Below are positions 1 to 50,000 of a DNA stretch of 50,000 nucleotides, one piece after another (within the stretch, counting starts at the first letter, position 1; each line of letters begins with the position of its first letter). The stretch lies in NCBI GenBank assembly GCA_051362555.1, contig JBPQGU010000015.1, positions 1-50,000 of the forward strand, given 5' to 3'. A program made the translations under genes and the position numbers. A model generated the notes under the pieces. It was not told the origin of the DNA, ran no database searches, and saw nothing but the letters and a program-made list of their open reading frames with translations. Source of the DNA: Lingula anatina. Lineage: Eukaryota; Animalia; Brachiopoda.

Positions 1-321
1 AAATTTTTGATTAAATTGATAGCTGGAGTACCAGTTTTTGAGTGATGTGATACTACTACTAGCACTGGTACAAGAAGCACACCAGCTCCCCCTATTTACA
101 TTTTAATTACCCCCAAATCACACAATCAGACAATTATTGTTTATTGGACACTTGTTCTTTGTGGTACAAGTTTTGGTACCTCATGTGGATATGCCTTAGA
201 AAAGAGACATCAACATGATACAAAGTATGTGTGACGTGAAAAATATGAGAAATTAACATCCATGTCACATAATTTCCATTTAAGATAAAATAGAAGGTTG
301 AAACATTCATCAAACACTCAC

Positions 322-358
322 CAGAGTGGACATCTTTCACTGCAAGCAGAACAAACCC
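322..358 (-). CDS. 37-nt micro-exon continuing the TPR repeat (GFVLLAVKDVHS)
   Basis: Acceptor tttcag and donor G|GTGAGT. It joins in phase 0 to give NRARCHLSQ-GFVLLAVKDVHS, matching the TPR helix-B pattern G....A..D. Further exons were not resolved and the gene probably continues beyond the left edge. Confidence 0.7.
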
Positions 359-361
359 CTG

Positions 362-362
362 A

Positions 363-416
<54 letters not shown>
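362..416. repeat. (AAT)n microsatellite abutting the micro-exon acceptor
   Basis: About 17 AAT units seen directly. Confidence 0.95.
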
Positions 417-417
<1 letters not shown>

Positions 418-919
418 GATTAAAGAAGCATTCTTAAATGTATCAGACTGCCTTTGTAGATAAGATAAGTAATATATCCAGTTAACACTTTGACACTGCC
501 CTGTTTTAACAAAGTAACATTTGTCTCGACATAGTTATCAACAGATAAAGACTGTACTTTGACCCTATTAACTGAAATATAAGTAGGCATGATGGATCTA
601 AGCTGATATGAATGAATAATGAAAGTAAAAAATATATATATTAAAGACAAAATAAGCTCAAAAAAATAAATGCTCCAATTGGCTAAAAAAAAAACAAACA
701 AATGAATCACAAAAAATTACATAACTGATTTAATTTTTAAGGTGTTGGTTGTATTTAACCCTTCCCTTCTGTGGGTTCAAATTTAGAAACTTGTTTGCAA
801 ACTTTTTACCTTCACATGAACATTATCAAAGTCTAAATAAAACTTACAGTTTGCATAAATTACTAAGTCTGGATAAATTTTAGAAGGTAAAAAGAATGCA
901 TTGGTAAGAATATAGTTAC

Positions 920-1117
920 CTGGGAAAGATGACACCTTGCTCTGTTACAAAAAAGTCTACAAGCCAAGCTTGGGTCTCCTAAAGGGGGCACGCAATAAAT
1001 CAATTTGTTAAAAACATCAGTTGCCTCCTGCCAACATCCTTTTTCCATATATTTCTCTCCTTTCAGAATGGATTCCCTCAAACCTGTGCCCTGTTGTTGC
1101 TGTGCTCTACTAGCCTC
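920..1117 (-). CDS. Internal exon encoding a TPR-like helical repeat
   Basis: Acceptor T9-CAG (1118-1129) and donor CAG|GTAACT bound 198 nt, exactly 66 codons, phase 0/0. The peptide KGEKYMEKGCWQEATDVFNKLI...LFCNRARCHLSQ fits the TPR pattern (G..A...F; NRA.C.L). Confidence 0.8.
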
Positions 1118-1368
1118 CTGAAAAAAAAACTGCAAGATGAAACTCAAACAAATTTATAATTTTAACTCTTTTACATTTCATCAAGCATTAAAACCAAATA
1201 TTATATGCTTAACAGAACTTATTAATACTAATAACAGTAATGACTGTATAAATAATTACATAGTATTAGTAAATTTGTAAAAAAACAATCAGATATATAC
1301 CCAAATATAAAAGACATCAATGCTAAAAATGTCATAAAAACCTTCATATGATCGTCACTCTGACTTAC

Positions 1369-1617
1369 TGTTTTCCTAGGTTGTTTTCCGTCACTGTGTT
1401 CAGGCTGATACATAGGAGGTCCTGGGTTCATCTCAACATCTCCAGACAAAAAGAGCAGCAGGGATATCATCATCATTATCACCAGCAGAATACACCCCCC
1501 TAACTCATCACTTATTGCTTTCTGAAGATTTGGCAGAGTTCCAGATGGAGCTGCCCGAATTTTGCGATGTGCAAAGCATCCTATTCTAAGCCTCCATGCA
1601 TCTAGTGATATTCCCAT
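1369..1617 (-). CDS. First coding exon of a TPR-repeat protein gene, encoding a 66-aa leader ending in a 2A-like StopGo motif (GDVEMNPG|P) plus the start of the downstream product
   Basis: Acceptor ttacag precedes the exon start at 1646, and the ATG at 1617 has an in-frame TAG just upstream. Translation is MGISLDAWRLRIGCF...CILLVIMMMISLLLFLSGDVEMNPGPPMYQ...RKT. A consensus phase-0 donor ACA|GTAAGT follows 1369, with an alternative phase-0 donor AAG|GTTTTT after 1342. Confidence 0.8.
1417..1440 (-). other. 2A-like (StopGo) ribosome-skipping motif DVEMNPG|P
   Basis: Exact match to D(V/I)ExNPG|P, preceded by LLFLSG, similar to FMDV 2A LLKLAGDVESNPGP. The predicted skip lies between nt 1420 and 1419. 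Confidence 0.85.
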
Positions 1618-1970
1618 AGTGCTCTATATATTGTTTAGTTCAGCACCTGTAACATTAAATATTAAATTGGGAATCGATCACAGAGTCACAGTGGTGTTTT
1701 TTGACACAAACACAAATACCCTTGTAAATGAATTAAGTGTTTCAAATTGACATTAATACAGTACAACGTATATACCTTTTCAAATCATCAAAATTCTATC
1801 AGATTTTTTTCTGTTTTTTTTTAAAGAACATTGTCTGTACGTGGGACTTTTTTCATAATGGGCGTGAGCTTCCGTTTAATTTTTTATTTCCCGTCTAAAA
1901 CGATCAATGTGCTCTATTGTTTAACCTGCAATTTAGTTTCGTTTTGCTAAACAGTCAAAATCTCTCTTAC

Positions 1971-2095
1971 CTGGTGAATCTTTTTAAATAAAAATTGGTC
2001 CTTGGTGGTTGGTAGGACAGCTAGACAGCGGCATTAAATGAAGCGTAGACGTAACAAATCGTAACAGCCCTATCGTCTGGTTGACAAAACGAAAG
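1971..2095 (-). other. Putative 5' non-coding first exon of the 2A-TPR gene, containing a 16-codon uORF (2034-1984)
   Basis: Strong donor CAG|GTAAGA at 1971/1970, adjacent to the promoter motifs. The TSS position is approximate. Confidence 0.55.
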
Positions 2096-2099
2096 TTGG

Positions 2100-2310
2100 A
2101 AAAACCTATGACGTCATACCGGAAGCTAGTGCTGGTGCTCGGCGAATGTGCACGGATAACTTAAGAAAGAGAACCAAAGCTAATATATACCACTATTAAA
2201 ATATTTATGTTAAGATTCAGTCCTGAAATTTTGAAATTTAAACATATAATAACTTTGGCAAAGTACTTGAATGGTACTTTCTCCTCTTTGCCGTTAGGGG
2301 GCAGTGTCTT
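2100..2310. promoter_or_regulatory. Putative bidirectional promoter with a full CRE, an adjacent ETS site and a CTCF-like site
   Basis: TATGACGTCATA 12-bp palindrome (2107-2118), ACCGGAAG (2118-2125) and CCGTTAGGGGGCAG (2291-2304). Outward-facing splice donors lie at 1970 (-) and 2408 (+), and CpG is locally enriched. Confidence 0.6.
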
Positions 2311-2407
2311 CGGCAACTCTCGCCAAGAACTCTGGGAAATCTCGTTGCCTCCTCGGACATGTTGTGATTTGTCAATCAGCTGAGTAAAATGAGGGTCATG
2401 TTTACAG
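2310..2407 (+). other. Putative non-coding first exon of the plus-strand gene
   Basis: Donor CAG|GTAAAG at 2407/2408 and a candidate acceptor ttgcag at 4031 upstream of the ATG at 4103. The start is approximate. Confidence 0.4.
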
Positions 2408-3131
2408 GTAAAGTCGCAATTTATGGACTATATACACCTCTGTGGTTGTAACCTAGCAGAATGACATCAACTGCGTTTAGTACTGAAAAACTCTAAATTT
2501 AATCGGATTATTGATGAGATGTAGGATGTTTCATGTATTTATTTTTCATCGGCATTCGCTTACCCGTTTCCATAATATTTGTGGTTCTCAATGTTTACAT
2601 TTTTGTTCGCCTGCCTTTCCTATTAATAGTGAGTGGGAGGCTGTTGTCCATAGGATTTATAAGGACAGTTTTGTAGTAAATGATTTATATGTGTGAGAGA
2701 TCAGTGAAATGTTAATCCCCTTTCAAATAACCGGTATTTTAGATGAGGTAGTAAAAAATATTTAGATTCACTCGTACATGTATGTAGATGAGGCAGGCGC
2801 CAGAGATTTTTATAAATTCTGACACGCACAGTTTTCAAGTGTAAGAAACCTTAATAAACCCTTGTTGGACTATTTTCATATCATGTTAGGTACATGTGAT
2901 ATGTGCATAGACATGGTCTTGAGAATTGAGTTCGAGTCTTTTCAGGCAAAGTGCTACAATTAGTGTACTAACATCCTTTCTGCTAATTGGTGGATACAGT
3001 CGCCGCCTTTTTCTTCTAAATTTGGTTGGTATGGGTCTTTAGTGATTATCCAGTTGTGTTTAAATGCATTTATTCCTGGCACTGATAAGATTGACTTTGG
3101 GAGACTGGCCCACATATACAGCCTTTTGATG

Positions 3132-3256
3132 CACAGTCTGCGACGTTGACCACTGGCCCGACTGCCAATGCCAGTAAAAATTGGACCAGGCCAGTGACAT
3201 TTCTGAAAAATGGTCAGTTACTGGCCTGCCTGGGCCAGTGGATTTTTTCAGCTGTG
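3132..3256. mobile_element. Possible small intronic MITE-like repeat
   Basis: GC-richer island with imperfect inverted termini CACAGTCTG...CAGCTGTG and several internal CTGGCC/GGCCAG motifs. No clear TSD. Confidence 0.35.
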
Positions 3257-4102
3257 ATATGCACTCCAATTCCTTTTATAAATGCTCATAGTAGATGTTG
3301 AAGTCGTTTTTCTTTAATAACCAGTTGAACATCCCATGTTTTATTTTTATTTCTAAAAGGAAGCCTGTTTAATCTCAAGGTGTTAATTTCAGTTTTTTGT
3401 TTTTTTTTAATTAAATTTAATTTAATTAGACCTGGGCCAATGAATTTGATAAGTACTTGTAAGTTTATCACCTGAGTGTGTTATACATGTATTTAATTGG
3501 CACATTTGGGATGAAGACATCCAATTTGTTGTTATTCCATGCACATATTATTTTGATTAAGTTATACATAGTGTGTGTAAAAAGATAAAATGTCTGAGAT
3601 ATCAATCTATTCAATCAGGGATAATATTTTTCTGACTATTGGCCAATTTCTGACTTCTTGGGAGCCAATAATATAATTAGACAAGGTTTCTGTCTTGATA
3701 TCATGCCATATTTTCCAACTTTTTTGCTAAATGGCAGTCTCGCTATTCCTGTTCAATGTACTGTATTTTTATCTTAGGGAGTTCAACCCCCTTGATAATG
3801 GCTGATCTCACTGAGAAGTCATACTACCTAGTACCAAGTGTTAAGCTTGGGTTTATGCTGTTTTTTCATATAACCAGTAACTTGAATTGTGATTACTCTT
3901 CATTGGAGTTGTGAAACTAAATGGATATCAATTCATGATGGGAGTTCCTGACATATTCTTAAGTTTCCAGCTAACATCTAAATATTTGCATAATAAGAAT
4001 TCTATAAACAGTATTAATATTTATATTGCAGGTAACAGGGAATGAAATAAACGATGGCACTGACAATGACATCAACAGTAAGGTGACACATTTGGCATCA
4101 AA

Positions 4103-5092
4103 ATGACCGCCATCACAGCCAACATTGCATCCCAGAAAAGTTGTTATTGTTGCCAAACTTCACCATCATTAAGAGCACTGTCTTCATCATCTTCATCCTC
4201 ATCAACAAGGGATCCCAATAGAAACATGGACGTTGACGCTGCATTACATGAGTTAGGCATGCTCAGTTCAGTCACAGACGGGCGCAGGCAGTTTCTTCGT
4301 GAGCGCTCACGCACTCGGAGCGAGCAAGGCACCAGTTTCACAGTGGGCGGAGGCAGTTTGTGTGGCACGGGGGACACAGATATTGAAAATAACTACAGTC
4401 CTGGAAAGACTCCTTTCCAGATCATTTCTATGAATCCCAGCTATGTCACATCTTTTACCAATACCCCTACTCCTCTTCCAGAGACTGCTAGTGTTAACGT
4501 GATATCCACTCGTGGCTACCTTAACATGCAAACTGCTGAAATAGCGGATAATATGAATAACTTAAGTCTGGGGTCCAATTATCACCGTCAGCGCAGCCCT
4601 AGGGATGAGCATCATAACACTCGACTCATGAGACTTAAAATGGCGCGTTTGCGGCGCTGGAGGAAACCTTACGAAGTGCCATGGAGGTCGTCACTGGAGT
4701 TTGGAGGTTTGTCTAGTGGCTTTAGCCGAGGCAGTGGCTTAACATGTAGTCCGTCTAGTTCATGTAGCAGTACAACTGGTACAAACTCTAATGGAAACTG
4801 CCAGACGCCAACGAGAGAAGGACCGTCTTGTGGCAGTGATGGGGATGTTGATAAAGACGGGAAGCCAGGGATGAAGAGATGCGCCTCTAATTCAAACACC
4901 CCAGAGAAACTGAAGCAGGCGATCAGTCACCTTCCAACAGGGTTGACCTTTCATAGGTCACGTTCCATGGATGACTTGGACATTAAAAAATTTCCATCGG
5001 CTCAAGCGGAGAATTTAAACTACATGCTAGAAAAACGAGAGATTGATAGTATGTCACAGCATTTGAGTGACTTGAAGGTTGATGCTGAATAG
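4103..5092 (+). CDS. Uncharacterised Ser/Thr-rich, probably disordered protein, 329 aa, single coding exon
   Basis: Uninterrupted 990-nt ORF with clearly higher GC than its flanks, an acceptor about 70 nt upstream and an AT-rich 3' UTR-like region downstream. Short motifs include RERSRTRSE, LKMARLRRWRKPY and RSRSMDDL. I do not recognise the family. Confidence 0.8.
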   Translation: MTAITANIASQKSCYCCQTSPSLRALSSSSSSSSTRDPNRNMDVDAALHELGMLSSVTDGRRQFLRERSRTRSEQGTSFTVGGGSLCGTGDTDIENNYSPGKTPFQIISMNPSYVTSFTNTPTPLPETASVNVISTRGYLNMQTAEIADNMNNLSLGSNYHRQRSPRDEHHNTRLMRLKMARLRRWRKPYEVPWRSSLEFGGLSSGFSRGSGLTCSPSSSCSSTTGTNSNGNCQTPTREGPSCGSDGDVDKDGKPGMKRCASNSNTPEKLKQAISHLPTGLTFHRSRSMDDLDIKKFPSAQAENLNYMLEKREIDSMSQHLSDLKVDAE

Positions 5093-5796
5093 CACTTTGT
5101 TATTGCACTGGAGTTATTTTGAAGCTTTGTTAGGGGTTCAGTTTAGAAGACAAAAAGGAATTAAATTTTCTATGATTTTGCCATGAATATCACAATTAGT
5201 CTACTACTGAAAACTCTGATTTATCCCACTGTCGGGCAAGATTTAACAGAATGGCTTCACTGGCATTTCTGTTTAACTGTTGCACTACTAACTTGCATAA
5301 AGTTTGTAACTGAAAAATCAGAAATAATTTTGTCTTTAGGAACTTAACAAGCAAGCACTTATTTTTCAATTAGAAGAAGAATTGAAGCCTTATAAAGCAA
5401 AAGAAAAACCTTGATTCTTTTTAATTGCAGCCTTTTATATCTTCAGTTAAACTTTATTACAGTATAAAGTCAGTGGCTTTAGTTTATCATATGGTGACAT
5501 GTATATCAAAAACTTTTACCAAATCTTTATGAATTATACCGTTATCTTGGATATTATATTCAAATTATACACTTAATAGTCATCACATAAATTTAATCCT
5601 TATTAATATGGAGCTGCAGATCATGATCTTTATATAAATACTTCGGGTATATTTTCTGACCTGCATTTATAGTGGATTTTTGGAAATTATTTGAAATAAA
5701 GGTGTGAAACATTTCTCTAACAAACCTATGGCCTCGGAGTTTCTGAAAATACAGAAGTAGAGATGTAATGTGACTGTGGTGATATATGCATTATTT

Positions 5797-5798
<2 letters not shown>

Positions 5799-5846
<48 letters not shown>
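5799..5846. repeat. Poly-T tract of about 48 nt
   Basis: Seen directly. Confidence 0.95.
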
Positions 5847-5847
<1 letters not shown>

Positions 5848-6769
5848 TGAAATGCGAGTGCTTTCTCTCTGTTTGTATGTATGGCAAGTAATGCACTGCC
5901 ACCCTCAGCCTCATGATTAATGCCTTGAACAACTTTCATTAGTGGCCTATGTACTTGGGTATATATCGCTCAGAATTAAGAATTTTTAAATGAAATAATA
6001 CTTGCTCTTAAAAGATCTTTCAAATCAAGTTTTTGAACAAAAGTCATTAACTTAAAAATTTGTAAAACATGACTCCTTGGATGAGAGGATGTGTGATTAG
6101 TGTCCTTAATGCTTACTCCAAATAACAAAAAACCTAGTATTATGCAAACATCCTAAAGCTCAACTTGCAAGACCTGTGTCAGTTTCTTTTGAATTCCCCT
6201 ACCCCTTCCTCTGTCTCTTTTCTGTTTTGATTTTTTATGTACAGACACATCTTGTCTGTACATATGACCAACCTGCGTCTGTTGTCGCTGTCGTTGTTGC
6301 CAAACTTAAAGATACAGGACAAGATCTAAAATCAGCATGATCAGATTATTTTTTCAAAGGTAATACAGTTTTTTCACTTTTTTTCAGCATAAATGAAATT
6401 AAGATAACATATGTAAAGGAAAAACAGTCAGCATACTGGTTCAAACTTACAGGTTTGTTCAATATTCATAAAGTACAGGTGAAGTTTGAATATCAACATA
6501 ATCAAACCATTTTTCTTGAAGTTATGCCATTTTTTTGTTTGTTTTTTGTTTTTTTTTTTCATCATGATATATTATACTTTCTGCAATACAGAACACATTT
6601 CATAGAAACTCATTTGACCTCTTGTTTTCAAACTTACAGGCCTGATGAATATGACTTATGTGGAATACAAAAACTAGGTTGATCTGAATATTTACCTTCA
6701 AGTTATTAGTTTTCTTTTTCAAAATATTCATTTTTCACATATTGGTATTTTCATTATGAGACTTGGAAC

Positions 6770-7040
6770 TCCCCCTCCCCCTCCTAAGCCCCTGGGGAGC
6801 TTTTTGAAATACTACCAAGATAAAATTTGGGTCTTTAATAATGTCTGGTAGGTGTATTTGGTCATTTTTTGTCATCCAGGGGTGCCGTAACGTGTTTTTT
6901 TTTTTTTTTTTTTTTTTACATTTTGGTAAACTGAAAAAAAAATCCACACACTCTCAAGCCCTTGAGGGGCCTTTTGAAGTACTAAAAAGATTCAATTTGG
7001 GGATGTAATGATGAGATGTTGGTGTGTTTAGACATTTATT
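6770..7040 (+). repeat. Degenerate two-copy repeat (about 170-bp period) related to the 362-bp satellite
   Basis: AAGCCC..GG..C.TTTTGAA.TACTA..AAGAT..AATTTGGG occurs at 6786 and 6956. GGTAGGTGTATTTGGTCATTT (6847-6867) matches the satellite at 20/21 nt. Confidence 0.6.
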
Positions 7041-9155
7041 TTGAATGGACCATTTCCTTCTTGGCACCGATACTCCCCGACACCTATACTACAAACCCCC
7101 CCCCCCCCCCCCTCCTCCATCGATACTCTCCTGCATCTTTACGTCCCTGCACTGATACTCCCGCACAGCCTTTGCAGTTGGTTAAAATTGCTATTAACAA
7201 AACACAATTATTGATTTAAAACCCTTTTTTTTTTAAAGAGCGCCACCCTCTTGGGAGCCAAAAATGACAATTTTTTTATTCAAAATATTGTTAAAAAATA
7301 AGGAAATCACTAAAATTGGTCTGCTTAGTAACAAAGAACATAGTCTGTCTAACATGTCAGACTTTGTACAGTATGCAGCTCGGCTTTGTGATTATTGAGA
7401 AATATCTGTAAACTTCACTTCGTTCTTCAACAGTGGTTACTGTTTACATATTGCACGACTTCTTATTTATTTATTTATTTTACTTAAGTTGTGTTTTTAA
7501 CAGAAGATGACAAACGCGCCATCGCCTTTTCTTCAAGCACCACTCAATTCGTCAATTATTGAAAACATAAAAATACATATATAGTATTTAAGCGAAAAAT
7601 TGTCGCGTCTGTCTTCCTGGAAATGTGAGATTCTTAACGCTGTCCAAGGGCGATTTTAGGAACTACTTAACAAGTAAAATTACTGGTTTTCTTGAAGATT
7701 CTATTTGTAATAAAAAAATCTAAGCGGAGAAGAATTGCACCTTAAATGTAACATCATAAATCCGTGTATTTCCAGCATGCAGCGAGATCTTTATTAAGAA
7801 ACCAATAACGAACAGTACTCGGGGGCGGATCCGCAATTTCCTATAGGGGGGTATTTTTATCATTATTATTATTTATTTAATAATTTTTAAAAATCCAATA
7901 CGTGTTCAATTTTAACATTAAATAAATTATCTTAATTAATATTCATTGATAAAAAAAATAACGTAAGACTTATGTCTCAAACTCGATTGTCAGACTACAT
8001 CTCAGATGATCTCACGAAACATAATCGGGTATGGCAGTGTAGATATGGGGGGGGGGGGGGGGAGTTAGAGACACTTTCAAGATTTCAAGACAGTCGAAGG
8101 GAAAAATCGAAAGTAGCATCACATGGCCCATTTATCAGTAAAGAATTCCTGTTTAAATTTAAAAAAAAACTCTGCATACTTCAAGATGGATGTTTAAGAT
8201 TGTTATATATTGTTAAATAAAAAAACTCTGCATACTTATTACCGTTAACATCCACACGTAGGCAACCAGTGATTGGGACTCTTGCGCTACTCGCGCTTTA
8301 CCAGTCTTGGAAACGTATATTTCGATCGTTATATGCCAAAAATGAATGCATGTGCAGGTTATAAATATGATCCATGTGAACTTTATCAAACACTTTTACC
8401 TGGCTACCAATTTCATGTTAAAAAAATGAAAGTAAGCCTAACGATATATTTCAAAAACCTGTGAATTGTAAACTAATTTGGGTTGTTCCATGCGGTCGCT
8501 CAAACATCCAAAGTACTGAATTCAATCATCATAACTAACAAAACTTTACTCTGACATATATATCTAGTTATCAGACGATAAATCCATATTTCTACTTTTT
8601 TATCATCAAAAAACCGATAAACACAGTGGCGGAATTAGGAAAGGTGTCGGGGGGAGGGGGTCCTGACCCCCAAGCGATTTCCGAAATAAAATCACACGAA
8701 TGCTTCCCTACTGAATTTAGAATTTTGACCAGCTGAATCGTAGTTTTAAACCTTACCAAATGGCACCGTTCGATCTCTAAAAACATTTTCTGGGGGGCCC
8801 CGAACCCCACGCCAAAGTGGGAGGGGGCGAGGGTCGGCTTTGCATCAGCGGCCTGTCATTTCTAATAACCGGACTGGCGCGGGGGGGGGGGGGGGGGGTA
8901 TCGACCGAACCCCCCCAACCCCACCCCTGCGCCAGTAGAGGGCGTGATTGGTGTAGAGGAGTGCTCGTGTTATACGGGCCATTGACACGGTACTGTTAAC
9001 ACGCTTATGATTACGACTCCGTAGACGACATGGATGAGGAGTCCTGTGGAGGCAAACGTTTTACCTTGGCTGATGTAATGAAAATATTGGAAAGTCAAAA
9101 GAAAGAGCCGAAAAACTATTTCGACCATAGACTGTCTACATTTAATGCCGAAGCC

Positions 9156-9358
9156 AATGATTGTAATAATTGAAAGTCGACAAAAATTTATCTTGGAAAA
9201 GAGAAGGTAATCACCAGTAGTTTGACTCGACTGTATAAGATTATTGTGGCCAACAAATGATTGTAATAATTGAAAGTCGATAAAAATTTATCTTGGAAAA
9301 GAGAAGGTAATCACCAGTAGTTTGACTCGACTGTATAAGATTATTGTGGCCAACAAAT
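9156..9358. repeat. 99-bp tandem duplication (2 copies) inside the DIRS gag region
   Basis: AATGATTGTAATAATTGAAAGTCGA...TTATTGTGGCCAACAAAT is repeated almost identically. Confidence 0.9.
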
Positions 9359-9793
9359 TGACACTGCGTTACAGTCTTGGAAAGAGAAACAATCTTATCA
9401 GAATTGCTGACACTTAAGTTGCCGGCTGGCAAACTGTTAAGGAATATACTGTAAATCATCTCGCTAGTGATTCTGAGTACGACAAGAGGCTGTTTATAGC
9501 TAAGGCCAGAGCTACAGAAAAATCAAGTTATATCTGCAGGCCGAGCAATGGCATGTCAGCGGCGATGGGTGTGGTCAGCGATACTTCTCAGCGGAGTTGT
9601 ATTTTTCGCAGCAGCTGGTCGGGACTTTGCTTCGCTTATGGAGAAAAGGGGTCATTTCAGGCATGAGTGCCCAACTTACAGAGGGGAAAGTTCTTCCACC
9701 AGAGTCCAACCCCAGAGATAAGGGAATATCTGGTATGGGGAAGAAGGCGGACGTATTGATAAAAGGTAAGTGCGTTAGTTTCAATCAATGCAT

Positions 9794-9970
9794 CAGGCCC
9801 GTGTCCGGCAATTTAAAAAAGGGGGCTCTTTTTCTGAAAAACTTCACGTTTTACCATGGAACCTTCATGTACCGAGATAAAATTGTACCCAGAGGGAACC
9901 TTTTCCCGGCAAAACGGGAGGGGGGGGGGATTCTTTCGAACCCCCCGAACTCCCCCTGGCTACGGGCCTG
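9794..9970. mobile_element. Non-autonomous hAT-like MITE
   Basis: Perfect TIRs CAGGCCCGT/ACGGGCCTG with a subterminal GAACCCCCC motif. The flanks caatgcat/agttgcat are a possible decayed 8-bp TSD. Confidence 0.65.
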
Positions 9971-11420
9971 AGTTGCATAATTATGAACATGAGGAAAATC
10001 AGAAAATCATACTTGTGAAAAGTAGGTTAAGAACCAATTTAAGTTTTTTGGGAAGAAATAGGATCTTCATCTTTTATCTAGACTTGATAAAAATGGTTAT
10101 AAATTTCCGTTTATAACAAAATGCTGTGTGACAAGGAAAGATAGCAGCTTTAACTATTGAAAAATAAGGTTTTTGTTAAAAGCGCTATTCTTGAGTAGGG
10201 GAAAATATATAAAAGAAGGGTTTGGTTGAAAGGTGTATTAAGCAATCAAATGTTGGTACATGTAACCCTTTAACAGTTAGCATTGCACAGCAGTGAAAAA
10301 AAAGATTAATTTTAGATTTACGAGAAGTAAACAAATATGGCTGTATGCAGTCTGGTAGTTACGAATATTATAGAACGGCTCTTATGTTTATAAAATTGGT
10401 GATTGGATGATTAAATTTGATCTTGATTCAGCTTATTATCATCTAGACATCCGTTATCTCCATACGGGTTATTGAGTTTTTTTGTGGAAAATTCAAGATA
10501 AGCAGGTTGTTTATTTTAATTTTTTCTTCCATTTGGGTTATCATTAGTACTTCTTTTTTTGTTAATTGACTAGGCAAGTAATCAAAAAATGGAGATAGTA
10601 ATGTTTTCAAACTTTGATGTATTTATATCATGATCTGTGGTACTGTAGTAACAAAGATAGATTGGAGCATCACGGTGCTGAGATCAAAGTCAGATTGCTA
10701 AGTCAGATTTTATGCAAAATCAAAATTCTTGATATTAGATATTAAGAGAACTGGCATTGATATTCGCACGAAAGAGAGCAGAGGTCAATTGGTCCACGTT
10801 AAAAGTCTGTCTGGTTTTGTTGGTCAGATTATATCTGTTTTTATTGTGTTGAGAAGTGTAACGCAACTAAATGATGGAGTATATTAGCATGGTTATTTTT
10901 TAAAAGTGCTCTATTTTTGGAATCAGAAAATGTTGTGTGTAAAGACGCATAAAGTCAAATTGGACTTAGCGTACAGATCTTGCTGTAGTAAATCAGAATT
11001 TTACAGTTTTAACCTCAGTGCAGTAAGGTAGTTTATTCTGGTGCTAGTAGTACTGGGTTTGGAGGATATTGTGTGGAGACACCTGAAAGGGAGTGTCACG
11101 GGCTGATGAGGCGACGGAGAGCTCTACTTACAGAGACCTGTTAGCTGTTTACAGGGTCCTGTATTCCATGGCAAACACGCTGAGTGGTTCGAGATTGAAT
11201 TGGGTTTTCTGATAACAAAGATATTGTAAATATAAAAGAAAGAAGTAGCATAAAGGGTAAATTACAACCTATTATTTTAGATATTTTTCTTCTAATGACG
11301 TAGTGGAGTAATTCAATAGAAATGGAAGGATACTGGGATAAGAAAAGGTCAGGCAAATTACATAAGTAGACATGTGGATGTTGATGATTGGGTGAAGATT
11401 TTTTTCTCACACTTTGATAA

Positions 11421-11631
11421 AGCCCCCTTTACACTAGACGGCGTCCTTTCTGCGTCCAGCAGTAGGCCCCGTTTGAGGTTTAAAAAATTATAATATTTTA
11501 CGTGCCTACAGCTGGCCGATCATTGAGCATTCATTCTGATACAAAATCAATGCTCATGCCTCCTTATTAAGACCACAGCGATTCCAAATTTCATGGTCGT
11601 AGAAAGGACGCCGTCCAGTGTAAAGGGGGTA
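11421..11631. mobile_element. PIF/Harbinger-like MITE
   Basis: TIRs of about 30-36 bp (CCCCCTTTACACTaGACGGCGTCCTTTCT / AGAAAGGACGCCGTCcAGTGTAAAGGGGG) with a TAA TSD at 11418-11420 and 11632-11634. Removing it restores the host reading FDKIW. Confidence 0.85.
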
Positions 11632-12032
11632 TAAGATATGGGTCCTCTTGAAGTGGATTGGTTTGCGTCCTGGTACAATGCTTAAGAAGGCCTACATATT
11701 TTTTTCTAGATTTTAGAATCCAGGAGATGCTGGTGTTGACGCATTTACGGTGAATTGGAGACGAGTCTGTTACGTCTCTCTCCTGGTAATCTGATCACGT
11801 TCGGTCCCTTGCCACTAGATTGTTTCCGACAGACTCTGTTCTGGTCCTTCGCCTGCATATGTCCATCATGGCGTGATCAAATGTGGCACCGAAACGCGCC
11901 CATGACTGACTCTGTTATGGTCTCAAACTTTTTGAAGCTTAAATCTTTTAGATGCTACCCAGTTTCTTATTGAAAAGTCGAAATGTAGAGGTGGCAAATG
12001 ACTTTTGATAAATCGGGTAAAGTCGCATTTAT

Positions 12033-13662
12033 AATAATAATAATAATAATTTATTGAGCACTAAAATGTTTCAGTACATTTTGCAAGCCCTCTAAACTAC
12101 TTGTATATAGATACATTTAGTACAATCTAGACCTATTATCACAATAAAAATAAATAAATAAATAATAATAATGATAATAAGATAAAAAAATACCTATATT
12201 ACATAATGACAATTACATTGCTCTGTATTGTGGTAGACTTGCTCATTATTATTGACAGGCTAGTCTTTTTTTAAATGTTTGTTGGATGAAGTGACACACG
12301 GTTTTTAGGGAGTGTTCACTTTGAGGATTGAGAAGCCAGGCAAGTTTTTCTAAATCAGATGACATTTGCGGCGGTATCATTTTTATCATTTTTTCTCTTT
12401 CGTTCACATGCTCATTACATTTTAGTAGGAAATGCACTTCTGTTTCAACATCATTGCAATGTGGACATATTCGGTTTTCTACTGGTTTTTTTGGGTTTTG
12501 TGTAGCGACCTCTTTCAATTTCTAGGTCATGGTCGCTGATTCGAAATTTCGCAAGTGTTTTTATTTCATTTAGAGGGACTTTCATTGTGAGATAATTTTC
12601 TGGAGTGTAGGATTTCTTTATTGCTTTATAGGTTCTTAGTTTGCTTTTATTGTCACTGTGCAGATCGGTCCAAAAAAGTTCTTCAATTTTTTTAATAACA
12701 TTTACTTGAAGTAAGTTTGGGTCTACAGTGTTTAGATCTGTTGACAGTCCCCAGAGGTCTATAAAAGTTTTTAGAGAGCTTGACCAGCTAGGCCCTTTTA
12801 AATGGATTTCTCTTTCATAGATTTGTTTCACGATTCTATTTGGAGCAAGTTCTTTGAAACGAATTTGGTACTTAAAAACATGTTTTGCAATATCTGTGTA
12901 GAGTGGCAGCCTTCCAAGTTCTGCCCTACTTGCATTGTTGCTTGCATATTTCCGTACACCAAGAGCCCACTTACACGTTTTTAGATGGAGCTGCTCAAAA
13001 GGCATTTTATTAATTTTTTGGAGGGAGATTTTCTTATCTTTAAATAGTTCCTCTGCCCAAACTTCACAACCATAGAGTAAGATTGGCTTGACGGTTTTAT
13101 CAAAGAGTTTCATGTATAGTAGGGGAGAAGATATTTGGTGTGAAGAAAGTGCTGTTTTCAGTGCAAAAGATGCTTTCATTGCATTTTGTTTCAGGTTTTC
13201 AATTGCTTTTTTTAAAGACCCTGTGTTTGTGAAGGTTATTCCTAAGTATGTGAAGTTCTTCACAGATTCTATGATTTTGTTATTTATATAGAAGTTAATA
13301 TTCTTGTCTAGTTTCCCTTGTTTGTTAAAGATGACAACTTTTGACTTTTTCTCATTTACCTGAAGCTTCCATTTTCTGCAATATGTTTGAAGTGCTAATA
13401 AGTGGCCTTGTAGTCCTTCCTTGCTAGTTGATAACAGGACAAGGTCATCTGCATAGAGGATGTGGTTTAGGCCATCAATTGAGCAGTCCTTATTTTTGTT
13501 CTTTAAGATTTCTTTGATATCATCAATGAACACATTAAAGAGGGTAGGACTCAGATTATCCCCTTGTCTGATTCCTATCCTTGATATAAAAGGCTTTGTG
13601 TACCCTTCCCCAACAGAGATGCCTAATCTGGTGTTACTGTACATTGTTTTAATGATGCTGCA
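12033..13662 (-). mobile_element. 5'-truncated LINE (non-LTR retrotransposon, tentatively RTE-X-like): RT C-terminal half, CCHC finger, 3' UTR and (TTA)n tail
   Basis: ORF 12451-13644 contains GIRQGDNLSPTLF, LYADD, YLG and RISDHDLEIERGRY. ORF 12249-12518 contains CPHC..ETEVHFLLKC after one frameshift. AATAAA and a (TTA)n tail lie at about 12033-12055, and a candidate TSD ATTTAT occurs at 12027-12032 and 13663-13668. Confidence 0.92.
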
Positions 13663-16600
13663 ATTTATGCCCAGTAAAAATTCTTGGAAATAGGCTTATT
13701 TAGATTTAATTGGTAAGCCTCGATCCTAGCTACAGCTTTTCAAATTTATAGGGCCTATTTTAAATATAATATCGATGAGTTACAATGAAAGTTATATATG
13801 AAAATTTTATGGGGGGGGGGGGGGGGAGGGAGGGGGTAATGATGCAGGGAAGCAACGATGCGGGAAAGTAACGATTCGGAGGAGTATTGGTGTCGTGGAG
13901 TGACGGTGCGCGTACAACAGTAATTTTAGGGGGTACGTTTCGATGAGGGAATCTATCGGTGTGGGGTCGTATCGATGCGAAAATTAAAAAAAAAATCAAG
14001 CAAATGCTCTCAAGGCACTATTTTCCCTCAAAACAGGTGGGACTGTACTCAAATAGGGCTAAAAATCACGTTTTGATAGATACAATCAACAGTACCGGTA
14101 AGTCTTTAAAGAAAAATATCCAACCCCCCATTTTTAGTATTTTTTCGCATTAGGATTATTTATTAAAGCGTACGTGTATTCATCGCGATCTATTTTGTAA
14201 ATAATTTTAGTCTGGATTATGCTTGGATTGATCCTTGTCACTGTTTGGCAACTCGCCTTTAATGAATGCTGATCGACAGACAAACTTAGAGTTCTTCTTT
14301 AAAGAACACTATCTAACCCCTTTGCCTTGTGGCATAATGTCTTTATAAAGGTAATTTATGTAGTGTGAAGGGGGTGACTACCCTGGCAATACGGAAATCT
14401 AGAACCTAGGGTAAGGGTGACTTGCCTCACTTAAAAAGGGAATCGATCTTCATGCTGGTTGGAGCTGAACTGATGCTAACTAACTTTGTACAAATAAGGT
14501 TTTAATTATTTTAAAGAATTTTTGACATTATTGAACATTGCATATGAAAAGTTTTGATACGATTAAAATAATGGGTAATAAAGATCATGGGTTACTATTT
14601 AGCTCTGGCGTTAACTTCGTCTTGCGATATAAATGAATAAATGTTGCAAATTAAACTTTATTATAGTGTACTGTGTATGTGTTATACGACGACGTTAACT
14701 ACTTCTCCCCCAAGCCCCCCCCCCCCCCCCCCCCCCCCCATAGCATGTTTCTTTTCATATCGAAATGTTTTCAAGGCGTGGCAAAGAATCCCATCAACTG
14801 TTTTATTACTCATTCATTGTAGCAGCATGTTTTAAAATATTAAAACAAATTCATTTTTATAGGTACACATATTAATCGATAAAAAAATATAAACATTCAC
14901 CTTATTTCCTCGGTGTTGAGTTTTGTGGCAGTAATGTTTCAAAGAATTATGTAAGTATGCACGATGGAAGGCGCATGCACAATATTTGTGGAATAAAATA
15001 GTGAATTTTAACAGCAAGCGGAACTCAGTAAAATCTACAGGTACATTAGGGGCGGGTCCAGGTTTTTTTGAAGGGGGGGGGGGGGGCGTTTACTTTTTAC
15101 GGATTGACAGGCTTCGGATTGCGAGGCCGACCCTCACCCCGTTGGCGTTATGTTCGGGGCATGCTCATAGGCGCCGAAAAAATGGGGGTTTATTACGGCA
15201 AATGCATTTAACCAAGAACATTCATGAACACTTTCAACCACATTCCCTCGCCTGAAATGAACCATACCTGACTGAAATTTGCATAACAATAACTTGCTCG
15301 TCGTAGTGCGAGCTGTTTTTCCGAATACTCACTCGGCAGTAGGACACAGCAGGGTGAAGACGCAACATCTGTGGTGCAGTCGCAAGGTCGAGCTTTTGTG
15401 AGGCGTAGAAGCAAATGCATGTTTCGTAAGTATCACTTTTTCTTCAGTAGCGTATGTCAGTTGATAAAAAGAGAGTAGAAGAATGCAAGGAAATTTATGA
15501 AAAGTATTTACTGGTGTGTTACTACTCTTTGTTATATTTTGCCTGTCGTTTCTGTTATGACACTCAAAATATTATTAAGCAAATTACTAAATGGGCATAC
15601 CACCACAAAGATCACGGACTTATTTAGATGAAAATACCGAACTTGCCACTGTTCCGAACTTTTGATCCAAAGACAAGCGTGCCCCATCAACGTGTACATC
15701 AATTTTATTCAAACGTCTCATTTTACGACAATCTCGCTAGTTCAAAATTTTTAAATCAGTATTTGTAGGTTTGTTTACCTCATTTTACATGTACCTGTAA
15801 AATGTTTGTAAGCAGTGTTGAAATACGGGATAATGATTTAAACTAAAGCTCAGTATGGCTTGATGCAAAGCTATTTTAGATATTACAACATTATATAGTG
15901 GGTAAAATAAATAAACGTCCGTAGTGATGACCGCCACAAATTAGAGGAGTATTTTCAATATTTATTTTTTCAAAGATATCTGAAATATCTTTTTTTACTA
16001 ACTTCAGGTCTTAATTTTGGTATTAGGCAACTTAGATATCGATTGCTTTTTTGATGTTCTATCTAAGCCTGAACTTTGGACAAGTCGGTAAACACCCTTC
16101 TCATTTCAAGTCCCTCTTCTCTTAGATGTAAAATGCATTGGTCGTATCTTCCGAGCCTGCCCGTTTAGTCAGATATTGTTAACGTTATCTTCTCATTTCA
16201 GAAGTCCACTGAGATACTGAGAACTGCACGACACCCGCCTGCTAGCAACCAAGCCTTCCTTTCATGGTCTGGAGCACTTCACACATCCGTGCATCTTTTG
16301 TTTTAAAATTGAATAAATACGCTTGTAATTTCTTGTTTTCTTTTCACTTCGGTTTGAAATAATGATAAAGATATTGGCAATAATAGAGGGTTAGGGGTAA
16401 AATTATAAAGATATGATTATTGTCTGAGCACTTTCAAATTAAATCTGCTTAAACTGATTTGTAAGCATTGTTTGGGATTGATGATTTCTACAGTCACAGA
16501 AGATGTCTTAAAAGATTTAAAAGTTTTGTTAATATGCCCAATATTTTGTAAATAATTGAGTTTGAGCATTTTAAGAATACATCTACAGGATTTTCCAATA

Positions 16601-17214
16601 GCCCAAATTTATAAATACAATTTGTATGAATTTACGATCTTGCTTTTTTGAAAATCTGCCCTACATTTTATTTTATAGGGAGACAATTTTTTACTGATTG
16701 GAATAAATTAGGTCGTCCTCCCGGTTATAATTTTCTTAATTTAATAGGTCCATACTTTAAGGGTCCTGGTTTGCTAGAGAAATTTGATTCAAATGCCATG
16801 ACCTTCTCATTAGACGAATACTTCAATTTTAAATTGAAACAGAAATAAAATCCTGACACACTTTAGAAATGGCAACAGTTGAAATTTGCTCTTCCACCCA
16901 AAAATTAGGACTGCGTATTCCAATATAATTGAAATGTCTCATTAAAATCATAATTAAAATATATTGATCCTTTGATTTAATTTTGTGACCTAGATTTATT
17001 TCCACAGTCCCAAATGTGCAGACAAAAAGGTAATATTTTTAATAAATTGTGAAAATGCAAATTTTGAGACGAGTAATTTAGTATCTATTCCTGCATGATA
17101 CAAAGTCATAACCTTTTAAAACTTGGTAACACAATACTAAAAAAACGTAGTGCTCTATTGCATCGGTATTAAAAAGTAATTTTGTGATGATTTTACTTGC
17201 GTGCACTCTTCAAA

Positions 17215-17750
17215 AAGAATGGTCTCGGCCCACCTGTCACCCCTTAAATTAAATGGTGTCGCCCAACCTGTCACCCCTCACATTAAATGGACTCGCCCCA
17301 CCTGTCACCCCTCAAATGTAAAATGGACTCGCCCCACCTGTCACCCCTCTTATGTAAAATGGACTCGACCCACCTGTCACCCCTCAATTGGAAAATGGAC
17401 TCGCCCCACCTGTCACCCCTCAAAAGTAAAATGGACTCGCCCCACTTGTCACCCCTCAAATGTAAAATGGACTCGCCCCACCTGTCACCCCTCTAATGTA
17501 AAATGGACTCGCCCCACCTGTCACCCCTCTAATGTAAAATGGACTCGCCCCACCTGTCACCCCTCAAAAGTAAAATGGACTCGCCCCACCTGTCACCCCT
17601 CATAGGTAAAATGGACTCGCCCCACCTGTCACCCCTCAAAGGTAAAATGGACTCGCCCCACCTGTCACCCCTCAAAAGTAAAATGGACTCGCCCCACCTG
17701 TCACCCCTCAAATGTAAAATGGACTCGCCCCACCTGTCACCCCTCAAATC
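17215..17750. repeat. 36-bp minisatellite, about 15 copies (AAAATGGACTCGCCCCACCTGTCACCCCTCAAATGT)
   Basis: Period of 36 seen directly (ATG at 17287, 17323 and so on). The first two copies are degenerate. Confidence 0.97.
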
Positions 17751-19094
17751 AAACTATAATAGAAAATTCTTCTGGTGTGAGATTTATTTTTTTAATTTTC
17801 ATTTCTTTATTTTTGGTCAATTTCAACACGTTTATTACAAAAATGTTGGAAATAAAAATGACTCCTACAATGTAAATTTAATTAATGTCAACAAAGTAAA
17901 TTAATTACCTGAACTAAAACGTGGAAGGTTGCGAAAATTGCACAAATTCTTTTAAAATCCATAGTGACTTTAAAAACCCTTAATAAGTAATTACATCACT
18001 GCACAATGGGAAATTGGAGAGGGTAAATGAGTTTCAACGGAGAATGGGCTGCATGTAGCTTGTCCTAATTAGGGTATAATTTGAAAATAAAAATGCTGAA
18101 ACTGTGTTTAGAAAGTCACAATAAAGGTCGTTCCATTTTCTCCATAATGCATGTGCGCAGCGTGTTCGTTCGAGCGCGGCAGTGCCTGCGTGTGTGCCTG
18201 TGTGAGGTTCCAAAATACGACTAGAGGGCTTTGGAAAATTCTAGCAATGAGACGCTTGTGCATTTTGCAGGATCGCCGCAAAGTTGGAAGCTCTGAAATA
18301 TCAAGACAATGTTTTATTTACGATTTTAAAATGATATTCCAATGCAAGACAATTTAAATTAGAATAAGATAACTGAAAGAACATAAAAGTTTTAAACGAC
18401 AAAGAGTTTAAACGACAGGGAAATCTCTAAAGGTCTTGAGTTGACTGATTGGAGCTTCAGTACGATTACCTACATTGTAACATGAAAGGGCGAAAACTTA
18501 AGCAAGCCGTACATTTACTTATGCACTGTACGTGTACCACATCATCGAATTATGTAACTTCTTTCCACTCGCAATAGCTAGTACGATATTTTACTCACAA
18601 AACATATTTGCCTCAACCGTAGCTCCACCAAACGTGTACACAATGGGTCCGAGCTTCAACGTTGAAGAAAGTGTTCGGCACAGTGACTTCACCACATCTA
18701 TCAATGTAGGTCATCTTCTTACAGGGTCTAGCTGTCAAGTGACCAGGCATAGCTCGCGTGTCTTATTGTTATGCAAATTACAACTGGTACAGTGTATGGC
18801 GCATTTTGATTGAGGAGTTGCTGTGGAAATCGGTCTCAAAGAACGGCCAATCTATAGAATAGTATTTTACTATTGTGACAAGGCAATAACCCCTGTCGCA
18901 AAGACCTATTTGTCACCATACACGATATTTCTCAAGGACAACAGTTTATATAAAATCAAAAATTAAAAATAACAATGAAGATAGATATAACTAATCAAAT
19001 ATCAATGGAGTAAATGATGATGCTCATACGTTCGGGGAGGAGCGTTGCAAGGGATGAAATATACTTGTACGGACCGCGGACTATCGATTGCAAT

Positions 19095-19097
<3 letters not shown>

Positions 19098-19125
<28 letters not shown>
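19098..19125. repeat. (TA)n microsatellite
   Basis: Seen directly. Confidence 0.95.
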
Positions 19126-19128
<3 letters not shown>

Positions 19129-19993
19129 CTAAAGATCGTAATTCTGTATATTACAAAGAGAAGGAAAATACCCTAGAGAAAGGGGGGGGGGGAGGAGCGC
19201 AATGAAACAAATTCATACTGTGTAGTTTGTTCTTTCCTCTATTTTCTGCATATAATATTTTGAGGCTGGAGATATTGCCCTTTTCACAACTTTTGCTGAT
19301 AGATAGATAGATAGATAATTTATGTTATCTTAATTCTATAACAATTTTCTTTTCACAAAACCAGCAAGACAAGCAGTCAAAATAGAATTGGGAAGATACC
19401 GTTAGTACGTTTACATATATTGCTAGAGTGAATTTGTTTTCCCTAAAAGCCGTGACTCATTTGTAATCAAAGTAAATTAAATTTTTTTTCAAGCCTGCTG
19501 TGATCGGACAGCCACACATCAGATAATGTGCAGTTTTCCCCTTTATAAATCACAAATATAATTTCCCGGCTTGTTAATTGCACTTAAAATTTTCATAAGG
19601 GACCCGTGGCCAACAAACTCTTTACAACATGAGGTCTACTTCGTGAAATTTTACGTAATTGTTCATGTGAATAAAGGTATAAATCGGATGCTATTTGCTG
19701 TATTGTGGGTTAAGAGAGAGGATGATTAAACTAATGTTTGATAATACTACTTATTTATCATCTTTTCAAAGCTAAATTGATTGTATTGGTCCAAGACGAC
19801 AGGGCCATTTGCTTTGTCTCTTTTTTTAAGTAAACGTAACAGATTGCAGATCTGACACATTCAAAGGGATCTTGTCCTCATAGCCTAGACAGTATGCTAA
19901 AAGTCGGATGATTTTCTTCGTAAATAATGATACTCGGGCTTTATAAACAGATTGGGCGTTTACTAACACTACCCACAGCCATATTAACAAAAG

Positions 19994-19995
<2 letters not shown>

Positions 19996-20040
<45 letters not shown>
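19996..20040. repeat. (CA)n microsatellite
   Basis: Seen directly. Confidence 0.95.
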
Positions 20041-20041
<1 letters not shown>

Positions 20042-20241
20042 TAACCGGCTCTACCAGAGTAGGTGGATGTTAGTGCTAGGTATCACTTTGTTGGTGCTAA
20101 ATAATTTTACGGTGTATTGGTTATTTCAATAATCTGATATGCCTTATTGACTTGTCTGCATACATGTAGGACCCGCGTTATTTCAAACTGTCAGTTTTAA
20201 CTTAAAACATGGCTTACAAACGGGACGTGGCAGCTGCAGAT

Positions 20242-20313
20242 GATAATAATGATAATAATAATAATAATAATAATAATTATTATTATTATTATTATTATTA
20301 ATATTATTATTAT
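20242..20313. repeat. (AAT)n(ATT)n palindromic microsatellite
   Basis: An AAT run switches to its reverse complement at about 20276. Confidence 0.9.
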
Positions 20314-21184
20314 TTGCGATATTGATGTTATGTTTTAAACGTTGTAATTGTCCTTAGATGAACTCGACAAGAAGTTACTCTTGCATTTAGAATGTGTTTT
20401 AAATGTTAATATTAGCACTGTAACATAAATGTGATTTATTCTGAAATGTGAAGCTATATGAGGAGCTACGGGCAAATGGCTCCGGCAATATCAGTTTATT
20501 TTGTAATACGTTTATATGCACACATCATGAAAACAATGGAAACCGACAAATAATTTTACCATTGACGAACATAAGAAATGCCTGCAAAACTGCTAAACAA
20601 ATTAATTTTGTGAAATATTTCTTAGACCACGGTGGAAGTGAAGAACAAAAGACTCAGACGTGGTGTAACTCGCATAACCGCACGTCTCACGTGAATGTGT
20701 TATAACCCGCTGATGGACCCGTGGTCGTCATCGAGGGTTATGTGACATCCACACGTGCTACGCACTCGTGCTTGCCACATAACTCTCGCTAACTCGGGGT
20801 TTATCTATTACGTAACCCTTTTATATAGACAGCAGACTCACTGACATAACTGCCAATGACACAAAAATATACTGTCAAAAAGTTACCGGTACTTTTCATA
20901 TCGCCATGCTGTACTTAAACACGTGCACACCCCTTGTTTGTAAACAAACCACTGCACTGCTCAAAGTAGGAAGCTCCCTCCGCCAGAGGTCCCACGCAGC
21001 ACAGTACCTGAGCCTGATCCTGCAAAATATTGGCAGCAACTGAGGCCCCAACCTGCTCCTTGACATCAAAATTAAACCTAGCAACACTCAAAAATTTCAG
21101 GGAAAAAAACTGGAAAAATCACTAATTTTTTCACAGCACTACATTCGTCTATAACAATCAGTGATTGGCCAGGGTGATTTTCGT

Positions 21185-24100
21185 ACTCTCTCCACCCCCC
21201 CTCTCTCCAAATCCTGTTCTCAGGTGTGCTTTCTGGCAATCTTTAAAGCTGAAATTGGGGGCTTTAATGAAGTGACCCGGGCGCGTTTCCACATTTTTTA
21301 TGAATGTCAGGTGTGGTAAATTAATTTTCATCACTTTTTGGAAAAATTGGTGACGGGTCATTTTTGGGTGATTTTGAGAGATTTTCGTAAGGTCCGGATA
21401 TGGCAGTTTTCTTCAATTTTGGCCAGGTAGGGATGAAAAATTTTTTTCTTCAATATTGTGTCAGGTAGGTGTGTTTGGTCATTTGTAGTGAGGGTAAAGT
21501 GCTGGAAGAGTGATTGTGTCATTATTTAGGAAGAAATAGAGCAAAAACTCTCTCCACCCCCCCTCTCTCCAAATCCTGTTCTCAGGTGTGCTTTCTGGCA
21601 ATCTTTAAAGCTGAAATTGGGGGCTTTAATGAAGTGACCCGGGCGCGTTTCCACATTTTTTATGAATGTCAGGTGTGGTAAATTAATTTTCATCACTTTT
21701 TGGAAAAATTGGTGACGGGTCATTTTTGGGTGATTTTGAGAGATTTTCGTAAGGTCCGGATATGGCAGTTTTCTTCAATTTTGGCCAGGTAGGGATGAAA
21801 AATTTTTTTCTTCAATATTGTGTCAGGTAGGTGTGTTTGGTCATTTGTAGTGAGGGTAAAGTGCTGGAAGAGTGATTGTGTCATTATTTAGGAAGAAATA
21901 GAGCAAAAACTCTCTCCACCCCCCCTCTCTCCAAATCCTGTTCTCAGGTGTGCTTTCTGGCAATCTTTAAAGCTGAAATTGGGGGCTTTAATGAAGTGAC
22001 CCGGGCGCGTTTCCACATTTTTTATGAATGTCAGGTGTGGTAAATTAATTTTCATCACTTTTTGGAAAAATTGGTGACGGGTCATTTTTGGGTGATTTTG
22101 AGAGATTTTCGTAAGGTCCGGATATGGCAGTTTTCTTCAATTTTGGCCAGGTAGGGATGAAAAATTTTTTTCTTCAATATTGTGTCAGGTAGGTGTGTTT
22201 GGTCATTTGTAGTGAGGGTAAAGTGCTGGAAGAGTGATTGTGTCATTATTTAGGAAGAAATAGAGCAAAAACTCTCTCCACCCCCCCTCTCTCCAAATCC
22301 TGTTCTCAGGTGTGCTTTCTGGCAATCTTTAAAGCTGAAATTGGGGGCTTTAATGAAGTGACCCGGGCGCGTTTCCACATTTTTTATGAATGTCAGGTGT
22401 GGTAAATTAATTTTCATCACTTTTTGGAAAAATTGGTGACGGGTCATTTTTGGGTGATTTTGAGAGATTTTCGTAAGGTCCGGATATGGCAGTTTTCTTC
22501 AATTTTGGCCAGGTAGGGATGAAAAATTTTTTTCTTCAATATTGTGTCAGGTAGGTGTGTTTGGTCATTTGTAGTGAGGGTAAAGTGCTGGAAGAGTGAT
22601 TGTGTCATTATTTAGGAAGAAATAGAGCAAAAACTCTCTCCACCCCCCCTCTCTCCAAATCCTGTTCTCAGGTGTGCTTTCTGGCAATCTTTAAAGCTGA
22701 AATTGGGGGCTTTAATGAAGTGACCCGGGCGCGTTTCCACATTTTTTATGAATGTCAGGTGTGGTAAATTAATTTTCATCACTTTTTGGAAAAATTGGTG
22801 ACGGGTCATTTTTGGGTGATTTTGAGAGATTTTCGTAAGGTCCGGATATGGCAGTTTTCTTCAATTTTGGCCAGGTAGGGATGAAAAATTTTTTTCTTCA
22901 ATATTGTGTCAGGTAGGTGTGTTTGGTCATTTGTAGTGAGGGTAAAGTGCTGGAAGAGTGATTGTGTCATTATTTAGGAAGAAATAGAGCAAAAACTCTC
23001 TCCACCCCCCCTCTCTCCAAATCCTGTTCTCAGGTGTGCTTTCTGGCAATCTTTAAAGCTGAAATTGGGGGCTTTAATGAAGTGACCCGGGCGCGTTTCC
23101 ACATTTTTTATGAATGTCAGGTGTGGTAAATTAATTTTCATCACTTTTTGGAAAAATTGGTGACGGGTCATTTTTGGGTGATTTTGAGAGATTTTCGTAA
23201 GGTCCGGATATGGCAGTTTTCTTCAATTTTGGCCAGGTAGGGATGAAAAATTTTTTTCTTCAATATTGTGTCAGGTAGGTGTGTTTGGTCATTTGTAGTG
23301 AGGGTAAAGTGCTGGAAGAGTGATTGTGTCATTATTTAGGAAGAAATAGAGCAAAAACTCTCTCCACCCCCCCTCTCTCCAAATCCTGTTCTCAGGTGTG
23401 CTTTCTGGCAATCTTTAAAGCTGAAATTGGGGGCTTTAATGAAGTGACCCGGGCGCGTTTCCACATTTTTTATGAATGTCAGGTGTGGTAAATTAATTTT
23501 CATCACTTTTTGGAAAAATTGGTGACGGGTCATTTTTGGGTGATTTTGAGAGATTTTCGTAAGGTCCGGATATGGCAGTTTTCTTCAATTTTGGCCAGGT
23601 AGGGATGAAAAATTTTTTTCTTCAATATTGTGTCAGGTAGGTGTGTTTGGTCATTTGTAGTGAGGGTAAAGTGCTGGAAGAGTGATTGTGTCATTATTTA
23701 GGAAGAAATAGAGCAAAAACTCTCTCCACCCCCCCTCTCTCCAAATCCTGTTCTCAGGTGTGCTTTCTGGCAATCTTTAAAGCTGAAATTGGGGGCTTTA
23801 ATGAAGTGACCCGGGCGCGTTTCCACATTTTTTATGAATGTCAGGTGTGGTAAATTAATTTTCATCACTTTTTGGAAAAATTGGTGACGGGTCATTTTTG
23901 GGTGATTTTGAGAGATTTTCGTAAGGTCCGGATATGGCAGTTTTCTTCAATTTTGGCCAGGTAGGGATGAAAAATTTTTTTCTTCAATATTGTGTCAGGT
24001 AGGTGTGTTTGGTCATTTGTAGTGAGGGTAAAGTGCTGGAAGAGTGATTGTGTCATTATTTAGGAAGAAATAGAGCAAAAACTCTCTCCACCCCCCCTCT

Positions 24101-27100
24101 CTCCAAATCCTGTTCTCAGGTGTGCTTTCTGGCAATCTTTAAAGCTGAAATTGGGGGCTTTAATGAAGTGACCCGGGCGCGTTTCCACATTTTTTATGAA
24201 TGTCAGGTGTGGTAAATTAATTTTCATCACTTTTTGGAAAAATTGGTGACGGGTCATTTTTGGGTGATTTTGAGAGATTTTCGTAAGGTCCGGATATGGC
24301 AGTTTTCTTCAATTTTGGCCAGGTAGGGATGAAAAATTTTTTTCTTCAATATTGTGTCAGGTAGGTGTGTTTGGTCATTTGTAGTGAGGGTAAAGTGCTG
24401 GAAGAGTGATTGTGTCATTATTTAGGAAGAAATAGAGCAAAAACTCTCTCCACCCCCCCTCTCTCCAAATCCTGTTCTCAGGTGTGCTTTCTGGCAATCT
24501 TTAAAGCTGAAATTGGGGGCTTTAATGAAGTGACCCGGGCGCGTTTCCACATTTTTTATGAATGTCAGGTGTGGTAAATTAATTTTCATCACTTTTTGGA
24601 AAAATTGGTGACGGGTCATTTTTGGGTGATTTTGAGAGATTTTCGTAAGGTCCGGATATGGCAGTTTTCTTCAATTTTGGCCAGGTAGGGATGAAAAATT
24701 TTTTTCTTCAATATTGTGTCAGGTAGGTGTGTTTGGTCATTTGTAGTGAGGGTAAAGTGCTGGAAGAGTGATTGTGTCATTATTTAGGAAGAAATAGAGC
24801 AAAAACTCTCTCCACCCCCCCTCTCTCCAAATCCTGTTCTCAGGTGTGCTTTCTGGCAATCTTTAAAGCTGAAATTGGGGGCTTTAATGAAGTGACCCGG
24901 GCGCGTTTCCACATTTTTTATGAATGTCAGGTGTGGTAAATTAATTTTCATCACTTTTTGGAAAAATTGGTGACGGGTCATTTTTGGGTGATTTTGAGAG
25001 ATTTTCGTAAGGTCCGGATATGGCAGTTTTCTTCAATTTTGGCCAGGTAGGGATGAAAAATTTTTTTCTTCAATATTGTGTCAGGTAGGTGTGTTTGGTC
25101 ATTTGTAGTGAGGGTAAAGTGCTGGAAGAGTGATTGTGTCATTATTTAGGAAGAAATAGAGCAAAAACTCTCTCCACCCCCCCTCTCTCCAAATCCTGTT
25201 CTCAGGTGTGCTTTCTGGCAATCTTTAAAGCTGAAATTGGGGGCTTTAATGAAGTGACCCGGGCGCGTTTCCACATTTTTTATGAATGTCAGGTGTGGTA
25301 AATTAATTTTCATCACTTTTTGGAAAAATTGGTGACGGGTCATTTTTGGGTGATTTTGAGAGATTTTCGTAAGGTCCGGATATGGCAGTTTTCTTCAATT
25401 TTGGCCAGGTAGGGATGAAAAATTTTTTTCTTCAATATTGTGTCAGGTAGGTGTGTTTGGTCATTTGTAGTGAGGGTAAAGTGCTGGAAGAGTGATTGTG
25501 TCATTATTTAGGAAGAAATAGAGCAAAAACTCTCTCCACCCCCCCTCTCTCCAAATCCTGTTCTCAGGTGTGCTTTCTGGCAATCTTTAAAGCTGAAATT
25601 GGGGGCTTTAATGAAGTGACCCGGGCGCGTTTCCACATTTTTTATGAATGTCAGGTGTGGTAAATTAATTTTCATCACTTTTTGGAAAAATTGGTGACGG
25701 GTCATTTTTGGGTGATTTTGAGAGATTTTCGTAAGGTCCGGATATGGCAGTTTTCTTCAATTTTGGCCAGGTAGGGATGAAAAATTTTTTTCTTCAATAT
25801 TGTGTCAGGTAGGTGTGTTTGGTCATTTGTAGTGAGGGTAAAGTGCTGGAAGAGTGATTGTGTCATTATTTAGGAAGAAATAGAGCAAAAACTCTCTCCA
25901 CCCCCCCTCTCTCCAAATCCTGTTCTCAGGTGTGCTTTCTGGCAATCTTTAAAGCTGAAATTGGGGGCTTTAATGAAGTGACCCGGGCGCGTTTCCACAT
26001 TTTTTATGAATGTCAGGTGTGGTAAATTAATTTTCATCACTTTTTGGAAAAATTGGTGACGGGTCATTTTTGGGTGATTTTGAGAGATTTTCGTAAGGTC
26101 CGGATATGGCAGTTTTCTTCAATTTTGGCCAGGTAGGGATGAAAAATTTTTTTCTTCAATATTGTGTCAGGTAGGTGTGTTTGGTCATTTGTAGTGAGGG
26201 TAAAGTGCTGGAAGAGTGATTGTGTCATTATTTAGGAAGAAATAGAGCAAAAACTCTCTCCACCCCCCCTCTCTCCAAATCCTGTTCTCAGGTGTGCTTT
26301 CTGGCAATCTTTAAAGCTGAAATTGGGGGCTTTAATGAAGTGACCCGGGCGCGTTTCCACATTTTTTATGAATGTCAGGTGTGGTAAATTAATTTTCATC
26401 ACTTTTTGGAAAAATTGGTGACGGGTCATTTTTGGGTGATTTTGAGAGATTTTCGTAAGGTCCGGATATGGCAGTTTTCTTCAATTTTGGCCAGGTAGGG
26501 ATGAAAAATTTTTTTCTTCAATATTGTGTCAGGTAGGTGTGTTTGGTCATTTGTAGTGAGGGTAAAGTGCTGGAAGAGTGATTGTGTCATTATTTAGGAA
26601 GAAATAGAGCAAAAACTCTCTCCACCCCCCCTCTCTCCAAATCCTGTTCTCAGGTGTGCTTTCTGGCAATCTTTAAAGCTGAAATTGGGGGCTTTAATGA
26701 AGTGACCCGGGCGCGTTTCCACATTTTTTATGAATGTCAGGTGTGGTAAATTAATTTTCATCACTTTTTGGAAAAATTGGTGACGGGTCATTTTTGGGTG
26801 ATTTTGAGAGATTTTCGTAAGGTCCGGATATGGCAGTTTTCTTCAATTTTGGCCAGGTAGGGATGAAAAATTTTTTTCTTCAATATTGTGTCAGGTAGGT
26901 GTGTTTGGTCATTTGTAGTGAGGGTAAAGTGCTGGAAGAGTGATTGTGTCATTATTTAGGAAGAAATAGAGCAAAAACTCTCTCCACCCCCCCTCTCTCC
27001 AAATCCTGTTCTCAGGTGTGCTTTCTGGCAATCTTTAAAGCTGAAATTGGGGGCTTTAATGAAGTGACCCGGGCGCGTTTCCACATTTTTTATGAATGTC

Positions 27101-30100
27101 AGGTGTGGTAAATTAATTTTCATCACTTTTTGGAAAAATTGGTGACGGGTCATTTTTGGGTGATTTTGAGAGATTTTCGTAAGGTCCGGATATGGCAGTT
27201 TTCTTCAATTTTGGCCAGGTAGGGATGAAAAATTTTTTTCTTCAATATTGTGTCAGGTAGGTGTGTTTGGTCATTTGTAGTGAGGGTAAAGTGCTGGAAG
27301 AGTGATTGTGTCATTATTTAGGAAGAAATAGAGCAAAAACTCTCTCCACCCCCCCTCTCTCCAAATCCTGTTCTCAGGTGTGCTTTCTGGCAATCTTTAA
27401 AGCTGAAATTGGGGGCTTTAATGAAGTGACCCGGGCGCGTTTCCACATTTTTTATGAATGTCAGGTGTGGTAAATTAATTTTCATCACTTTTTGGAAAAA
27501 TTGGTGACGGGTCATTTTTGGGTGATTTTGAGAGATTTTCGTAAGGTCCGGATATGGCAGTTTTCTTCAATTTTGGCCAGGTAGGGATGAAAAATTTTTT
27601 TCTTCAATATTGTGTCAGGTAGGTGTGTTTGGTCATTTGTAGTGAGGGTAAAGTGCTGGAAGAGTGATTGTGTCATTATTTAGGAAGAAATAGAGCAAAA
27701 ACTCTCTCCACCCCCCCTCTCTCCAAATCCTGTTCTCAGGTGTGCTTTCTGGCAATCTTTAAAGCTGAAATTGGGGGCTTTAATGAAGTGACCCGGGCGC
27801 GTTTCCACATTTTTTATGAATGTCAGGTGTGGTAAATTAATTTTCATCACTTTTTGGAAAAATTGGTGACGGGTCATTTTTGGGTGATTTTGAGAGATTT
27901 TCGTAAGGTCCGGATATGGCAGTTTTCTTCAATTTTGGCCAGGTAGGGATGAAAAATTTTTTTCTTCAATATTGTGTCAGGTAGGTGTGTTTGGTCATTT
28001 GTAGTGAGGGTAAAGTGCTGGAAGAGTGATTGTGTCATTATTTAGGAAGAAATAGAGCAAAAACTCTCTCCACCCCCCCTCTCTCCAAATCCTGTTCTCA
28101 GGTGTGCTTTCTGGCAATCTTTAAAGCTGAAATTGGGGGCTTTAATGAAGTGACCCGGGCGCGTTTCCACATTTTTTATGAATGTCAGGTGTGGTAAATT
28201 AATTTTCATCACTTTTTGGAAAAATTGGTGACGGGTCATTTTTGGGTGATTTTGAGAGATTTTCGTAAGGTCCGGATATGGCAGTTTTCTTCAATTTTGG
28301 CCAGGTAGGGATGAAAAATTTTTTTCTTCAATATTGTGTCAGGTAGGTGTGTTTGGTCATTTGTAGTGAGGGTAAAGTGCTGGAAGAGTGATTGTGTCAT
28401 TATTTAGGAAGAAATAGAGCAAAAACTCTCTCCACCCCCCCTCTCTCCAAATCCTGTTCTCAGGTGTGCTTTCTGGCAATCTTTAAAGCTGAAATTGGGG
28501 GCTTTAATGAAGTGACCCGGGCGCGTTTCCACATTTTTTATGAATGTCAGGTGTGGTAAATTAATTTTCATCACTTTTTGGAAAAATTGGTGACGGGTCA
28601 TTTTTGGGTGATTTTGAGAGATTTTCGTAAGGTCCGGATATGGCAGTTTTCTTCAATTTTGGCCAGGTAGGGATGAAAAATTTTTTTCTTCAATATTGTG
28701 TCAGGTAGGTGTGTTTGGTCATTTGTAGTGAGGGTAAAGTGCTGGAAGAGTGATTGTGTCATTATTTAGGAAGAAATAGAGCAAAAACTCTCTCCACCCC
28801 CCCTCTCTCCAAATCCTGTTCTCAGGTGTGCTTTCTGGCAATCTTTAAAGCTGAAATTGGGGGCTTTAATGAAGTGACCCGGGCGCGTTTCCACATTTTT
28901 TATGAATGTCAGGTGTGGTAAATTAATTTTCATCACTTTTTGGAAAAATTGGTGACGGGTCATTTTTGGGTGATTTTGAGAGATTTTCGTAAGGTCCGGA
29001 TATGGCAGTTTTCTTCAATTTTGGCCAGGTAGGGATGAAAAATTTTTTTCTTCAATATTGTGTCAGGTAGGTGTGTTTGGTCATTTGTAGTGAGGGTAAA
29101 GTGCTGGAAGAGTGATTGTGTCATTATTTAGGAAGAAATAGAGCAAAAACTCTCTCCACCCCCCCTCTCTCCAAATCCTGTTCTCAGGTGTGCTTTCTGG
29201 CAATCTTTAAAGCTGAAATTGGGGGCTTTAATGAAGTGACCCGGGCGCGTTTCCACATTTTTTATGAATGTCAGGTGTGGTAAATTAATTTTCATCACTT
29301 TTTGGAAAAATTGGTGACGGGTCATTTTTGGGTGATTTTGAGAGATTTTCGTAAGGTCCGGATATGGCAGTTTTCTTCAATTTTGGCCAGGTAGGGATGA
29401 AAAATTTTTTTCTTCAATATTGTGTCAGGTAGGTGTGTTTGGTCATTTGTAGTGAGGGTAAAGTGCTGGAAGAGTGATTGTGTCATTATTTAGGAAGAAA
29501 TAGAGCAAAAACTCTCTCCACCCCCCCTCTCTCCAAATCCTGTTCTCAGGTGTGCTTTCTGGCAATCTTTAAAGCTGAAATTGGGGGCTTTAATGAAGTG
29601 ACCCGGGCGCGTTTCCACATTTTTTATGAATGTCAGGTGTGGTAAATTAATTTTCATCACTTTTTGGAAAAATTGGTGACGGGTCATTTTTGGGTGATTT
29701 TGAGAGATTTTCGTAAGGTCCGGATATGGCAGTTTTCTTCAATTTTGGCCAGGTAGGGATGAAAAATTTTTTTCTTCAATATTGTGTCAGGTAGGTGTGT
29801 TTGGTCATTTGTAGTGAGGGTAAAGTGCTGGAAGAGTGATTGTGTCATTATTTAGGAAGAAATAGAGCAAAAACTCTCTCCACCCCCCCTCTCTCCAAAT
29901 CCTGTTCTCAGGTGTGCTTTCTGGCAATCTTTAAAGCTGAAATTGGGGGCTTTAATGAAGTGACCCGGGCGCGTTTCCACATTTTTTATGAATGTCAGGT
30001 GTGGTAAATTAATTTTCATCACTTTTTGGAAAAATTGGTGACGGGTCATTTTTGGGTGATTTTGAGAGATTTTCGTAAGGTCCGGATATGGCAGTTTTCT

Positions 30101-33100
30101 TCAATTTTGGCCAGGTAGGGATGAAAAATTTTTTTCTTCAATATTGTGTCAGGTAGGTGTGTTTGGTCATTTGTAGTGAGGGTAAAGTGCTGGAAGAGTG
30201 ATTGTGTCATTATTTAGGAAGAAATAGAGCAAAAACTCTCTCCACCCCCCCTCTCTCCAAATCCTGTTCTCAGGTGTGCTTTCTGGCAATCTTTAAAGCT
30301 GAAATTGGGGGCTTTAATGAAGTGACCCGGGCGCGTTTCCACATTTTTTATGAATGTCAGGTGTGGTAAATTAATTTTCATCACTTTTTGGAAAAATTGG
30401 TGACGGGTCATTTTTGGGTGATTTTGAGAGATTTTCGTAAGGTCCGGATATGGCAGTTTTCTTCAATTTTGGCCAGGTAGGGATGAAAAATTTTTTTCTT
30501 CAATATTGTGTCAGGTAGTGTGTGTTTGGTCATTTGTAGTGAGGGTAAAGTGCTGGAAGAGTGATTGTGTCATTATTTAGGAAGAAATAGAGCAAAAACT
30601 CTCTCCACCCCCCCTCTCTCCAAATCCTGTTCTCAGGTGTGCTTTCTGGCAATCTTTAAAGCTGAAATTGGGGGCTTTAATGAAGTGACCCGGGCGCGTT
30701 TCCACATTTTTTATGAATGTCAGGTGTGGTAAATTAATTTTCATCACTTTTTGGAAAAATTGGTGACGGGTCATTTTTGGGTGATTTTGAGAGATTTTCG
30801 TAAGGTCCGGATATGGCAGTTTTCTTCAATTTTGGCCAGGTAGGGATGAAAAATTTTTTTCTTCAATATTGTGTCAGGTGGTGTGTTTGGTCATTTGTAG
30901 TGAGGGTAAAGTGCTGGAAGAGTGATTGTGTCATTATTTAGGAAGAAATAGAGCAAAAACTCTCTCCACCCCCCCTCTCTCCAAATCCTGTTCTCAGGTG
31001 TGCTTTCTGGCAATCTTTAAAGCTGAAATTGGGGGCTTTAATGAAGTGACCCGGGCGCGTTTCCACATTTTTTATGAATGTCAGGTGTGGTAAATTAATT
31101 TTCATCACTTTTTGGAAAAATTGGTGACGGGTCATTTTTGGGTGATTTTGAGAGATTTTCGTAAGGTCCGGATATGGCAGTTTTCTTCAATTTTGGCCAG
31201 GTAGGGATGAAAAATTTTTTTCTTCAATATTGTGTCAGGTGTGTGTGTTTGGTCATTTGTAGTGAGGGTAAAGTGCTGGAAGAGTGATTGTGTCATTATT
31301 TAGGAAGAAATAGAGCAAAAACTCTCTCCACCCCCCCTCTCTCCAAATCCTGTTCTCAGGTGTGCTTTCTGGCAATCTTTAAAGCTGAAATTGGGGGCTT
31401 TAATGAAGTGACCCGGGCGCGTTTCCACATTTTTTATGAATGTCAGGTGTGGTAAATTAATTTTCATCACTTTTTGGAAAAATTGGTGACGGGTCATTTT
31501 TGGGTGATTTTGAGAGATTTTCGTAAGGTCCGGATATGGCAGTTTTCTTCAATTTTGGCCAGGTAGGGATGAAAAATTTTTTTCTTCAATATTGTGTCAG
31601 GTGTGTGTGTTTGGTCATTTGTAGTGAGGGTAAAGTGCTGGAAGAGTGATTGTGTCATTATTTAGGAAGAAATAGAGCAAAAACTCTCTCCACCCCCCCT
31701 CTCTCCAAATCCTGTTCTCAGGTGTGCTTTCTGGCAATCTTTAAAGCTGAAATTGGGGGCTTTAATGAAGTGACCCGGGCGCGTTTCCACATTTTTTATG
31801 AATGTCAGGTGTGGTAAATTAATTTTCATCACTTTTTGGAAAAATTGGTGACGGGTCATTTTTGGGTGATTTTGAGAGATTTTCGTAAGGTCCGGATATG
31901 GCAGTTTTCTTCAATTTTGGCCAGGTAGGGATGAAAAATTTTTTTCTTCAATATTGTGTCAGGTGTGTGTGTTTGGTCATTTGTAGTGAGGGTAAAGTGC
32001 TGGAAGAGTGATTGTGTCATTATTTAGGAAGAAATAGAGCAAAAACTCTCTCCACCCCCCCTCTCTCCAAATCCTGTTCTCAGGTGTGCTTTCTGGCAAT
32101 CTTTAAAGCTGAAATTGGGGGCTTTAATGAAGTGACCCGGGCGCGTTTCCACATTTTTTATGAATGTCAGGTGTGGTAAATTAATTTTCATCACTTTTTG
32201 GAAAAATTGGTGACGGGTCATTTTTGGGTGATTTTGAGAGATTTTCGTAAGGTCCGGATATGGCAGTTTTCTTCAATTTTGGCCAGGTAGGGATGAAAAA
32301 TTTTTTTCTTCAATATTGTGTCAGGTAGTGTGTGTTTGGTCATTTGTAGTGAGGGTAAAGTGCTGGAAGAGTGATTGTGTCATTATTTAAGAAGAAATAG
32401 AGCAAAAACTCTCTCCACCCCCCCTCTCTCCAAATCCTGTTCTCAGGTGTGCTTTCTGGCAATCTTTAAAGCTGAAATTGGGGGCTTTAATGAAGTGACC
32501 CGGGCGCGTTTTCCACATTTTTTATGAATGTCAGGTGTGGTAAATTAATTTTCATCACTTTTGGAAAAAATTGGTGACGGGTCATTTTTTGGGTGATTTT
32601 GAGAGATTTTCGTAAGGTCCGGATATGGCAGTTTTCTTCAATTTTGGCCAGGTAGGATGAAAAATTTTTTTCTTCAATATTGTGTCAGGTAGGTGTGTTT
32701 GGTCATTTGTAGTGAGGGTAAAGTGCTGGAAGAGTGATTGTGTCATTATTTAAGAAGAAATAGAGCCAAAAACTCTCTCACCCCCCCCTCTCTCCAAATC
32801 CTGTTCTCAGGTGTGCTTTCTGGCAATCTTTAAAGCTGAAATTGGGGCTTAATGAAGTGACCCGGGCCGTTTCCACATTTTTTATGAATGTCAGGTGTGG
32901 TAAATTAATTTTCATCACTTTTTGGAAAAATTGGTGACGGGTCATTTTTGGGTGATTTTGAGAGATTTTCGTAAGGTCCGGATATGGCAGTTTTCTTCAA
33001 TTTTGGCCAGGTAGGGATGAAAAATTTTTTTCTTCAATATTGTGTCAGGTGTGTGTGTTTGGTCATTTGTAGTGAGGGTAAAGTGCTGGAAGAGTGATTG

Positions 33101-36100
33101 TGTCATTATTTAGGAAGAAATAGAGCAAAAACTCTCTCCACCCCCCCTCTCTCCAAATCCTGTTCTCAGGTGTGCTTTCTGGCAATCTTTAAAGCTGAAA
33201 TTGGGGGCTTTAATGAAGTGACCCGGGCGCGTTTCCACATTTTTTATGAATGTCAGGTGTGGTAAATTAATTTTCATCACTTTTTGGAAAAATTGGTGAC
33301 GGGTCATTTTTGGGTGATTTTGAGAGATTTTCGTAAGGTCCGGATATGGCAGTTTTCTTCAATTTTGGCCAGGTAGGGATGAAAAATTTTTTTCTTCAAT
33401 ATTGTGTCAGGTAGGTGTGTTTGGTCATTTGTAGTGAGGGTAAAGTGCTGGAAGAGTGATTGTGTCATTATTTAGGAAGAAATAGAGCAAAAACTCTCTC
33501 CACCCCCCCTCTCTCCAAATCCTGTTCTCAGGTGTGCTTTCTGGCAATCTTTAAAGCTGAAATTGGGGGCTTTAATGAAGTGACCCGGGCGCGTTTCCAC
33601 ATTTTTTATGAATGTCAGGTGTGGTAAATTAATTTTCATCACTTTTTGGAAAAATTGGTGACGGGTCATTTTTGGGTGATTTTGAGAGATTTTCGTAAGG
33701 TCCGGATATGGCAGTTTTCTTCAATTTTGGCCAGGTAGGGATGAAAAATTTTTTTCTTCAATATTGTGTCAGGTGTGTGTGTTTGGTCATTTGTAGTGAG
33801 GGTAAAGTGCTGGAAGAGTGATTGTGTCATTATTTAGGAAGAAATAGAGCAAAAACTCTCTCCACCCCCCCTCTCTCCAAATCCTGTTCTCAGGTGTGCT
33901 TTCTGGCAATCTTTAAAGCTGAAATTGGGGGCTTTAATGAAGTGACCCGGGCGCGTTTCCACATTTTTTATGAATGTCAGGTGTGGTAAATTAATTTTCA
34001 TCACTTTTTGGAAAAATTGGTGACGGGTCATTTTTGGGTGATTTTGAGAGATTTTCGTAAGGTCCGGATATGGCAGTTTTCTTCAATTTTTTCCAGGTAG
34101 GGATGAAAAATTTTTTTCTTCAATATTGTGTCAGGTGTGTGTGTTTGGTCATTTGTAGTGAGGGTAAAGTGCTGGAAGAGTGATTGTGTCATTATTTAGG
34201 AAGAAATAGAGCAAAAACTCTCTCCACCCCCCCTCTCTCCAAATCCTGTTCTCAGGTGTGCTTTCTGGCAATCTTTAAAGCTGAAATTGGGGGCTTTAAT
34301 GAAGTGACCCGGGCGCGTTTCCACATTTTTTATGAATGTCAGGTGTGGTAAATTAATTTTCATCACTTTTTGGAAAAATTGGTGACGGGTCATTTTTGGG
34401 TGATTTTGAGAGATTTTCGTAAGGTCCGGATATGGCAGTTTTCTTCAATTTTGGCCAGGTAGGGATGAAAAATTTTTTTCTTCAATATTGTGTCAGGTAG
34501 GTGTGTTTGGTCATTTGTAGTGAGGGTAAAGTGCTGGAAGAGTGATTGTGTCATTATTTAGGAAGAAATAGAGCAAAAACTCTCTCCACCCCCCCTCTCT
34601 CCAAATCCTGTTCTCAGGTGTGCTTTCTGGCAATCTTTAAAGCTGAAATTGGGGGCTTTAATGAAGTGACCCGGGCGCGTTTCCACATTTTTTATGAATG
34701 TCAGGTGTGGTAAATTAATTTTCATCACTTTTTGGAAAAATTGGTGACGGGTCATTTTTGGGTGATTTTGAGAGATTTTCGTAAGGTCCGGATATGGCAG
34801 TTTTCTTCAATTTTGGCCAGGTAGGGATGAAAAATTTTTTTCTTCAATATTGTGTCAGGTAGGTGTGTTTGGTCATTTGTAGTGAGGGTAAAGTGCTGGA
34901 AGAGTGATTGTGTCATTATTTAGGAAGAAATAGAGCAAAAACTCTCTCCACCCCCCCTCTCTCCAAATCCTGTTCTCAGGTGTGCTTTCTGGCAATCTTT
35001 AATGCTGAAATTGGGGGCTTTAATGAAGTGACCCGGGCGCGTTTCCACATTTTTTATGAATGTCAGGTGTGGTAAATTAATTTTCATCACTTTTTGGAAA
35101 AATTGGTGACGGGTCATTTTTGGGTGATTTTGAGAGATTTTCGTAAGGTCCGGATATGGCAGTTTTCTTCAATTTTGGCCAGGTAGGGATGAAAAATTTT
35201 TTTCTTCAATATTGTGTCAGGTAGGTGTGTTTGGTCATTTGTAGTGAGGGTAAAGTGCTGGAAGAGTGATTGTGTCATTATTTAGGAAGAAATAGAGCAA
35301 AAACTCTCTCCACCCCCCCTCTCTCCAAATCCTGTTCTCAGGTGTGCTTTCTGGCAATCTTTAAAGCTGAAATTGGGGGCTTTAATGAAGTGACCCGGGC
35401 GCGTTTCCACATTTTTTATGAATGTCAGGTGTGGTAAATTAATTTTCATCACTTTTTGGAAAAATTGGTGACGGGTCATTTTTGGGTGATTTTGAGAGAT
35501 TTTCGTAAGGTCCGGATATGGCAGTTTTCTTCAATTTTGGCCAGGTAGGGATGAAAAATTTTTTTCTTCAATATTGTGTCAGGTGTGTGTGTTTGGTCAT
35601 TTGTAGTGAGGGTAAAGTGCTGGAAGAGTGATTGTGTCATTATTTAGGAAGAAATAGAGCAAAAACTCTCTCCACCCCCCCTCTCTCCAAATCCTGTTCT
35701 CAGGTGTGCTTTCTGGCAATCTTTAAAGCTGAAATTGGGGGCTTTAATGAAGTGACCCGGGCGCGTTTCCACATTTTTTATGAATGTCAGGTGTGGTAAA
35801 TTAATTTTCATCACTTTTTGGAAAAATTGGTGACGGGTCATTTTTGGGTGATTTTGAGAGATTTTCGTAAGGTCCGGATATGGCAGTTTTCTTCAATTTT
35901 GGCCAGGTAGGGATGAAAAATTTTTTTCTTCAATATTGTGTCAGGTGTGTGTGTTTGGTCATTTGTAGTGAGGGTAAAGTGCTGGAAGAGTGATTGTGTC
36001 ATTATTTAGGAAGAAATAGAGCAAAAACTCTCTCCACCCCCCCTCTCTCCAAATCCTGTTCTCAGGTGTGCTTTCTGGCAATCTTTAAAGCTGAAATTGG

Positions 36101-39100
36101 GGGCTTTAATGAAGTGACCCGGGCGCGTTTCCACATTTTTTATGAATGTCAGGTGTGGTAAATTAATTTTCATCACTTTTTGGAAAAATTGGTGACGGGT
36201 CATTTTTGGGTGATTTTGAGAGATTTTCGTAAGGTCCGGATATGGCAGTTTTCTTCAATTTTGGCCAGGTAGGGATGAAAAATTTTTTTCTTCAATATTG
36301 TGTCAGGTGTGTGTGTTTGGTCATTTGTAGTGAGGGTAAAGTGCTGGAAAAGTGATTGTGTCATTATTTAGGAAGAAATAGAGCAAAAACTCTCTCCACC
36401 CCCCCTCTCTCCAAATCCTGTTCTCAGGTGTGCTTTCTGGCAATCTTTAAAGCTGAAATTGGGGGCTTTAATGAAGTGACCCGGGCGCGTTTCCACATTT
36501 TTTATGAATGTCAGGTGTGGTAAATTAATTTTCATCACTTTTTGGAAAAATTGGTGACGGGTCATTTTTGTGTGATTTTGAGAGATTTTCGTAAGGTCTG
36601 GATATGGCAGTTTTCTTCAATTTTGGCCAGGTAGGGATGAAAAATTTTTTTCTTCAATATTGTGTCAGGTGTGTGTGTTTGGTCATTTGTAGTGAGGGTA
36701 AAGTGCTGGAAGAGTGATTGTGTCATTATTTAGGAAGAAATAGAGCAAAAACTCTCTCCACCCCCCCTCTCTCCAAATCCTGTTCTCAGGTGTGCTTTCT
36801 GGCAATCTTTAAAGCTGAAATTGGGGGCTTTAATGAAGTGACCCGGGCGCGTTTCCACATTTTTTATGAATGTCAGGTGTGGTAAATTAATTTTCATCAC
36901 TTTTTGGAAAAATTGGTGACGGGTCATTTTTGGGTGATTTTGAGAGATTTTCGTAAGGTCCGGATATGGCAGTTTTCTTCAATTTTGGCCAGGTAGGGAT
37001 GAAAAATTTTTTTCTTCAATATTGTGTCAGGTGTGTGTGTTTGGTCATTTGTAGTGAGGGTAAAGTGCTGGAAGAGTGATTGTGTCATTATTTAGGAAGA
37101 AATAGAGCAAAAACTCTCTCCACCCCCCCTCTCTCCAAATCCTGTTCTCAGGTGTGCTTTCTGGCAATCTTTAAAGCTGAAATTGGGGGCTTTAATGAAG
37201 TGACCCGGGCGCGTTTCCACATTTTTTATGAATGTCAGGTGTGGTAAATTAATTTTCATCACTTTTTGGAAAAATTGGTGACGGGTCATTTTTGGGTGAT
37301 TTTGAGAGATTTTCGTAAGGTCCGGATATGGCAGTTTTCTTCAATTTTGGCCAGGTAGGGATGAAAAATTTTTTTCTTCAATATTGTGTCAGGTGTGTGT
37401 GTTTGGTCATTTGTAGTGAGGGTAAAGTGCTGGAAGAGTGATTGTGTCATTATTTAGGAAGAAATAGAGCAAAAACTCTCTCCACCCCCCCTCTCTCCAA
37501 ATCCTGTTCTCAGGTGTGCTTTCTGGCAATCTTTAAAGCTGAAATTGGGGGCTTTAATGAAGTGACCCGGGCGCGTTTCCACATTTTTTATGAATGTCAG
37601 GTGTGGTAAATTAATTTTCATCACTTTTTGGAAAAATTGGTGACGGGTCATTTTTGGGTGATTTTGAGAGATTTTCGTAAGGTCCGGATATGGCAGTTTT
37701 CTTCAATTTTGGCCAGGTAGGGATGAAAAATTTTTTTCTTCAATATTGTGTCAGGTAGGTGTGTTTGGTCATTTGTAGTGAGGGTAAAGTGCTGGAAGAG
37801 TGATTGTGTCATTATTTAGGAAGAAATAGAGCAAAAACTCTCTCCACCCCCCCTCTCTCCAAATCCTGTTCTCAGGTGTGCTTTCTGGCAATCTTTAAAG
37901 CTGAAATTGGGGGCTTTAATGAAGTGACCCGGGCGCGTTTCCACATTTTTTATGAATGTCAGGTGTGGTAAATTAATTTTCATCACTTTTTGGAAAAATT
38001 GGTGTCGGGTCATTTTTGGGTGATTTTGAGAGATTTTCGTAAGGTCCGGATATGGCAGTTTTCTTCAATTTTGGCCAGGTAGGGATGAAAAATTTTTTTC
38101 TTCAATATTGTGTCAGGTGTGTGTGTTTGGTCATTTGTAGTGAGGGTAAAGTGCTGGAAGAGTGATTGTGTCATTATTTAGGAAGAAATAGAGCAAAAAC
38201 TCTCTCCACCCCCCCTCTCTCCAAATCCTGTTCTCAGGTGTGCTTTCTGGCAATCTTTAAAGCTGAAATTGGGGGCTTTAATGAAGTGACCCGGGCGCGT
38301 TTCCACATTTTTTATGAATGTCAGGTGTGGTAAATTAATTTTCATCACTTTTTGGAAAAATTGGTGACGGGTCATTTTTGGGTGATTTTGAGAGATTTTC
38401 GTAAGGTCTGGATATGGCAGTTTTCTTCAATTTTGGCCAGGTAGGGATGAAAAATTTTTTTCTTCAATATTGTGTCAGGTGTGTGTGTTTGGTCATTTGT
38501 AGTGAGGGTAAAGTGCTGGAAGAGTGATTGTGTCATTATTTAGGAAGAAATAGAGCAAAAACTCTCTCCACCCCCCCTCTCTCCAAATCCTGTTCTCAGG
38601 TGTGCTTTCTGGCAATCTTTAAAGCTGAAATTGGGGGCTTTAATGAAGTGACCCGGGCGCGTTTCCACATTTTTTATGAATGTCAGGTGTGGTAAATTAA
38701 TTTTCATCACTTTTTGGAAAAATTGGTGACGGGTCATTTTTGGGTGATTTTAAGAGATATTCGTAAGGTCCGGATATGGCAGTTTTCTTCAATTTTGGCC
38801 AGGTAGGGATGAAAAATTTTTTTCTTCAATATTGTGTCAGGTGTGTGTGTTTGGTCATTTGTAGTGAGGGTAAAGTGCTGGAAGAGTGATTGTGTCATTA
38901 TTTAGGAAGAAATAGAGCAAAAACTCTCTCCACCCCCCCTCTCTCCAAATCCTGTTCTCAGGTGTGCTTTCTGGCAATCTTTAAAGCTGAAATTGGGGGC
39001 TTTAATGAAGTGACCCGGGCGCGTTTCCACATTTTTTATGAATGTCAGGTGTGGTAAATTAATTTTCATCACTTTTTGGAAAAATTGGTGACGGGTCATT

Positions 39101-42100
39101 TTTGGGTGATTTTGAGAGATTTTCGTAAGGTCCGGATATGGCAGTTTTCTTCAATTTTGGCCAGGTAGGGATGAAAAATTTTTTTCTTCAATATTGTGTC
39201 AGGTGTGTGTGTTTGGTCATTTGTAGTGAGGGTAAAGTGCTGGAAGAGTGATTGTGTCATTATTTAGGAAGAAATAGAGCAAAAACTCTCTCCACCCCCC
39301 CTCTCTCCAAATCCTGTTCTCAGGTGTGCTTTCTGGCAATCTTTAAAGCTGAAATTGGGGGCTTTAATGAAGTGACCCGGGCGCGTTTCCACATTTTTTA
39401 TGAATGTCAGGTGTGGTAAATTAATTTTCATCACTTTTTGGAAAAATTGGTGACGGGTCATTTTTGGGTGATTTTGAGAGATTTTCGTAAGGTCCGGATA
39501 TGGCAGTTTTCTTCAATTTTGGCCAGGTAGGGATGAAAAATTTTTTTCTTCAATATTGTGTCAGGTAGGTGTGTTTGGTCATTTGTAGTGAGGGTAAAGT
39601 GCTGGAAGAGTGATTGTGTCATTATTTAGGAAGAAATAGAGCAAAAACTCTCTCCACCCCCCCTCTCTCCAAATCCTGTTCTCAGGTGTGCTTTCTGGCA
39701 ATCTTTAAAGCTGAAATTGGGGGCTTTAATGAAGTGACCCGGGCGCGTTTCCACATTTTTTATGAATGTCAGGTGTGGTAAATTAATTTTCATCACTTTT
39801 TGGAAAAATTGGTGACGGGTCATTTTTGGGTGATTTTGAGAGATTTTCGTAAGGTCCGGATATGGCAGTTTTCTTCAATTTTGGCCAGGTAGGGATGAAA
39901 AATTTTTTTCTTCAATATTGTGTCAGGTGTGTGTGTTTGGTCATTTGTAGTGAGGGTAAAGTGCTGGAAGAGTGATTGTGTCATTATTTAGGAAGAAATA
40001 GAGCAAAAACTCTCTCCACCCCCCCTCTCTCCAAATCCTGTTCTCAGGTGTGCTTTCTGGCAATCTTTAAAGCTGAAATTGGGGGCTTTAATGAAGTGAC
40101 CCGGGCGCGTTTCCACATTTTTTATGAATGTCAGGTGTGGTAAATTAATTTTCATCACTTTTTGGAAAAATTGGTGACGGGTCATTTTTGGGTGATTTTG
40201 AGAGATTTTCGTAAGGTCCGGATATGGCAGTTTTCTTCAATTTTGGCCAGGTAGGGATGAAAAATTTTTTTCTTCAATATTGTGTCAGGTAGGTGTGTTT
40301 GGTCATTTGTAGTGAGGGTAAAGTGCTGGAAGAGTGATTGTGTCATTATTTAGGAAGAAATAGAGCAAAAACTCTCTCCACCCCCCCTCTCTCCAAATCC
40401 TGTTCTCAGGTGTGCTTTCTGGCAATCTTTAAAGCTGAAATTGGGGGCTTTAATGAAGTGACCCGGGCGCGTTTCCACATTTTTTATGAATGTCAGGTGT
40501 GGTAAATTAATTTTCATCACTTTTTGGAAAAATTGGTGACGGGTCATTTTTGGGTGATTTTGAGAGATTTTCGTAAGGTCCGGATATGGCAGTTTTCTTC
40601 AATTTTGGCCAGGTAGGGATGAAAAATTTTTTTCTTCAATATTGTGTCAGGTGTGTGTGTTTGGTCATTTGTAGTGAGGGTAAAGTGCTGGAAGAGTGAT
40701 TGTGTCATTATTTAGGAAGAAATAGAGCAAAAACTCTCTCCACCCCCCCTCTCTCCAAATCCTGTTCTCAGGTGTGCTTTCTGGCAATCTTTAAAGCTGA
40801 AATTGGGGGCTTTAATGAAGTGACCCGGGCGCGTTTCCACATTTTTTATGAATGTCAGGTGTGGTAAATTAATTTTCATCACTTTTTGGAAAAATTGGTG
40901 ACGGGTCATTTTTGGGTGATTTTGAGAGATTTTCGTAAGGTCCGGATATGGCAGTTTTCTTCAATTTTGGCCAGGTAGGGATGAAAAATTTTTTTCTTCA
41001 ATATTGTGTCAGGTGTGTGTGTTTGGTCATTTGTAGTGAGGGTAAAGTGCTGGAAGAGTGATTGTGTCATTATTTAGGAAGAAATAGAGCAAAAACTCTC
41101 TCCACCCCCCCTCTCTCCAAATCCTGTTCTCAGGTGTGCTTTCTGGCAATCTTTAAAGCTGAAATTGGGGGCTTTAATGAAGTGACCCGGGCGCGTTTCC
41201 ACATTTTTTATGAATGTCAGGTGTGGTAAATTAATTTTCATCACTTTTTGGAAAAATTGGTGACGGGTCATTTTTGGGTGATTTTGAGAGATTTTCGTAA
41301 GGTCCGGATATGGCAGTTTTCTTCAATTTTGGCCAGGTAGGGATGAAAAATTTTTTCTTCAATATTGTGTCAGGTAGGTGTGTTTGGTCATTTGTAGTGA
41401 GGGTAAAGTGCTGGAAGAGTGATTGTGTCATTATTTAGGAAGAAATAGAGCAAAAACTCTCTCCACCCCCCCTCTCTCCAAATCCTGTTCTCAGGTGTGC
41501 TTTCTGGCAATCTTTAAAGCTGAAATTGGGGGCTTTAATGAAGTGACCCGGGCGCGTTTCCACATTTTTTATGAATGTCAGGTGTGGTAAATTAATTTTC
41601 ATCACTTTTTGGAAAAATTGGTGACGGGTCATTTTTGGGTGATTTTGAGAGATTTTCGTAAGGTCCGGATATGGCAGTTTTCTTCAATTTTGGCCAGGTA
41701 GGGATGAAAAATTTTTTTCTTCAATATTGTGTCAGGTGTGTGTGTTTGGTCATTTGTAGTGAGGGTAAAGTGCTGGAAGAGTGATTGTGTCATTATTTAG
41801 GAAGAAATAGAGCAAAAACTCTCTCCACCCCCCCTCTCTCCAAATCCTGTTCTCAGGTGTGCTTTCTGGCAATCTTTAAAGCTGAAATTGGGGGCTTTAA
41901 TGAAGTGACCCAGGCGCGTTTCCACATTTTTTATGAATGTCAGGTGTGGTAAATTAATTTTCATCACTTTTTGGAAAAATTGGTGACGGGTCATTTTTGG
42001 GTGATTTTGAGAGATTTTCGTAAGGTCCGGATATGGCAGTTTTCTTCAATTTTGATTAGGTAGGGATGAAAAATTTTTTTCTTCAATATTGTGTCAGGTA

Positions 42101-45100
42101 GGTGTGTTTGGTCATTTGTAGTGAGGGTAAAGTGCTGGAAGAGTGATTGTGTCATTATTTAGGAAGAAATAGAGCAAAAACTCTCTCCACCCCCCCTCTC
42201 TCCAAATCCTGTTCTCAGGTGTGCTTTCTGGCAATCTTTAAAGCTGAAATTGGGGGCTTTAATAAAGTGACCCGGGCGTGTTTCCACATTTTTTATGAAT
42301 GTCAGGTGTGGTAAATTAATTTTCATCACTTTTTGGAAAAATTGGTGACGGGTCATTTTTGGGTGATTTTGAGAGATTTTCGTAAGGTCCGGATATGGCA
42401 GTATTCTTCAATTTTGGCCAGGTAGGGATGAAAAATTTTTTTCTTCAATATTGTGTCAGGTAGGTGTGTTTGGTCATTTGTAGTGAGGGTAAAGTGCTGG
42501 AAGAGTGATTGTGTCATTATTTAGGAAGAAATAGAGCAAAAACTCTCTCCACCCCCCCTCTCTCCAAATCCTGTTCTCAGGTGTGCTTTCTGGCAATCTT
42601 TAAAGCTGAAATTGGGGGCTTTAATGAAGTGACCCGGGCGCGTTTCCACATTTTTTATGAATGTCAGGTGTGGTAAATTAATTTTCATCACTTTTTGGAA
42701 AAATTGGTGACGGGTCATTTTTGGGTGATTTTGAGAGATTTTAGTAAGGTCCGGATATGGCAGTTTTCTTCAATTTTGGCCAGGTAGGGATGAAAAAATT
42801 TTTTCTTCAATATTGTGTCAGGTAGGTGTGTTTGGTCATTTGTAGTGAGGGTAAAGTGCTGGAAGAGTGATTGTGTCATTATTTAGGAAAAAATAGAGCA
42901 AAAACTCTCTCCACCCCCCCTCTCTCCAAATCCTGTTCTCAGGTGTGCTTTCTGGCAATCTTTAAAGCTGAAATTGGGGGCTTTAATGAAGTGACCCGGG
43001 CGTGTTTCCACATTTTTTATGAATGTCAGGTGTGGTAAATTAATTTTCATCACTTTTTGGAAAAATTGGTGACGGGTCATTTTTGGGTGATTTTGAGAGA
43101 TTTTACTAAGGATCGGATATGGCAGTATTCTTCAATTTTGGCCAGGTAGGGATGAAAAATTTTTTTCTTCAATATTGTGTCAGGTAGGTGTGTTTGGTCA
43201 TTTGTAGTGAGGGTAAAGTGCTGGAAGAGTGATTGTGTCATTATTTAGGAAGAAATAGAGCAAAAACTCTCTCCACCCCCCCTCTCTCCAAATCCTGTTC
43301 TCAGGTGTGCTTTCTGGCAATCTTTAAAGCTGAAATTGGGGGCTTTAATGAAGTGACCCGGGCGCGTTTCCACATTTTTTATGAATGTCAGGTGTGGTAA
43401 ATTAATTTTCATCACTTTTTGGAAAAATTGGTGACGGGTCATTTTTGGGTGATTTTGATAGATTTTCGTAAGGTCCGGTTATGGCAGATTTCTTCAATTT
43501 TGGCCAGGTAGGGATGAAAAAATTTTTTCTTCAATATTGTGTCAGGTAGGTGTGTTTGGTCATATGTAGTGAGGGTAATGTGCTGGAAGAGTGATTGTGT
43601 CATTATTTAGGAAGAAATAGAGCAAAAACTCTCTCCACCCCCCCTCTCTCCAAATCCTGTTCTCAGGTGTGCTTTCTGGCAATCTTTAAAGCTGAAATTT
43701 GGGGCTTTAATGAAGTGACCCGGGCGCGTTTCCACATTTTTTATGAATGTCAGGTGTGGTAAATTAATTTTCATCACTTTTTGGAAAAATTGGTGACGGG
43801 TCATTTTTGGGTGATTTTGAGAGATTTTCGTAAGGTCCAGATATGGCAGTTTTCTTCAATTTTGGCCAGGTAGGGATGAAAAATTTCTTTCTTCAATATT
43901 GTGTCAGGTAGGTGTGTTTGGTCATTTGTAGTGAGGGTAAAGTGCTGGAAGAGTGATTGTGTCATTATTTAGGAAGAAATAGAGCAAAAACTCTCCCCCA
44001 CCCCCCCTCTCTCCAAATCCTGTTCTCAGGTGTGCTTTCTGGCAATCTTTAAAGCTGAAATTGGGGGCTTTAATGAAGTGACCCGGGCGCGTTTCCACAT
44101 TTTTTATGAATGTCAGGTGTGGTAAATTAATTTTCATCACTTTTTGGAAAAATTGGTGACGGGTCATTTTTGGGTGATTTTGAGAGATTTTCGTAAGGTC
44201 CGGATATGGCAGTTTTCTTCAATTTTGGCCAGGTAGGGATGAAAAATTTTTTTCTTCAATATTGTGTCAGGTAGGTGTGTTTGGTCATTTGTAGTGAGGG
44301 TAAAGTGCTGGAAGAGTGATTGTGTCATTATTTAGGAAGAAATAGAGCAAAAACTCTCTCCACCCCCCCCTCTCTCCAAATCCTGTTCTCAGGTGTGCTT
44401 TCTGGCAATATTTAAAGCTGAAATTGGGGGCTTTAATAAAGTGACCCGGGCGTGTTTCCACATTTTTTATGAATGTCAGGTGTGGTAAATTAATTTTCAT
44501 CACTTTTTGGAAAAATTGGTGACGGGTCATTTTTGGGTGATTTTGAGAGATTTTACTAAGGTCCGGATATGGCAGTATTCTTCAATTTTGGCCAGGTAGG
44601 GATGAAAAATTTTTTTCTTCAATATTGTGTCAGGTAGGTGTGTTTGGTCATTTGTAGTGAGGGTAAAGTGCTGGAAGAGTGATTGTGTCATTATTTAGGA
44701 AGAAATAGAGCAAAAACTCTCTCCCCCCCCCCCCCTCTCTCCAAATCCTGTTCTCAGGTGTGCTTTCTGGCAATCTTTAAAGCTGAAATTGGGGGCTTTA
44801 ATGAAGTGACCCGGGCGCGTTTCCACATTTTTTATGAATGTCAGGTGTGGTAAATTAATTTTCATCACTTTTTGGAAAAATTAGTGACGGGTCATTTTTG
44901 GGTGATTTTGAGAGATTTTCGTAAGGTCCGGATATGGCAGTTTTCTTCAATTTTGGCCAGGTAGGGATGAAAAATTTTTTTCTTCAATATTGTGTCAGGT
45001 AGGTGTGTTTGGTCATTTGTAGTGAGGGTAAAGTGCTGGAAGAGTGATTGTGTCATTATTTAGGAAGAAATAGAGCAAAAACTCTCTCCACCCCCCCCTC

Positions 45101-48100
45101 TCTCCAAATCCTGTTCTCAGGTGTGCTTTCTGGCAATCTTTAAAGCTGAAATTGGGGGCTTTAATAAAGTGACCCGGGCGTGTTTCCACATTTTTTATGA
45201 ATGTCAGGTGTGGTAAATTAATTTTCATCACTTTTTGGAAAAATTGGTGACGGGTCATTTTTGGGTGATTTTGAGAGATTTTACTAAGGTCCGGATATGG
45301 CAGTTTTCTTCAATTTTGGCCAGGTAGGGATGAAAAAATTTTTTCTTCAATATTGTGTCAGGTAGGTGTGTTTGGTCATTTGTAGTGAGGGTAAAGTGCT
45401 GAATGAGTGATTGTGTCATTATTTAGGAAGAAATAGAGCAAAAACTCTCTCCACCCCCCCTCTCTCCAAATCCTGTTCTCAGGTGTGCTTTCTGGCAATC
45501 TTTAAAGCTGAAATTGGGGGCTTTAATGAAGTGACCCGGGCGTGTTTCCACATTTTTTATGAATGTCAGGTGTGGTAAATTAATTTTCATCACTTTTTGG
45601 AAAAATTTGTGATGGGTCATTTTTGGGTGATTTTGAGAGATTTTACTAAGGATCGGATATGGCAGTATTCTTCAGTTTTGGCCAGGTAGGGATGAAAAAT
45701 TTTTTTCTTCAATATTGTGTCAGGTAGGTGTGTTTGGTCATTTGTAGTGAGGGTAAAGTGCTGGAAGAGTGATTGTGTCATTATTTAGGAAGAAATAGAG
45801 CAAAAACTCTCTCCACCCCCCCTCTCTCCAAATCCTGTTCTCAGGTGTGCTTTCTGGCAATCTTTAAAGCTGAAATTGGGGGTTTAATGAAGTGACCCGG
45901 GCGCGTTTCCACATTTTTTATGAATGTCAGGTGTGGTAAATTAATTTTCATCACTTTTTGGAAAAATTGGTGACGGGTCATTTTTGGGTGATTTTGAGAG
46001 ATTTTCGTAAGGTCCGGTTATGGCAGATTTCTTCAATTTTGGCCAGGTAGGGATGAAAAAATTTTTTCTTCAATATTGTGTCAGGTAGGTGTGTTTGGTC
46101 ATATGTAGTGAGGGTAATGTGCTGGAAGAGTGATTGTGTCATTATTTAGGAAGAAATAGAGCAAAAACTCTCTCCACCCCCCCTCTCTCCAAATCCTGTT
46201 CTCAGGTGTGCTTTCTGGCAATCTTTAAAGCTGAAATTTGGGGCTTTAATGAAGTGACCCGGGCGCGTTTCCACATTTTTTATGAATGTCAGGTGTGGTA
46301 AATTAATTTTCATCACTTTTTGGAAAAATTGGTGACGGGTCATTTTTGGGTGATTTTGAGAGATTTTCGTAAGGTCCAGATATGGCAGTTTTCTTCAATT
46401 TTGGCCAGGTAGGGATGAAAAATTTTTTTCTTCAATATTGTGTCAGGTAGGTGTGTTTGGTCATTTGTAGTGAGGGTAAAGTGCTGGAAGAGTGATTGTG
46501 TCATTATTTAGGAAGAAATAGAGCAAAAACTCTCTCCACCCCCCCTCTCTCCAAATCCTGTTCTCAGGTGTGCTTTCTGGCAATCTTTAAAGCTGAAATT
46601 GGGGGCTTTAATGAAGTGACCCGGGCGCGTTTCCACATTTTTTATGAATGTCAGGTGTGGTAAATTAATTTTCATCACTTTTTGGAAAAATTGGTGACGG
46701 GTCATTTTTGGGTGATTTTGAGAGATTTTCGTAAGGTCCGGATATGGCAGTTTTCTTCAATTTTGGCCAGGTAGGGATGAAAAATTTTTTTCTTCAATAT
46801 TGTTTCAGGTAGGTGTGTTTGGTCATTTGTAGTGAGGGTAAAGTGCTGGAAGAGTGATTGTGTCATTATTTAGGAAGAAATAGAGCAAAAACTCTCTCCA
46901 CCCCCCCTCTCTCCAAATCCTGTTCTCAGGTGTGCTTTCTGGCAATCTTTAAAGCTGAAATTGGGGGCTTTAATGAAGTGACCCGGGCGCGTTTCCACAT
47001 TTTTTATGAATGTCAGGTGTGGTAAATTAATTTTCATCACTTTTTGGAAAAATTGGTGACGGGTCATTTTTGGGTGATTTTGAGAGATTTTCGTAAGGTC
47101 CGGATATGGCAGTTTTCTTCAATTTTGGCCAGGTAGGGATGAAAATTTTTTTTCTTCAATATTGTGTCAGGTAGGTGTGTTTGGTCATTTGTAGTGAGGG
47201 TAAAGTGCTGGAAGAGTGATTGTGTCATTATTTAGGAAGAAATAGAGCAAAAACTCTCTCCACCCCCCCTCTCTCCAAATCCTGTTCTCAGGTGTGCTTT
47301 CTGGCAATCTTTAAAGCTGAAATTGGGGGCTTTAATGAAGTGACCCGGGCGCGTTTCCACATTTTTTATGAATGTCAGGTGTGGTAAATTAATTTTCATC
47401 ACTTTTTGGAAAAATTGGTGACGGGTCATTTTTGGGTGATTTTGAGAGATTTTCGTAAGGTCCGGATATGGCAGTTTTCTTCAATTTTGGCCAGGTAGGG
47501 ATGAAAAATTTTTTTCTTCAATATTGTGTCAGGTAGGTGTGTTTGGTCATTTGTAGTGAGGGTAAAGTGCTGGAAGAGTGATTGTGTCATTATTTAGGAA
47601 GAAATAGAGCAAAAACTCTCTCCACCCCCCCTCTCTCCAAATCCTGTTCTCAGGTGTGCTTTCTGGCAATCTTTAAAGCTGAAATTGGGGGCTTTAATGA
47701 AGTGACCCGGGCACGTTTCCACATTTTTTATGAATGTCAGGTGTGGTAAATTAATTTTCATCACTTTTTGGAAAAATTGGTGACGGGTCATTTTTGGGTG
47801 ATTTTGAGAGATTTTCGTAAGGTCCGGATATGGCAGTTTTCTTCAATTTTGGCCAGGTAGGGATGAAAAATTTTTTTCTTCAATATTGTGTCAGGTGTGT
47901 GTGTTTGGTCATTTGTAGTGAGGGTAAAGTGCTGGAAGAGTGATTGTGTCATTATTTAGGAAGAAATAGAGCAAAAACTCTCTCCACCCCCCCTCTCTCC
48001 AAATCCTGTTCTCAGGTGTGCTTTCTGGCAATCTTTAAAGCTGAAATTGGGGGCTTTAATGAAGTGACCTGGGCGCGTTTCCACATTTTTTATGAATGTC

Positions 48101-50000
48101 AGGTGTGGTAAATTAATTTTCATCACTTTTTGGAAAAATTGGTGACGGGTCATTTTTGGGTGATTTTGAGAGATTTTCGTAAGGTCCGGATATGGCAGTT
48201 TTCTTCAATTTTGGCCAGGTAGGGATGAAAATTTTTTTTCTTCAATATTGTGTCAGGTGTGTGTGTTTGGTCATTTGTAGTGAGGGTAAAGTGCTGGAAG
48301 AGTGATTGTGTCATTATTTAGGAAGAAATAGAGCAAAAACTCTCTCCACCCCCCCTCTCTCCAAATCCTGTTCTCAGGTGTGCTTTCTGGCAATCTTTAA
48401 AGCTGAAATTGGGGGCTTTAATGAAGTGACCCGGACGCGTTTCCACATTTTTTATGAATGTCAGGTGTGGTAAATTAATTTTCATCACTTTTTGGAAAAA
48501 TTGGTGACGGGTCATTTTTGGGTGATTTTGAGAGATTTTCGTAAGGTCCGGATATGGCAGTTTTCTTCAATTTTGGCCAGGTAGGGATGAAAAAATTTTT
48601 TCTTCAATATTGTGTCAGGTGTGTGTGTTTGGTCATTTGTAGTGAGGGTAAAGTGCTGGAAGAGTGATTGTGTCATTATTTAGGAAGAAATAGAGCAAAA
48701 ACTCTCTCCACCCCCCCTCTCTCCAAATCCTGTTCTCAGGTGTGCTTTCTGGCAATCTTTAAAGCTGAAATTGGGGGCTTTAATGAAGTGACCCGGGCGC
48801 GTTTCCACATTTTTTATGAATGTCAGGTGTGGTAAATTAATTTTCATCACTTTTTGGAAAAATTGGTGACGGGTCATTTTTGGGTGATTTTGAGAGATTT
48901 TCGTAAGGTCCGGATATGGCAGTTTTCTTCAATTTTGGCCAGGTAGGGATGAAAAATTTTTTTCTTCAATATTGTGTCAGGTGTGTGTGTTTGGTCATTT
49001 GTAGTGAGGGTAAAGTGCTGGAAGAGTGATTGTGTCATTATTTAGGAAGAAATAGAGCAAAAACTCTCTCCACCCCCCCTCTCTCCAAATCCTGTTCTCA
49101 GGTGTGCTTTCTGGCAATCTTTAAAGCTGAAATTGGGGGCTTTAATGAAGTGACCCGGGCGCGTTTCCACATTTTTTATGAATGTCAGGTGTGGTAAATT
49201 AATTTTCATCACTTTTTGGAAAAATTGGTGACGGGTCATTTTTGGGTGATTTTGAGAGATTTTCGTAAGGTCCGGATATGGCAGTTTTCTTCAATTTTGG
49301 CCAGGTAGGGATGAAAAAATTTTTTCTTTAATATTGTGTCAGGTGTGTGTGTTTGGTCATTTGTAGTGAGGGTAAAGTGCTGGAAGAGTGATTGTGTCAT
49401 TATTTAGGAAGAAATAGAGCAAAAACTCTCTCCACCCCCCCTCTCTCCAAATCCTGTTCTCAGGTGTGCTTTCTGGCAATCTTTAAAGCTGAAATTGGGG
49501 GCTTTAATGAAGTGACCCGGGCGCGTTTCCACATTTTTTATGAATGTCAGGTGTGGTAAATTAATTTTCATCACTTTTTGGAAAAATTGGTGACGGGTCA
49601 TTTTTGGGTGATTTTGAGAGATTTTCGTAAGGTCCGGATATGGCAGTTTTCTTCAATTTTGGCCAGGTAGGGATGAAAAATTTTTTTCTTCAATATTGTG
49701 TCAGGTGTGTGTGTTTGGTCATTTGTAGTGAGGGTAAAGTGCTGGAAGAGTGATTGTGTCATTATTTAGGAAGAAATAGAGCAAAAACTCTCTCCACCCC
49801 CCCTCTCTCCAAATCCTGTTCTCAGGTGTGCTTTCTGGCAATCTTTAAAGCTGAAATTGGGGGCTTTAATGAAGTGACCCGGGCGCGTTTCCACATTTTT
49901 TATGAATGTCAGGTGTGGTAAATTAATTTTCATCACTTTTTGGAAAAATTGGTGACGGGTCATTTTTGGGTGATTTTGAGAGATTTTCGTAAGGTCCGGA
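21185..50000. repeat. Satellite DNA array with a 362-bp monomer, about 79.6 head-to-tail copies, open at the right edge
   Basis: The ORF track and the sequence both recur every 362 bp. Copies are near-identical, the monomer is rich in A/T tracts, and the left junction at about 21185 is sharp. Confidence 0.99.

Follow-up and report, generated by a model that had tools for sequence, protein, structure and literature searches.

In StopGo translation, the nascent 2A peptide keeps the Gly-Pro bond from forming. Once the chain has been released, the ribosome may resume, terminate or read through (PMC12846837, PMC4981915). In the class A viral 2A peptides (FMDV F2A, P2A and T2A; PMC12338488; Li 2026, PMC12846837), a Leu-rich stretch lies upstream of a D(V/I)ExNPG|P core. 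Leaders containing 2A are also found in the ORF2p and ORF1p of APE-type non-LTR retrotransposons, or LINEs (Odon 2013, PMC3708506; PMC13405545), and a throttle role has been proposed for the 2As of LINEs (PMC3894237) and of hosts (PMC13405545). Among host genes, the NLR proteins of Strongylocentrotus purpuratus carry N-terminal, hydrophobic 2A signal sequences with possible dual targeting (Roulston 2016, PMC4981915). An earlier note on the locus studied here had taken cellular 2As to occur mainly in non-LTR retrotransposons and a few invertebrate gene families, which proved too narrow, as host N-terminal 2As are described for NLR, RapGEF, ankyrin-like and death-domain proteins (PMC13405545). 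In that study, host 2A-like peptides fall mostly into the ‘reduction’ classes, and they were proposed to be regulators of expression (PMC13405545). Rao 2025 regarded the effect of an N-terminal 2A location as unclear (PMC12338488), and Roulston 2016 deemed speculation about the origin of host 2As fruitless, the motif being so short (PMC4981915).

We analyzed a 2A-bearing gene of the brachiopod Lingula anatina, which lies at the start of contig JBPQGU010000015.1; the window is the whole stretch of DNA analyzed, 50,000 nucleotides. The Lingula feature would work like a class A StopGo sequence and resembles the sea-urchin NLR leaders and the LINE leaders most. It shares the core and the Leu-rich upstream stretch of the class A viral peptides, but lies in a spliced host gene, 66 residues into the protein, instead of between viral proteins. 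With the APE-type leaders it shares an N-terminal motif, a variable spacer, a hydrophobic helix and the 2A; unlike them, it is followed by no ORF1p, APE or RT, is bounded by host introns and is fused to TPR-like exons. The sea-urchin leaders likewise belong to host genes, but they are 26 residues long and sit on DEATH-NACHT-LRR proteins (PMC4981915), whereas the Lingula leader has 66 residues and an extra, LINE-linked motif. Other host genes with 2A-like sequences, namely those for teleost RapGEF, sponge ankyrin-like and death-domain proteins, differ from the Lingula gene in their downstream domain (PMC13405545), and no TPR annotation was found among the 344 structurally annotated proteins of that study. 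Host genes with an N-terminal 2A are thus already a known kind, and the Lingula peptide itself has been catalogued and screened.

Structure, transcription and product of the Lingula gene

The gene is encoded on the minus strand and extends past the window's first base, beyond exon 4. GT donors and AG acceptors border the exons at 1617-1369, 1117-920 and 358-322 (-), which join in one frame to give 161 stop-free codons, with the leader's NPG end at residue 66, followed by P67-P68-M69. The non-coding exon 1 (1971..2030, -) was identified from read depth in bins 1933-2100 in four of four runs, joints to exon 2 and a GT donor at 1970; its limit at 2030 is approximate, the 5' end being unmapped. 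Exon 2, which in full spans 1369..1646 (-), contains 29 nt of UTR, the 66-residue leader, the 2A motif and a 16-residue linker, and is supported by reads, splice sites and the RefSeq proteins P0001 and P0002. Its ATG (1617-1615) has A at -3 and G at +4. Exon 3 (920..1117, -) encodes a Gln/Gly linker together with the initial TPR-like helices, according to reads, a sub-threshold Pfam TPR_2 match and the ESM Atlas, and the 37-nt exon 4 (322..358, -), which carries on the second TPR-like repeat, is based on the RefSeq models, on read depth and on seven loose-ended reads at 322 in run X8.

The RNA evidence comes from four of nine listed Lingula runs (X1, X4, X7 and X8), with 6-26% of each run covered, and the stranded runs X1 and X4 assign the RNA to the minus strand. 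The joint of exons 1 and 2 (1971>1646) was seen in three reads of X7 and four of X8, with UTR polymorphisms, and in a variant form in two reads of X4, while six reads of X1 span the joint of exons 2 and 3 (1369>1117) with canonical ends. Of the three junctions that the earlier note proposed for mapping, these two were therefore recovered from reads. The third, 920>358, was absent from the listed read joints; an (AAT)n repeat beside it (356-423) was skipped in joint detection, and the joint is placed by X7 and X8 depth over exon 4 and by the presence of this exon in RefSeq XP_013402126/7. Read depth over the gene was low (at most 9), and X4 had no reads over exons 3-4. The note's account of exons spliced in phase through GT-AG sites into one ORF with a 66-residue leader held up, as did its description of an intron-containing host gene with a canonical 2A in frame. 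Altogether, our results confirm the 2A-bearing, spliced and transcribed Lingula gene as a real feature.

Beyond exon 4, the seven X8 reads continue from 322 into off-window sequence that is open for 10 visible codons, with a consensus agreement of only 0.77. No credible match to this loose end was found in the window; one at 10176 (8 mismatches; 1 of 500 shuffles as good) was dismissed, since it is AT-rich and wrongly oriented. Between 2501 and 21200, the window showed no paralogous exon. A possible upstream ORF of 16 codons lies in exon 1 (window 2034-1984, -), provided that the transcript starts above 2034.

The leader ends in LLFLSGDVEMNPG|P (residues 66|67). Its 2A/StopGo core, GDVEMNPG|P, occupies 1417..1443 (-), with the predicted skip between 1420 and 1419, and contains the only NPGP in all six frames of the 50 kb; chance matches to D[VI]ExNPGP are expected at about 2e-4. 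The upstream helix of the 2A corresponds to a hydrophobic stretch at residues 39-57 (1447..1503, -) with a 19-residue Kyte-Doolittle mean of 2.83, and a single-sequence AlphaFold model places a helix at residues 28-59 (pLDDT 62-84). The gene has the in-frame D(V/I)ExNPG|P core, the Leu-rich upstream helix and the spliced, transcribed ORF expected of a class A 2A/StopGo sequence. If left unskipped, helix 39-57 could be used as a signal anchor. An ESM Atlas query with the leader gave no usable match. Translation from Met69 only was judged unlikely, because five in-frame Met codons precede it and the context at Met1 is strong.

A search with exon 3 (proteins of 117-2000 residues) returned a single match, the RefSeq uncharacterized protein LOC106167800 of Lingula anatina (P0001), whose models XP_013402126/7 have the same exon chain and share 153 of 161 residues with the window ORF. 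Both isoforms stop just past exon 4, at 163 and 174 residues. The TPR-like repeats that the earlier note saw after the linker, and whose family it proposed to identify with HMMER, drew a Pfam TPR_2 match below cut-off (E=0.036; 14.6 bits, cut-off 27), and no Pfam TPR was found for P0001 or P0002 at E<=0.05. In the ESM Atlas, the best match scored 0.96, TPR-bearing clusters scored 0.91-0.96, and TPR_1 or TPR_2 was annotated on 10-26% of members in four of the five cluster sets listed. NCBIfam gave no match, and a search of PDB sequences gave no TPR match. The single-sequence AlphaFold model of P0001 was non-helical over the TPR-like part (pLDDT 56) and too poor for a fold search. The second repeat, examined by eye, is one that we take to fit the TPR consensus. 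Together these observations weakly indicate that the downstream product is a TPR-repeat protein. The search for orthologues suggested in the note yielded none, whether with exon 3, with P0002 (proteins of 306-2000 residues) or with phmmer, which found no TPR relative among 1.84 billion representatives; its sole match to residues 101-164, a proline racemase, was dismissed as chance. A functional full-length product is only putative, because the RefSeq models stop at 163 and 174 residues and many of the variants in the TPR part (5 of 8) are replacements.

Homology of the leader to LINE leaders

With the Lingula protein as query, phmmer returned 22 non-self matches at E<=0.001 among the 1.84 billion representatives. 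Nineteen of them align across the leader, starting at residue 1-3 and ending at residue 69-88, two cover the 2A only and one is the spurious racemase. Alignment A1 showed two conserved blocks, the 2A and an N-terminal motif, MGxxxxxWRxRIGxF (residues 1-16; 1570..1617, -), separated by a variable spacer, and the Lingula leader is 29-43% identical to LINE leaders. Longer proteins were sought with a profile, which yielded 22 matches. An ORF1p-body profile gave 12 of these more than 100 bits (11 being in its training set) and one a weak score; among the others, two were APE endonucleases and two were viral polyproteins, while five were unassigned or 2A-repeat proteins. Set A2 consisted of 13 leader-bearing ORF1p-like proteins hand-picked by eye, whose profile matched human LINE-1 ORF1p at E=3.4e-14 and whose model matched 2ykp in Foldseek at E=4e-10. 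The profile from the 13 ORF1p scored the Lingula N-terminal motif at 28.1 bits, against 7.3 for the best of 2000 shuffles, a partly circular comparison. The distance from the W/Y of the motif to the Gly of the skip site was 49-67 residues (59 in Lingula) for 39 of 41 proteins, among which are several near-duplicates, and 129 and 143 in the other two.

The N-terminal motif was present in 13 of 57 metagenome 2A loci and in 0 of 80 viral loci, counts which are not prevalence estimates, because the profiles were seeded from the Lingula leader and the sets gathered with it. A viral origin of the whole leader was rejected on the viral count. Long APE-RT ORFs at two metagenome loci (L011 and L040) bear the same leader. 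Independent support came from two ORF1p entries of a preprint that had been collected by NPGP alone, of which KAH9367238.1 starts with the exact motif and GFS00708.1 with a looser form (PMC13405545).

Thus, homology extends past the 2A core, and the downstream parts of the relatives are ORF1p or APE-RT. By these sequence comparisons, the whole leader, and not only its 2A, is shown to be homologous to the leaders of LINE ORF1p and ORF2p. The Lingula gene is nevertheless not a retrotransposon gene, because neither ORF1p nor RT lies downstream of the leader; the ORF1p-body profile found no such body in the window (best E=3.8), and the reading frame of exon 2 terminates inside the intron. The host gene likely acquired its leader from a LINE, a direction that we infer because LINE carriers are many and the host lineage is one. 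The open-access literature, as far as it was accessible, contained no 2A-TPR gene, in line with the earlier note, and neither the N-terminal motif nor a link of the Lingula host leader to LINEs.

The two-part leader also heads five proteins (P0007, P0010, P0011, P0035 and P0041) belonging neither to ORF1p nor to APE. On inspection by eye, these resemble THAP-finger, zinc-finger or DNA-transposon-like proteins; Pfam did not confirm this. Their occurrence suggests that the leader module has been reused repeatedly. In addition, a PTPRT-like protein of Mya arenaria (P0042) has a 2A and an ORF1p body, to which a transmembrane segment and a tyrosine-phosphatase domain are attached; it may be a further case of host capture or an artefact of the gene model.

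Selection on the leader was approached through 29 coding read variants in 23 codons. All four variable codons in residues 1-16 and 52-67 were synonymous, while 15 of 19 elsewhere change the residue (Fisher p=0.008), and within the leader replacement codons numbered 0 of 32 in the conserved blocks versus 7 of 35 outside (p=0.012); for both comparisons, the block limits come from alignment A1 but were fixed after the variants had been seen, depth was at most 9, and alleles and paralogues are mixed. Constraint on both conserved ends of the leader is no more than suggested by these counts. None of the listed coding variants was a frameshift or stop.

Activity of the 2A peptide and its likely output

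The motif is already present in two published catalogues (PMC12338488, PMC13405545), so that it is not new in itself. In Table S2 of Rao 2025, its 15-mer occurs four times (A14178, A21213, A28549 and A32170), three of these rows being from Lingula, and one Lingula row places the motif at positions 4-19, i.e., with a start near Met48-50 (PMC12338488). Two further distinct Lingula 2A peptides are each present twice in that table (A6181/A16699 and A14171/A22316), and therefore the Lingula genome contains more 2A-bearing genes (PMC12338488).

Snell and Matreyek 2026 cloned a 60-mer that is identical to window 1476-1417 in 59 of 60 nt; it represents the Met51 allele, as in RefSeq and in three of three X1 reads, whereas the window allele has Ile51 (PMC13405545). 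For the Met51-allele 20-mer, Sort-Seq gave R 2.35, G 2.37 and IR 2.14, compared with 2.25/2.54/2.30 for P2A and 2.9-3.1/3.1-3.5/2.9-3.1 for five non-skipping controls (PMC13405545). From these values, the distance of the allele to P2A is 0.26, and that to the non-skipping controls is at least 1.26. The Lingula 2A peptide is therefore probably active, since its scores lie near P2A and far from the non-skipping controls. The SVM of that study placed the 20-mer in ‘Falloff Only, Reduced Protein Levels’, a machine-called class derived from pooled HEK293T fluorescence of 20-mers, the classifier being 86% accurate when applied to the set it was trained on; the authors require individual confirmation for any single peptide (PMC13405545). 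The same table classes a one-residue T2A variant as ‘nonskipping, reduced’ (PMC13405545), so that the outcome for the Lingula peptide may be skipping or fall-off. Published reporter data of the general kind that the earlier note had proposed exist for the 20-mer of a near-identical allele, with scores in the active range and a class of fall-off instead of clean skipping.

The reading that we favor, with somewhat more belief than doubt, is that this transcribed host gene has a first coding exon that is likely a LINE leader, and that ribosomes stall at its 2A, release the 66-residue leader and frequently fall off, so that a Pro-initiated, probably TPR protein is reduced. The ribosome would likely stall at the 2A motif and release the leader, after which it would often fall off, with only partial resumption, and the leader exon would act as a throttle on the downstream Pro-initiated protein. 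This outcome is projected onto Lingula cells from a heterologous reporter. With Gly66 in the P site, helix 39-57 would still be inside the exit tunnel; release of the leader would therefore precede SRP binding, and the skipped product should in turn be cytosolic, with membrane targeting confined to any product of read-through. Co-translational engagement of SRP would thus be open to read-through chains only, and at the moment of the stall the N-terminal motif would be just outside the tunnel.

More broadly, and as a tentative proposal that we consider rather doubtful as it stands, many cellular 2As might be the tail of a two-part mobile leader of 60-70 residues from LINE ORF1p and ORF2p that hosts captured as an exon. 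Its N-terminal MGxxxxxWRxRIGxF, just outside the exit tunnel at the NPG|P stall, might recruit a factor choosing skipping, fall-off or mRNA decay, with the Lingula TPR-like gene as a domesticated, selected copy. The second conserved motif ties a host 2A to LINE leaders across 66 residues, which makes the Lingula gene a concrete test case for the donation of a translational control element by a retrotransposon, and suggests that part of the functional unit escapes screens of 20-mers.

The best of the alternatives to the throttle reading, though an unlikely one, is efficient, clean StopGo, with near-equimolar leader and Pro-initiated TPR protein and little fall-off. This is the output that the earlier note had expected, and as stated it is unsupported, the sole assay having returned a machine class of fall-off with reduced protein. 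The canonical core fits such an outcome, as do the upstream hexapeptide, which resembles an LLLLSG-like group, the increase in 2A efficiency with longer native context (PMC12846837) and the fact that the allele scores closest to P2A. However, its IR of 2.14 is below those of P2A (2.30) and T2A (2.53), and the seven other LFLSGD peptides were classed as fall-off/reduced (two), skipping/reduced (one), skipping (one), nonskipping/reduced (one) and nonskipping (two) in the same table (PMC13405545).

We regard it as improbable that the gene is a young or decaying chimera, in which the 5' fragment of a LINE became an exon placed between a host promoter and TPR exons, where it either has no selected role or simply cripples the gene. 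The failure of the protein searches to find an orthologue, the short RefSeq models, the low read depth, the abundance of replacement variants across the linker and the TPR part and the lack of X4 reads over exons 3-4 would all agree with decay. Against this, variants at both conserved ends of the leader are only synonymous, the listed coding variants include no frameshift or stop, and X8 reads splice on from exon 4 into sequence that stays open over the 10 visible codons. Furthermore, with no ORF1p body downstream, the two motifs persist without the element, which also counts against decay. Finally, predominant read-through, with the leader as a signal anchor or dual-targeting signal taking the TPR protein to the ER as in the sea-urchin NLR 2As (PMC4981915), is the least probable alternative, since the allele scores far from the non-skipping controls (PMC13405545) and the Met1 context is strong, even though basic residues precede the 19-residue hydrophobic stretch, the sea-urchin signal sequences offer a precedent and the start near Met48-50 implied by the Rao entry (PMC12338488) would suit it.

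Other features of the window

A divergent gene on the plus strand (~2353-2411 and 4036-5092) shares the promoter region with the 2A gene, and reads splice its 5' exon from 2411, where it ends, to 4036; a Ser-rich frame of 336 codons without a Pfam match follows. Between the two genes, near 2110, lies the palindrome TGACGTCA. A fragment of a non-LTR-type reverse transcriptase is located at 12451-13695 (-; RVT_1 E=8e-22), and no 2A leader was detected near it. A 36-bp minisatellite with 14.9 copies occupies 17218-17749, and from 21185 to 50000, the window end, the sequence consists of a 362-bp satellite array of 79.6 copies with 99% identity and a strong strand skew.

Follow-up and report, generated by a model that had tools for sequence, protein, structure and literature searches.

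A spliced, transcribed gene at the left end of the window

The window, that is the whole stretch of Lingula anatina DNA analysed here (50,000 nucleotides), carries near its left end part of a gene on the minus strand. Exon 2 of this gene, which holds the 2A sequence that prompted the analysis, belongs to a spliced and transcribed gene with the following features.

1971-2080, minus strand: exon 1, untranslated, 5' end approximate (GT donor at 1970; read depth from bin 2001-2080; joints to exon 2)
1984-2034, minus strand: putative 16-codon upstream ORF within exon 1 (sequence only)
1369-1646, minus strand: exon 2, with the start codon at 1617, the entire 2A leader, 16 more codons and a phase-0 donor (sequence, RNA joints)
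1573-1617, minus strand: N-terminal motif MG...WR.RIG.F, residues 1-15 (conservation in 35 relatives; read differences)
1447-1494, minus strand: predicted hydrophobic helix, residues 42-57 (mean Kyte-Doolittle value over 16 residues, KD16, 3.17; three hydrophobic-to-hydrophobic read differences)
1468-1476, minus strand: Met48-50, unconserved and unlikely starts (alignment; M50 is I in run X7)
1417-1446, minus strand: predicted class A 2A/StopGo core SGDVEMNPG/P (sequence; class A listing in supplement 3 of PMC12338488; assay of a one-residue variant in PMC13405545)
920-1117, minus strand: exon 3, probably TPR-like (RNA joint; Pfam TPR_2 E 0.036, below cut-off; Atlas 0.96)
322-358, minus strand: exon 4 (GT-AG ends; matches residues 149-161 of P0001; three reads exit the window at 322)

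The introns on either side of exon 2 (1646-1369) and of exon 3 (1117-920) have GT-AG ends and lie in phase 0. The RNA evidence comes from one set of four raw-read runs with the same species label. Three of the four contain the joint between exons 2 and 3 (6, 2 and 1 reads). The joint between exons 1 and 2 was likewise found in three runs, in X2 exactly as modelled (3 reads) and in X4 and X7 with other letters between the exons. The exon 3-4 joint was absent from the joint listing of the four runs. Mate orientation in X1 and X2 was consistent with minus-strand RNA, and expression was low (exon depth averaging below 8 per 80-base bin, each run being sampled to 6-25%). As the RNA reads are 90-99% alike, they may stem from other populations or from paralogs. 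An unspliced ORF of 129 residues (1617-1228) was dropped beyond residue 83, since the reads splice at 1369. Exon 2 occurs once in the window.

The closest named protein is L. anatina LOC106167800 (XP_013402126.1, XP_013402127.1), annotated as uncharacterized, with 153 of 161 residues (95%) identical over exons 2-4. Exon 2 is 93% identical to P0001, and a word-based search with this exon returned the ortholog as the sole match among 109 candidates. The LOC106167800 models end just after exon 4, at 163 and 174 residues, whereas three reads of run X2 extend past exon 4 at 322 into sequence outside the window. The transcript thus appears to run on beyond the window, which suggests a further exon, and the database models may be truncated. 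On hand reading of these X2 reads, the frame stays open for 10 further codons (agreement 0.74).

The earlier note had spoken of a TPR protein. This is likely, if weakly shown: the Atlas feature score is 0.96 to a cluster with TPR_1 in 14% of its members, and Pfam TPR_2 stayed below the cut-off on the exon 3 region (E 0.036, 14.6 bits against 27). We call exon 3 probably TPR-like. A PDB sequence search with P0001 gave no matches, and the single-sequence model of P0001 was unreliable (pLDDT 56, with strands predicted in the TPR-like region). Neither a leaderless ortholog nor a longer relative of the TPR part was found among 25 candidates, and no death domain was found in the part of the gene that lies within the window.

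The putative upstream ORF (2034-1984, minus strand) stops roughly 40 bases short of Met1 once the RNA is spliced and could possibly act as a second brake on translation. Reads of the opposite (plus) strand at 2321-2400 start about 250 bases from exon 1, which suggests a bidirectional promoter shared by the leader gene and a divergent gene; further along on this strand lies an ORF of 329 residues (4103-5092) without a Pfam match. Elsewhere the window contains a LINE fragment at 12451-13695 on the minus strand (RVT_1, E 8e-22), which lacks a 2A core, a 100-bp tandem duplication (9156-9358), a 36-bp minisatellite (17218-17749, 14.9 copies) and a satellite of 362-bp period (21185-50000, 79.6 copies, 99% matches) that makes up the right 58% of the window.

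The leader and its relatives

The minus-strand translation of 1494-1417 is CILLVIMMMISLLLFL followed by SGDVEMNPGP; counted from the ATG at 1617, the hydrophobic part comprises residues 42-57 and the 2A core residues 58-67. This confirms what had been read from the letters alone, namely 16 uncharged, mostly hydrophobic residues running directly into the core and three in-frame Mets at residues 48, 49 and 50. The uncharged run is in fact longer than these 16 residues and extends over 21 (39-59). Its mean Kyte-Doolittle value is 3.17 for 16 residues and 2.83 for 19 (KD19), and the Hessa-scale sum of the hydrophobic run is -4.4 (a plain sum instead of the published predictor). With 21 uncharged residues and a KD19 of 2.83 the segment is long and hydrophobic enough to cross a membrane, as had been supposed. 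In a model of the aligned leader, residues 41-60 are predicted as a helix (pLDDT 84-90); the model consists of two separate helices, packed without confidence (pTM 0.38).

A hydrophobic 16-mer of this kind is unremarkable when taken alone. The six-frame translation of bases 1-21184 yields 10 that are equally hydrophobic. What makes it special is that it adjoins the 2A core within a spliced exon. The pattern GD[VI]ExNPGP has a single occurrence in the six frames of the window, the exon 2 core, and none in 60 shuffles of bases 1-21184. Residues 60-67 (DVEMNPGP) fit the class A pattern (D/G/C/N)(V/I)ExNPGP given in PMC12846837, and skipping is predicted between G66 and P67. LLFLSG before the core is a Leu-rich hexapeptide ending in (A/S/C)G before D, which by eye resembles the LLLLSG-like group, and positions -19 to -10 contain four Leu.

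A phmmer search of 1.84 billion representatives gave 23 matches at E<=0.001. The whole leader is spanned by 19 of them; two cover only the 2A, one is the ortholog and one, the proline racemase P0015, was set aside as spurious. A profile search for longer proteins added 35. Of 57 proteins scored, 17 were dropped because they had no N-terminal motif or no strict core within the first 130 residues, and 8 near-duplicates were excluded from leader scoring. N-terminal motif and 2A core occur together in 40 relatives, with the residue after the skip site (P+1) at a median position of 63.5. The leader can accordingly be described as three parts: the N-terminal MG...WR.RIG.F motif, a predicted hydrophobic helix and a putative 2A. 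An Atlas search with the leader returned scores below 0.8 only and no usable structural match.

As 35 of the 40 relatives reach a KD19 of at least 1.6, the predicted helix is a trait of the family. The same value is reached by none of 48 distinct viral 2As, a contrast that is biased because the relatives were gathered by similarity to the exon 2 leader, which inflates their hydrophobicity. Within the family the present helix is extreme: it ranks fourth of 41 leaders by KD19 and has the lowest Hessa sum of the 41. Its uncharged run of 20-21 residues compares with a family median of 12, and a run of at least 16 is found in only 12 of 40 relatives. Position 46, charged in 53% of the relatives, is Val here. 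The three read differences that fall in the helix replace one hydrophobic residue by another each time.

The N-terminal motif is the other conserved part. In an alignment of 35 relatives, which are 33-43% identical to the leader, M1, R9, G13, E62 and NPGP are invariant; G2 and I12 are kept in 91% each, and position 8 is W or Y in all. Motif and skip site are 45-62 residues apart in the 36 aligned sequences, a range biased because the alignment excludes five relatives whose P+1 lies farther on, at 88-130. At all 67 viral loci the match is limited to the 2A half of the leader, and the motif is found upstream of none of the 48 distinct viral 2As (from 66 of the 67 loci). RNA read differences within the motif are three synonymous and no replacement changes. 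For motif and 2A core together the counts are four and none, elsewhere in the coding sequence 5 synonymous and 17 replacement (Fisher p 0.008; 0.010 with one repeated change counted once), a test on 26 coding differences, thus on small numbers, with regions picked after the family had been seen and with possible mixing of paralogs. No description of the motif was found in the open full-text literature that was covered; the peptide and its kind are already in print. N-myristoylation of Gly2 was set aside: judged by the N-myristoylation consensus, S/T is not prominent at residue 6, which is D or E in half of the relatives.

The alignment also bears on the start site. The earlier note had suggested that Met48-50 could begin a shorter leader, which would give a cleavable signal peptide of 17-19 residues ending in the 2A, like those of sea-urchin NLRs. 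Ten hydrophobic residues do run from Met48 to SG, and one Lingula record has the peptide at 4-19, as from a Met50-equivalent start, but three other records place it at 52-67 or 53-68 (PMC12338488, supplement 3). The three positions are Met in 0%, 11% and 3% of the 35 relatives and Met1 is Met in 100%, which does not support a short leader; M50 is moreover variable in the reads. Met1 has a strong context (A at -3, G at +4) and is carried by spliced reads via exon 1. Four out-of-frame AUGs lie between Met1 and Met48, A at -3 is present only for Met48 and G at +4 for none of the three, and a basic n-region is absent. With Met1 invariant and in strong context and Met48-50 unconserved, we regard a short signal-peptide start as highly improbable.

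The leader heads various other proteins. In 14 of the 40 relatives it precedes proteins of LINE-1 ORF1 type; a profile of these 14, picked by eye, matched LINE-1 ORF1p structures at E 3e-17. In P0049 it stands on a protein with endonuclease and reverse transcriptase (RT) domains and in P0042 on a URGCP-domain protein of a clam. Given these cargoes, the leader is portable and not connected to secretion of the protein that follows. The same leader is also seen on other cargoes (P0007, P0010, P0011, P0036, P0051, P0056), among which P0007 has, by eye and with no Pfam match, a THAP-like zinc-finger start and P0051 Cys-rich fingers. P0008 and P0012 have no Pfam domain; in both, matched 2A-like stretches stand in tandem, five in P0008 and four in P0012.

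Proposed release of the leader and other readings

The activity of the peptide can be gauged from a published library, in which we take two rows to be P2A and T2A. The presumed P2A scored 2.25/2.54/2.30 and the presumed T2A 2.31/2.54/2.53 (Snell and Matreyek, 2026; PMC13405545). A 20-mer of the same library that differs from the present peptide by I51M, with 59 of 60 bases identical by eye, came close to both (R 2.35, G 2.37, IR 2.14); the construct carried 20 residues, with 10 of the 16 hydrophobic residues among them, inserted within a fluorescent protein, and was assayed in a pool in HEK293T cells. Its class, 'Falloff Only, Reduced Protein Levels', was assigned by an SVM whose recovery of its training set was 86%; individual confirmation is requested by the authors. 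The classes are noisy: among the rows compared (30 of 354 and 30 of 47), near-identical peptides fall into opposite ones. Taken together, the assay data favour an active 2A, without fixing the split between restart and fall-off. Supplement 3 of Rao et al. (2025; PMC12338488) gives the last 15 residues in four rows, three of them of Lingula lineage, as class A with activity N/A. The same supplement includes at least two other, different Lingula 2A peptides (protein positions 26-38 and 102-118).

Several published observations concern the hydrophobic residues before the core. Active eukaryotic 2As typically have a hydrophobic, Leu-rich helix at -19 to -10, at least three Leu being linked to lower scores and helices to reduced protein (PMC13405545). 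The F2A cryo-EM work of Li et al. (PMC12846837) describes contacts of a Leu-rich helix with the exit tunnel that are needed for activity. For retrotransposons, Odon et al. (2013; PMC3708506) placed 2As 40-80 residues from the N-terminus, a range that includes the present P+1 at residue 67, and proposed that they down-regulate the downstream product; the same argument was made by Luke et al. (PMC3894237). Baral et al. (10.64898/2026.09.24.754024) describe 2As as common in retroelements.

On these grounds our preferred reading, to which we give somewhat better than an even chance, is that a borrowed 2A leader of transposon type, placed in the first coding exon, detaches from and dampens the TPR-like protein. 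The hydrophobic helix would grip the ribosome exit tunnel, the 66-residue leader would be freed at NPG/P, and the downstream protein would be made leader-free, in the cytosol and at reduced amount. Exon structure, transcription and the motif are observed, and so is the homology of the leader, over its whole length, to those of LINE ORF1p, an endonuclease-RT protein and other proteins; we infer the skipping and the reduced output in the native animal. The leader would have been acquired by capture from a mobile element. As no transposon remnant lies at exon 2 (tblastn of 65 proteins found no ORF1p or RT remnant flanking it), the capture from a LINE is inferred only. The leader runs into a splice donor and then a TPR-like exon, not into ORF1p or APE-RT of an element; it would work like the leaders of elements while lying outside any of them. 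BAG6 is reported to take up hydrophobic C-terminal tails, which are then directed to membranes or, commonly, degraded (10.1101/2022.07.20.500724), and the released peptide and unskipped chains may be cleared by membrane-protein triage of this type. Only about the last 10 residues are implicated in skipping, so that the preferred reading leaves the extra helix length unaccounted for.

The leader could instead be inert, carried along as an exon that was captured recently and provides the start codon, with 2A activity and selection both slight in the animal. The low expression (mean depth below 8 per 80-base bin) would fit this, as would five replacement against two synonymous read differences in the TPR exon of run X1 and the many retrotransposon 2As that are weak or inactive (PMC3708506). 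The core is nevertheless fully canonical, variant reads leave the protein of motif and core unchanged, and the assayed I51M variant scored like active controls. We consider such inertness quite improbable.

Another alternative is a role of the leader in targeting. The earlier note had invoked a sea-urchin precedent for a double role of a 2A as signal peptide, and this precedent is real: a reporter was secreted to 15% with the wild-type and to 44% with the skip-dead sequence (Roulston et al., 2016; PMC4981915). Applied from Met1, unskipped chains would be anchored in the ER membrane via residues 39-59 and skipped ones would be cytosolic, the skipping efficiency setting the ratio. In its favour are the run of 21 uncharged residues with its KD19 of 2.83 and the lowest Hessa sum of 41 leaders (-4.4), the Val at the frequently charged position 46 and the read differences that keep the helix hydrophobic. 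Against it, the flanks carry charges of -1 (N side) and -2 (C side) over 15 residues and thus no positive-inside cue. In the family, C-minus-N charge is negative in 30 of 35, which would suggest an N-in/C-out orientation with the cargo in the lumen, a trend due in part to the D and E of the 2A core itself. TPR-like and ORF1p folds are not expected to work in the ER lumen. LINE ORF1 proteins do their work on RNA, both in the cytosol and in the nucleus. The helix itself is not supported as a sign of targeting: the same leader heads LINE ORF1 proteins, and hydrophobic residues at -19 to -10 are reported as typical of active eukaryotic 2As (PMC13405545). The sea-urchin result was moreover obtained with reporters only, and we judge dual targeting of the present protein to be unlikely.

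The conserved motif admits a further reading, which can coexist with the preferred one, namely that the leader is a functional unit. At the 2A pause the motif would lie just outside the ribosome, where a factor or a membrane could read it and thereby tune release and restart; or the 66-residue product would insert as a tail-anchored micropeptide with a role of its own. The invariance of M1, R9 and G13 and the universal W/Y8 at 33-43% identity would agree with such a role, as would the spacing of 45-62 residues in the 36 aligned, the read differences in the motif being synonymous only, and the viral 2As, 48 of 48 distinct ones lacking the motif and none reaching a KD19 of 1.6. If skipping occurs, the released product is expected to end in a hydrophobic helix plus a tail of nine residues. 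However, the spacing range is biased by the omission of the five longer-spaced relatives, the two-helix model lacks confident packing (pTM 0.38), a membrane-length uncharged run is found in only 12 of 40 relatives, and BAG6-dependent degradation is a common fate of hydrophobic C-terminal tails (10.1101/2022.07.20.500724). We give this reading, too, a low probability. To our knowledge, the leader has no described partner.

Bolder still, the leader may be an undescribed portable switch that LINE proteins and cellular genes share across invertebrates. On emerging at the 2A pause, the motif would be recognised by a factor or membrane choosing between release, restart and ER insertion. The helix would here have grown to membrane length and so yield either a micropeptide with a tail anchor or a second form of the TPR-like protein, bound to the membrane. 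We think this doubtful.

Comparison with known 2A systems

The N-terminal 2As of APE-type non-LTR retrotransposons (PMC3708506, PMC13405545) share with the present leader a canonical GD(V/I)ExNPGP within 40-80 residues of the N-terminus, and the whole leader is homologous to those of ORF1p-like and endonuclease-RT proteins. In contrast to these elements, it occupies a spliced exon of a cellular gene, next to a TPR-like exon and with no element remnant. It also resembles the 'leucine stall-helix' 2A-like peptides of PMC13405545 in having four Leu at -19 to -10, but the native helix is six hydrophobic residues longer than the 20-mer assayed there. TPR does not occur as a 2A context in the main text of that paper.

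In SpNLR2A of Strongylocentrotus purpuratus (PMC4981915), too, a hydrophobic stretch leads directly into a canonical core close to the beginning of a cellular protein of a marine invertebrate, and the length of SpNLR2A, 26 residues, equals that of residues 42-67 here. SpNLR2As form the first 26 residues of their proteins, and 12 of 14 score as signal peptides; the dual targeting was demonstrated with reporters for this 26-residue N-terminal peptide. In the present gene the extreme N-terminal position is not found: the hydrophobic run begins only at residue 42, after 41 residues that include the conserved motif, and Met1 is conserved and in strong context. Unlike in SpNLR2A, therefore, only a role as internal signal-anchor would be possible. 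The cargo, as far as it lies within the window, is probably TPR-like, against DEATH-NACHT-LRR in the sea urchin.

The present locus adds to the cellular genes that bear a hydrophobic 2A at the N-terminus, and its peptide has already been catalogued and screened. The conserved motif 45-62 residues upstream of the skip site suggests that assays of 20-mers overlook part of the element. The effect of N-terminal position on 2A function has been called unclear (PMC12338488), and dampened expression has been proposed for such leaders (PMC13405545). The gene lends itself to a test of dual targeting (Roulston et al.) against dampened expression (Snell and Matreyek), since data on the 20-mer are available and few leaders of the family have a more membrane-like helix.

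Follow-up and report, generated by a model that had tools for sequence, protein, structure and literature searches.

We found that a 50,000-nt stretch of DNA from the brachiopod Lingula anatina (hereafter the window) encodes an expressed exon of a TPR gene that carries a two-part leader, and we consider it somewhat probable (roughly 55%) that this leader was captured from a transposon and attenuates translation of the protein downstream. The leader is an open reading frame of exactly 67 codons on the minus strand (window 1617-1417; the initial annotation gave no strand, and the plus strand is interrupted by stops), running from the Met of MGISLDAWRLRIGCF to Pro67 of a 2A core, D-V-E-M-N-P-G/P. 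The gene provides one clean spliced example of such a leader, and a published screen has already assigned an activity class to its 2A. The features are as follows:

1971..2075, minus strand: non-coding first exon (5′ end approximate), from read depth and joints to 1646 in RNA runs X2 and X3, with a donor GT at 1970
1369..1646, minus strand: first coding exon, comprising 29 nt of 5′ UTR, the leader, the 2A and the following codons; acceptor AG at 1648-1647 and phase-0 donor GTAAGT at 1368
1573..1617, minus strand: N-terminal motif, codons 1-15, pattern M-G-[IV]-x4-[WY]-R-x-x-I-G-x-F
1447..1503, minus strand: hydrophobic stretch (residues 39-57) serving as the helix upstream of the 2A core, from hydropathy and a predicted helix
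1417..1440, minus strand: canonical 2A/StopGo core with a predicted skip/release site between Gly66 and Pro67; class A in the supplement of PMC12338488
920..1117, minus strand: second coding exon, 66 codons, TPR-like; joint 1117/1369 in reads
322..358, minus strand: third coding exon, 37 nt, in which the TPR continues, from read depth and from reads in X2, X3 and X8 with loose ends at 322

The initial annotation had described the motif, followed by a hydrophobic stretch and a 2A, for ORFs of some invertebrate non-LTR retrotransposons. The leader ORF has this layout: the 19-residue stretch at residues 39-57 had a mean Kyte-Doolittle hydropathy of 2.83 and the canonical core ended at Pro67. As in class A 2A/StopGo elements, the core D[VI]ExNPG/P lies in an open frame with a hydrophobic helical stretch upstream. 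A scan of all six frames located D[VI]ExNPGP only once in the 50-kb window, in the leader ORF, and mononucleotide shuffling of the first 21 kb yielded no core in 200 rounds. AlphaFold2 modeling of the exon product (43-row alignment) predicted two helices, a short one at residues 5-13 in the N-terminal motif and a second at residues 29-57, with a pTM of 0.34, at which their packing is not reliable. No Pfam family matched the leader, an Atlas search with residues 1-68 gave no match above 0.79, and Rfam gave none in window 1-21600.

Splice signals and RNA reads placed the whole leader and its 2A within one exon (1646-1369), as had been proposed, with 15 more codons past residue 68. Coding begins in this exon, which is nevertheless the second of the transcript, since a non-coding exon ending at 1971 precedes it. 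The leader exon is joined in frame to the TPR exon across a 251-nt intron with GT-AG borders on the minus strand, and this joint was present in six of seven distinct RNA runs, in 21 reads altogether (X1, 6; X2, 2; X3, 8; X4, 0; X7, counted once, 1; X8, 2; X9, 2). We assigned the transcript to the minus strand because stranded runs showed an orientation opposite to that of the plus-strand neighbor. Because it is transcribed and forms part of a spliced host mRNA, the exon is not the untranscribed intronic transposon relic that the initial annotation had raised as a possibility. Expression of the leader gene was low, at about one tenth of the neighboring gene's reads. A 16-codon uORF starts at an upstream ATG of the non-coding exon (window 2034, minus strand) and is a possible second brake on translation. 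The RNA runs, which share one species label, fell into two groups (X7-X9 and X1-X4) separated by many fixed differences, the likeness of their reads to the window being mostly 95-100% and mostly 90-99% in the two groups.

Together, exons 1117-920 and 358-322 code for a TPR-like region, which matched Pfam TPR_2 only weakly (E 0.036, below the cut-off) and Atlas TPR clusters at 0.94 for the TPR exon; a PDB search with that exon returned nothing under E 0.2. The third coding exon adjoins the second in the database models P0002/P0003, this joint being absent from the read tables listed, and it splices onward to exons outside the window, so that the gene runs past the window's left end. The loose ends at 322, read by hand, led to two alternative downstream exons: one remains open and in frame for ten codons (X2, X8), while the other reads Val-Arg-stop (X3), ending that isoform two codons after exon 3, in agreement with the end of the shorter database model. 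The nearest named protein is the uncharacterized LOC106167800 of Lingula anatina (NCBI name; 93% over the exon), whose database models have only 163-174 residues and probably miss a longer product, because X2 and X8 reads continue without a stop past exon 3.

Of 109 candidates in a homologue search that used just the leader exon as query, the Lingula protein was the sole match; with the TPR part as query, 35 candidates of 306-2000 residues yielded no orthologue, a null result of little weight. The leader recurs in a second Lingula protein, XP_013414704.1 (TPRs plus a helicase domain), which keeps 13 of the first 15 residues and has a spacer twice as long. The TPRs of the window gene and the second Lingula gene gave a local alignment score of 52, which was reached in none of 1000 shuffles for the first 180 residues past the 2A and in two of 1000 for the rest of the protein. 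BLASTP produced no alignment between the TPRs of P0003 and those of P0015, which local alignment weakly aligned. The two genes may be paralogues, although TPRs resemble one another generically.

The same leader was found on transposon proteins. A phmmer search with the leader against 1.84 billion representatives returned 17 matches, 14 of which (the Lingula protein included) have the motif and the core by eye or by pattern. A 13-row profile then yielded 114 longer proteins out of 7996 candidates scored; the strict pattern MG[IV]x4[WY]RxxIGxF formed the N-terminus in 29 of these, and a looser motif accompanied the 2A core in 80, which bears out the proposal that transposon ORFs share the motif. 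Under a slightly wider pattern applied to P0004-P0133, 98 proteins qualified, and 84 of them have at least 60 residues past the 2A. Clustering divided these 84 into 26 of APE/RT ORF2 type, 25 of ORF1 type and eight with death, NACHT and ankyrin domains, along with two groups of three, two of two and 15 singletons. The two LINE clusters together (51/84) are the commonest carriers of the leader. An endonuclease or RT Pfam family was present in 25 of the 26 ORF2-cluster proteins. The ORF1 cluster was named from loci in which an ORF2 comes next and from a profile built on 25 ORF1-like hits picked by hand (22 belonging to that cluster), which matched human L1 ORF1p structures at E 2.8e-15. At loci L004 and L039, an ORF1 with a 2A is followed by an ORF2. 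Helitron-type leader proteins occurred among the singletons (P0065 and P0023), P0023 being so read by us from its DUF6570 and tegument-type protease domain. A tick protein curated as a LINE ORF1p in the supplement of PMC13405545 also opens with the strict motif.

The leader's layout was consistent across the 98 proteins. The motif directly follows the start Met in 82 of them, W or Y occupies position 7 or 8 in 82, and 93 leaders reach a hydropathy of at least 1.6. Spacing from the motif to the 2A glycine is 51 in the window leader and ranged from 37 to 301 in the 98 proteins, never falling below 37, a floor that may partly stem from a search profile built on leaders of about 58-97 residues. 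Codons varied synonymously over 32 leader loci, with all synonymous codons used, and the constraint therefore acts on the protein; given this codon usage and the lack of an Rfam match, we rejected the idea that the motif acts at the RNA level. Nor did the loci compared support a viral source for the leader as a whole, in that the motif lay upstream of the core in none of 64 viral loci as against 32 of 80 metagenome loci, both sets of 2A loci having been ranked by likeness to the window leader.

In combining the motif with a 2A, the window leader matches the 5′ leaders of LINE ORF1 and ORF2 proteins. The initial annotation had gone further in suggesting that it may be an exapted LINE ORF1 N-terminus. 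A transposon-type leader is borne out by these data, but the assignment to ORF1 specifically is not, as ORF2 proteins carry the leader as often and Helitron-type proteins carry it too. Arg11, which the window leader shares, is found in all 24 ORF1 leaders and in 11 of 26 ORF2 leaders, and a position-weight test placed the window leader nearer ORF1 by 2.2 bits, with a leave-one-out performance (21/24 ORF1, 15/26 ORF2) that makes it a poor classifier. No ORF1 or APE/RT body follows the leader: in window 1-6000, 116 downstream queries matched only the 2A itself. The leader exon is not part of a LINE copy at present. Among the leader-bearing sequences, L001 1424-4756 and P0115 are frames of about 1100 codons that lack introns and an RT, begin with the leader and end in a Spin/Ssty domain. 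The frames of P0006, P0072 and P0084 end in Gly-Lys a few residues past the 2A, an ending that would be the expected signature if a splice donor directly follows.

It had also been proposed that the same cassette is fused to other host genes, and we found carriers in unrelated families: NACHT/death/ankyrin proteins of NLR type (the eight in one cluster), BIR-RING, TPR-helicase and Mab-21-linked proteins. The BIR-RING (IAP) carrier is a zebra-mussel protein and one of the singletons, and a targeted search of the PMC13405545 supplement located the motif on sponge death/ankyrin and urchin NLR-type proteins. From their domain content, and in what is a non-random sample, we read the host carriers as mostly immune-type genes.

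The Mab-21/cGAS-like carriers belong to one gene family of another animal, represented by eight metagenome loci from two assemblies (L002, L003, L005, L008, L009, L011, L012 and L014). In more distant pairs of this family, DNA likeness near the leader is limited to about 210-270 bases from the start codon, and four of the eight loci have a phase-0 GTAAGT donor 270 bases past the start. A Mab-21/cGAS-like plus TPR frame lies 1.5-2.3 kb downstream on the same strand in L002, L008 and L009, that of L008 matching Mab-21_C at E 1.4e-09 with a phase-0 acceptor at its head; the other five loci end 0.2-1.8 kb past the leader. The leader is thus likely to be an exon of its own in this family as well, as judged from these predicted splice sites. 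Pairwise pN/pS among the eight leader copies was 0.17 for the motif, 0.54 for the spacer and 0.09 for the 2A block, computed over non-independent pairs, some possibly alleles, and without multiple-hit correction. These values point to strong purifying selection on the motif and the 2A.

In the window gene, the read differences listed for the leader exon comprised seven synonymous and ten non-synonymous changes (of at least 17; p 0.076), those listed within codons 1-68 being six and six (p 0.05, uncorrected). In residues 1-15 and 52-67, all four listed differences were synonymous, three of them in the N-terminal motif. No indel was listed in the leader exon, and the frame was intact in reads 90-95% alike. 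From the listed variants, pN/pS was 0.43 for the leader exon and 0.46 for the TPR exon, neither being significant; the synonymous excess is marginal and may reflect weak purifying selection. Residue 51 differs between alleles: Ile in the window, Met in the published tested allele and Thr in other reads.

The reference allele of the window 2A, one base different, was placed in the class "Falloff Only, Reduced Protein Levels" by a pooled reporter screen (PMC13405545), whose classes come from an SVM on pooled scores for 20-mers without the motif in a heterologous reporter and whose authors state that single calls need individual confirmation. Its supplement assigns the 2A of the second Lingula gene to skipping with reduced protein. 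The published class, in which the upstream peptide is released, little downstream product is made and the protein level falls, would make the reference allele a case of falloff only, as opposed to classical skip-and-continue.

We envisage that the ribosome would pause at Gly66, that most ribosomes would then drop off, and that a minority would resume at Pro67 or read through, leaving little TPR protein. The ribosome exit tunnel accommodates about 30-40 residues. Because the motif precedes the 2A glycine by at least 37 residues, it could lie exposed outside the tunnel while the ribosome pauses. A host factor might recognize it there and tip the balance toward drop-off, decay or restart. The proposed role has an analogy, without sequence relation, in the autoregulation of tubulin, where TTC5 recognizes the MREC/MREI motif, which is tied to the start Met, on its emergence from the ribosome; we know of no reader for the N-terminal motif of the leader. 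Capture may have begun with a transposon 5′ end landing behind a host promoter, after which this end would have gained a splice donor past the 2A and the transposon body would have been lost.

Two other accounts of what the leader does must be set against attenuation. The leader might serve dual targeting, with the unskipped product held at the membrane by a signal anchor, the skipped product cytosolic and control of protein level secondary. Such targeting has been demonstrated for a 26-residue sea-urchin NLR 2A (PMC4981915), and a hydropathy of 2.83 over 19 residues with basic residues upstream, together with the 93 of 98 leaders reaching 1.6 or more, would suit it. Yet the urchin leaders are N-terminal and 26 residues long, whereas the hydrophobic segment here begins only at residue 39, and the published reporter class is falloff with reduced protein. 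Moreover, ORF1p and RT proteins, whose work is done in the cytosol and nucleus, begin with the same leader. We consider dual targeting unlikely. The leader could otherwise be a transposon 5′ end turned exon that contributes a start codon only and has no regulatory role, in a gene that is maybe a short or decaying paralogue. Expression at about one tenth of the neighbor's, the short database models, the isoform that stops two codons after exon 3 and the non-significant pN/pS of both exons are compatible with this; however, the frame is intact with no listed indel, X2 and X8 contain an in-frame downstream exon, two Lingula genes that have diverged elsewhere both keep an intact canonical 2A and the motif, and the Mab-21-linked family is under strong constraint. 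A leader with no role strikes us as distinctly improbable.

The direction of movement can also be turned around. If the leader were an old regulatory module of animal immune genes that transposons picked up, or if movement went both ways, its presence in host genes of sponges, urchins, mussels and brachiopods would be explained, as would a paralogous relationship between the window gene and the second Lingula gene, for which the TPR score of 52 could speak. Against this, the host carriers are unrelated and lineage-restricted, which would require repeated movement, and transposons offer a mechanism for it; transposons are also the commonest carriers, and within known host families only a minority of proteins have a 2A (for urchin NLRs, 14 of 87). 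A host origin appears quite unlikely to us. The transposon-to-host direction that we favor rests on parsimony.

That 2As occur in LINEs and in some host genes is already known (PMC3708506, PMC3894237, PMC4981915). Like the 2As of APE-type non-LTR retrotransposons (Odon et al., 2013, PMC3708506; Luke et al., PMC3894237), whose cores lie about 40-80 residues from the N-terminus and for which down-regulation of the downstream protein has been proposed, the window leader has its core close behind the start, at 67, but what follows here is a spliced host TPR protein. The main-text parts of those papers that were covered do not describe a conserved N-terminal motif. In Strongylocentrotus purpuratus, the signal-2A of NLRs (Roulston et al., 2016, PMC4981915) is likewise an N-terminal hydrophobic 2A of a cellular gene, but it comprises 26 residues predicted to be a signal peptide, whereas the window leader has 67 residues with its hydrophobic part at 39-57 and a separate motif, and belongs to a TPR gene; in length and layout it differs from the urchin type.

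A library of leucine-rich eukaryotic "reduction" peptides (preprint PMC13405545) includes the reference allele of the window 2A, covers the same classes of carrier (ORF1p, ORF2p, death-domain and ankyrin proteins) and leads its authors to propose the same attenuation; unlike our analysis, it considers 20-mers only and keeps host and transposon cases as separate clusters, and its main text makes no mention of a leader, an exon, exaptation, co-option or a conserved motif. Rao et al. (2025, PMC12338488) also catalog the window peptide among class A 2As, with its origin entered as Host and its activity as N/A in their supplement; that entry lacks the gene context given here.

In the literature searched, with most subscription journals, theses and Repbase outside its scope, we found no description of the N-terminal motif, the leader exon or a 2A on cGAS-like genes. 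The two-part leader as an exon-sized module shared across transposon classes and unrelated host genes appears to be undescribed in the searchable literature. A thesis on cellular 2A sequences from the laboratory of the 2013 and 2016 papers reportedly may overlap in part with the leader findings.

PMC4981915 declines to link cellular 2As with retrotransposon 2As, and it and PMC3894237 regard independent origins of 2A as plausible, a view that concerns the core and not the N-terminal motif. In papers on cellular 2As, the question of where they come from is regarded as beyond answer, since so short a core could have arisen repeatedly. The 15-residue motif, which travels with the core across LINE ORF1, ORF2, Helitron-type and unrelated host genes, can serve as a marker of common descent, and the question of 2A origin thereby becomes testable. 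The motif is also a candidate functional part that 20-residue reporter screens have left out, and its distribution suggests that invertebrate immune genes acquired translational control repeatedly in this way. A bolder version of our reading, which we regard as doubtful, is that the leader would be a two-part recoding device distinct from viral 2A, with a tag that a host factor reads during the pause; LINEs and Helitrons would stay quiet with it, and invertebrates would have repeatedly bolted it onto innate-immune genes (NLR, cGAS-like, IAP and TPR-helicase). If so, relief of a block on transposon or viral translation would release the immune proteins too, and the exon would act as a tripwire.

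Several other features of the window were recorded. The neighboring gene (window 2341-2408 and 4030-5400, plus strand) is arranged head-to-head with the leader gene, about 270 bases from its start, has a 1624-nt intron with GT-AG borders and drew about tenfold more reads than the leader gene; its frame at 4082-5092 (336 codons) matched no Pfam family. A LINE reverse-transcriptase fragment at 12451-13695 on the minus strand (RVT_1, E 7.9e-22) has no 2A core nearby, and we rejected a link with the leader, given its distance of 11 kb and its weak likeness to leader-bearing ORF2s (five hits, none under E 1e-15). A minisatellite with a 36-bp unit in about 15 copies occupies 17218-17749, and a strand-skewed satellite array of 79.6 copies of a 362-bp unit with 99% matches extends from 21185 to 50000 and accounts for a run of 82-codon frames. 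Two short read-covered stretches, 3600-3780 and 685-718, have unrelated loose ends on either side and are probably interspersed repeats expressed from elsewhere.
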